DNA of 64,000 nt from contig OX597824.1 in assembly GCA_951406725.2 (NCBI GenBank), forward strand, positions 54,374,001 to 54,438,000, written 5' to 3'. The position numbers were made by a program, and so were the translations under genes. The stretch comes from Octopus vulgaris. Its lineage: Eukaryota. Below, in pieces: positions 1 to 64,000 of this stretch; the first letter of the stretch is position 1; every line of letters begins with the position of its first letter. The notes under the pieces were generated by a model that saw only the letters and a list, made by a program, of their open reading frames with translations, did not search any database and was not told where the DNA came from.

Positions 1-387
1 TTTTATATTCTCAACATACTCTTGTCACCAAAGAATGTATATTTATATGGATTATAGTACTCTGTGTCAACCAATATTCTGTGCATGTTTGAATATACAG
101 ATACAATACCAATATCAATTCCTTCTGGAAACTATCTTAAGCATGTCCTTGAGAACGATTATTTATGTAGTAATCTTTTGTGCCCAATATTTTAAGGAAC
201 TTGTTGAACTTTTTTATGTCCTTAACATGTCCCTGTTACCAAAGACTGTATATATGTAATGTAGCAATTTGCAACATCCAATAATTAACGCAACCAAACT
301 TCTAAATGTTACTTTTGACAATCTTTTTCCAAAGAGTGAAACCGGTAAAGTAAATAAACATCTTTTAAATTGCATTTTCAAACCTTC

Positions 388-423
<36 letters not shown>

Positions 424-529
424 GATCCAGACAAAAGCCCTTTAGGATATAAGCCCCATAGTTAAAGTGTGACAGTGGACAAAAGCCTCACGGTTATATT
501 TTTCAGTTATTTTTTCGTTTTTTCCCCCC

Positions 530-1012
530 TTTTACTTGTTTCAGTCATTAGACTGAAGCCATGCTGGGGAACTGCCTTGAAGAATTTTTAGTCAAATGTA
601 TCAACCCCAGAATTTTTTTAATTTTTACTTGTAGTCATTAGACTGCAGCTATGCTGGGGCACCACCTTGAGAAATTTTTAGTCAAACGTATTGACCCCAG
701 AATTTTTTCAAATAGTTTTCATCCAGCACATGAAGTTAAGCCTAGAAGGTCTCTCCACATGCTAGAAATAACAGCCAAATCTCTTGAAATTTTTTTATAA
801 CCCACTCGGTTATATTTTGGGGTTGTGCTTTGTCTTTTTTTGTATTTTCTAAAAATCTTTTTACTTGTTTGTCATTGGACTACAGCCATTCTGGGGCACT
901 GCCTTGAAGAATTTAAAAATAAAAAAATTAAAGCATTGATACATTCAACTAGAAATTCTTCAAGTTGGTGCCCCAGCATGGCCACAGTCTAATGACTGAA
1001 ACAAGTAAAAGG
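530..1012. mobile_element. Cluster of SINE 3'-tail fragments (three on minus, one on plus)
   Basis: TTCAAG-(G/T)YGGTGCCCCAGCATGGCC-CAGTCTAATGACTGAAACAAGTAAAA at 959-1011 (+). Reverse-complement copies lie at ~531-610, ~624-700 and ~859-910. Confidence 0.75.
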
Positions 1013-1231
1013 TGAAAAAAACGAAAAATATAACTGTGAGATTTTTTCTTACACTCATATATATATATATATAGAGAGATAGAGAGAGAGAGTATATACT
1101 TACGTATAGGATGAAAAAAGTGGGTACGTAGCCGCCATTATATATGTAAAAGTAAGAAAATATATACAAACTGGGACAAGAACGTGAAACACCTAGAAGA
1201 CGACACAAGAAACACAGGACGGGACATTCGA

Positions 1232-1297
1232 AGCCCTCAATCATCAGTCAAGAACCGGATCATCTTCGCAATTTCGGCTGATTAATCTTGAGATTGC
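1232..1297 (-). ncRNA. Hammerhead ribozyme candidate, non-circularly permuted (copy A)
   Basis: Minus strand reads GCAAU-C-UCAAGA...AGCC-GAAA-UUGC...UCUUGA-CUGAUGA...GGCU. Confidence 0.6.
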
Positions 1298-2083
1298 TCC
1301 GATCTGGGCAGCCCCCAAGGGAAATCTAAGCCAAGCGCATTAGATCCCTTGGAGGAAAGCCTCGAATGTATACAACACAAGGAGGGAAAACGTGTCGTCT
1401 TCTAGGTGTTTCACATTCTTGTCCCAGTTTGTATATATTTTTTACTTTTACATATATAATGGCGGCTATGTACCCACTTTTTTCATCCTATACGTAAGTA
1501 TATACTCTCTAACATTGGTACGACTCTTGATCTGTCTCTTTCTCTCTCTCTTTCTCCTCCTCCCTTATTCCCCTTCTTTCTTTCTCTCTTCATCCGTCCC
1601 CCCTCTCCTACGTTTCTCTGCCTCTCATACCTTACACTCCCCTCGATCTGTCTCTTTCCCTCTCTTTCTTCTCCTCCCTTGTTCCCCTTCTCTCTCTCCT
1701 CATCTGTCCTTTTCTCCTCTCTTTTGTCCCCACGTGACCAGCCAGCGACTGCTGCTTTGCCCTTTCGCATCCAGCAGTCATTGTAGCAACACGTATTTGT
1801 TTGTCTCCTGTGGCCTAAAGGCACTCTTCCACTAGCCCCAAACTCAACTCGTCCTGTCGAAAGACCCTTGTCCTGACGTCCTGGTTTTGTTTTTATCCTT
1901 ACCATTATTGTTTTTATGTATTTGTATTCTTATCCGTGCTTTCTTTATTGTTTTTACGTATTTTTGTATTTTTATTCGTGTACATCGTCCGTTTTCTGTC
2001 CTTGTGTTGTATACATTCGAGGCTTTCTTCCAAGGGATCTAATGCGCTTGGCTTAGATTTCCCTTGGGGCTGGCCAGATCGGA

Positions 2084-2149
2084 GCAATCTCAAGATTAAT
2101 CAGCCGAAATTGCGAAGATGATCCGGTTCTTGACTGATGATTGAGGGCT
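2084..2149 (+). ncRNA. Hammerhead ribozyme candidate, non-circularly permuted (copy B)
   Basis: GCAAT(2084-88)-C-TCAAGA(2090-95); AGCC-GAAA(2106-09)-TTGC; TCTTGA(2128-33)-CTGATGA(2134-40); GGCT(2146-49). Confidence 0.6.
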
Positions 2150-2236
2150 TCGAATGTTCCGTCCTGTGTTTCTTGTGTCGTCTTCTAGGTGTTTCACGTT
2201 CTTGACCCAGTTTGTATATATATTTTTTTTTACTTT

Positions 2237-2239
<3 letters not shown>

Positions 2240-2296
<57 letters not shown>
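2240..2296. repeat. (TA)n microsatellite
   Basis: Direct reading. Confidence 0.98.
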
Positions 2297-2298
<2 letters not shown>

Positions 2299-2300
<2 letters not shown>

Positions 2301-3003
2301 AAAGTATTGAAGCCATCTTATCATGGCTAACCACATTGGGGAGGGGGTGTTACTGTAGCTTTATAACCCCAAGAGATCGTCGTCTCTAGCTGGCTTTAGA
2401 CACAATATCAGTGCCCTTGGAGTATTTGCAAAGGGAGGCCATCCCTTCCTCGCAAGCTTGAGTGATACGCTCGAACTAGTTTCGGGATTTTTGTCCCTTG
2501 TCAACGGGCGGTAACCACCAGGTCGCGATGAAAGTGAAGGCTGCTTTGCAAATATATAAGTTTTTCTAGTGGCGTCTGCCACTGATGTCGAAAAACTAAC
2601 AATAAGGATAATCAAATCTCAGAATGAGATTGAAACAGTAATCGCTCGATAATGTAAAGTATTGAAGCCATCTTATCATGGCTAACCACATTGGGGAGGG
2701 GGTGTTACTGTAGCTTTATAGCCCCAAGAGATCGTCGTCTCTAGCTGGCTTTAGACACAATATCAGTGCCCTTAAACTAGTTCGAGCGTATCACTCAGGC
2801 TTGCGAGGAAGGGATGGCCTCCCTTTGCAAATACTCCAAGGGCACTGATATTGTGTCTAAAGCCAGCTAGAGACGACGATCTCTTGGGGCTATAAAGCTA
2901 CAGTAACACCCCCTCCCCAATGTGGTTAGCCATGATAAGATGGCTTCAATACTTTACATTATCGAGTGATTACTGTTTCAATCTCATTCTGAGATTTAAT
3001 TAT
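2299..3003. mobile_element. Penelope-like/retrozyme-type element: 355-bp unit x1.3 plus inverted copy, inserted in (TA)n
   Basis: 2299-2418 repeats at 2654-2773. 2774-3003 is the reverse complement of the unit across the tandem junction. (TA)n on both sides; copies near-identical. Confidence 0.8.
2468..2510 (-). ncRNA. Minimal type I hammerhead ribozyme with U3-A8 core variant
   Basis: Minus strand: CGCCCG-UUGACAA-GGGA-caaaaa-UCCC-GAAA-CUAG-U-U-CGAGCG, with palindromic stem III (AACUAGUU). Confidence 0.75.
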
Positions 3004-3004
3004 G

Positions 3005-3005
<1 letters not shown>

Positions 3006-3082
<77 letters not shown>
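3006..3082. repeat. (TA)n microsatellite
   Basis: Direct reading. Confidence 0.98.
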
Positions 3083-3088
<6 letters not shown>

Positions 3089-3436
3089 TACCCTCTGCAA
3101 AAAATTCCAAATTTTATTTAATTTGCTTTGCGGAAAGAACTGTTTCAACAAAGTCACGTCTTTTCCTTGCCTTCAAAACATGAAGTAGATGAAACAGGGA
3201 CAACTGAAGAAGGGGAATATTCTTTATGTTGCATGTCTCGTTTCTCTGTTTGTTTTTTTCGTTGTTCGAAAAAAAGTTTGTTTCTATGTTTTTGTTTCTC
3301 ATTGTGTTCAACGTTTTTTTGATGTCCTGTACTCATATATGCATGTATACATACATATATATGTAGGTATGTATATGTATATATGCATATATTTATATAT
3401 TATTTATATTATTATTATTATTATATATATATATAT

Positions 3437-3630
3437 TGTGAGAATTTACAAAATAACAAAAGACGAAGACGGGTGTGTAAACAAAATACAGATGTATTAG
3501 TTTAACACTCAGGAATTAAGAAGGTCTTTTACATTTTGAGCCTTTGCTCTTTGACAGAATGGAACACAGAAATAAACAGGGAGAGAAAATAGAATATGGT
3601 ATAGTGGCTAGCGATCTATCATGGAGGAAT
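3437..3630 (-). mobile_element. Short PLE-type repeat with decayed minimal hammerhead-like motif (3526-3561)
   Basis: Homologous to 52760-52965. Minus strand CTGTCAAA-GAGC-aaag-GCTC-AAAATGTA-AAAG. Confidence 0.5.
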
Positions 3631-3687
3631 ATATATGCATGCGTGTGTGTGTGCGCATATGTGTGTGTGTGTATGTGAACTTCCATG

Positions 3688-4542
3688 TGACAAGACAGTG
3701 AAACATGGGTCATGAATGCTGAGGACATGTATAGGTTTGATAGAAATGAAGCTAGTAGGATCTGCTGGATGCGTAATGTCAGTGTGCATACACAACAGAG
3801 TGTAAGTGCCCTGAGAGAATAGTTGGGCATAAGAAGCATCAAATGCGATGTGCAAGAGAAGTGATTGCGCTGGTATGGTCATATGTTACTTATGAATGAA
3901 GGCAGTTGTGTGAGGAAGTGCCACTCCCTAACTGTAGAAGGAACCTGTGGAGAAGGTAGGAACCTGGGATGAGGTGGTGAAGCATGACATTCGAATGTTG
4001 GGCATCACAGAGGCAATGACAGGAGACCGGGACCTTTGGAGATATGCTGTGATTGAGAAGACCCAGCAACTAAAGTGAGATCACAGCCACGCATATCCGG
4101 CAATATGATATGCTTGAGAAGACCTGTTGAGTCAAGTAAAACCAATATCATAACTGTGGCCAGTGCCTCCTGACTGGCTCCCGTGCTGGTGGCACATAAA
4201 AAGCACTAACCAAACATGGCCAATGCCAGTACACCCTGACTGGCTCTTGTGCTGGTGGTACGTAAAAAGCACCATCCAAACGTGATCGATGCTAGTACCC
4301 ACAGACTGGCCCCCGTACCGGTGGAATGTAAAAAGCACTATCTGAACGTGATTGATGCCAGGCCCGCCTGACTGGCTCCTGTGCCAGTGACACATATAAA
4401 AGCACCCACTATACTCTCAGAGTGGTTAGCGATAGGAAGGGCATCCAGCTGTAGAAACATTGCCAGATCAGATTGGAGCCTGGTGCAGCTGCTGGCTCTC
4501 CAGACCTCAGTCAAACCATCCAACCCATGATGATGATGATGA

Positions 4543-4545
<3 letters not shown>
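3688..4545 (+). mobile_element. RTE-clade LINE 3' fragment with tandem-repeat 3' UTR and (TGA)n tail
   Basis: Homologous to the ORF end and 3' UTR of 47029-49069 (ETW..EDM..RNEA..WMRNVSVH; WYGH). Confidence 0.9.
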
Positions 4546-4586
<41 letters not shown>

Positions 4587-5040
4587 TGTGTATATACATA
4601 TTAGTATACATATCAAGATGCAGATTCCAATAGAATCAGCAGGTCACCAATGTAACAAGAGGATTTAATTAATAAATTAATGTAACAAGAGAAAAATTAA
4701 AACTATAGGAAAGATATTTGGATGTGTTGTGCATGTCAGAAGGCTTGAAACATTTAAGTGTATGTTTTGTATGAAGGTCACAGCAGGCAATGTTTTTGGT
4801 TAACAAACATGAGAATTTCTTCTTTGATCAAATGAGAATGAACAGGTATCATGGATATAAGTTTTCACGATAACAGGACATAGCAAGACAAAAATCCATT
4901 CCTTAATACACGTCCAGGCTGTTAACTCCAGATTTGGTTGCAAATCTAAAATATTCCATGGGTCTGAAGTGGTAATGAAAGCATGGTAGAAATCCCTTAG
5001 TCGTGTGAATGCTGTTTTCTGATCGACATTAATTCAGCAA

Positions 5041-5804
5041 TGATCTTTTCATTTTGAAGGCCAGATTTTCCTAGTTAACTAAACAATTTGAAACTTTGTA
5101 TACTGGTAGAATGTGTCAAAAGAAAACATAATTGTAAACCAAAATGAAAACTGAATTGTAATTTCTAAGTTTAACGTTGTTTAATAATTTGAATTTTAAC
5201 CAATGGTATTCTTTCTGCCTCTCAAAATATTGTTACTGTGACGTAAACAGCTATTTTGTGACGTAGTTAACGTAAACATGTAAATAGCTAAAATGTAAAC
5301 ATCCGCTTATCGTAAACAGCTAAATTCGCTTGGCATCATACGCAGCTTTTTCAGTTCCCTAGAATTATATTTGAAACAAAATAAAAATAAAAATATTCAT
5401 ACACATAAATATCCATCCTTAGACATCAGAAAGATTAGAAATGCAACAAAAATTTAAAATACCGGATCTTTACCTTTTGACCTACAGATTTAAAAAATAA
5501 TTTTTTCTAACTAAACACTTTCAAACTTCGTGGAGTATATATAAAATTTGTGTAGATCCTAAATAGCTACACACACATGTATACAAACATATGCATATAT
5601 ATATATATATATACACCTATACACACATATTCTAATGCATATGCATATATGTGTATATATTTATGTGTGTGTATTATAGATGCATACATTATATATATAT
5701 AAAAGATGTTTACATACAATATATATATATGTTATATACATCTACATGTATATGTATGTATGAATATATAAGTACCACAGAATTTGAATCAAACTGTTTT
5801 GATC

Positions 5805-5835
<31 letters not shown>

Positions 5836-6583
5836 ACATACATACACACATACTAAAATTACATCGTTGGAGCAGTAATTTATTTATGTATTTTTTGTTA
5901 TACAATTTATTTTTAAGCTGAATCCCTATCCTGCCATTAACCCCTTTCTTATAAAATAGTTGAAGAATCTGGGGTGTAGGAATTGGGCCAGTATTGGAAC
6001 TTTTAACTTCTTGTTCTCTATCTTATGATCTCCGAAATTTAAGAATCTTGTGTTAACTGGGCTCTTATTATTTACTCTGACTCTGCCACCACCTCAATGC
6101 AAAGACTATCAATATCAGAATCATCTTCACAACCACCACTGAGACATCCTAACATAATCAATGCCACTACTACTATCATCATCCACTGCCGCCACCACCA
6201 CCACCACCTCTACAAAAACACCAACACTATAATTGCTGCCATCATACACATCCACTGTCACCACTACACCACCACTGCCTTAATAACCACATCTACCACA
6301 GCTGTTTGCTTACTGCTTACCCACGCTGTTTAAAATGTTCACAAAATAGCTGTCTACGTCACAGTAACACTATGCAGCTAATAATTTCAGATCAAAACAG
6401 ACAATACGATTGGTTAAAATTCGCAGATTTAAACTACGTTTAAACTTATAAAATACATTTTTCTCAAAAAAACGAGTTGAAATTAATGTTTTCTTTTGAC
6501 ACATTCTACCAGTATACGAAGTTTCAAATTATTTAGTTAACTAGAAAAACCTGAAAAATCTGGCCTTCAAAATGAAAAGATCC
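5041..6583. mobile_element. MITE(s) with GGATCTTTTC.. terminal inverted repeats (Merlin-type), with nested pieces
   Basis: 5041-5130 is the inverted counterpart of ~6488-6583. A related terminus at 5464 matches the reverse complement of 16920-16942. No TSD recovered. Confidence 0.6.
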
Positions 6584-6627
6584 AGATTGTGTTGACATGT
6601 GCAGTTCAAAAGAAAAAGATCCAATTG

Positions 6628-7375
6628 GAAAATGTTCAGATAAGCAACCTTGTTTTTCAACCTAGTACATCTAAACCTCTCTTGGCGATTTTTCGTTTTG
6701 ACTCGAAATAATGTAAACATTGAATTCGGGCATTTCCGTGACCACATGTTGTCTTGTCAATTGTCAGTTGGTAAGAGAAACCTAATGGGTTGTGCGTGCT
6801 TGTTCCTCTGTGTGTGTGTGTGTGTGTGTGCGTGCGTGCGCGCGCGCGTTATTATTCTTGTTTGTGTGCGTGCTTGTTCTTGTCTGTGCATGTGTTGTGT
6901 GGGTGTGTGTGTTCCCCTGTGTGTTATTTCTACATTCCACAACATATAAATACAAAAAAAACAGGACACACACATACACAGAAGAACAAGCACGCACGCA
7001 CGCACACACACACACACACACACGCACAAACAAGAACAAGCACGCTCACACACACACGCGGCAATGTTAAACCCATTCGTTAAATTATGTTACCCTAAAT
7101 ACCAAAATTCTGTCTCCACGTGTTCTATCTTTGACCAGCCTAACTCTGGTCTTTCTTTCTCTATCTCTCTCCCTGTCTCTCTTTCTCTCTCTTTCGATAA
7201 CCACTTGCTTCTCCCCACACTTTACCTCCGCTTCCCCAGCACACCCCTTCCTATATGAACTAGCACATTTGGATTTCCCTACCTCATATTTTAACACCTC
7301 GTCAAAAGTAGTAGAAAATCGGAAAATGTTCAGATAAACAACCTTGTTTTTCAGTCTAGTACGTCAAAACCTCTT
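6628..7375. repeat. ~55-bp direct repeats flanking an inverted (GT)n/(AC)n foldback
   Basis: GGAAAATGTTCAGATAA..AACCTCT at 6628 and 7321. GCGTGCTTGTTC units at 6794-6890 are inverted at 6980-7050. Confidence 0.6.
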
Positions 7376-7959
7376 TCTTCAGTGCAGATCATAATTACCA
7401 TATTAGTTCATTTCATTATTCTATCTAAGTATTATTCATTATCTAAGTAAACAGTTTCATCTTCCATGCTGTGTTTTAAAAAAATATATAAAACTTAAGA
7501 TCTCTTCGCTCGATCCAACTCTCCCTCTTTCTCCCTCTCTTTCACGCTCATTTATTATTGTCACTTATTCATTCATTCTTTTATCTAATTTTGTCACAGT
7601 TTCGCTGACCGAAAACTGTTGGTTCTAATTTTGTCAGTTGGCTGACCGAAAACTCTTGGTTATAGCTCTAGTTAAGAATTCAAATGTCCAATTCTATCTC
7701 ATTATTAACATCAATATTCTCTCACACCGGCAGCCCGAGTTTTTGCTGTTTCGCGGTGCACCTGTCCTTCCCACCCCCACCTCTATCCTCTGACCTTTAT
7801 CGGATGTCTCTCCCACGAACACGTCCAAAGGCTTAATGTTCCGCCATTCCTACTTATGGTTTATCTCCCATGTAATGTAGTGATTATGTAGTGCCTAAAA
7901 ATGATGGTATAGTGTATGCAAGTTGAAGGCTAGTGTATGTTTATGAGTTCTGCCAATTG

Positions 7960-8793
7960 CGAGCTTTCTTTTCAAGTACATGACGCTGCTGTCTCCCATC
8001 CCAGAGTCTCATGGGCCCACACCTCCCACACCCTCAGGGTTGGTACACTTAATGTTGGCACATTGAAAGGTTGGTCTGGTGAGATTGTTGAGATGCTTGA
8101 ACAGAGACGTGTAGATTTGTGCTGCATCCAAGAAGGTGGAGAGGAAGTTCTGCTAGATTCCTCACAGGCAAAGAACATAGGTATAAGATTTTCTGGGCAG
8201 GGAATATTGACGGGGTCGGGGGCGTGACTATATTTCTTGCGGAGAAATGGGTTGATAAGGTAATCGAGGTAGTTAGAATCTGTGATAGAATACTTAAGAT
8301 TAGATTAATGCTGCAGCATGGGTTAGCAACCATTATCTTGGCCTATGCCCCTCAGCCGGGGCTACCTGGTGTACAGAAAGACCGATTTTATGACACCCTC
8401 TTGCAGACTACCTCGTCGACGAATGATAGGGACCTTCTCTTTGTGGCTGGCAACTTCAATGGGTATGTCGGACAACATGCAGGGGCCTTCCATGGCGTAC
8501 AAGGAGGCTATGGTTTTTGTTCCCGCAATGAGGAGGGAACCAAGCTGCTGGTGTTCTGCGATATAAATGATCGTACGGTTTGTAATACTAACTTCAGGAA
8601 ACCTGCCAGTCACCTATTCACTTACCGATCTGGTGGACACACTAGTCAAATTGACAACATCCTCGCCAGGAAACGGGAAAGATGGCTACTTATAAATGCC
8701 AAAACCTCCCCAGGTGAAGAATGCACCCCACAACATAGATTAGTAGTTAGCGACCTCAGGATCGGGGCTAAATGAAGACGACCAGCATGGAGA
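7960..8793 (+). pseudogene. RTE LINE apurinic endonuclease (APE) fragment, frameshifted
   Basis: TLRVGTLNVGTL, LCCIQE, AYAPQ, GNFNG, QIDNIL, QHRLVV motifs in ORFs 7937-8227 and 8119-8775. Confidence 0.92.
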
Positions 8794-8829
8794 AGGGTTC
8801 TAATTTTGTCAGTTGGCAATTTCTACTTC

Positions 8830-10069
8830 AACTGCCGGTCCTCCAATAACAGTTTGATGATTTTTTTGTCCAAAAATGGGCAGTCCTCCAGACAGAAAAT
8901 CTCAATCTACAGAGGTTTTATGGCAGAATCCAAGGTTTTCCTCTATTGATTTGTGCGACTAAGCTGTGCTGAGGAAGTGGTTCAGAAAAAGCAAAACTTT
9001 CCAAGACGGAAGATGGACACTCTCCAGAAAGGTGTCTTTAAATGTAGATATGGAGTATCCACATTCCCTTTTAGACCATCCACATCGTCGCATCACCTCA
9101 TGGCAGCGCCATATGTTTGTCCCTTGCCACAAAATGCATGAGGTATTGCAATTCAGACAATCTTGTGTATGCACCAGAAGGCCGTGTTCAACTAAAAATG
9201 CAATAAAGGCATCATCATTACTGTGGAAACGGAGTATGTCTTCATATAGGCTGATATTGCAAGAGTTGCAGAGAGCCATGCTGTTGTATCAAGTCTTTAA
9301 ATTCAAGGGTGTAAATGAAATGTGAATAACTATTAGTGTGAATTGTGGTTCTTTCACTTGTAGTGTGGTATTTGTAGGGCAATCTTTTATTTTGTGCTTG
9401 AAGGTGACGGCATTCGGGAAATTCCGTAAATTCACTGAACCAGCATTCAATATCCACTTTCCTATCATTTATGTGGAGAATTACAAATATGGCATATAAA
9501 TATAACTTATTTTCATAGAATTTTTAACATTACCTTTCTGTAAATGTTTTTCTTTCGCACTCCCAAACACACACACACACACACCTGTACGCTGATCCAC
9601 ATGGACAGAGTCCCATGAAGTTTTTATTCTTTCTGAATGAAGTACACAAACATATTATTGAATATCATGTTTGTTTCTATCAGGACCGTTTACCTTTAAA
9701 GCGATAAAGTAAAACTGACGTGTACGACAGGTATGTAAAACATATTTCGGTGTATTTTCTCCGTTCATTCGCACGTGCACACACAAACACACAAGCGGTT
9801 CATTTTCACTTTTAGACAGCGGAATGGGGTGGCGAGTTATGTATGAATCAATTTTGGAGTTTTCTCATAGAAAATTTGAAATTAATTTTTTTTCCATATT
9901 CTTAATCTTGCCACATAGATTGAAAAAAAAAATTCGTAAAAGTTAAAATGGGGTAGAGAGTGGGGAATCAAACATGATTTTTAGCATATTCAGAATCTTT
10001 GTCATCGAAAACATAAGAATCCACTGAAAAAAATTTTTTTTAAGAGAAAAAGGTTGATTTTTGCATGCC
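8830..10069 (-). mobile_element. Merlin/IS1595-like DNA transposon 5' remnant
   Basis: ORF 8959-9279 has FLVEHGLL-CxxC..WRC..C..SI..DTFLE..L, typical of the Merlin transposase N-terminal zinc ribbon. A GG-starting terminus is possible at 10069. Confidence 0.7.
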
Positions 10070-10074
10070 TGTGT

Positions 10075-10960
10075 ACTTGTAAGCATTAACCATAAATTAT
10101 ATCAAAAGCAATTCTCTAAACTCGTGTCTTTTTGCTGACAATGGCTCTGATTTTGAAATGCTTTTACTGTACTCGCATGTGAGTTGGTTATCCCAAAGGA
10201 GAGTATTGAAAAGAGCCTTCATTCTACAAAAGGAGATACACAAATTTCTTCGTTGTGCTATAAAAAAAACTGCACAGACAGTTCCCCCAATACTCAGTTC
10301 CTTATATGTCTCTCCTTTTGGGTCGACATTTTTAAATGTTAATTCTGTTAACTTAGCACTACAAGGAAAGGACATCACTGTTGTCCACTGTCATGAAATA
10401 ATAACTGCATTTAAAATGAAGCTCCATTTGTGGCATTCTAAATTGGAATGTGAGAATTTTGCACCATTTCAATACTTTCTTTGATGAAGATGGCCTTCGA
10501 GCTGATGCTGACATCCTCGACATAATGAAACAGCACGTTTTAATTCTTCATGCTGAAATTCAAAGATACTTCCCCGACCTACAAAACTTTGAAAAAGTTC
10601 ATTTCATCTTTGCAATTTCTGTTGTTGACCTTCCATCAGATTAGGTCATTCAAGAACAGTTCATCAACTTGCTGAATGATGGAGGTGCAAAAAAATGCTT
10701 TCTGTAACATGTCTTGCAGTGAATTCTGGATTGAAATGACACAGTCCTATCCAGATGTCATCAAATTGGCCCGCAAATTCATTGTTCCATTCGCAACAAC
10801 GTATGAATGTGAGACAGCTTTTGCAACTTTACTCGCAATTAAAACAAAGACTCATAATGAACTGGATGTTGCCCATGACATGAGGGTTACATTATAAAAC
10901 ATGCAGCCTAATACTGAGGATATATTGCAGACCAAACAAATTCATCCCCTCATTGAAATT
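10075..10960 (+). pseudogene. hAT (Buster/Charlie/ZBED8-like) transposase remnant
   Basis: LLYSHVSWLSQRRVL, NLALQGK, FKMKLHLW, FATTYECETAFATL..KTK (hAT dimerisation region); frameshifted. Confidence 0.88.
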
Positions 10961-11466
10961 TTGGATCTAGTTATTTTCATTTGCAAAATATGGATTTTTT
11001 AAAAACAGTAAGAAATCTGAAAATCGGCTATAATTGCTATAATTTCCAGTCTAATTGCTATAAAGGTATGATGTTGCACAGAAAAAAAGATTGAAGGTAA
11101 ACGTTACAGAAGTTTTAAAATAATTTTTAAAATGTGTATTTCTTGCTAATAGCAAGACAGAAATTTTTTGCGTTTAGCGGAGTGGTGTCAACTTTAAAGT
11201 TGCACCCTGAGAAATTTATAGTTTAGCGTCTATGAAATGACCACTTCATTGTAGGATTTTAAATAAACAGAAATGCCTAATAAAATCAACATGTATCATC
11301 TTACTGTTTCTTTTGTCTCTTAATCAATCGTATGTTTTTATTATTTTTTAAAAATTTATATTAATATATTTGTTTGCATGTGTTTACTTTATGCGTATTT
11401 CAGTATTATGTATACCTGTCATGTATTTGTGTACATCATTAATATAAGTACGCGCGCGCGCGTGTG

Positions 11467-11729
11467 TGTTATAGCTTTGTTAAGTTATACACAAACAAAC
11501 TAGTAGAGATGAGAATATATTTATCAAAGGTTTATTACTTTACGTACATCAGGGCTTCAGTTGCCAGTTATTTCTGTTTAGTAAAAGTCAGATTCGTTTA
11601 ACGCTCACTGCTAACATTATTTTGTTTCTCTTCTCAAACCAGAAGTCCCTTTTGCTGCTGACCAACTCCCTAGCTAGCCCACAGCCAAGTTCCTGTCTAC
11701 AGTTTACCAGTCATGAATCCTGCCCTACA
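11467..11729 (-). repeat. 3' LTR of the Gypsy element
   Basis: Minus strand TGTAG...CTATAACA, directly after polypurine tract GGGGTGGGGGAG. Confidence 0.75.
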
Positions 11730-11759
11730 TAGCTCCCCCACCCCACGAAATGTTGACTG

Positions 11760-14720
11760 TCATTGGAACTAGGAAGGTGTTTTAATTATCCTGTCCATGC
11801 ATGTAGTTACTCGATTCTTTGGTGACTGTTCCTTGTCAAGGGTTGGTCTGATCTGCCTAGGGCAGCCCTTGTTTGGTGGTTGGGCTACCTGAACAGGGCT
11901 GTCAATATCGAGATGGGCCAGTTTCAATCTGTCAATGGAAACTGTCTTGTCCGCCAGTTAGGAGGTGGAATATTTTATCTACCAGATGTATGACTACCAT
12001 CGTAGGGTGACTGGAGGGGTTTTCATCATGTGTCACATCGAACGAACACAAAGTTAGCCGTGCAGAGGTCATTTGGTACAGATGATCTGGGTGCACCGTG
12101 TGTCGACATGCGAACAGGGTGCAACTATCCACGCTGTCTCTCAGTTGAGTGAAGTACCTTTTGACATCCAGATCTGACTTTGTATTCAGAAGGAACTCTC
12201 CCGGCACTGTAAGAGGGGCACCATACATCATTTCTGCGGAGGAAGTGTTGAGATTTTCTTTTGGGGTGGTGCGGATTCCCAGTATCACCTATGGGATTTG
12301 GTCTATCCAATTAGGCCTGTTAAGTCTGGTTGTCAGGGTTTCCTTCATGCAGCGGTGAAATCTCTCCACTAATTTGTTGGCCTGTGGCTGGTAGGCTGTT
12401 GTGCGGTTCATTGTGATTTCAAAAAGATTACACATGTCATTCCACAGCTTTGAGGTGAATTGTGGATCCTGAACGATGAAGGCTTGGCTGATATTTTGTG
12501 TTTCTGTGCTGCGGAGAGTGATAGCATCAGGCCAACGGGTGTAGCAGTCTACCAAGATCAGTAGATATGAGCAACCCTGGAAGGTAGGGAGCTGACAAGG
12601 TTGATGTTGACATGGCTGAATCAGGCCTGAGGTGGTTCATAGTTGCCCAGGGTGCTTTGGTGTATTGATGGACCTTGGCTTGTTAACAAGGGATGCAGGT
12701 CCTGGCCCAGTCCCCGATTTGCTTGACCATACTGTGCCAGATAAATTTGCTTGACAGCAGTTGCTGAGCGGCTTCATTACCTGGGTGGGAAAGTCCGTGA
12801 ATGACGATGAAAACTTTCTTGCGCCAGGCCAATGGGACGATCGGTCGTGACTTCACAGTGGAAATGCCACACAGCAGGGTTGTGCTGTTAGAGCCAAAGT
12901 GTACATCCTACAAAGAAAGTGGCAGTGTGGTAGGCCCTGATCTCATCATCTGTCTGTTGGGTTGCAGCCATAGCTTCGTAATCCAGGCCTTCCGTTATTG
13001 GTGCTAGGTAGGTGTGAGAGCAGGTAGGAGCATGAGAGAGTGCGTTGGCAACTGGGTTGCCCTTGCTAGCTATGTGTTGGATGTCTGGGGTGTACACAGA
13101 AATGGCCGATAGCTGTCTTTGCTGGCGTGCAGACCAAGGCTCCGAGAGTTTGCTCTTAGCAAAGGTGAATGGTTTGTGATCTGTGAATACTGTAAACATG
13201 TGGCCTTCGAGGAAATAGCAAAAGTGGCGGACACCTAGATGGACAGCAAGCAGTTCCCTGTCGAAAGCACTGTATTTATGTTTAGAGGATCGTAGTTGTC
13301 AACTGAAGAATATAAGTGGACACCACTGACTGTTAATATATTGTTCCAAAACACCCCCAATTGTTGTGTCGAATGCGTCAACTGTGAGTACAGTCCAAGC
13401 TGACATATGAGGATGGGACTGCATGATTGCTTGAGCCAGGGCTTATTTTGTGGATTCGAAGGCTGAAGTCATTGTACTATCCCACTCCACCCATCTTTTT
13501 GAACAGTACCTTGTATAGGGGTCTCATCACTCTTACTGCAGAAGGGATTAAGTGATGGTAAAAGTTTACCATGTCCACGAATTGATGTAGAGCCATACTT
13601 GTGGTGGGGTGTGGAAAGGATGGGATAGCTTTCACTTTTTCTGGCAGGGGGACTTAGCGCCAGCACTTGTGATTTGATGTCCCAAGAAGTTGATTTCTGT
13701 CACATCAAAAATGCACTTGACAGGGTTGATTACTAAACCACACTACTGTTCCAGCCTATCAAAAAGAGTCACTAGGTGCTTCTTATGTAGCTCCGCATTT
13801 TGGCTGGCAATAAGGATATCATCTAAATATGCAAAGACAAAATTGAGACACTGCACACACTATCCATCAAGTGTTGGAAGGATTGTGCTGCATTTTCAGT
13901 CCAAAGGTTGTATATAGGAATTCATACAGGCCAAAAGGAGTGATCACAGCGGTTTTCAGTACATTGTTGTCTTGTATTGGTATTTGGTGGCATCATCGGA
14001 AGAAGTCAACCTTCAAGAAAACCGAGCACCCTGCTAGTTGGGCTGAGAAATCCTGTATGTGCCAAATGGGGTAGTGGTCAGGCGTTGGTTTTATTTTGAG
14101 ACAGCGATAATCTCCGCAGTGTCAATAACCTCCACTGGATTTGGGGGCTACACGCAGGGGTTAGGACCAGGGACTGCTTGATCAGCGAACTATGTCCAAT
14201 GTCTTCGTATTGTCGAACTAGGCTTTTACGATTGCATGTTTGTCTGATGATAGACAATGTGCACAGCTGTGCACTGGGGGGCCTGGTGGTGGAGTTGTGG
14301 TGTGGCACCCCATGGCAGGTTGTAGGTTTGGAGAATATCGGAGTGGTGAGACTGGGGTGACTTACAAGAAGATTCGAAAATTCGTTCATGGCCTGCGAGA
14401 CGGTTGTTATGTGGAGGGTGGCATGTGCAGATGCTACAAGAGACACGGAAGCGTATGTGTCGTTTTCAAGGAGTCGTCTTCCCCACAAATCAACCAGTAG
14501 CAAGTGTGCTCAAAGAAAGTCTGCACCGATTATGGGCTGATGGATGGTGAATGCCTGTATGTATTTTTGTGAGCCGATGTTGAGAGAAAGGGTGCGGCGA
14601 TCATATGCCTCGATTGTGGACCTGTTGGCAGCTATTAAAGTTTGGCTTCACTTTCCATGACAGAGGTCCCTTGCCAACACCAGGATTACGCTGACTTCTG
14701 CTTCTGTGTTGATTAGGGAC
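11760..14720 (-). pseudogene. Gypsy pol (PR-RT-RH-IN), many stops and frameshifts
   Basis: Motif fragments in ORFs 11932-12288, 12289-12555, 12888-13199 and 14078-14503. Confidence 0.9.
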
Positions 14721-14759
14721 CTGCATCCGGAGCTCCACCAGCCACCAGGGCGTTCAATG

Positions 14760-15382
14760 GCGGCCGGCCCTGGAGTTTCCCTGGTGAAGGGGTCCCGAAG
14801 CTACATGGTTGTTTGCACTTTCACGAACTTTATATGGCAGAAGCACAGGTCATCTTGCTTAACCGTAGCCTGTCTCATGGCCGACCCTATGGCGACCATA
14901 ACACCACTGGATAAAAGATGCTTGTCAGCTGCCTTCACTAATTGCCACAGGTCCTTGATTTCGGTCTGAATTATGAGGGCCTGGACCTGGGGTGGCAGCT
15001 TGCGGTGGAATATTTCCCTAAACAAAAAGGAAGGTGACTCACCAGGGAGAACTAATGCCAATACCTTGTCCATCAGTTCCAAAGGCTTAGAATCGCCAAA
15101 TTCCTCCTCTACTATCTTGGCTGCTGCTTCTCGTTCACTGTGTCGGAATGTATCCACTACCCTATTTTTCAATATGGTGTATTTGTGCGTTGGTCAGGGT
15201 TTGGTTAAAATGTTTAGCACCCTCGTTGCCCTATCTTCATCTAGTTCCACTACAATGTACGAACATTTTGTCTGGTCGGCCGTTACTTTGTTTATATGTT
15301 GGGGTTCCATCTGCGTGAATCACAGTAAGGTCCTCTTAGGCCAGAATTGTGGTAGCCTCAGTGTTGTTTTGTTGATTGCCAT
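14760..15382 (-). pseudogene. Gypsy gag remnant
   Basis: MAINKTTLRLPQFW..WFTQME; GDSKPLELMDKVLAL; FREIFHRKLP; LCFCHIKF. Confidence 0.75.
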
Positions 15383-15439
15383 GTTTGTTTTGATAATGGG
15401 AGCTGTTGTTCTATGATCGGGTCACTAGTTATAGCTTTC

Positions 15440-15875
15440 TAAAGCTTGAAGGAAGTGAGGTTCACAATTCTTTACATAGTCGTGGAAAGGAAAATAGCGG
15501 GAACAAGAATCTCCGAACAAATAACAATTAGAATTTATTTCGCCTGAATAAACATTTCATCTCTGGACACCGGAAGCCTGGACGTCTTGGAAAGGAAGCC
15601 GCAAGGTTAGTGGTTAGACACAAAAATACGAAGGCATTTTCATAGACTCACAACGTCGCTCACCGTCAAAATTCTAGCTCCACGGAACTGGTCTAAGTTG
15701 CATCCTGTCTGGTCAGAAGCCGGGACCGAAGCGAGAGAATAGCAGTGAAGCCTAGCTGCTGATGATGACTGCACATGCGCATAAGGGGCTTCTTGCAGGC
15801 CTTCCGGAAGGCTCAAATTCCTGCGCATGCGTGGATGAAATCCCAAAATGGTGTCTGGAACCAGGCGTTACTACA
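15440..15875 (-). mobile_element. LTR of a second family, with a partial duplicate at 16129-16447
   Basis: Minus strand starts TGTAGTAACG after PPT-like GAGGGGGAG (15878-15886) and contains AATAAA. About 320 bp recur at 16129-16447. Confidence 0.6.
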
Positions 15876-16447
15876 AAGCTCCCCCTCGAGTGCGGAAGCA
15901 CGAAAATAGAAAGATTGTAGTGGTGCCAGAAACAAGATGGCTACTGATCACCCACAAGATGTGGCACAAAATATGACAACTCAAAAAAGAATGTGCACAA
16001 AAAATGGGTTTTTTTTTTTACAAAATGTTCAATAGCAAAACATTGAAAATGTCCAGTACACAAAAGAACATCTGTCTGTCACAGGAAACACAATAGAGAA
16101 TGTCAAATGTAAATAGTCTTTGCAAGTTTCTCCGAACAAATAACAATAATAATTTATTTCGCCTGAATAAACATTTCATCTCTGGACATCGGTAGCCTGA
16201 ACGTCTTGGAGTGGAAGCCGTAGGGTTAGTAGTTAGACACAAAAATACGAAGGCATTTTCACAGACTCGCAACATCGCTCGCCGTCAGAATTCCAGCTCC
16301 ACGGAGCTGGTCTAAGTTGCATCCTGTCTGGTCAGAAGCCGGGGCCGAAGAGAAAGAATAGCGGTCAAGCCTAGCTGCTGATGATGACTGCGCATGTGTA
16401 TAAGGGCCTTCCGGAAGGCTCAAATCCCTGCGCATGCGTGGATGAAA

Positions 16448-16942
16448 TTACTGAATAAAATTACTGCCGTTGTTTGTCAACAAGAACTTCCAGAGGTGTA
16501 TATTTCGTTTGTCACTGTTATTTACGACAACCCTAACCCTAACCCTAAAACCTTAACCCTAAAACCTTAACCCTAACCTTAACCCTAAAACCCTAAAACC
16601 TTAACCCTAACCCTAAATCCCTAACCCTAACCCTAACTCTAAAACCTTAAAGCTAAAGCCAGTACAAACGTACGAACAATGAAACGAAAAATACACCGCC
16701 GATAGCTGTTGTTGACAAGCAACAGCAGTAATTTTATTCAGCTGAACACACGTCATTGACTGGTTGAAATTAACGAAATACGACAACTTTAACGTGAAAT
16801 AACTTCCTAAATATAAGCTTTTCTTAAAAACGCTACGAGTAAAAGATGTTTTATATGACACATTCTACCAGTATCTGAAGTTTGAAAATGTTTAGTTACA
16901 AAAAATTATTTTTTAAATCTGTTGGTCAAATGGTAAAGATCC
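16448..16942. mobile_element. Merlin-type MITE end containing (CCCTAA)n telomere-like array
   Basis: Degenerate CCCTAA repeats at 16530-16650. Terminus ..GGTAAAGATCC and subterminal GACACATTCTACCAGTAT are shared with 5041-6583 and 24756-25168. Confidence 0.7.
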
Positions 16943-18110
16943 GAAAAAGCTAATATAAACTATAAATTGTTACAATAGCAATTTTATTCTCTACCTCCTT
17001 ATTCTGCATGTGCCTATGCTTGTTTCTGTGTGTACATCTGTATATGTGTGTGTCTGTGAACTTCCATCATCACTTGGCATATTTTATTTTTACACAGCCC
17101 TCCCTTGGGGCGATCTTTCGCTTTGACTCTCAAAACTGTCATCTGTATCAGTTTGTTTTGTTCGTTAATTTCCGTAATTTTTTTTATTTATTTACTTTTG
17201 TTTTAAAGTAAAAGAGAGAAGGTAAAAGATGTATGACCGTGTATAAGAAATGTATGTGTGTGTGTGAGAGAGAGAGTGAGTCATTCATACATAAGAACAC
17301 ACACGTTCACTCACTCACACACACACACACACACACACATGCATACAAAAAAGATGTACGCATATGTATTGATGTACGTATGTATACATGACAACACACC
17401 CACTGTCTCTCTTTCTCTCTCTCTTTTTCTCTCCCTCTCTTTCTTTCTCTCTTTCTCTCTCTCTCTCTCTTTCACACACACGCATGTCCATTTCATAAAC
17501 ACATACATACATCTTTCACTTTCTCCTCTCTTTCACATTAAAACAAATAAATAAAAACTTTTTATGGAAATTAACGAACTCTGGATTACAAGTGAAAGAT
17601 TACCATTCACTTGATAATAATTAAAAAAGCATTAAAATATTGTCTGTTTAACAAAAGCTAAAATATAAATACTTACTGTACAAACAACTTACATTTTTGA
17701 AGTCACATTCAGTTTAAAATATTTTTAAATGATTAAAATATTGTGTACGTCAAAAGGTCGACGTTTTTTTTTTCCTAGAGAGCACGAAGATTACATGTGT
17801 CTGCATGTCACAGATAGCAGACGTGTATTTGTGTTGATTGACACACCATGACATTCATTATATGTGTGTGTATTGTGTATGTGTGTTGAAGTCATGGAAG
17901 CCATGTTTTTTTTCCGCCCAGAAAAAAAAATTGTGTTTACTCGTTTTCCTTAATAAATAGAGGTCCAAATATCACAAAAATTTGAACTACACTGCCGAAG
18001 GTAAGTATGAAAATAAATATACAAAAAAAAAAATTAAGATAAAATATACTATTTCTGAGATTTTTCTGGTACACACTAACATCTCTAAAGTTTTAGTATT
18101 ATTAAGATAA

Positions 18111-21100
18111 TACATACATACATACATACATACATACATACATACATACATACATACATACATACATACATACATACATACATCGGCTCCAACTCGTATC
18201 CGAGCATTGGGTTTGTCAATTTCCATCCAGTTTCCTCGGCTGATGTTTGTGTTGAAAGTGACTTTGGAGTCCAAGTCGGCGGTGAAAGAGTTTTGGGCAA
18301 AACTCGCACGGGATGGTTGGTGCAGGTTGAGGATGTTGAAGAGGCTCCTTTCTTCTCCTGCGTTTTACCTCCTCATTCTATTGTCTGTTCTGCTTGAAGG
18401 AGCTGGCTTCATTGTGGATAGCAGTCCTCCAAGCTGTCCTATCCAAGGCAATCTGTTCCCATGATGATGGCTGGATGTTAGCTTGAGTCTAGGTTCATTT
18501 TAGCTGGTCTTTAAAACAGAATTTTGGACCTCCTCCGGGTCTTGTTCCGATTGCAAGTTGTCCGTAGAGCATGATTCTTGGCAGACGAGAGGTTTCCATA
18601 TGCTGGATGTGACCTGCCCAGCAGGGACGATGGCGAAGAATGGTGGCTTTGACACTTGGTAGTGATCTTCCCATTGTATGTTGAGGATCTGTCGTGGCTT
18701 CGATTGCTGGAAGCATTCAAGGCGCTTGAAGTCACAACGTCCAAATCTCACAAGCGTAGAGTTGACGGGACAATGGCACAGAAGACCATGATCTTTGTCC
18801 GGATGGTCAGCGTATGATTGAAAAATACACGTTGGCTGAGTCTGCTGGAGACGGAGTGGGCTGCCCCAATCCCGTTCTCCACATCCTTTTCACATGTGGG
18901 GGTCTTTGAAAGGATACTTCCAAGGTATGTGAAGTGTTCAACTTCTTCTAAGGGATGGCCGTTGACGCTAATGTTTGCGAGTGCACTGTTCTAGCCTGGT
19001 GCAGTGTCTTGGTCTTTAATGTGTTTACATGCATTCTGAAGCATTCGTAAGTTGTGTTGTAAAGATCGGCCGTTCTTTGTAGGCTCGGAGTGGCATTGTC
19101 GTCAGCATACTGCATCTCACAACCTGAGATGGCAGAGGTCCTCGTCTTTGCACGGAGACGTGCAAGATTGAAGAGTCTACCGTCCAAGTGATAACGTATG
19201 TTGATGGAAGACGAGTCTAGTGGGATTTCGTTGAACATAGCAACCATGTACAAAGAGAAACAGGTTGGTGCTAGGATGCATCCTTGCTTAACACCCCCAG
19301 TGATGGGAAACAGGTCTGTGAGGGCATTTTGATGGCATACCCTACCACCATGCTATAGTGGAGGGAGCAAACCAGGTCTTCCAGACATCCAAATATGGCT
19401 AGGACAGCCCACGTTGCAGGACAGAGGACTTTGTCAAAGGTTTTCTTTAGATCCCAGAAGATGAACATTGCTGGCTGTTGTTGCTCCTGACACTTCTCCT
19501 GGAGTTGACGGGCACAAAAGATCATGTCGATTGTGTCTCGAGAGGTTCGAAAACCACACTGGGACTCAGAGAGACGTTTTCCGCGGAGATGAGGAGGCGA
19601 TTGAGTAGGATACGGGCGAAGATCTTATTTGCAATACTCAGGAGTGAGATGTCTCGATAGTTGTTGCAATCCTCTCGGTCTCCCTTCTTGTAGATGGTGA
19701 TGATAGTTGCATTGCGGAAGTTGTTCGGGGGGCAGGGGCGTCTTGTATTCCCAGATCTTGAGGATAAGGAGCATCAGATGATTTCTCAGCTCAGTACCTC
19801 CGTACATGAAAAACTCAAACGGGATGTTGTCTGGTCATGGAGCTTTCCTTGGCTTCATGTGCACAAGTGCCTTGTTGAACTCATGGTGGCAGGGACATCC
19901 AGTGGCAGATGGGGAGCTGTGGGGTGTGTTGGAGATCGTCAGGAGTGCATGAGTGGTCGTTAAGTAGACACTCAAAATGGGGCCTCCAGCGATCGAGGAT
20001 TCCCTGGGTGTCGGTTATCGTACTGCCAGCTGTGTTCTTCAGGCCGCCCACTGATGACCTTGTGGGGCCAAAGATCTTGGTTGCAGCATAAAAACTGTGC
20101 AAGTCTCATTAGTCCGCATAGTTTTGCATCTCCTCTGCTTTCCTCTGCCTCCAGATGTTCTGAGCTTCTCGAATTCCTTGCTGGCATTCCGCCGATGCTT
20201 GCTGATGTTTTCGTTTGTTCTCTGCAGTGGCGAGGCGCATCTGGAGTTTGGCTTCAATAAGACGGGAGATGGTTTCATCATTCTTGTGAAACCAGTCTTG
20301 GTCCTTCTTCCAGGCAAAGCCAATTGTCTCCTTGGCAGCAGCAGTCATGGCTTCACAAAGGCTGGTCCAGCGATCCTCAATAGAGGTTGACTCTGGGAGG
20401 ACCATCAAGTGTCTCTCAATGGATTCCCTAAAGTCTTGGGATGCCTGTGAGTTCTGGAGTTTGGCGCAGTTGAAGCGTTGGCAAGAGGTATTTGCTAAGA
20501 CCTGTTTTGGTGGGCAGTGGATCTTGATTTCAAGGCGAGAAATAAGGTGGTGATCCGTCCAGCCATCATCGGCACCAGGCATAAAGTGGGTGATACATAC
20601 ATCTCGTCTGTCCCTAGATCTTTTCAGAATGTAGTCGAGGGTGTGCCAGTGTTTAGACCATGGGTATTTCCAGGTGGTTTTTTGTCAGGTAGGGAGGCGA
20701 AATAGGGAGTTAGTGATGATGAGTTCATGCTCGGCGCAAAGGCCCAGGAGGAGCTGGCCTTTAGCATTGCATTTCCCAATGCCGTGATGGCCAAGAATGC
20801 CATTCCACAGACAATGGTCACTGCTGACTCTGCCGTTAAAGTCCTCCAACACGACGAGTTTGTCATACACAGGGACTGTCTGAGTATGCAGTCCAGCAGA
20901 TTGTAGAACGAAACCTTGACGTCGTCTTCAGATGTGAGGGTAGGGGCATACACAGAAATCAATGTAAGGAATCTGTCCTGAATGAGTGGGATCCAAACAG
21001 TCATCAGGCACTCACTGACAGCAGTTGGGACGAGTCTGTGTTGACCACGAGTTGCATTTTGATGGCAAGGCCAACTCCATGGTTGCGTGGTTCATTAGGA

Positions 21101-22033
21101 TTCTTCCCCTCCCAAAAGACAGTGTATTTGGAGCCAGCTTCTCTGATGCTGCCTTCTCCAGGAAGCCTAGTCTCGCTCAAGTCTGCCATATCTATGTTGA
21201 AGTGGGCAATTTCCTTGCAGATGAGGGCTGTATGTCACTCTGGTCGATTAATGTCACTCTTATTCTGGAGAGTACAGATGTTCCAGGCCCCGAAGGTGAA
21301 AGGTTGTGAAATAGAGGATTTAGTAAAGTTCTGACTACTAAGTGGGAGGTCCACTAGCCACAGTATGCTGGCCAGATCGAGTTGCCATGTTCAATGTTAA
21401 CCCCACCTTTTCTAGGGGCTTTTCTGCGGTAATACTAAAGAGGCCAGCCCAGTCACAGGTCTAGCTGCCAAACCCCAATGCCACAGCTATTCATTGGAGA
21501 GCGACCATCTAAGATTCGCTTTCAATGTGTGGTCATGGATTAGAGGCTTCCAGCTTTCCAGATCTGCCTCCGGTGCTCACAATACCATCAACATTGGGCT
21601 TTTTGAGACAGATTAGAATGACAAAGCCATTCACTGAGTAAATTGTTTGAGGTGATCGTGGCTGCATGATGACCACATGCATGCACTTGGCCAGGAACTT
21701 CTCCACTGCAGCTCAAGAATTGAGACATGCAGTCTTGATGGGGCTAGTTGCAGTGAGCTGCCGGAATCTATCCACATTTGTCATGCCTGCCCTCTTCTGC
21801 TGGAGTTAATACCTGGGGGCTCAAGATAGCCCTCATTTGCTTGCTCCGCCATTTCGGTCTTGATATTGGTGTTTGGTTGTGTTTAGTCTGGGACTTCGTC
21901 CTCGAGCTTGCTGCCATGGGTGGCCCTACCAGGAGTCTAGACTCCAGACGGTATCACTCTCAGAATCATTGGCACACACAAGCTCTTTCATCATGACAAG
22001 GGACGACCATCGGAAGAGCGACACGGGATGACC
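18111..22033 (-). mobile_element. Near full-length decayed RTE-BovB-like LINE with (TATG)n tail
   Basis: APE (LSETRLPGEG, SVYAPT, DFNGRV, WTDHHLI), RT (IFCARQLQEKCQEQ, FWDLKKTFDKV, QYADD), C-terminus (WAGHI..RLPRIMLYGQL). Tail at 18111-18182; RTE-type 5' leader at 21880-22033. Confidence 0.93.
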
Positions 22034-22366
22034 ATATATATATATGTACAAACATATACACACACAAACATACACATATATATACAACTCCATATACACA
22101 TATATAAACATATATATATGCACACACATATGTACATATAGATATATATTACACGTTGGTGAGCATAAAAGTTAAAGTTGTTGTTGAGAAAAAAGTTAGC
22201 TGACATGGAGGACTGAAAGCCATCTGAATATTGGAAAAGAGTCACCTGTATCATGATGATTCATGCCAGGTATCAAAATTCTGACATCGTGATTGCTGTT
22301 CAATGATCTGTGACCACTGTAACAGCTATAAGACATGACATGTCCCATGTCATGGGATGACCCATG

Positions 22367-23385
22367 TATTGGGTCATCCCATAAATAATGCAGTTTTTTA
22401 TACTTCTTTTATTTTTCAAAATTAAGATAAACAAAGTTCTTTTTTAATCCAAAATATACTCTCCTTCATTTTCTACAATGCTCTTCCAAAATCCACTTGT
22501 CCGTGATGAAAAATACTCCTCCACTACTGTTCTGAACTCATCTACAGAATTCATGTTTTTTCCATCCAAATGATTTTGAAGACTGCGGAATAAATGATAA
22601 TTAAATGGGGTAATATCCAGCGAATATGGTGGGTGGGACATCGTTTCCCATTCAAACTGCTCCAGCCTTTGGAATGTCATCCTCACTGTATGTAGCCAAG
22701 TATTATCCTGATGGAAAGACAAAGATGTCTTGAAACAAATGCTGGTCGTTTTTCTTCTAACACTGACTTAAGCCGCTCAAGCTGCTCACAGTAGATCTCC
22801 TTTGTCGTTGTTTGGTTTGGGTATAAAAGTTCAACGTGCACTAAACCTTTCATATCCCACCAAAGAGATAACGTGGGAGAAGACCTTCTTTAGACTGGGG
22901 CACTGGTGTTTCTCCTTTCCCTACCCACTGTGTTTGGTGCTTAACATTTTTATAGAAAACCCATTACCAGTCACTATTCAGTAAAAAAAAGGTTCATTCA
23001 TGAGATGTGACAGCAAAGAAGAGCACACATTCACTTTCTACACATGATTAGACTCAGAAAGTTTGTGAGGAACCCATTGACCTAATTTTCTGACTTTTCC
23101 AATGGTACACAGGTGTTGATGAATGGTTGAATAACCAAATCCAAGCTTCTCTGCTAGTTCCTCAACAGTTATGATGGGATTTTGTTCCACCAGGGTTTTC
23201 AGACTGTCCTCGTCGAGCTTTACAGATCTTCCAGGACGAGACTGGTCGTCTAGGCTGTAGTTTCTGGCTCAAAATTTCAGGAATTACCATTGACATTGGC
23301 TTACACTTATTGTCAGATCCCCATATACTGCATTAATATTCCTTACACTTTCTGTTGCATTGCCGCCTTTATTGATCTCATAAAG
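22367..23385 (-). mobile_element. Mariner (Tc1/mariner) element remnant
   Basis: FHQDN..H, SHPPYSLDITP.NYHLFRSLQNHL, IVENEGEY. TIR-like TATTGGGTCATCCCATAAATAATG at 22367. Confidence 0.9.
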
Positions 23386-23394
23386 TTGTCACTC

Positions 23395-23650
23395 TTGTGG
23401 GGTTTTGCCTCTCATCCACACTATATGAAATATGGTGAATAAAAACCTCAGTATCTCATCACCACCTTTCTGAACCAATTCAGCAGCAATGCCATCATTC
23501 TCAGGGGCTTTGCTGGTATTCATCAGTTTAACAACTACCATTATTTCATCATTAATGGGTGGATCATCATACTGGAAATTTGCTTGTCAGTTGCTTGACC
23601 TTAGCCACTTGAGCATGTCCCTGACAATATGTGCATCTCTGATCATGAAC
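23395..23650 (-). mobile_element. Old RTE-like LINE fragment
   Basis: Minus strand KAPENDGIAAELVQKGG. Confidence 0.6.
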
Positions 23651-24269
23651 AGGAGTAATGGGGGAGCATCGTAGCCATGTGCTGAGAGAGATTCTTTGGG
23701 GTTTCAATAAATGTAACAAAAGCAAAGTTTGAAGGAAATAGACATCTTTCATACTTTCTAGAGGTAATCAAATAGGAAATAACAGTTGCTACCCAAGGAC
23801 AATTAAGGGTGCACTGGGCTACATAAACAGATATGCATAGAAAACTAGAAATGCTTTGGATCGCCATAAAAGAAAAGAACAAACTGGTTTGCCTTCTCCA
23901 CATAGAGATGATTAGAGACACAGTAAAAATTGTAAAACATTTCGGGGATTTTCCAGTTGAGATTCCTGGGTAAACATATGCACACCACCACATGTACATA
24001 TTGAGTACATATACACGTTTGCACATAAACAGTAATGAAACACATACACTTATGTTCTAATGTGTCAGACACACAACACACATATGCATACGTTAATGAA
24101 TTCAGGTAACCATAAACTTCAAGAGCCTGTTTTGACTTAACGAAAAGAGTCTTACCACTTTAGTAATGACTGACTTCAATTTTACATAGGAAAGATAACT
24201 TAAAATAAATCCTAAAGAAAAACATACATACATACAACTGTATATACATACATGCATAAAGTGCATTTA

Positions 24270-24428
24270 ATACATACATACATACATACATGCATACATA
24301 CATACATACATACATACATACATACATACATACATACATACATACATACATACATACATACATACATACATACATGCATACATACATGCATTCATTCATT
24401 CATTCATTCATTCAATCATTCATTCATT
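24270..24428. repeat. (TACA)n / (TTCA)n microsatellite
   Basis: Direct reading. Confidence 0.97.
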
Positions 24429-24755
24429 CTATCTTTGTTTCTGTTTCTTTCAGCACAAAAATTCAGTCATTTCTTTTACTAAAGTTCCTGTAAGTCATGT
24501 GTTAGGTATACAACAAGAGACACTAATGTAATCTTTATTTCTTTGTGGGCAATCTAAAGGTCTACACTCAAAATATTTACACTGTTCAGAAACAGATGGA
24601 TTTCATCATAACATTCCCTGCTGATACAGGGATGAAATTTGGCCAAAAGAAATATTCATATTTAGCAGATGAATACAAAAACTGTTTCTGAAACCCCAAA
24701 TCCTCAATAGTTTCTCTCTATATCTACCCTTTTCCACATAAGTGATATAAATACC

Positions 24756-25168
24756 GGATCTTTTCGGTTTGAACGGCAGTTTTTAACATAATTTCTAGGT
24801 AACTAAAAAATTTTAAACTTCGTATACTGGTAGAATGTGTCAAATAAAATATCTTTTTCTCTTGGCTTTCCTGAAAAAATTGTAGTTTGTAAGTTTAACG
24901 TAGTTTAATTTCTCGAATTTTGGCAGTTTGAACCAATCGATGACGTCTATTGAGGTAAAAAAAATTCTGTGCCATATGAATATATGTCCCTCGTTTAAGA
25001 AACAGATTGGGTTGTGAAGAAAAAAGGATACCCTTCCCCTCAACCCTATCCCTAACCCTAACCCTGAAACAGATTGAAATGCAATAGATCGATTCTAGGG
25101 TCATAATTATGGGTGACAATTTCATATGACACCGCTAGAAAAAACTGCCGTTCAAACCGAAAAGATCC
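24756..25168. mobile_element. Intact Merlin-type MITE
   Basis: 27-bp TIR GGATCTTTTCGGTTTGAACGGCAGTTT; 8-bp TSD TAAATACC/TAAATATC; internal CCCTAA-like repeats at 25040-25065. Confidence 0.88.
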
Positions 25169-25549
25169 TAAATATCTAAGTATTACTGTAAATATATTAT
25201 AATAAGGAGCTGTAAAGAAAGCTACAGTGACTAGAGGACATTGTATGAGACTAAAAAATTATAGTAATCAGGACTCCTTCATAAAATAATGCACTATACC
25301 ATAATGCATTTTCAGCACTGGTACTATTATTTTGGGTTACATGACTGATCCATGGAAGAAATTTGTTCCAAAGACATTGAAATCTGCAAGGTTCTGACAT
25401 TAACTTAATGCTTCCATGAGAAGAATGAAATTCACTGATGCTATCTCAGAAGAAAAATGGTTGCAAAAAGCTTCAGATGAGTGCAAGCAGATTTTGAGTG
25501 TTATATAGTATCATCCACACAGCAAAACAACAACATTAACAATGAATGA

Positions 25550-25897
25550 GAAGACACGTCAAGCCAAGTGAAATTGTAGTCATAGCCAGTGCTAATAACA
25601 TGTAAAAGACACTTGTACTGGTGACACATAAAAGGCACCTGTGCTGATGAAACATAAAAGGCATATACACTCCAATACACTCTTGGAGTGGTTGACATTA
25701 GGAAGGGCATCCAGCCATAAAAACCATGCCAAACCAAACAGCTCTCTGGCTTACCAGTTCCAGTCAAACTATCTAGCTCATGCCAGCATGGAAAATGAAT
25801 GATGTTGATGACGATGATGATGACGACAACAACGATGACGATGATGACAACGATGACGACGATGACAAAGACAACAATGACGACAATGACAACGATA
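25550..25897 (+). mobile_element. RTE LINE 3' UTR with expanded (GAT/GAC)n tail
   Basis: GAGTGGTTG..TTAGGAAGGGCATCCAGC..CATGCCAGCATGGAAAA tail motif shared with the other RTE copies. Confidence 0.8.
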
Positions 25898-26744
25898 GAT
25901 GGACCAAGTTTTCAAAAGTGAAGAGAACAATATCCTACACACACTCATACATACAAGTGTGTGCAAGGGAAGTTTGTGGAATAGCTAGTATATTCAGTTA
26001 CCACAAGGAGTAGAACATCTAACATGTTGGGCTTTGTTCTTAAACAGAGAGTGAAACTGTGTGAAAGAGCTGTTTAACTATCAAAGGGACATGTGGATAG
26101 TAACTAAAAGTTGGTATATACAGTGATCATTTTATGTCTGCTTTCCATGCTGCCATAGGTAGGACAATTCAACAGGATCCAGTAGGTTGGAAGACCATGT
26201 CTCATTCTCATGTATCAGTTTTCATGATTCCAATGAATGTCCTTCCTAAGGCCAGCCACCTTACAAACTATACTGCATGTATTTTTCATGGCACCAGCAC
26301 TAGAGATCACTTTATAACCTTACACGATTAAAGAACCCCCATGACTGAGAGGTAAAGCAAGAGAGAAAGCACCAACTTTGGGTGAGATGTTTAGAAGTTA
26401 CAATATGAAGGAAGGACAAAGTTTATTGTTGTGACAGGGTGTTAGTGGAGAAATTGACAAACAGCATTATTGAAAGGATTAATTCAAAGGTAAAAGAAAA
26501 AGTAGTGTCAATGGCTAATGTGAGAGAGTCAGAGGATGTTGCAAAAGTCAGTGGGTTGGGTGTGCAACACCATCTTACATATGGATGATGGAGGTAATTG
26601 GTATGATACTAGAAAGAGAGAGATGTTGATGAGGAGCCAAAATGTAGCTACAAGATAACGTGTCCAAGATGGTGTACAGAAGAGAGCTATATTGGCAGGA
26701 GGATCAGAAAGAGTAAGTAAAGGTTGAATGAGAGAGAGAGAGAG

Positions 26745-26787
<43 letters not shown>

Positions 26788-29019
26788 ACGTGCATGTGCA
26801 TATGTGTGTTTGTAAGGGGAGTAAACAATAGATAGAAATGAGTTGGATGTGACCAGAGATATATATAATGGGTGAATGAGTATGGAAAAGTGATCAATGA
26901 TAAAAATGATGGATGGATATCAGGAGGATATAGCTCAGAGGAGAGGCTGTGATGACTGGCAATATGATATTTAATAATGGCTTCTGCTTTATGTTAATAA
27001 AAAAGAAGACCAGGTTATTTTAGCTTTCAAGAACTTCTGAAGGATATTTGTAAATAATTGAAGAAGAGAAATATCCACGACTTTCAAAATCATTGTGCAG
27101 CCTGCAGTCCTGGTTATTCAGTCAGGTACCACCTTTTTATAAAATTTAGTATGAGGAAGAATGCAAACTGGTCAGACTAGATGATGGAAATAAATTACAT
27201 GAGGTGAATTATTAGAATGGAAGGAGGTTCAGATGAAAGGATCCTCCACAGTATTACTGGTTCTTATTGAAAATTTGTAATGAAAAACATAATCATTTGT
27301 AGCAGAGACCCAAAATGACTTACACACTTTACTGTTTCAATCTTCACTGCCTTGCTAATGCTTGTGAATGATATTTCATACTAATAATAAAGTGGTTAAT
27401 AAAATATTATTGTTATCAATAAGTTTAGTAGTATTTCCCTTAAAATGAAAATTAAGATAAAAATACAAGTGTTTACTCACCAATTAAAATATATCTGATG
27501 CTGTCCATCTTAACCTCTTATTATTTATTGTGCTTTCACTAACTTGTCAATATTGAAACTGCTGTCAAAACCTGATATATTTTAACACACACACACACAT
27601 TGACATACATATACACAGATACATTATACTATTTAGTAATTTTCATATCAACCAATGGATCTGTTTTATTTCTTTTGTTTGCGCTTTTATAACAATTAGT
27701 CACATTGGTGCCATTAGATTTGGGTTGGGTTTTTTTCTTTTTTTTTTTCTTTTCAACATCATTATCATCACAATTACTCTCAATAGAAGAGCACTCTCAG
27801 CAAACTAGCTTTTACAAACTACTAATGGATGTTTAAAATTATTTCATAAACTTCCTTTATTACAATGTGCTGTTCTTTGGAATTAATAAGCTACCTACCA
27901 TTTCCCTTGTAGATCACCCAATGCATCTCTCCTCCTCCATCTTCTCTTCCCCTTTCTGTTCCTCCCCCACCTCCTCTCTTTGTGTTTTAACTATTATTAC
28001 ACTTATTTTGCCCAAAGTTATTCAAACTAGATACATTTTCTGCAATAGCTTCTTCACATGGAAAAAATACAAAAATATTGGTATTAGAATTTTGACATAA
28101 ACAAATCTAAAAGCCAAGTCTTTAAGGATTAACAGTGCTAAAATAATGATGGATGTTAATACTAGCTTCAAAATATCTGACAATTAAAAACAAATTAATT
28201 AAAAGGAAAAGAGTAGCTCTTTGGGCCTATGTAGGCTCTACATTACATACTGATGTGACTGATTCAGCTGATGTTCACTTTCTGTAGGTTAATTTTGGAA
28301 GAAAAATTAAGGTGGAGAGGGATTCCAAATAACTGTTGCTCTGTGGAAGAAAGAGTGGAAAAATTGTTGAAAGCAGGATGAGAACAGAGATGAGAAACAG
28401 TAGGGAAATTTAGAGGAGAGAGAAATGGGTGGACCACAGTTGGAGAAGGTAGAGATTTGTTAGTTCAAGGGAGCAGCAGAAACAGTAAGAGTAAGAAGAA
28501 TCAGTGAGGGATAGTGGGTAACAGTATACTGTAGATTGTTTTTGGATGAATCTCTGTCAATGAACAAGATTTGAGTTGAATACTGATTCAACTGAATACT
28601 ATCTGGAAAGTTGCTGTTTGTTTTTGTTTTTGTTTTTGTATTTCACTACTATTGGTACAATGGAAGTAGGTTTGATGAGATGTTAGAATGTAGATGAATG
28701 TTTATGTACTGTGTGCAAGTAGTGAGATAGAAAGGTACTTTACTAGCTATGGACATAAGTTTAATTTCAGTTTGGTGGATTACAGATTAGATATAGAAGG
28801 TTAGAGTTACACATTTAGCAGAGAAGTTAATATGGGGAGTAATTAAAGCATACAAGGATAAGTTATAGAATAATTAAGCAAAAATGTGATCTTTTTTCTA
28901 TGTTCTACAAATAAGATTTACCACACAGGTAAAAGGACAGATGTTTGTGAAATTACTGGAAAACACTAAAATGAGTAGAGTGTGAGAATAGTAACTGTGC
29001 TCTTGATTGAAGAACAATT

Positions 29020-31230
29020 TATTTCTACTCTCTTATGCGTGAATGAGCCTTATCCATCCTCACCCTGGAGCAGAGGCTCATTCTGTTGTGCATGAATGAG
29101 TCACTGTCATTCTGTTATATGTCAATGATTCATCATAACTGTTTTATATGTGAATGAACTATCTCCATTCTGATATGTGAGAAGGACTCGTCTCCATTCT
29201 GTTTTACTTGAACGACTCATCTCCTTTCTCAAATATGCACATGAGCAATTTCCCTTTTGATATGTGTGACTGACACATTTCCATTTGGTTATATATGAAC
29301 ATCACCATTCTGTTAAATGTGAATGACCCATGTCCATTCTCTTTTGTGTGAATGACTGATCTCCATACACTTATGTTTAAACGACACTATCTTTTCTTTA
29401 TGTTAATGTAGCATCTCTTTCATTCTGTGTATGAATGCACCATCTCCATACATTTGGTTGCAAATGAACCATCTCTAGTTTCTATATGTGAATGACTAAC
29501 CTCCACTTTCTTATGTATGAAAGAACCCTGACAATTCTGTTATGAGTGAATAAGCCACTGTCATTCTGTTACGTGTGAATCATCCATCTCTGTTATGTGT
29601 GAATTACTTACACCAAACATGTCCATTGTGTTATATGTGAATGACCAAATCCATTATTGTATATGTGAATGAGTTACCTCAATTCTGTTATGGGTGAATA
29701 AGTTATTCCCATTTTGTTATGTGTGAATGTGAATATCTCTGTTCTGTTGTGTACAAAAAAAAATCTGCCGTTTCTTATAAGAAAGTGATTTACCTTCAAT
29801 CTCTTATCTGGAAAAGAGATGTCTCCATTCTATTATATTTCAATGAGCCATCATATTGTTAAGTGTAAACAAGTCATCTCCATTCTGCTATATGTGAATG
29901 ACTTCTCTCCATTTTGTTACATGTGAAACAGCCCTCTCCATTCTGTTATGTGTGCATTGGTTGGATCTTATGCATTTAATAGTAACTGTTATTTCACTGC
30001 ACAAGTAATATTGAAGTTGGTTGTGAATTATAAAGTTCCACAACAAGTCAACACAATTGAAGGAATAATTCAGTTGTATTCAAAAATTCTTGATTACAAA
30101 AGATCTGTACTGAAGTTTATCAAGACAAGAGAAAATATGCACAGTAGATTCATATTGACCAACTATAACAACATAACCAGAAAGTTGTGAAAATGATTAT
30201 TATAAACAGCAAGAGAGCATGTGGAGCTGGAATGCAGGTTACCACACACTTGGTAACTTGGCACTAAAAGCAAGCCTTTATATAACCCTTGTATTGTGAC
30301 ATCCAGAAGCATCTATAAAAACCTATCACATGAATTCTGGCTGCTGATTTGTAAAAAAAAATTTGACCTCTTATATGAACAAAGTTGTGCTGTGTATGAA
30401 TTAACATTTGTAATTTGATAACTCAGTTTCAAGTCTTGCTACATGTGAACGAGTCGTCTCCATTCTGTTATATTTGAATGGACTATCTCCATTGTTTATG
30501 TGTGAATGATTCATTTCCATTCCATTATGTGAGAACGAGCCATCTCCATTTATGTTATGTGTCCATGATTCATTCCCATTCTGCCATGTGTGGAATTATC
30601 TCAATTCTCTTATATGTAAATGATCCAGATGTATGTGCATGGACCATCTTCATTCAGATGTACATGAATGAGCTATCTTAATTTTCTTCTGTGTGAATGT
30701 GCCATCTCCATTCTGTTATGCGTAAATGAGCAATTTACATTCTGTTATGTGTGAATGATCCATCTCCATTCTGTTATGAGTGAAGGAGTCATCTCCAGTC
30801 TACATCTGGTCTGTTATATGTGGAAGAATCCTGTCCATTCTGTTATGTGTGAATGGTTCATTTCCATTCTGATATGTGTGAAAGACATATTTCTATTCTG
30901 TTACATGAGAATGTGCTATTTCCATTCTCTGATGAACAATATAGTTTCCGTTTTTTGTGAATGAGCTTTATTCATTCTGGTGTATGTGTATGAGCCATCT
31001 CCATTCTACTATTTACTATTAAGCCACTTTCAATCTATTATGTGTAAATGCTGTATTTCTATTCTGTTATCTGTGAATAACTCATTTACATTTGATTTCT
31101 GTGAATGATTTGTCTCCATTATATCATATTTAAAAAAGCCATCTCCAAGCAGTTATCTGTGAATGAAACAACATCATTCAATTATGAGCCATCTGCTTTT
31201 AGCATGTGTGTATGAATGATTTTCATTCTG
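29020..31230. repeat. Degenerate ~29-bp minisatellite, interrupted by an insertion at ~29960-30425
   Basis: Consensus approximately CCATCTCCATTCTGTTATGTGTGAATGAG, tens of copies. Confidence 0.85.
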
Positions 31231-31892
31231 AATAACTGAGATATAGTCACTATTTCCAGATACAAAGATGGTGAATTTTCCTGTGGATCTAACCAAGAAC
31301 ATAGTTTGCTGTTGCAGCAAGATCAATCTGAACAATCCTTTGTACTACATATTGAACAAGATATATAAAATAATAGGCCAATTTCTACCAGGGAACAGCT
31401 ACTACTCACCACAGATGATCCCAAAATGGTGAATTTGCAGGTGTTGCTGGACAACACCTGGCTTTTAAAGTTGAGACATTTTGGATCCAACTGTGTTTCT
31501 GAGTTGGGAAGTCTAATTCTAGCTCAAGTTCTTTGTGGATTCTGCAATAGCAAGAACAGCTGACATTGAAGGTTCAAAAAGTGAAGGTGCTGTGAATGTT
31601 TGTTATAAGCTAGTTGTCTCTGTTGTAACTATTATAACACTTCTCAATAGGTGCTACAATTTGGAAAGGATTCATTGGCCACTTACTGAAAACTGGGTAT
31701 ATTTTTTTTTCAATCTGTTGTAATTTCCATGAGACACCTGGTAACATCTATTATATTGACATTCACGAGGGTATGCAATCTGCACTGCATGCTTTGTACC
31801 AGATAACGAACTAGTGCTTGATTACAAATGATCCTTTCTCCATTGAGTAAATGAGGAAACTACATGGTCTGCTCCACTTCAATATTCATATC

Positions 31893-32283
31893 TAAGGAAG
31901 GAAGCACTCCGTCGGTTACGACGACGAGGGTTCCGGTTGATCCGAATCAATGGAACAGCCTGCTCGTGAAATTAACGTGTAAGTGGCTGAGCACTCCACA
32001 GACACGTGTACCCTTAATGTAGTTCTCGGGGATATTCAGCGTGACACAGAGAGTGACAAGGCCGGCCCTTTGAAATACAGGTACAACAGAAACAGGAAGT
32101 AAGAGTGAGAGAAAGTTGTGGTGAAAGAGTACAGCAGGGATCACCACCATCCCCTGCCGGAGCCTCGTGGAGCTTTAGGTGTTTTCGCTCAATAAACACT
32201 CACAACGCCCGGTCTGGGAATCGAAACCGCGATCCTATGACCGCGAGTCCGCTGCCCTAACCACTGGGCCATTGCGCCTCCAC
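31893..32283 (-). mobile_element. Full-length tRNA-derived SINE with TSD
   Basis: A box TGGCCCAGTGG, B box GGTTTCGATTCC, CpG-rich. TSD AATATTCATATC at 31881-31892 and 32284-32295. Confidence 0.93.
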
Positions 32284-33559
32284 AATATTCATATCAGCAT
32301 CTTAATAACACTATCTTCTTACTCAACTAAAACAAAAGCAAAAAAAAAAAATTAGATTAAAAAATTGTTCTTTCTTCAGTGTTTAAGGCAAATAATTTTC
32401 CTTTTTGCTTTTCTGTCTCTGCCACCCCTGTCCCCACCGTTCCTCTCTTATCCATTTTTTTATCCTACTTTTCTTACTTTCTCCAGACATTGTACTTGTC
32501 ATATAATTTCAGCCTATTACTGCCACAGTCTATCCAACAGGCTTCTTCATATTTTCCATCCAACAGGTTTCCACATAGTCTCTATCTACTCAATTTTACA
32601 TACAAGGCATGATTAAACAGAGTCAAGGTTCCATACAATGAGATTATGCTTGCAAAGGGAGCTTCTTAGCTTCTAAATTATGTCTGCATCTAAGAAAATA
32701 TACAAAATATAGCATCGGCATCAATAGCTCATTAACACTGAAGTGTAGAAAAATAGCAGCTATTATACTCCATGTAAAGTCCATTCTGGCGGAGGCCATT
32801 AGGCATTCAAGGACAGACTGAACAATGAAAGAAATGCTATGTTGCACTTTACAATAACAAACCATGCATATTAATGTGTGTATTACACTCAGAAGGTGTT
32901 GAAGAATTAACTGAAATTCAGTTGAAGAGGATTTGCAACACAGCACTTTTGGTAAGATAAGTGTAGTCTTATTCAAGGAATTAGCCACTCAGACAGACTT
33001 TTTAAAAGCTATTTGTATTTTTGCTGAACATTAAAATATCATTTTCCTATTGAATAGAAGAAAGTTTGACTTTTCTGTAAATAGCTCAGTGTGATTTAAA
33101 GGCGTTTCTGGTATTGTTACCCAACAACTCTATAGTGGATTCCAAGTTTAATGATAATCTCTTCTAATGTTATTCTTTAATTAGTGCAAGGCTAAAACTG
33201 TACAGGAGATGGTAACTGAAACAAGCCAGCTATTTCACTGGCATTCATTTTATTTACCCCACAACAACAAAAACTAAAATGGGGTCTAACAGAGATAAAC
33301 TCACAACTCAAAGAATCAAAACCAAATACTGCAAAGTGTTCTACATTTTTACAACACCACCACCTGTCCCAGTCACATGGTTTCAGGTTCAGTTCCACTG
33401 TTTGGGACCTTTGGCAAGTGTCTTCTACTATAGCCTCGGGTCGACCAAAGTCTTGTGAGTGGATATTGTACACAGAAACTGAAAGAAGCCTGTTGTATGT
33501 GTGTATGTATGTGCGTGCATGTGTGTGTATGTCTGTGTGTGTGTGTGTGTATATATTAT

Positions 33560-33921
33560 AAATATTGATAAAAATGGTAAGACAACAAAAGAATAAAAGA
33601 GACCTCAATATTATGTAAATAGAGGAATTTATCTGTAAATGTAATATGTGACAATTATTCAGTAGACATGATAAAACTCCAAGTTTTGGATGCCATGGTG
33701 GAAATCCACATCGCCATCTCTTCAGCTATCTGACCATCGGAAAAATGCTATGAAAATGAGATGGCGACGTAGATTTCAACCTTGGCATCTTAAACTCAGG
33801 GTATAAAGGTCATTTTCATAGCATTTTTCCAATGGCCAGATAACTGAAGAGATGGCAATGTGGATTTCCACCTCGGCATCCGAGTTTTATCATGGCTACC
33901 GAATAATTGTCACATATTACA
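33560..33921. mobile_element. PLE-type inverted-repeat element with three decayed type I hammerhead copies
   Basis: 33640-33758 is inverted at 33810-33921. Hammerhead at 33670-33730 (-), 33839-33891 (+), partial at 33758-33799. Confidence 0.7.
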
Positions 33922-34047
33922 CTAGCAGTATCGCCCGACATTGCTCGGGTTTGTAAGGGAAATAACTATATAAGCATTTTTAGAGAGTTACTTCCCTTAT
34001 ATAAACCAAGCAAAAAATGCATTAAAAATGCAAAAAAATGATGGCAA
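33922..34047 (-). mobile_element. Helitron-like non-autonomous element 3' end
   Basis: Reverse complement of 46660-46772: hairpin CCCGAGCAATGTCGGG followed by CTAG. Confidence 0.7.
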
Positions 34048-34301
34048 AACTGTGAGATTCACTTCAACATTTAAATTTAATTTACCAAAATATTTTCGGC
34101 GCTTTGAGACCGCGACTTTTTCACTGTCAAAATTCCATGCTGCACCCGTGTTGTTATCATATATTGATTATTCATTTTTATACTTTTGAGATCTAGTTAT
34201 ATGTTTTATAAAAATATTTTATTTGTTATTTACGTTTTGGTTTATGTCTATCACTGTTTGAGTTGCATAATAGTGGTTTTATCTCTAATTTATATTTTAT
34301 A

Positions 34302-34348
<47 letters not shown>

Positions 34349-35025
34349 GTGTGTATGTACCTTCGTGTCTGTGTTTGTCTCCCACCACAAATTGACAACT
34401 GGTGCTGGTATGTTTACATCCCCAAAAATGTAATGGGAATCAATATATTTGACTAAAAATTCTTCAAGGCAGTTTTAAATGACTGAAACAAGTAAAAAGT
34501 AAAAGATAAAAGATAACCATCAAGTTAATAGGAATGGTAAGGCTCCTTTATGGAAACAATTCTGATCTTTTCATTAACTCCAAAAGAACATAATTTATCC
34601 TTGCAATCAGAACCTTTTGTAAAATAAAGTTGCTGCTTTGGTAATTCTTGAAACCAGTAATAATCATTGAGCATAAACTACTTTGAATGATGTCAATCTG
34701 GGATGGTTAAGTCTACACTAGCCAGATCAAATGCTAGGCCTTCAATTTTGGACAACTTCCCATAGAAATTTTTCATGTATTATACATTTCTAGTTTCTTT
34801 TCAGAACAAGAAAAATCCTCAACCCTGAATAGCTGCTAACTCTATACAAAGTATAATTATACCTTTCATTAATTCTTAACGCACCTTGAACAGTTCTCTC
34901 TGCAGCAATTTTGCATACTGTATCCCACCCTTAAAAAAGAAACATTGTATCTGGTTAGTTTGTTTTCAGTCATCAACATTTAACAGCTGTGGACTCCCTT
35001 CATTCAGTTGTAATCCCCACAGACC

Positions 35026-35079
<54 letters not shown>

Positions 35080-35738
35080 CTTTTCCATCTTAAGAAGTTA
35101 TGAAAAAGAAAGAAGGAAGGAAAGAATTACATTTTCTAGTTGCTCACTATATATTACCTCTAAACTTAAACCTACACATCCTATTGTGTCTTTTCCAGTC
35201 CTTTTCCAGAATTGTATTCCTTCTCTGTGAGAGCATGTGGCTTAATGATGAGGGCATTCAGCTCATGATCATAACATCATGAGTTGAATTCCTGGATCAG
35301 GTAGTATGTTCTGTCCAGAGGCTAGTTCAATCTCACTTTCTCCAGCTGTCACATTCTGGATATTCCACTTAGTCAAAGGGTGAGAGAGTCTAGAGAGTGT
35401 TTATGCCTGCTTGTAACTACATCGACATCTAAAACAATTAGTGAAAGCACAGTGCTTGTTCCCAAGCTGTGGTGGTTGACTATACTAACTTCTTCTATGT
35501 TTTGCATCTAACCTTTAAGCTACAACACTTCAGCTTTGCTAACCTCCCCCATAATATCTCTATATTTTAATCTAGAACAGTTCTTAGAAGGCCAGGTACA
35601 TTAATTCCCTTTCTTACTGACTAAAAGTACTCAACTAAATGTTTAGTTCCGTGACATTTGTTTATGAAATTCATTGAAGACTTGACAATATGATTAGGAG
35701 TTAAGTTAGAAATATTAACAAATACAAGAATACTATAT

Positions 35739-36077
35739 GGAAGGACTTCCTTCGGTCATGAATGACCATGGGATTGCACTTAGAAAGTTCCTCTCTGAGG
35801 CACAAGTCCAGGCAAGGTTGTTTATGGAAGACCAGCGGTCACCCATGCATACCAGCTTCCCCTCTCCATGGCACTGATGTTATCCAAGGGAAAGGCAAAC
35901 GCCAATACATCTTGGCAATAGTGATATTGCAACTCATTTCTACAGCAGAGTGAACTGGAGCAACATGAAATAAAGTATCTTGCTCAAGAACACAACACAC
36001 TGACCATTCCAGGAACTGAATGCACTACCTTATGATTGTGAGCCCACTGTTCTAACCAGTGAGCCATGTGCCTTCAC
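35739..36077 (-). mobile_element. tRNA-derived SINE with TSD
   Basis: Head GTGAAGGCACATGGCTCACTGGTTAG; TSD AAGAATA(C/G)TATAT on both sides. Confidence 0.85.
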
Positions 36078-36527
36078 AAGAATAGTATATATTTACTTAT
36101 GGAAAGGAAGAATGATTACCTAATTATTCTTGGAAATGGTTTTATATAATTTACCAGTTTTAATTAGGTTGTATCAAATACAGTTCCTGGTTAGTCACTT
36201 AAATTTTTAACTATTAATAGTGACCAGGATATTAAATGGGAATAAAATCTTTCTTGATAACTGTACATTTGTAGTTAATTTAGATTGAAGATAATTACAA
36301 CTAATTCCACCAAAGTAGTTGCCAAGGAACATTATTATTGTATTCAAATAGTTTACTGACTGCTTTAGTCTAATCCTGTTCTGTGTATTTGTATTGTCAC
36401 TGTTAGCAGTTTTAAAACCTATTGTAAAATTGTTTTAAAACCTATTTTATTTGCATGGGTAAGTTAGACAGGTCAACAATAAAGCATCTCTCAGGACAGT
36501 TTTCCAAAGATATTTACAAGAAATAAA

Positions 36528-36932
36528 CCTATTTCCCTTCACAGCGGCATGCACATCTGCGATGTTGTTCTCAGTTCTGCTGGTTGCAGGTCACCCAGAA
36601 CATTCGTCGATATTGACATTTTTTTGAACATCTTAACTACTCATACACTTGTGCGCAGCTCATACACTCCTCTCCATACACTTTCTGCAACTTTGCATAT
36701 GCCTCTGAGCAGGTATCGCAACAATAACTTTGTCATGGTCACTGCGATGATCATACGCTACACACCTTCCTTCCAAACACTGCTGTAAACAGCAGAAGTG
36801 AGCTAGAATATTAAGACTTAGTGCGCATGTACAGCAGTGTTTAAAGTCAATGTTTACCCAGCAACCTTACTCTACGTGCTTTAACTTTGTTACTATGGCA
36901 ACAGTCCAGATACTTATTGATCAGACCTCGTA
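36528..36932 (-). mobile_element. Mariner 5' end with transposase N-terminal HTH remnant
   Basis: TA-CGAGGTCTGATCAATAAGTATCTGGACTG terminus; EAYAKLQKVYGEECMS..QVYE..PATSRTENNIADV. Confidence 0.85.
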
Positions 36933-37573
36933 TATTAGGAACCAACCCTAATTTAGAGGTATAGGGTTAGGATTAGAAAGAGATTCCATCTATAAGACAC
37001 TTGCTTTTAATTTACAGAAGATTTATGTGTGGATAGTACTCTAGTGCCAGAAGTTTACTCTCTGAAGCTATGACTCTAATCACAGTTGAAACCAATTCAA
37101 TTCATTTACATTCCTAATGTTATTCATTTTTCTACATCTACACATAGCACTGCCTGTTTGCTTCATATCCAACTAGTTAGACCTTTGACAATTTTGTAAT
37201 GATTACTTTGTAGTAACAAAACTGTTTCTCATCTTACCCTAAACAATTGGTGTGATTTACATTCTTGCAATAGAAACATTTTTCAGTTGAGAATGGAATA
37301 AACAGGACATGAAACATGAGGGATGGAGAGTTGCTGAAGAGGATATAGAATGTATGAGGATCGATTTCAGACAAATGACACTAAAATAAGAATAATGATA
37401 AAGTTGAAGTGAAGAACAAATATATAGTGTGTGTGTTTACTTGGCAAAAAAAGAAAAAAATGACCATTCCAAAATATAACAATATCTGTTTCAACACACA
37501 ATTTCATCTCAGGAATCTTTCGAAACAAATTCATTAATTTTAATTTCATGCAAAATAAAGTTAGTTTAAAATA

Positions 37574-38005
37574 CATCATCATCATCATCATCATTTAACG
37601 TCTGTTTTCCATGCTGGTATGGGTTGGACGGTTTCACAGGAGTTGGTTGGCCAGGGAGCTATCCAGTCTCCAATTGTTTGTTTTAGAATGGTTTCTACAG
37701 CTGGATTCCCTTCCTAATACCAACCACTTTACAGAGTGTGCTGGGTGCTTTTCATGTGCCACCAGCATGGGTGCATTTACACAGCACCAGCACAAGGGCA
37801 TCGTATATGGACTGGCATGAGTACATTTTGTGGCACTAGCACCTGCAAAGGACACGCCTGTAAGTATGGATGACTGCGTCTTCTAAAGTACAGCAAATCA
37901 CCACAACTCCCAGTCCTTTCTCATTTCCTCAGTGAGTCTCAGTGTCTGAAGATACTTTCTCACCACTTCATCCCATGTCTTCCTGGGTCTACTCCTGCCA
38001 CAGGT
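37574..38005 (-). mobile_element. RTE LINE 3' fragment with (ATG)n tail
   Basis: RPRKTWDEVV plus the shared 3' UTR. Confidence 0.85.
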
Positions 38006-38039
38006 ACAACCCCTTCCACATGTATAAAAAAATTAACTG

Positions 38040-39225
38040 TATGCTTAATGAGTCAATCTTCCTTTGTGAAATCAAATTGTCTTTCTTGTAGTGCATTTGG
38101 TGAAACCAGTTCTTCAAAAATGTTGATCGTTAAAGCCAAGTCTCTGTTTCTGTTGTAATCCTTAAAGTCAAATTGTTTTCTTTTCTTAGCAAGTAGCAAT
38201 TTGTCGAAGACTGATTTTACTTTCCTTGCAAACATCAGCTCTGCTGGTGACATACCTTCTGGTGTATTTGGATTTGGTGTTACATGGTATACTCTTAAGA
38301 ATTGTTGTTGAGCTACCTCATCTATGACTTCCTTAGGGCTCTCTTGAACATATCATCAAAGTATTCTGCTTATCTGTTAGATTTGGGATGGCATAGCACT
38401 GTAGTTACATGTTCTACAGTGAACATTTTACAGGCACAAATTGTGTTTCATTGTTAGACACAATTGCAACTAGGATGCCAAATCTCACAAACAGCACATG
38501 TAAAAAATTTGACAACAGTTGAGGAGGTTGATCTTTCACATTTACAAATTTCTGGCCATTTAGAGAAACTATCAACTACCACTAAGTAGTATGACCCATT
38601 TAAAGGACTAGCGAAATTGATGTGTAGTATCAACCATGGAACATCTAATTTTGGCCAAGGCTCACTTTCTGTCGTGGGTAATCTTGCTGCTAGAGCAAAT
38701 CCTCTACAGCCTTTCACTAAATTTTTGATCTCTCTTTCCATTTTTGGCCTGTACACGTAACTATGCATTAAAGCTTTCATCCTCGAAATACCAGTTATTC
38801 CTTTTTTAGAACCGTATATTGACAGTAGTGGGCAATGATCCATTTGTAAACAGAAACTTCTTCCATGAATAAATCTATGGAAATTCCTCACACCAAATAC
38901 ACTTCCTTTTCTATCTGACTGTAGTTTCTTCCAGCTAGTAATAATGATCAAGACACATGGGCTATAGCCTTTTTACTCCCATCATCATATTTGTGCTGAA
39001 GCATGGCTCCTACACTGTAATCACTCACATCTGTAGCCAATATAATATCCAACTTTGGATCAAGATGTGTTAATGATAAGTCCGATGTTAAAATGCTTTT
39101 TAATTTGTCAAATGCCTTCTGGCACTTATCAGTCCAACACCATTTTGTATTTTTCTTTAACAGATCATTTAGTGGGGCCCTTACATTATGTATATTGGGA
39201 ATGTAAATCTACTGTAATAATACTC
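38040..39225 (-). pseudogene. Second Gypsy-type pol remnant (RT/RNase H/integrase)
   Basis: FHRFIHGRSFCLQMDHCPLLSIYG, GISRMKAL, HINFASPLNGSYYLVVVDSFSKWPE, SPAELMFARK. Confidence 0.88.
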
Positions 39226-40289
39226 TTGTAAACAACCATGTGAAATGAGGTGATGAGAATGGCTCCTTTAGTGCATCACACAATCGATACAATAAATATG
39301 AAAAGGGTAACTGCGTATAAGTGCCAGAAGGAAAAGAGAGACACAACCAAGTAATATGTTTAAGAGAAGATTTTATTGATAGGTTAACATGTGTATCTGT
39401 GGTGCATCATGTATACATAATAACAGATAGGCTGTCATGAGAACAAAGTGTGTGTGTACATAGGCATGGATGTATGCATGTGCGTTATGTACAGAGCAGT
39501 GAAAGAGTCTATAATGTGAAGTTAGAAGAATATTCAGACACAAGGATGATAAATACCAGTTCGTAGTCAATGTACACAATAGTTGAAATGCTGTATCAAG
39601 AAGTTGTGGCTGTAATGCAGAGCCAGTTGAGGTACATGTCGTACAAGAAGTTGTGGCTATGATGCTGCTGCCGGTTACTTGGTACAAGAGTTCTCGCAGG
39701 TTGTATTTGCTGTTAACCATGGTGAAGTGATTCACAAATAGTGTTGTGTTGGAACCTGTGCAAGTGTTGCTGGTTGCTGTGTATGTAGAGAGATGATGTT
39801 GACATTAGGACGAATGGTGGCGACAGAGATGGAGGTCCTTGAATGCTGCTGCACGAAACTGATGAGTCTCCATGTGGCTGCTGTTGTGTTGTCGCTGGAA
39901 CTGGCTGTGTCCTGTGTAATCAGTGGCTAGACCTCAAAAGGTCTGGAACCAAAAGACATCAAGACGGCGTGAAGCTAGAGTTTTATAGTGAGCAGTCAAC
40001 TCAAACTGAGGTTTAGAAGAGACTGTCTTATGTGACCTTATTTGAAGGCCGTGATTGGTTGGGTTGCATATTGACACACGATAGAACAAGAGAAAAATTG
40101 TGCTAATACCAACCAATCAGAGAAGAGGACACAACAGGGTCCAAAAGTGCAGCCAAAGGCTAGCTGTTATTTACTTCATCTGTATTTATGTATATATAAC
40201 AGAGAGAGGAATTTCCCTGAAGCATACACTACACACTTGTATTTTTCTTCATCATAACATATGAACAAGAAAGGAAGGGGTGATAGATG

Positions 40290-40850
40290 AATAAGGAAGG
40301 AAGGGGTGATGGCAAACTTGGTAGTGGAATGATTGAAATGCTATACTGAAAAAAATCATTTGATAAAATAATTATTGTCTTGGTGTATCAAGAGTATAAA
40401 ATGACCTCAGTGAGCATTCTAATAATGCATTCCCTGTCTTACCAATGTATAGTTCCTCATAATTAGGACATTTAGATCAAATTTCTGCTTTTGCAGTTCA
40501 TATCTACATTTGTGAAAATCTGTTCATTTTTTGTTCTAATGGATCTACTAGTATGCATGTAGTGACATGTTCCACATCTGTTATTACACTTGGATACTGT
40601 AAATGTTTTATCCTGTTTGTTCATGTTGAATTTTGCCTTTGTTAATAGTTTCTTTAGGTTATGTGGTTGCTTTTTGCTTAAGATAAGTGTTTGGTTAGTT
40701 ATTATGTTTTTTTTAATTTTTCACTTTCTTTCAGGATTGGCAAATTTGTTTTGATGATGTTAAAAATGTTTTGGTGATGCAGATTGCATGTTAATAGAAA
40801 TGGTATTGTGTTCCAATGATGGGTTTGTCTTTCTTGTGTTGCCTTAAGTT
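40290..40850 (-). pseudogene. Penelope-like element C-terminal/GIY-YIG endonuclease remnant
   Basis: Minus strand KQPHNLKKLLTKAKF..CGTCHYM..MNCKSRNLI../ELYIGKTG, frameshifted. Confidence 0.7.
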
Positions 40851-40898
40851 GTTCTATAGGTATCTCTTTTGCTCATTGTATGCTATTTGTATATATAT

Positions 40899-40900
<2 letters not shown>

Positions 40901-40994
<94 letters not shown>

Positions 40995-41012
40995 TATATA
41001 TATATATATATA
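40901..41012. repeat. (GT)n + (TA)n microsatellite
   Basis: Direct reading. Confidence 0.97.
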
Positions 41013-41249
41013 TCTGAAACTCACCACAAGTTGAGCAAGTGCACAGCAAGGAAGATCTTCAGAGGAACAACTCCCATCCAACAAGTATTTCAGCCTTTAC
41101 TCCTGTCACTCTACAGGAGCCAGGCCCACCCAGGTCTATGTTTCACACCACTAGGTCACACTGACCACTGAAATAGCCAGTTCTCTTCTTCCTTATTTAC
41201 TATAAATAACCAATGGAATCTATGACTTGAACCTTGGTCCATTGATAAT

Positions 41250-41600
41250 TTTTCTTTGTCCATAACCATATTGAGCCCTTTTCAGTAACATCAGACAAGA
41301 ATTTGATTGTGGCAGTTCTTTTATGGCCTTTGATACTCAAATATCTGAGTAGTCAGCAGGTTGAAGTAACCATGAATCCTCATAATCCAACTTCAACTGG
41401 TTTCACAGTGCAATAGTAACCCTCACTCTCTAGCTGATTTTCCAGCTCACCATATTTGCTCATATTAAAAATGTGGCTTTCATATGATACTGACAACTCA
41501 ACGACAATCAATTTGGCACTTTATTCAGACCATAAAACAGTGTCTGGTCTCAAACCATTTTTGGTGATGAACTCTGGATAGTTCTTGGCTCTTCTCACAG
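41250..41600 (-). pseudogene. Restriction-like endonuclease of an R2/NeSL-superfamily non-LTR element
   Basis: GLRPDTVLWS..VVELSVSYE..KPVEVG..GF..EKGSIWLWTK (PD-(D/E)xK pattern). Confidence 0.7.
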
Positions 41601-41669
41601 AGGTCTGCAGCTATTTCCTAGGAATCTTCAAGTCCAAGTGTGTGTATATACATATATAAATACATATAA

Positions 41670-44120
41670 ATGTGTTTGAATGAATGATGGTGCACTTGCT
41701 TTTAGTGATTCTGAAAAGAAAGAGACTTGGAGAAGCCATTATGAAAGACTGCTGAATGTGGAGAATGAATGGGCGGAGGAGAGCCTTCCAAATGTTGACC
41801 CAGTAGAGGGATCAGCTATCTCAATAGACAGTTCCCTAGTAGATAAAGCAGTTAAGGGTATGAAGCCAGGAAAAGCCCCTGGCCCATCAGGAATCACTGC
41901 AGAGATGCTTAAAGCATCTGGTGGTGTGGGCTATAGCTTAGTCACCCGCATTGTTAACCAGGTAGTACATAACAGAGTCATACCCAATGACTGGCATAGC
42001 AGCACCATAGTCAACTGCTACAAGGGTAAAGGTGATGCTCTAGATAGGAATAACTACAGGGGTATTAAACTGATGGATCAGGTGATGAAGGTCACAGAGA
42101 GTGTCATAGTCCATCTCATTAGGGAGAGAGTCTGCTTAGATGAGATGCAGTTTAGTTTTGTTCCAGGTAGAAGCACCACTGATGCCATATTCCTGGTTTG
42201 ACAACTGCAGGAGAAATACCTAGCTAAAGATAACCCCTCTACTTAGCTTTTGTGGACTTGGAGAAAGCCTTTGACAGGGTCCCCCGATCCCTTATCTGGT
42301 GGGCAATGCGGAAACTGGAGATTGACGAATGGTTGATAAGGGCTGTACAGGCCCTATACAGAGAGGCTGTTGGTAAGGTTAGGATTGGCAACGAGTATAG
42401 TGAAGAATTCTGGGTAGAAGTAGGGGTCCACCTTAGTCCCCTTCTATTCATCATAGTCCTCCAGGCAATAACAGAGGAATTCAAGATGGGTTGCCCCTGG
42501 GAGCTCCTCTATGTTGATGACCTGGCCCTCATAGCAGAATCACTACCGGAACTAGAAAAGAAATTTTGTGTGTGGAAGCTAGGTTTAAAATCAATGGGCC
42601 TTAGAGTAAATGTAGCAAAGACCAAAGTTATAGTAAGCACAAAGGCGAACTAATCACACTCTCCCTCGGGCCTTGCTTGATCTGTAGAAAAGGTGTAGGT
42701 AGGAACTCCATAAGATGTACCCAGTGTAAGCTATGGATGCATAAGAGGTGCAGCAACATCAAAGGAAAATTAACTGAGAAGATAGCTTTCGTGTACAGCA
42801 GATGCACAGGGGCAATAGACACCACAGATACTCAGAAAACAGATTCCATCACACTCCAGGGGGAGAAACTAGAAGTAGTTGATAGTTTCCACTACCTAGG
42901 TGACCAAGTTAGTTGTGGAGGTGGATGCTCAGAGTGTCACCACTAGAATACGAATAGCCTGGGCAAAGTTTAGAAAGCTCCTACCCCTACTGGTGACAAA
43001 GGGTCTCTTGCTCAGAGTGAAAGGTAAACTGTACGATGCATGTGTGTTTCACTACCATGAAGCATGGGCTGTGACTGCGGAGGACATGCATAGGTTTGAA
43101 AGAAATGAAGCTAGCATGAACCACTGGATGTGTAATGTCAGTGTGCACACATGACAGAGTGTAAGCGCCCTGAGAGAAATGCTGGACATAAGAAGCATCA
43201 GATGTGGTGTGCAAGAGAGACATTTGTGCTGGTATGGTCATGTACTGCGGATGGATGAGGAGAGATATGTGAAGAAGTGCCACTCCCAAACAGTTGAAGG
43301 TATCCAGGGAAGAGGTAGACCCAGGAAGACATGAGACGCGGTAGTCAAGTATGACCTTTGAAAATTGGGCCTCACAGAGGCAATGAAGAAAGACCAAGAT
43401 CTCTGGAGATATGCTGTGACTGCAAAGACCCAAGAAATAATGTGAGTTCATGGCTGCTTCCTGCACCAGTTTCGTATAGTCTCAGCCCATCCGAAGTACC
43501 TTGGTTTGCAGAACGACCTGCTGTGCTTACCTTGGATTGTAGGGTGACCTGCTGTGCTTGAGGAGACCTATTGAGTCAAGTACATCAACATCAAAATAAA
43601 TATCAAATGGAAATTGTAATTATGATACCTGTGCCGGTGGCACATAAAAAGCACCATCCGAACGTGGCCGATGCCAGCGCTGCCTTGACTGGCTTCTGTG
43701 CCAGTGGCACACGACCTGCTGTGCTTGACGAGACCTATTGAGTCAAGTACATCAACATCAAAATAAATATCAAATGGAAATTGTAGTTGTGATACCTGTG
43801 CCGGTGGCACGTAAAAAGCAGCATCCGAACGTGGCCAATGCCAGCGCCGCCTTGACTGGCTTCTGTGCCGGTAGCATGTAAAAAGCACCAACCGATCGTG
43901 GCTGCTGCCAGCCTCCCCTGGCACTTGTGCTGGTGGCACATAAAAAGCACCCACTACTCTCACGGAGTGGTTGGCATTAGGAAGGGCATCCAGCTGCAGA
44001 AACACTGCTAGATCAGACTGGAGCCTGGTGCAGCCTCCTGGCTTCCCAGACCCCAGTTGAACCGTCCAACCCATGCTAACATGGAAAACGGACGTTAAAC
44101 GATGATGATGATGATGATGA
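41670..44120 (+). mobile_element. RTE LINE, 5'-truncated (RT to (GAT)n tail), decayed
   Basis: KAPGPSG, NYRGIKL, RSTTDAIF, DLEKAFDRVP, LLYVDD. 3' UTR with an internal ~170-bp duplication at 43550-43880. Confidence 0.95.
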
Positions 44121-44139
44121 TATATATATATATACATAT

Positions 44140-44420
44140 CTCACTTGGCTTGCCAGATCTTCTCGAGCACAGCATATCTCCAAAGGTCTAGGCCGCTTGT
44201 CATTGCCTCTGTGAGGCCCAACGTTCAAAAGTGGTGCTTCACCAATTCATCTCAGATCTTCTTGGGTCCAACACTTCCTCAGGTTCCTTCCACTGTTAGG
44301 GTGTGAAAATTCTTCACACAGCTGTCCTCATCCATATACAACACATGACCATACCAGTGCAGTTGTATCTCTTGCACACCACATTTGATACACCTTATGT
44401 CCAAATATTCTCTCATGGTT
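44140..44420 (-). mobile_element. RTE LINE C-terminal fragment
   Basis: WYGHVLYMDEDSCVKNFHTLTVEGT. Confidence 0.8.
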
Positions 44421-44499
44421 CTTACATATATATAAGAGAGTCCTAGCAAGACCACTGCAGTTCCTCTTTCAGAGCTTCCTTGCAACTGGCAAGCTTCCA

Positions 44500-46020
44500 A
44501 GAAAACTGAAGGAAGGTAAAATATGCCCTATTCATAAAGAAGGTAGCAGAGCGGAGGCCAAGAACTACAGACCTATCTCTCTGACCTCACACATCAGCAA
44601 GGTCATGGAACGAATAGTCAGAAGGAAACTAATCGCCTTCCTTGAAGAAAATGACTTGCTGCCTGACACCCAACATGGTTTCCGACCGGGAAGAAGCTGC
44701 TTAACTCAGCTCCTACAACACTATGACTGGGTGCTGAAACAACTGCTCAACCACTCAAATGTGGAAGTTATATATCTCGACTTTGCAAAGGCCTTCGATA
44801 AAGCCGATCATGGAATGATATGTCACAAACTGCGTGCTCTTGGCATAGTTGGAAAATTGGGAGAATAGCTTCATGACTTTCTGAAGGATAGAAGTCAGGT
44901 GGTAGTAGCCAATGAGGCCACTTCCATTAACATGCAAATAGTGAGCAGTGTTCCGCAGGGCACTGTTTTGGGACCACTACTGTTCATAATGGCCCTCTCA
45001 GGCATTCCCTCAGCCACGCAGAGAGCCACGATCACAAGTTATGCAGATGATACAAAAGTCTCACAGGCAATATAGAACCCTGAAGACACTAAGCACCTGC
45101 AATGTGAGCTGATCAAAATATACAAGCGGGCTGAAAAGAATAGCATGCAGTTCAATGCTGAAAAGTTTCAAGCTTTATGCAATCAGCATGCAAAACTAAA
45201 TGCAATACCCAATGAATACACTGGACCTGGAGGGATTGCAATCCCAGAGGCACAATCAGTGCGAGACCTGGGTATTTACATGAGTGATGATGCAACCTTT
45301 CATGTACATGTTGCTAAATTGGCAATGAAATGTAGGCGGCTGGCCGGATGGATTCTTAGAACCTTTAGAACAAGAGAACAAGAAACCATGATGGTCCTCT
45401 GGAGGACACTTGTCCTGAGCCACTTTGACTATTGCTCTCAGCTATGGTCACCATCTAGTGTCAAGTTGATCACAGAACTTGAGGCGATCCAACGAAGCTA
45501 CACGAAGAAGATAGCCTCTGTGCAGCATATAAGCTACTGGGAAAGACTCAAGAGATTAAGACTTTATTCCTTAGAGCGTAGGCAAGAAAGATATGCCATA
45601 ATATACATCTGGAAGATCCTAGAAGGACTTGTCCCAAACTTTGGCATCGAGAGTTACACAAATGCCAGAACTGGGCGCCACTGCGTGGTGCCAAGGACTC
45701 CAAATTTGCCATCAAGATGTAGGACAAGATACTGTGATAGCTCTTCAATATCCTCCCGAAGAACCTGAGAGACCTGCATGGGGTGGATGCAGATGTCTTT
45801 AAAGTAGGACTGGATCTCTTCCTGTCAGGTGTCCCAGATGAACCAACTTCACGGCAGGAGGTGCAGATGAGGGCAGCTGCATCGAACTCTCTCATGCACC
45901 AAATGGCAGTTGCTAAAAAGCATTCGTGAAGTAAAATCATGTAGCAACACCAAATGGCGGTGCCCCAGCATGGCCACAGCTTGTGAGCTGAAACTGGATA
46001 AAATAAAAAAAATAAAAAAT
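44500..46020 (+). mobile_element. CR1/L2-group LINE 3' half (RT), decayed
   Basis: NYRPISLTS, QHGFRPGRSCLTQLL, YLDFAKAFD, VPQGTVLGP, YADD, SHFDYCSQLWSP, YWERLKRL. Confidence 0.92.
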
Positions 46021-46393
46021 ATATATACATACATACATATATACATATATATATTTATACATATATACATATATATATATATATACATACATATATACAT
46101 ATACATATATACATACATATATACATATACATATATACATACATATATACATATACATACATACATATATATACATACATATATACATATACATACATAT
46201 ATACATATATATATACATACATATATACATATATATATACATATATACATATATATATACATACATACATATATATATACATACATATATACATACATAT
46301 ATACATATATACATATATATATATACATACATATATACATATATATATACATACATATATACATATATATATACATACATATATACATATATA
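46021..46393. repeat. (TA/TACA)n low-complexity tract
   Basis: Direct reading. Confidence 0.97.
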
Positions 46394-46772
46394 TCTCTCT
46401 CTATATAAACGGCAGTTTGTCTGTGCATTTTCTGTGTGTCTGTTTTCTCGTACCCTCACTCTGACCACGGCTTTCAACCGATTCTGATGAAACTTGACAC
46501 ACACATAGCCCAATGTCATAGTTCAAAACTAACGCAGCGAAAATTTTGAAAAGTTCCCCCAGTTCTGAAAAAATTCGATAAATTCGACATGGGGTCGAGA
46601 ATCAGAAACCCAAACCAGACCGTCTAGGGGACGCAACTCCACCTTTTTTAACTCTCAAAAAAATTTACCATCATTTTTTTCCATTTTTTTGCTATTTTTT
46701 GGCTATAACTCTCTAAAAATGCTTTATAGTTATTTCCCTTACAAACCTGAGCAACGCCGGGCGTACTGCTAG
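46394..46772 (+). mobile_element. Non-autonomous Helitron-like element
   Basis: 5' TC..TATATAA; 3' hairpin CCTGAGCAACGCCGGG then CTAG; inserted between A and T with no TSD. Confidence 0.75.
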
Positions 46773-46819
<47 letters not shown>

Positions 46820-46898
46820 TCATCATCATCATTGTTTAAATATATATATATACATACATATATATATATATATCATCATCATCATCATCATCGTTTAA

Positions 46899-46956
<58 letters not shown>

Positions 46957-47028
46957 GCATATATATATATATACATATATATATACATATATATATACAT
47001 GCATATATATATATACATATATATACAC

Positions 47029-49069
47029 ATCATCATCATCATCATCATCGTTTAGCGTCCGTTTTCCATGCTAGCATGGGTTGGACGGGTCAACTGGGGT
47101 CTGTGAAGCTGGAAGGCTTCGTCAGGCCCAGTCAGATCTGGCAGTGTTTCTACGGCTGGATGCCCTTCCTAACGCCAACCACTCCGCGAGTGTAGTGGGT
47201 GTTTTTTACGTGCCACCTGCACAGGTGCCAGACAGAGCTGGTGAACGGCCACGAACGGATGGTGCTTTTACGTGTCACCGGCTCGGGGCCAGGCGATGCT
47301 GGCAACGGACACGAACGGATGGTGCTTTTACGTGCCACCGACACGGGGCCAGACAGAGCTGGCAACCGGCCACGAACGGACGGTGCTTTTACGTGCCACC
47401 GACACGGGGCCAGATAGAGCTGGCCAACGGCCACGAACGGACGGTGCTTTTACGTGTCACCGGCACGGGGCCAGGCGAGGCTGGCAACGAACACGAACGG
47501 ATGGTGCTTTTACGTGCCACCGACACGGGGCCAGGCAGAGCTGGCAAACGGCCATGAGCGAATGGTGCTTTTACGTATCACCGGCACGGGTGCCAGACAA
47601 GGCTGGCAGCGGACACGAACAGATGGGTCACTTAACCCCTGCTTTCTGATATATGATTTGATTTTGATTGTTCTCACTGGTCTTGCCGGGTCTTCTCACG
47701 CACAGCATACTTCCATAGGTCTCGGTCTCTGGTCATTTCCTTGGTGAGACCTAGAGTTCGAAGGTCATGCTTCACCACCTCGACCCAGGTTTTCCTGGGT
47801 CTACCTCTTCCACAGGACCCCTCAACTGCCAGGGTGTGGCACTTTTTCACACACCTATCTTCATCCATTCTCACCACATGACCATACCAGCGCAATCGTC
47901 TCTCTTGCACACAACATCTGATTCCTCTTAGGTCCAACTTTTCTTTCAAGGTACTTACACTCTGTCGACTATGAACACTGACATTACACATTACTAGCTT
48001 CATTTCTCGCGAGCTTACGCATGTCCTCAGCAGTCACGGCCCATGTTTCACTGCCATGTAGCATGGCTGTTCGTACACATGCATCATACAGTCTGCCTTT
48101 TACTCTGAGCGAGAGGCCTTTAGTCACCAACAGAGGTAAGAGCTCCCTAAACTTTGCCCAGGCTATTCTTACTCTAGCCGTTACACTTTCAGCACACCCA
48201 CCCCCACTACTGACTTGGTCACCAAGATAACGGAAGCTATCAACCACTTCTAGTTTTTCCCCCTGGAAAGTGACGGAAGTTGTTTTCTGCAGATTTTCAG
48301 AGGTTAATGCTCCCGAGCATCTGCCACATACAAAAACCATCTTCCTAGTTAGCCTTCCTATGACATTGCTGCACCTCTTATGTGTCCATAGCTTACACTT
48401 GGTGCATCTTATAGAGTTTCTACCTACACCTTTTCTACAGATCGAGCAGGGCCATCTACCTGAAGGCGTTTGTGATTTGTCTACCTTCCTACTTATTACG
48501 ACTTTGGTTTTAGCTAGGTTGACTCTAAGGCCCTTCGATTCTAAACCATGCTTCCACACCTGAAACTTCTTCTCCAGTTCTGATAATGACTCAGCAATTA
48601 GAGCAAGGTCATCAGCATAGAGGAGCTCCCAGGGGCATCCTGTCTTGAATTCCTCCGTTATTGCCTGGAGGACTATGATAAATAGGAGGGGGCTGAGGAC
48701 TGAGCCTTGGTGGACCCCTACCTCTACCCGGAATTCTTCACTGTACTCATTTCCAACCCTCACCTTACTAGCAGCGTCCCTGTACATGGCTTGCACAGCT
48801 CTCACTAACCATTCTTCTATTCCTAGTTTCCTCATTGACCACCATATGAGGGATCGGGGGACCCTGTCGAAGGCTTTCTCCATGTCAACAAAAGCCAGGT
48901 ACATGGCCTTATCTTTGGCTAGGTATTTCTCCTGCAGCTGCCTTACCAGGAATATAGCATCAGTGGTACTTTTCCCTGGCACGAAACCAAACTGCATCTC
49001 ATCTAAACTAACTCTCTCTCTAATTAGTTGGCTTATGACCCTCTCTGTAACCTTCATCACCTGATCCAT
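47029..49069 (-). mobile_element. Young 5'-truncated RTE LINE; 361-aa open RT/C-terminal segment with PHD-like finger; ~60-bp tandem 3' UTR
   Basis: QFGFVPGKSTTDAIF, HQGSVLSPLLF, LLYADD; (ATG)n tail at 47029-47049. Confidence 0.96.
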
Positions 49070-49149
49070 TTGTTTGCATCTAAAATTAATGATCTTGTGA
49101 AATTTTTAAAAACGCCCATCCTCTCTGTCCCATCCTATACATACATACG

Positions 49150-49550
49150 TGACCATATTGAGACTGATGGGTCAAAAGAATATTAGTGGAACTTAAAAAC
49201 TAAAACAACAACCAAGTTAAGACACAACTGGCAAGATCTTGTTGTGTGGGACCACAAAGAAAATATACGTATTGTTGTGGAAATCAGCTGCCCTCTGGAT
49301 ACCAACATGGTTAGAAAAATACAATAGAGAGAGGATATATATGGACCATTGATAAGGAATTTGCAAATCCAGTACCCAAGATACACTTTCAGCTTCATAC
49401 TTATTATTGGAGCAACAGAATATGTACCAACCCATTAAGGACAAAGTGTGGCTAAACTTGGGATCTTGGAGAGAAAATACAAATCCTTAATTCATATGTT
49501 AGAAATGATCACAATATCTTGGCCTATAAAAATCTGCAAGACCTTAAGAT
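49150..49550 (+). pseudogene. R4/Dong-like restriction-like endonuclease remnant
   Basis: RHNWQDLVVWD..IVVEISCPLDTN..YGPLIRNLQ..IIGA. Confidence 0.7.
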
Positions 49551-49639
49551 TTAAAGGATGATGGTTAAAACAAGATGCTTTCCTTCACAACCAGGCAGCT
49601 GGACAAAATTTACTCTAATTAGAAAGAGAACACACATAC

Positions 49640-50940
49640 ATGTGCACACACGACAGACTTCTTTTAGCTTCTGTTTGCCAAATTCACTTCCAAGGCACTG
49701 GTCAGTTCAGAGCTATAATAGGAAACACTAGCTTGAGATGCCATGCAATGGGATTGAACTTGAAACCATGTGGTTGGGAAGGAAACTTCCTAACCACACT
49801 GCCACACCTGTGCCTATATATATCAGGAAAAAGAAGAGAGAAGATACTGGAAAATGTTGTGCTTAATCTATAAGAGAATCTGGTTTTTCCAGGGAGTAAT
49901 TTAGCCACATAGCCTAGTTATAAATTAATGAATGCCATTACCAAATAACAAGCTGAATTGGTACTCAGAAAAAAAAAAAAGATATATAGAGAGATTTATT
50001 TTCAAACTCAGTAGGCAACTTGCTGAAGCAGTAATTAATGAGAAGTATTAGAAAAGGACAGTTTCAATAGTCACACAGAGAAAGGGACAGAAAGGCAAAT
50101 AGGAGATGATGATGATGGTGGTGATGATTAGTTTTACATTCATTTTTCCATGCCAGCATGGGTTATACAGATCCGTTATTGGGGCACTGTTTTACAGCTG
50201 GAAGACCCTTACCTGTTTTTCACATAAAGGATTTCTTGTCTCAACCACATGGCTTTGAAAGTATGAAGCAATGGACGAGTTATTGGCAAAGAAGTGTCAA
50301 CAACAATGCTTGATGTCATAGATTTCGAATAAACAAGCTCAGATGTAAACAAACACACTCAAGCATGCATGGGCATGCACATACATGATGAGGTTCTTTT
50401 CAGTCTGTTTAACAAATCTACATCCAAAGCTTTGGTTAGCTTGAGGCTACAGATGATACTTGCTCAAGGCATTGCACAGTAGGACTAGACCCCAAACAAT
50501 ATGGCTGGGAAGCAAATTTGATAATAAGAATAATAAGCACAAGACCTGGAATTTGGTGAGGGGGAGTTAGTCGATTACACCAACCCCTGTACTCAACTGA
50601 TACTTATTTTATTGATTCTGACTTCAGCAGAATTTGAACTCAAAACATAATGCCACAGAGCGTTTTGTCCAGAGTGCTAACAATTCTGCCAGCTTGCTAC
50701 TTTAATAATAATAATAATAATAACAATAATACTTTCTACTATAGGCACAAGGCCTGAAATTTGGGGGACAGGGATAGTCAATTATATCAACCCCAGTATT
50801 CAACTGGTACTTAATTTATTGACCACGAAAGGACATAAGGCAAAGTCGATCTCAACAGAATTTGAACTCAGAATGTAAAGATGGACGAAATGCTGCTAAG
50901 CATTCTGCCTGGCATGCTAACGATTCTGCCAGCTTGCTGT
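49640..50940 (-). mobile_element. Cluster of SINE fragments (49650-49815, 50385-50520, 50535-50700, 50735-50940) and an RTE tail (50105-50215)
   Basis: tRNA-like heads, e.g. GCAAGCTGGCAGAATCGTTAGC, with (ATT)n tails. Confidence 0.75.
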
Positions 50941-50988
50941 TTTAATAATAATAATAATAATAATAATGATTCTTTCTAATTTTAGCAC

Positions 50989-51292
50989 ATATATATATAT
51001 ATACATGCATATATATATATATACATATATATACATATATACACACATATATATATATACATACATATACATATATACACACATATATATATATACATAC
51101 ATATATATATACATACATACATATATATATATATATACATACATATATATATATATACATATATATATACATATATACATATATATATATATACATATAT
51201 ACATAGATACATATATATACATATATACATATATATATATATACATACATATATATATATACATATATACATATACATATATGTATACATAT

Positions 51293-51323
<31 letters not shown>

Positions 51324-51476
51324 CTCATATATATATACATATATATATATATATACATATATATATACATATATATATATACATATATATATACATATAT
51401 ATATATACATATACATATATACATATATATATATATACATATATATATATACATATATATATATATACACACACAC

Positions 51477-51525
<49 letters not shown>

Positions 51526-51533
51526 TATATACA
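50989..51533. repeat. (TA/CA)n low-complexity tract
   Basis: Direct reading. Confidence 0.97.
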
Positions 51534-51745
51534 TAGACTATTACCGATATTAGATTATTGGTGGGTTTCTTACCCTATAAATTAAAATTAATATTTCACA
51601 TTATAATCGATTTTGATATAATCATAATTGTTAAGTTTTAAGTTTCTAGTTTGATAATAGAGTTTATTATAAGTAAAATTATTATATTATTTATATCTTA
51701 AAAATATTGTTTAAATATTTCTGATTATTTTTAATATATTTCAAT

Positions 51746-51842
51746 TAACCTGAAGATTGACTGTAACCATAACTCGAATTATTAATTAAATTTAAATTAT
51801 TGTTATTCGAATTGGTACAGCCATGAAATGATCGTAGTGTTT
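51746..51842 (+). ncRNA. Degenerate type I hammerhead candidate with long stem II
   Basis: CTGAAGA(51750-56)-TTGACTGTAACCA..TGGTACAGCCAT-GAAA-TGATCG-T-A; stem I is weak. Confidence 0.45.
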
Positions 51843-52172
51843 TACTCTTTATCTTTTATTAAACTTTTAATACTTTTGATATTAAAAAAAAAAATTAAAT
51901 AAATAAATTAACTAATTAATTAATTAATAAATAAAATAATATATAAATATAAAAATATACATACATACATATATATATTTGTATATATATATAAAATTTA
52001 TAAGTTTAAATTATTTAAATAATTTTTTATTTTTAACCTTTATATTTTTTAATTAATTTTATGTATTGGCTTATGTTTTTCACTGTTTGATTTGCCTAAT
52101 AGTGGTTATATTATATATATATATATGTAAGAACCCTGAGAGAATATTTGGACATAAGATGCATCAAATATG

Positions 52173-52204
<32 letters not shown>

Positions 52205-52215
52205 TATATATATAT

Positions 52216-52246
<31 letters not shown>

Positions 52247-52297
52247 CACACACATATATATATATACACACACATATATATATATATATATACATAC

Positions 52298-52330
<33 letters not shown>

Positions 52331-52351
52331 CACAAACATATATATATGTAT

Positions 52352-52437
<86 letters not shown>

Positions 52438-52441
<4 letters not shown>

Positions 52442-52762
52442 TCATTTAACGTCCGTGTTCCATGCTAGCATGGGTGGGATGGTACCACAAAAGCCAGCTA
52501 GGCCGAAGCCTACACCAGACTTCTGCGACTGTTTTTGCAGGTTTTTTAAAGTCGGATGCCCTTCCTAATACCAACTGCTCAGCAGAGTGGACTTAGTGAT
52601 TTTTAGGTGGCACAAGCACAGGTGATGTGAGTAGTGCCTCACCTGTGCTTGTGCCACATAAAAAGCACTAAGTCCGCTCTGCTGAGTGGTTGGTGTTAGG
52701 AAGGGTATCTAGCTGTAAAAATCTTGCCAAAACAGTCGCAGAAGTTTGAAGCAGGCTTCAGC
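52438..52762. mobile_element. Foldback of two inverted RTE 3' UTR fragments
   Basis: GGCACAAGCACAGGTGA ... TCACCTGTGCTTGTGCC, with arms extending ~130 bp. Confidence 0.8.
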
Positions 52763-52965
52763 ATCTCATCATGTTGGAACATTGAACCTTGCACATTTTT
52801 TTCTCTGTGCATTTCTTTTCATTGTCTCTCTGTTTTGTTTTTTGTTTTCTTCTTAATCCTTTCTGTCGAAGAGCATAGGCTCAAAATGTAAAAGTCTTTT
52901 CTATTCTTCCTGAGCATTAAACTAATACACCTGCTTGTTGTTCCTACACTGGTCTTCATTTCTGT
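52760..52965 (+). mobile_element. Short PLE-type repeat with decayed hammerhead-like motif (52859-52894)
   Basis: CTTT-CTGTCGA-A-GAGC-atag-GCTC-AAAA-TGT-A-AAAG; homolog at 3437-3630. Confidence 0.5.
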
Positions 52966-52969
52966 AAGC

Positions 52970-53678
52970 CAGGTGAATTTGTTAGTTTTTTCTCTTTACC
53001 TGTGTAAATTAAGAGTATTGCTGTCTGGGAGATATCTTATGGTAGAGGAATAGTATTTAACTGCTAATTCTAAATTTCAGTATGTGGTGAAGCAATTTGC
53101 TGAACCCTAATTATATTTATGCTTATAATTATAGAATTTTTGTATAAGGCTACTGATAAAAGTTCTTTTAACATACCAAACTACTTGGTAAAATTATTAA
53201 TTATAAATTAATTAGTTAATTTTACCCTTTATTATTATTGAAATATAATTCACTCCCTGATAGTAAACTGCAGTTTCTGCGGGATTACTCGTAACACACT
53301 CGGGTGATTGGGGAAGAATGCGAGTTTTCATTCATCTGTATAAATTTGGGAATGGCTGGTTTTGGGATATTAGCTATTCGATGTCGCTTGGTCGAATACA
53401 TATTTAAATATTAGTACTCTCAAATTTACAATTGAAATACTACACTGAAGACGGAAATAAGTAAGTAAAAATCTTTAATCCAGAAATGCATATGTGGTTG
53501 ATCAAAGTCAAGTGGATTCGTTATTTTTTTCTCTTTACCTGTGTAAATTAAGAGTATTGCTGTCTGGGAGATATCTTATGGTAGAGGAATAGTATTTAAC
53601 TACTATTTCTAAATTTCAGTATGTGGTGCAGCAGTTTTCTGAACCCTAATTATAATTATGCTTATAATTATAGAATTT
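52970..53678 (+). mobile_element. Retrozyme/PLE-type element: ~539-bp unit x1.3
   Basis: 52973-53139 repeats at 53512-53678; contains a hammerhead; ends at (CA)/(TA)n. Confidence 0.78.
53439..53498 (+). ncRNA. Minimal type I hammerhead ribozyme
   Basis: ACUACA-CUGAAGA-C-GGA..UCC-A-GAAA-UGCA-U-A-UGUGGU; palindromic stem III AUGCAU. Confidence 0.75.
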
Positions 53679-53719
<41 letters not shown>

Positions 53720-53834
53720 CATAAAGTATAAAATTATTGTTATAAAATAATATTAATAATAATAATGATAATAATAATAATAATATCAGTAGTATGCATT
53801 AAAACCATAGAGGTAAAAATTTATATAAATATAT

Positions 53835-55995
53835 ATATATATATATAAATCCAAAAGATGGAACAAGAATGCAACAAACGACAATAAAACATCTGGACAG
53901 ATAACTGATACAAAGATGGATAGAAAAAACAATAAAAAAGATGAATAGGATAAAACAAGGATGGGTCAATCACAGCCTTCTCTAGTCAGTCAAGTTGTCA
54001 AATTATCCTACAGTTTCATCTGGTTACACTTGAGACTGTTCAAAAATCTAAGCTAAGAGCACTAGATTTTTTGGGAGAAAGCAAGCAAATGTGTACGACA
54101 ACAAAGACAAAAAAATGGAGAAAATGTTACAGTCACAAATACAAATCGCAAGATAAATAACGACAGGTGTCTTTCAACTAATAAAGACGAATCAAATTGA
54201 GCTGGTGTGTGTAGAGTGAAAGCCTTGAGGTAGGAACACTGAGATTAACATAATAGATGAAAGTCATGAGACAGGAATATAAGAGATGCTTAGTGGCCGG
54301 CAGTTGAGCCTGGAAAGAAAGATCATACCTGGCCAAATACCGGTCATGTGGAAGGAGAAGAGAGGGGTAGGGGGCAGAGTGATTGAAGAATTAGGAAAGA
54401 ATGAGAAAGAGAGGAAATCAAAGGGACATAGAGAAAGGTACAAGGGAGATAAGTGAGGATGGAAAGTAGGGGTTAAAGAAAGAGGAAACCAAGAAATGTG
54501 AGAGAGGGGGAACAAGAAAAAGAAAAGGGAAAAGAAAGAAGGTATGAGGAGGACTAAAGAAAGAGTAAAAGAGTCATACAGAATTTAGATACATACTTAT
54601 AAGGTGAGCAAAAATGTATGTACGCCACTCTATGTATATATAAATTTTTTAAAATGGAACAAAGACACAACAAACAACAATAAAACATCCAGACAGATAA
54701 ATGATACAAAGACGGACAGGAAAAAAACAAGGATGGGTCATTCGCAGCCTTCTCTCGTCAATTAAGTTGCCAAATTAACCTTACAGTTTTGGTCAGTTAC
54801 ACTTGAGACTGTTCAAATCTGGCAGGCCCCAAAAATCTAAGCTAAGAGCATTGGAGCCAACCAGATTTGAACAGTCTCAAATGTAATTGACCAAAACTGT
54901 AAGGGTAATTTTGCAATTTGATGGATGCTTGCTTTCTCCCAAAACATTTAATGCTCTTAGCTTAGATTTTTGGGGTCAGCCAGATTTAAACAATTTCAAG
55001 TGTAACCAGCCAAAGCTGTAAGAATAATCTAGAAACTTGACTGATGAGACAAGGCTACGAATAGCCCATCCTTGTTTTGTCCTGTCCGTCTTCATATCGT
55101 CTGTCTGGATATTTTATTGTCATTGTTGCATTCTTGTTCCATTTTTTGAACTTATATATATATAGTAGCATACATACACTTTTGTTCACCTTGTAAGTAA
55201 GAATATATCTAAATTCTGTACGACTATTTTACTCTTTCTTTTAGTCTCCCCTCATACCTTCTTTCTTCCTACTTTCTTTACTCCTTTCCTTTTCTCGCTC
55301 CCCATCTCTCACATTTCTTGGCCTTCTCTTTCTTTAATCTACCTATTTTTCATTGTTTATCTCCCTTGTACCTTCTCAATGTCTCAATGATTTTTATTCT
55401 CTTTCTCATCCTCCCCTTAATTTTTCAATCCCTTCGTCCCCTACTTCTCTCCTTTCCTTCCACATGACCGGTGTTCAGTCAAGCATGATCTTCTTTCTTG
55501 GCTTAACTGCCAGCTATAAAGCACCTCTTATTCCTGTCTCCTGACTTTCATCTCTGATGTTCACCTATGTTCCTGCCTCAAAGCTTTCACTCCACACACA
55601 CCAGCTCAACTCTCTATTAGTCAAAAGACACTTGCTGTTATTTTCTTGTTGTTTGTATTTGTAATTGAGTTATATTTTCTCTGTATTTTTGTTTTTTGTT
55701 TTGTTTTTTTGTCTTTGTTGCATACATTCACTTGGTTTCTCCAAAAATATTTAATGCTCTTAGCTCAAATTTTTGGGGCCAGCCAGATTTGAACAGTCTC
55801 AAGAATAACTGGCCGAAATTGTAAGGATAATCTGGAAACTTGACTGAGGAGAGAAGGCCACGAATGGCCCATCCTTGTTTTGTCCTGTCCACTTTTTGTT
55901 GTTTTTCTTGTCTGTCTTCATATCATCTATCTGTCCAGATATTTTATTGTCGTTTGTTGCATTCTTGTTCCATTTTTTGAACTTATTTATATATT
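53835..55995. mobile_element. Older subfamily of the ~0.8-kb permuted-hammerhead element, tandem units in head-to-head inversion
   Basis: 53835-54850 on minus (1.25 units) and 54855-55995 on plus (~1.3 units, period ~803 bp). Homologous to 1088-2240. Confidence 0.75.
55793..55860 (+). ncRNA. Permuted hammerhead candidate (intact-core copy of the older subfamily)
   Basis: ACAGU-C-UCAAG..UGGCC-GAAA-UUGU..CUUGA-CUGAGGA..GGCCA. Confidence 0.6.
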
Positions 55996-56116
55996 TATAT
56001 ATATATGTATCTCATACATTGGCATTACATATTTATATACACCAATGGATATGCATACATATACATATGTGTGTGTGAAACTGATAAACTAAATACTATT
56101 TACAATAAAAATTCAC

Positions 56117-56307
56117 CATTTTGAGTAAAATGCCAACATCTTTCAGAGCAAGATCCTTGACAGCTGTTTGCAGGCTTAACTGCTTCTGACTGTCACTTAC
56201 TCCCATTCTGTTGTTTTTCTCTTCTTCCCCCACAAGCATGACCAACAGGATGTTAGTACCAAAGTTGTAGATGCATGTATATTTGCTTCTAGTATTGTGA
56301 ATCTTAC
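56117..56307 (-). other. Possible host-gene exon (unverified)
   Basis: 191-nt stop-free segment bounded by AG and GTGAAT in apparently unique sequence; no homology recognised. Confidence 0.2.
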
Positions 56308-56627
56308 CTATTTCAGGGTTAGAGAGTTTGTGTTATTTTGTGGTGGGTTTTTTTGTATGTATGTTTTGTATGTGTTTCTTGTATGTGTGTTTTCCTTGTT
56401 ATATTTACTAAATTGTTATTGTTGAGTATTTTATATCAGCAACATTAGATGATGTAGAGTAAGATAATTTAACAGTGTGTTTATTAAAAATACAGTGAGT
56501 GATATTTGTAGTTTGGAGGAAAGTTCTACCTTGAGTATAATTACATAGTGTGTGAAACCCTATCACATTCCACTTTCTTATTTTAATATTTCTATGTTCC
56601 TTGTGCATGATAGTTATTTTCAGAAAA

Positions 56628-59600
56628 TCATCATCATCATCATCATTGTTTAACGTCCACTTTCCATGCTAGCATGGGTTAGATGATTTTGACTGAGGGC
56701 TGGCGAACCAGATGGCTGCACCAAGCTCCAATCTTGATTTGGCAGAGTTTCTACAGCTGGATGCCCTTCCTAACGCCAACCACTCCAAGAGTGTAGTAGG
56801 TGCTTTTTACGTGCCACCGGCATGGAGGTCAGTCAGGCGGTACTGGCAACAACCTCACTCAAATCTTTTTACACATGCCACCAGCACAGGTACCAGTAAG
56901 GCGATGTTGGTAACGATCACACTCGAATGGTGCCCTTTTACGTGCCACTGGCATAAAAGCCAGTTGGCTGCTCTGGCAACGATCACGCTCGGATGGTGCT
57001 CTTGGCACCTTACTAGCACGGGCACTAGTGCCAGTAAGGTGATGCTGGTAATGATCAACTCGAATGGGGCGTTTTTTGTGCCACTGGCACGGAAGTTGGT
57101 TAGCCGCTCTATCAACGATCACACTCGTATGGTGCTCTTTGCGCCCCACTAGTACGGATGCCAGTTATCGAATGTGATTTGGATTTCAGTCGCCTCAATA
57201 GGTCTTCACAAGCAGAGTTTAGTGTCCAAGGAAGGAAAAGGTACACATAAGTGGGCTGGTAATGCTCCTGGCAAGGGCCACAGGTTATGGTCTCATTTGG
57301 CTTGCCGGGTCTTTGCAAGCACAGCATATTTCCAAAAGTCTCGGTTGTAGTCATTTTCTCAGTGAAGCAAAATGTTCGAAGGTCGTGCTTCACCACTTCA
57401 TCCCAGGTCTTCCTGGGTCTACCTCTTCCACAGGTTCCCTCAATCACCATTCTCCATTCTCACCACATGACCATACCAGCGCAGTTGTCTCTCTTGCACA
57501 CCACATCTGACATTTCTCTCAAGTTACCTACACTCTGTCGAGTATGCACACTGACATTACACATCCATCGGATCATACTGGCTTCATTCCTTGCGAAATT
57601 ACGCATGTCCTCAGCAGTCACAGCCCATGTTTCACTGCCATGTAGCATTGCTGTTCGTACACAGGCGTCATACGGTCTACCTTTTACTCTGAGCAAGAGG
57701 CCCTTTGTCGTCAGCAGAGGTAAGAGCTCTCTGAACTTTGCCCAAGCTATTCTTGTTCTAGCAGCTACACTTTCAGTGCACCTACCTCCGTAACTGGCTT
57801 GGTCCCCTAGGTAACAGAAGCTATCAACTACTTCTAGTTTATCTCCCTGGAAGGAGGTGGAAGTTGGTCTCTGCGCATTTTCAGTGTTTATTGCTCCCAA
57901 GCATGTGCCACATACAAAAACTTTCTTCCCAGTTAGCCTCCCTTTGATATTACTGCACCTCTTATGTGTCCATAGCTTACACTGGGTACATCTTATAGAG
58001 TTTCTACCTATGCCTCGACTACAGATTGAGTAGGGCCATCTACCTGAAGGGATTTGTGGTTTGCCTGCCTTCCTACTTATTAGAACTTTGGTTTTAGTTA
58101 GGTTGATTCTAAAGCCCTTCGATTCTAATCCTTGTCTCCACACTTGAAACTTCTCCTCTAGTTCTGATAGTGACTCAGCAATTAGAGCAAGGTCATCAGC
58201 ATATAGGAGCTCCCAGGGGCATCCTGTCTTGAATTCCTCCATTACTGCCTGGAGGACTATGATAAATAGGAGGGGGCTGAGGACTGAACCTTGGTGGACC
58301 CCTACGTCTACCCTGAATTCTTCAGTTTACTCGTTGCCAACCCTCACCTTACTTACAGCATCCCTGTACATGGCTTGCACAGCTCTCACTAACCATTCAT
58401 TTATCCCTAGTTTCCTCATTGAGCACCAGATAAGGGATCGGGGGACCCCGTCAAAGGCTTTCTCCATCTCAATGAAAGCCAGGTACAGGGGCCTATCTTT
58501 GGCTAGGTATTTCTCCTGCAGCTGTCTTACCAGAAATATAGCATCAGTGGTGCTTTTCCCTGGCACGAAACCAAACTGCATCTCATCCAAGCTGACTCTC
58601 TCCCTAATCAGTTGGGCTATGACCCTCTCTGTAACCTTCATTACCTGATCCAACAGCTTGATACCTCTGAATTATTTGTATCTAAAGTGTCACCTTTACC
58701 TAGCAGTTGACTATTATGCTGCTACACCAGTCATTGGGTATGACTCCTTCGTGTATCACCTGATTAACTATACAGGTGACTAGGCTATAGCCGACACTGC
58801 CAGATATTTTGAGCATCTCTGCAGTAATTCCTGATGGGCCTGGGGCTTTCCCTGTCTTCATACTTCTAATTGCCTTAACTACTAAGGTACTGTCAATTTG
58901 GATAGCTGGTCCCTCTCTTGGGTCGACATCCATCAGACTCGCTTTCTCTCATTCATTTTCTTTATTCAGCAACCTTTCATAATGACATCTCCAAACCTCT
59001 CTCTTTGCATCCTCATTCAGCGCAAGTGAACTATCATCCATGTGAACACATTTCTCTCCTACAACATCCCGATTTTCTCTCACACACTGTCTTGCAACAC
59101 GAAATACCTCATGCCGCAGAACATTGGCAAATTTTTTCTCATCTGCTTCTCCTCTGGCTAAATAAACCTGCCTCCTAGCTTCCCTTCTGGCAGTCTGATA
59201 CACTTCCCTGCTACCACCATTCTTCCAGTCCTTCCAAGCCTGTTTCTTTAGTCTGATAGCCCTGTCAACAACATTGTCCCACCACCACGTTATTTTGGGT
59301 CTTAAGGGGACTTTGCACCATCCACAGATTTGGTCGGTGGCCCTTAGCAGGTTGTCCCATAGGAACCTCCAGTTGTCTTCTATACCATGTGAAGCTATAT
59401 CCCCTTCTATTTCGTCAAAGGCTTTGAGTAATATGTCTCTAAATCTCTGTCCATTTGCAGGATCTTTAAGTCTCCAGACCCTTCTCCTTGCTGGTCGTCT
59501 TCTGGGCATCTATTTAGCCCTGATTCTGAAGTCACTAACTACTAGTCTATGTTGTGGGGTACATTCTTCTCCTGGGAAGGTTTTGGCATTTATAAGCAGC

Positions 59601-59783
59601 CATCTTTCCCTTTTTCTTGTGAGGATATAGTCGATCTGACTAGTGTGTCTGCCAGAGCAGTAGGTGACTAGGTGGCTGGCTGGTTTTCTGAAGTTAGTAT
59701 GGCAGACCATAAGATCATTTGCGTTGCAGAACTCCACTAGCCTGGTTTCCTCCTCATTGCGAGAGCCAAAACCGTAGCCTCCA
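56628..59783 (-). mobile_element. RTE LINE, APE C-terminus through 3' tail, decayed
   Basis: QIDYIL, QHRLVV, TWWW, KAPGPSG, STTDAIF, LLYADD, PHD-like finger, (ATG)n tail. Confidence 0.95.
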
Positions 59784-60314
59784 TCTATCTATTTGAGGGA
59801 GCACAAGTTGTTGGTTGGCACCAGTACAGGAGGTATGGACCTATATGGTTAGGTGGAAGAAAGGAACAGTATAATGTAAGCAGCAAGGTTATTTTGAAAA
59901 GCACAGATGAACAAAGGTAAGGGTAGATGATGGAATACAATAAAGATTAGGTGACAGATAGTATTAGAAGTGACCCTGGGAGGAAGGAAAAATGTGATGG
60001 CTGATAATAGAAAAGTGCAAAGAGGATGTAAAGAGATGCACTTGAGAGAAAGAATTATAGACATATAGGGGCAGTCCAATGCAATCATCTATACATTGGC
60101 CTACTGAAGGGATGACAGTGGACCAATCCAGTCACCATAACATAGGCTGAGTGAAGATTTACAGAGTCGGAGGGAAAATGTGGGCCAATACAGTCTCTTA
60201 TACATAGGTTTAGTGGAGAAGAATAGGATGAGGAGGGGGGTCAAAATATACAAAAGATATAAGGTAAAGGGAGAAGCAAAATATGTGATGCATGCTTTGT
60301 TGAGTAGAAAGCAT

Positions 60315-61385
<1,071 letters not shown>

Positions 61386-61400
61386 TTATTATATAGAAGG

Positions 61401-61451
61401 AGCTTCTACAGGACTAGTACTGTTTCATTCAAGAGAAATCTTCAGGAAGCT
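61401..61451 (-). ncRNA. Type I hammerhead ribozyme
   Basis: Minus strand AGCUUC-CUGAAGA-U-UUC-ucuu-GAA-U-GAAA-CAG-uacuaguc-CUG-U-A-GAAGCU; perfect 6-bp stem I. Confidence 0.82.
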
Positions 61452-61765
61452 ATTTAACAAGAATTGTATTAGCATTTATACATTTAGGCAGGTTTAAAGG
61501 AGTGGTGGTGGGGGACTTTTTGGGGGTAGGCATAGCGCAAAATATCATACTTGGGGGAGTGGTCAAGGAGTCAGTGGTAAGTTAGATGAAAGAATAGATA
61601 AATAAAAAAATAAAAAAATAAAAAATAAAAAAATAAAATAAAAAAATAAAAAAATAAAAAATATAAAAAATATATATAAAAAAATATATATATAAAATAT
61701 ATATATAAAAAAATATATATATAAAAAGGGGGGATAGAGTTATAGGTAAATAAGGAGATTCTCAC

Positions 61766-61825
61766 TTATACCTATACACACATGTATACGTATCTACACA
61801 CACATACATACATACACATATATAT

Positions 61826-61877
<52 letters not shown>

Positions 61878-62760
61878 GTACACACATACATACATATCTA
61901 CATACACACATACATACACCCGCCCACATATACAAATTTATACACATGCACATGCCTATACCTGTCTACTCATACACACACGTATATATGCATACACTCA
62001 CTCCCATGCATGCACGCATACACACATGTATATATATATATATATATATACACACGACCACACATACATATATACACATAAAAATATATATTCATACGCA
62101 CATACACTCATGCACACACAACACACCTAGTTCCCTATATACACATATTTACACCTATATATACATACACCCACATACACCTATGTACACATATATATAT
62201 ATAAACATATACACGCATACATATATATACATGTGTGCACATACATACATACACACATATATACATACACATACACATACACATGTGTACCTATACATAC
62301 CTACACATACACACATACATACATACAAATAAATACAAATATACATATACATATATATATATACAATCCAATACAGGCCCATTCCCTAATTTTAATTTTA
62401 TTATCTTCATTTATTACTTTTGTTATCTTTGATCGCTAGGGCTAAGAGTCCTGGCAATGGCTGCATGTCCATTTGTCTGTCTACTAGAAGGCAAGTACTC
62501 ATTCCCGCACGCACACTCATTAGCACGTACATTCACCCATTCGTACACTCATACACATACACGTACGCACGCGTTATATTCATACATACAAACATCTACA
62601 TACGTTCACGTATATACACATACGTACTCGTACCTACAGATTCGTGTCTACACTTTAGGAGGCTAGTCTATACATATACACCAATAAATATACATATATA
62701 TATATATACCCGCATATACATACACACACACACATATATACTCCTACATACAGATACATA

Positions 62761-62812
<52 letters not shown>

Positions 62813-63300
62813 CATACACATACACACATACATATACACACACATACATACACATATATATACATACACAAACATATATACACACATATATATATACATA
62901 CACACATACACACATACATACGTATACATACATACATACATCCATACATCCATACTTACATGCATTTATACGCATACACACACCCATCTATATATATGTA
63001 TATATATATATATATATATACACACTCACACATACATATACAAATCTACGCACACACATACATACATACACGTATACGCATACACGCACATACACATATA
63101 CATGCGTACCCATACACGTGCACACACGCACGCGCATCCATATATATACACACACACATATATATACACGTGTGCAAGCATACATACATACTCATACGCG
63201 CACACATACTTACAAATACATATATGCACACACTTACACACATATATATACATACACATATACATGCATACATACATATATGCATACATACACACACGCA

Positions 63301-63340
<40 letters not shown>

Positions 63341-63650
63341 TATATACATATATAGATATATATACACATACATACACATACACATACATACACACATATA
63401 CACATATATATATATATATATATATGCACATATACACATACATATATACACATATACATACATATTTATACATACACACACACATACATATATACATATA
63501 CACTGATACACATACCCATACATACACATGCATATACTTATATCACTACATACTCACATATATAAACATATATACATATACACACATACATATATACATG
63601 TACATACACATACGTATGCATATATATATATATACATATATATACACATG

Positions 63651-63688
<38 letters not shown>

Positions 63689-64000
63689 TACATATACACA
63701 TATACATGTATACATACGCAAAAATGATACACATATATACACATACACACACACAGACAGATGCATATACATACATATATATATATAAACTACATATCTA
63801 TATAAATACATACATAATACACATATACACACACATATATATACATTCATGCATATACATATACAAGTATACATACACATACATACACACACACGCGCAC
63901 ACATACATATACACACACACATATACAAATACATACATACACACATACACACACACATATATATATATATATATACATACATGTACACATATACATATGT
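61766..64000. repeat. Degenerate (TA/CA)n low-complexity region
   Basis: Direct reading; a short unique island lies at ~62365-62670. Confidence 0.92.

Follow-up and report, generated by a model that had tools for sequence, protein, structure and literature searches.

A hammerhead-like motif of about 150 nt, permuted in a non-circular order and with its CUGANGA block split, lies near the 3' ends of 0.8-kb repeated units in the 64-kb stretch of Octopus vulgaris DNA analysed here (the window), and quite probably it is a ribozyme that cleaves. The letters of this motif, their order, their possible pairings, the covariation among them and the anatomy of the element were observed directly in the DNA. 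The conserved motif is likely to cleave itself after UC at 55798 (2089 in subfamily 1), and the units are likely to be non-autonomous, Naiad-associated, (TA)n-targeting Penelope-like retroelements. A broader proposal, which we favour with a little less confidence, is that active hammerheads, permuted non-circularly, occur in Naiads of six or more animal phyla. About half of them (including the family in the window) would have a four-block form, in which a helix and a hairpin would split the core between A9 and G10.1 and a second junction would cage it; in this family, the junction would involve a kink-turn, through which cleavage could be tuned by an L7Ae-family protein. If this is true, these are the first non-circular hammerheads found in animal genomes or retroelements, as judged by the open-licence PMC and bioRxiv literature, the assumption that the CUGANGA block is uninterruptible would be overturned, and the search space for hidden ribozymes would be widened. 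That literature yielded no account of a non-circular hammerhead in a Naiad and none of a split block C; a hammerhead with a split CUGANGA block is a form that we could not find in print there.

The 5' to 3' order of the parts is X', hairpin H, Y, k, III', UH, I, Y', GAAA, III, k', I', CUGANGA and X. In the best-preserved subfamily 2 copy, all on the plus strand, these parts comprise X', the predicted partner of the strand after A9 (55724-55741); hairpin H (55742-55776); Y, the detached 5' strand of stem II, the first G of which is the equivalent of G10.1 (55777-55782); the 5' strand of helix k with the UGA side of a kink-turn-like loop (55783-55792); block S, with the 3' strand of stem III, U16.1-C17 (predicted cut after 55798) and a strand of stem I (55793-55804); block G, with the 3' strand of stem II, GAAA and the 5' strand of stem III (55809-55822); the bulge strand of the kink-turn-like loop (3 nt, then GA and U) with the 3' strand of helix k (55823-55835); the partner strand of stem I with the CUGAGGA core (55838-55850); and the X strand, which follows A9 and closes helix X (55851-55866). 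Two motifs of subfamily 1, both with a complete core, are found at 2013-2157 (+), with the predicted cut after 2089, and, inverted and with approximate ends, at 1224-1369 (-), with the predicted cut after 1292.

Stem I (5-6 bp) and stem III (5 bp) covary between the two subfamilies. Stem III is GCAAU/AUUGC in subfamily 1 and ACAGU/ACUGU in subfamily 2, and stem I is UCAAGA/UCUUGA in the former and UCAAGU/ACUUGA in the latter, with UCAAAU/AUUUGA in one fragment (C, below); all of these changes, listed in the original prediction, were found in the sequence, and they include one pair changed on both sides in stem I and two in stem III. The prediction had also set in advance that the compensatory changes should be kept at the level of the subfamily. 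Contigs of four public runs (596, 594, 467 and 87 contigs) were aligned to 55650-55975 at 80% likeness, with 55650-55719 skipped as a repeat; most of the contigs are less than 95% alike, three of the runs are of unrecorded kind under three organism labels, and the one with 87 contigs is guessed to be RNA. In these contig letters, which are unphased and biased towards the reference, 55819 is C in 79-92% of the depth and 55804 is T in 86-95%, in all four runs. The majority letters of subfamily 2 are ACAGU/ACUGU and UCAAGU/ACUUGA, with both stems compensated, and the compensatory changes passed the test. Position 7 (55848) is the sole core position among 40 of the 48 variant rows. No position where many molecules start or stop was listed in these runs, as would be so for contigs whether or not the RNA is cut. 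A contig of the run guessed to be RNA (X1) matches the junction of fragment C and copy D (54910-54925 of the window), and this run contains the 53835-55995 locus or a close copy of it.

The permuted hammerhead claimed originally came with no account of stem II, and it is here that the claim had to be altered: the S-G-C order of the blocks stands, but a plain permutation does not, with stem II detached from CUGANGA. In register next to A9, where type SGC or a hammerhead with 0-2 nt in between would have it, stem II has only 0-1 pairs. The strand before GAAA pairs with the upstream strand Y over 5-6 bp, at an offset of -21 from the cut, in 3/3 complete copies (4-6 bp overall), and this Y/Y' helix carries compensatory changes between copies. 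The strand after A9 pairs with a strand still further upstream, forming helix X/X' (15 bp in subfamily 1), hairpin H sits between X' and Y, and stem III runs on through an internal loop (UGA on one side, 3 nt and GAU on the other) into the 7-bp helix k. In the contigs of the four runs, subfamily 2 mostly has A.C as the fifth pair of stem II, and A makes up 23-37% at 55782; therefore, stem II is dependable for four pairs in this subfamily, while a minor T at 55781 and an A at 55810 would make a U-A pair if they are in phase. The start of helix X is frayed in subfamily 2, where its first pair is uncertain (55851 is A in 59-86%, and its partner is not among the 40 rows), and has two U.U in subfamily 1. 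Kink-turns have a consensus of a 3-nt bulge followed by tandem G.A/A.G between two helices. This sequence pattern is present at the end of stem III in 3/3 complete copies, as well as in Naiad_Obim and Naiad_Ovul, and its G and A positions are absent from 40 of the 48 variant rows.

On unconstrained minimum-free-energy folding, 2003-2180 formed hairpin H, the upstream stem II and a helix X of 15 bp; the other helices, I, III and k, cross them and are beyond the reach of the folding tool used. When all seven helices were scored in six copies (the fragment excluded), 89% of 245 cells were paired and 8 of 45 pairs were changed on both sides, as against 25-42% and 0-3 pairs, respectively, in controls with slid partners. 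A control with shuffled letters was less favourable (23/500 for pairs changed on both sides and 481/500 for pair types), and these figures are not a probability; the structure was derived from the same rows, and these represent two clades.

In this fold, Y/Y' would serve as stem II and provide the G10.1-C11.1 pair on which A9-G12 stacks, given the core geometry described in the available part of PMC11300833. X and H, continuous on one strand, may stack end to end, so that the exit from A9 and the entry to G10.1 would meet at one nick, and the pair would act as one big insertion between A9 and G10.1, a step at which inserts of one nucleotide are known (PMC3705267 and PMC4209133, in the parts available). 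The kink at the end of stem III would fold helix k back, so that its distal end could join those of stems I and II in a second junction, in place of the contact between loop I and loop II.

The complete catalytic core (CUGANGA from C3 to A9, G12-A14, A15.1-U16.1 and a residue 17 other than G) is retained in 3/7 copies in the window, namely, those cut at 2089, 1292 and 55798. Of the five subfamily 2 copies, all found where they had been predicted (residue 17 at 54034(-), 54807(-), 54876(+), 54995(+) and 55798(+)), four have altered invariant core positions, and the sole complete one is that cut at 55798. The copy at 54034 has G8U and a 20-nt deletion that removed the upstream strand of stem II; that at 54807 has C3U and G12A and lacks the X' strand; that at 54876 has G12A and a truncated core; and that at 54995 has an intact CUGAUGA, with G12A and A15.1G. 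Judging from these letters, four of the five subfamily 2 copies are probably dead. The core was said to vary at position 7, which it does, but the variation is not limited to this position. Likewise, the surroundings were said to be more diverged than the motif; this is the case between the subfamilies, which align over about 180 nt only, but not among the old subfamily 2 units, in which identity is flat along the length (0.46-0.87 per 60 columns, and 0.68-0.77 in the motif). Because of this flat identity, the genomic copies show decay rather than selection after insertion, and the purifying selection proposed for the fold cannot be read from them. Selection on a permuted hammerhead-like fold is nevertheless supported by the majority letters in the four runs and by the recurrence of the fold, as read by eye, in Naiads of five phyla, and it acted on master elements, not on the mostly dead copies of the window.

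The window consists of AT-rich, microsatellite-filled animal DNA with decayed retroelements. On self-BLAST, the subfamily 2 locus has a minus arm, with a 5'-truncated partial copy (B, 54852-54636) in a pseudo-LTR-like tandem upstream of a full unit of about 0.8 kb (A, 54631-53835, with the predicted cut residue at 54034), and a plus arm, with an inverted fragment at the junction (C, 54851-54925), a 5'-truncated partial copy (D, 54921-55163) and, downstream of it, a full unit (E, 55164-55995). Unit E is 832 nt long and has a pyrimidine-rich body, the motif near its 3' end and a terminal (TA)n. The two arms meet head to head, and (TA)n is present at both outer flanks (53817-53850 and 55986-56008). 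The cut-to-cut spacings of the paired motifs in the partial tandems are 773 and 803 nt. The original description of the units (about 0.8 kb, with (TA)n at the flanks, in head-to-head inversion and in tandem, albeit partial) was thus correct. The units are non-coding, as no open reading frame of 120 or more codons was found between 52568 and 56697. Subfamilies 1 and 2 can be aligned over about 180 nt around the motif alone (72% over 182 nt, E = 2e-18). CpG observed/expected is higher in subfamily 1 (0.78 at 1500-2210) than in subfamily 2 (0.28-0.33 at 53851-55985), and subfamily 1 is therefore the younger of the two.

If transcripts that read through, or that span a partial tandem, were cut once per unit, this would free a unit-length RNA (803 or 773 nt), which the reverse transcriptase/endonuclease of a Naiad could then copy in trans into (TA)n. 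A retrozyme in the strict sense would require a further step, compatible with this scheme, in which two cuts and a ligation give a circular RNA of about 800 nt as the transposition intermediate. We regard this added step as possible but doubtful. Two motifs are indeed set 803 and 773 nt apart by the partial tandems; animal retrozymes, which make circles according to the part of PMC7229834 available, have been proposed to be non-autonomous derivatives of Penelope-like elements (PLEs) (bioRxiv 10.64898/2026.07.22.740005, as far as its accessible part goes). However, the animal retrozymes described in the same part of PMC7229834 are non-LTR elements arranged in arrays, with repeats of 150-450 bp and a type I ribozyme, whereas the octopus units measure 0.8 kb, have a motif that is not type I, and are truncated and inverted in the manner of PLE insertions. 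The element fits Naiad-type PLEs better than the described retrozymes, to which it had been likened initially.

According to the available part of PMC8557442, Naiads have a bias for (TA)n, which is also the target of the octopus Naiads, and occur as partial tandems and inverted 5'-truncated copies. The same three features are present in the 0.8-kb units, which further resemble Naiads in having the motif near the 3' end and, by eye, the same wiring. Unlike autonomous Naiads, the units have no open reading frame, and one with an N-terminal GIY-YIG endonuclease and a reverse transcriptase is absent from them; the likeness of the 3' sequences is one of architecture and of spacing as judged by eye. 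As the element is non-coding, we call it Naiad-associated rather than a Naiad. In the part of that paper available, Naiads are reported to be without canonical hammerheads, and 10 cases of 'HHR_core' and eight of 'HHR_half_core', the latter including Naiad_Ovul, are given without their fold.

The 3' ends of the published Naiad consensus set (54 sequences, from the accessible part of the supplement to PMC8557442) were read by eye and non-systematically, and all statements on them below have this basis. The split wiring was recognized at the 3' end of 11 of the 54, in five phyla and with unrelated arms: the ctenophore Bfor (stem I of 2 bp only and a long insert); the cnidarians 3_Chem, Amil, Aacu, Anas and 2_Movir; the acanthocephalan Plae (stem II GGCCCC/GGGGCC, X AGAGG/CCUCU); the crustacean EuTe (stem II GACGCC/GGCGUC, stem III of 10 bp, X GGGG/CCCC); and the cephalopods Obim (stem II GACACC/GGUGUC, stem I CUGCCC/GGGCAG, stem III AUGGU/ACCAU), Ovul and Esco (weak stem II). 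Because the three corals are near-identical, as are the two octopuses, the number of independent cases is about eight. In the split form, it is the G at the start of Y that faces C11.1, in 10/11, and not the residue after A9, which can be A, U or C; G never occurs at residue 17, where A, C or U is found. Naiad_Obim and Naiad_Ovul share with the window motif a 5-bp stem III and the loop of UGA and 3 nt-GAU. Seven other Naiads, from nematodes and spiders, have at this place an intact type-CSG form that shares the k helix and has stems I and II of 4-6 bp: two Pristionchus (assigned by list order), Nbra-1, -2 and -3, Hpol, and Smim, in which one U is inserted after A9. Only two natural type-CSG sequences are mentioned in the available part of Eckert 2023 (PMC10085705). 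Taking X and H out of the split form and opening the chain between III and k' would turn it into the type-CSG form. No such motif was seen at the 3' ends of Naiads Omin, Adux, Dcar, Ppla, 1_Skow, 1_Chem and 2_Chem, and the Naiad listed before EuTe (4_Dst by list order) could be read either way.

A hammerhead-derived fold might be real and yet be non-catalytic, or cleave only with protein, serving as the structure by which the Naiad reverse transcriptase recognizes the 3' end. The published rule, in the part of PMC10085705 available, allows no more than 1-2 nt between CUGAnGA and its stems; the split core, which has no precedent in the literature covered, breaks this rule, and activity is therefore not guaranteed. 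Copying starts at the 3' end, and the motif is situated 70-150 nt from it. In another PLE (PAc), the hammerhead is protein-assisted, is not required for insertion in vitro and gave rise to no read ends (PMC11167929, accessible part), which leaves room for a non-catalytic or protein-dependent role in the window motif as well. Against this, the catalytic letters, A15.1-U16.1 and a residue 17 other than G are kept in Naiads of five phyla while the arms change, position 7 varies freely, and seven other Naiads have the intact type-CSG form at the same place. A mere recognition fold thus seems unlikely, and a hammerhead that cleaves is preferred.

The known forms nearest to this split hammerhead are types SGC and CSG (Eckert et al. 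2023, PMC10085705; the comparisons are with the part of that paper available), which share with it the S, G and C blocks, three crossing helices and an extra helix tying the far ends. The linker from stem I to stem II has 4 nt in the octopus copies compared with typically 3 in types SGC and CSG. Block C (I'-CUGANGA-II) is unbroken in the forms of Eckert et al., whereas in the window motif the 5' strand of stem II is upstream of the cut and a separate helix follows A9. Although the S-G-C order and the short linker are those of type SGC, the motif is not assigned to this type, since its stem II is not contiguous with CUGANGA. The Eckert forms came from metatranscriptomes, metagenomes and one bacterium, with none from an animal genome or a retroelement in the part available. 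Type I hammerheads of PLE pseudo-LTRs and retrozymes (PMC4209133 and PMC7229834, parts available) are likewise ribozymes in PLE-type terminal repeats and often, in PLEs, have one nucleotide between A9 and G10.1 (PMC4209133), but they are circular permutations with a contiguous stem II. In the pseudoknot (PK) hammerhead (PDB 8YDC; PMC11300833, part available), the position of helix II is also rewired, by a pseudoknot, and the shape of the core is kept; in that ribozyme, however, the block order is canonical, and G10.1 comes directly after A9 and forms its pair with C11.1 within one short loop. The CChMVd (+) hammerhead tolerates an insertion at the same A9/G10.1 step (PMC3705267, part available), of one nucleotide compared with an open helix plus hairpin in the window motif. 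The accessible part of PMC10162972 has nothing on extra helices.

A plain type-SGC hammerhead could still be drawn if stem II used the GGCY that lies five nucleotides downstream of A9, leaving a 5-nt bulge. Four such pairs can form in subfamily 1 and in 2/4 subfamily 2 copies, and three of the first four in the remaining two. This arrangement is improbable, however: helix X is predicted to tie up the downstream GGC, the upstream strand offers 5-6 compensated pairs at the fixed offset in every complete copy, and the Naiad homologues have the upstream strand but, by eye and in the part of the set available, no such downstream partner. The split form with the upstream strand as stem II is thus retained.

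As to chance, a descriptor of the S-G-C order with stem I of at least 5 bp and stem III of at least 4 bp had three matches in the window, which represent two independent subfamilies, and the window covariation rests on those two. In 3910 block-wise dinucleotide shuffles it had 59 matches, 16 of them with an upstream stem II of at least 5 bp, that is, 0.015 per shuffled window (0.004 with the upstream stem II). When the letter pattern was used without pairing rules, 0/32 matches in metagenome contigs had a stem III of at least 4 bp in the S-G-C order, in contrast to 5 bp in 3/3 matches in the window, and viral contigs yielded no matches to this pattern. A chance resemblance in an ordinary repeat, with neutral drift between two subfamilies as the source of the covariation, is very improbable given these rates, the fact that nothing but the motif aligns between the subfamilies and the recurrence in Naiads of five phyla, even though the window holds only two independent subfamilies and several of the changes are CpG-type transitions, in keeping with the low CpG ratio of subfamily 2.

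Other models were also applied to the window. No Rfam hammerhead model reached its gathering score in the window, and none matched over the motif at E ≤ 10. Canonical types I-III were not found on either strand of the copies with a six-order descriptor (stem I of at least 5 bp, stem III of at least 4 bp), the other matches of which, at 61407 and 32335, are in low-complexity DNA and without stem II. Matches of hairpin-type miRNA models on 54772-55003 (Rfam, E ≤ 10) are an artefact of the head-to-head inverted repeat, and a reading as twister, by eye, fails in subfamily 2 at P2 and P4. In the metagenome contigs, ordinary type III hammerheads, as judged by their look, were noticed in L004, L015 and L032, with two in one 128-kb contig.

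Several further repeats are present in the window. A distinct element flanked by (TA)n, with copies in both direct and inverted orientation, occupies 2296-2990 and is a conventional PLE-type neighbour. It carries, at 2452-2522 (-), a motif resembling a canonical type I hammerhead, which scores 31.6 bits (E = 1.9e-05) against Rfam HH9, short of the gathering score of 52, and has a core decayed at C3. A minisatellite array of about 2 kb with a 29-bp period is found at 29057-31209, and a degenerate telomere-like repeat, (AACCCT)n, in an internal position at 16529-16651. Fragments of reverse transcriptase open reading frames are found at 47984-49105 (-), 57460-59509 (-) and 41680-42653 (+); by eye, these are not Naiad-like, and we take them to be of the RTE-type LINE from their look.
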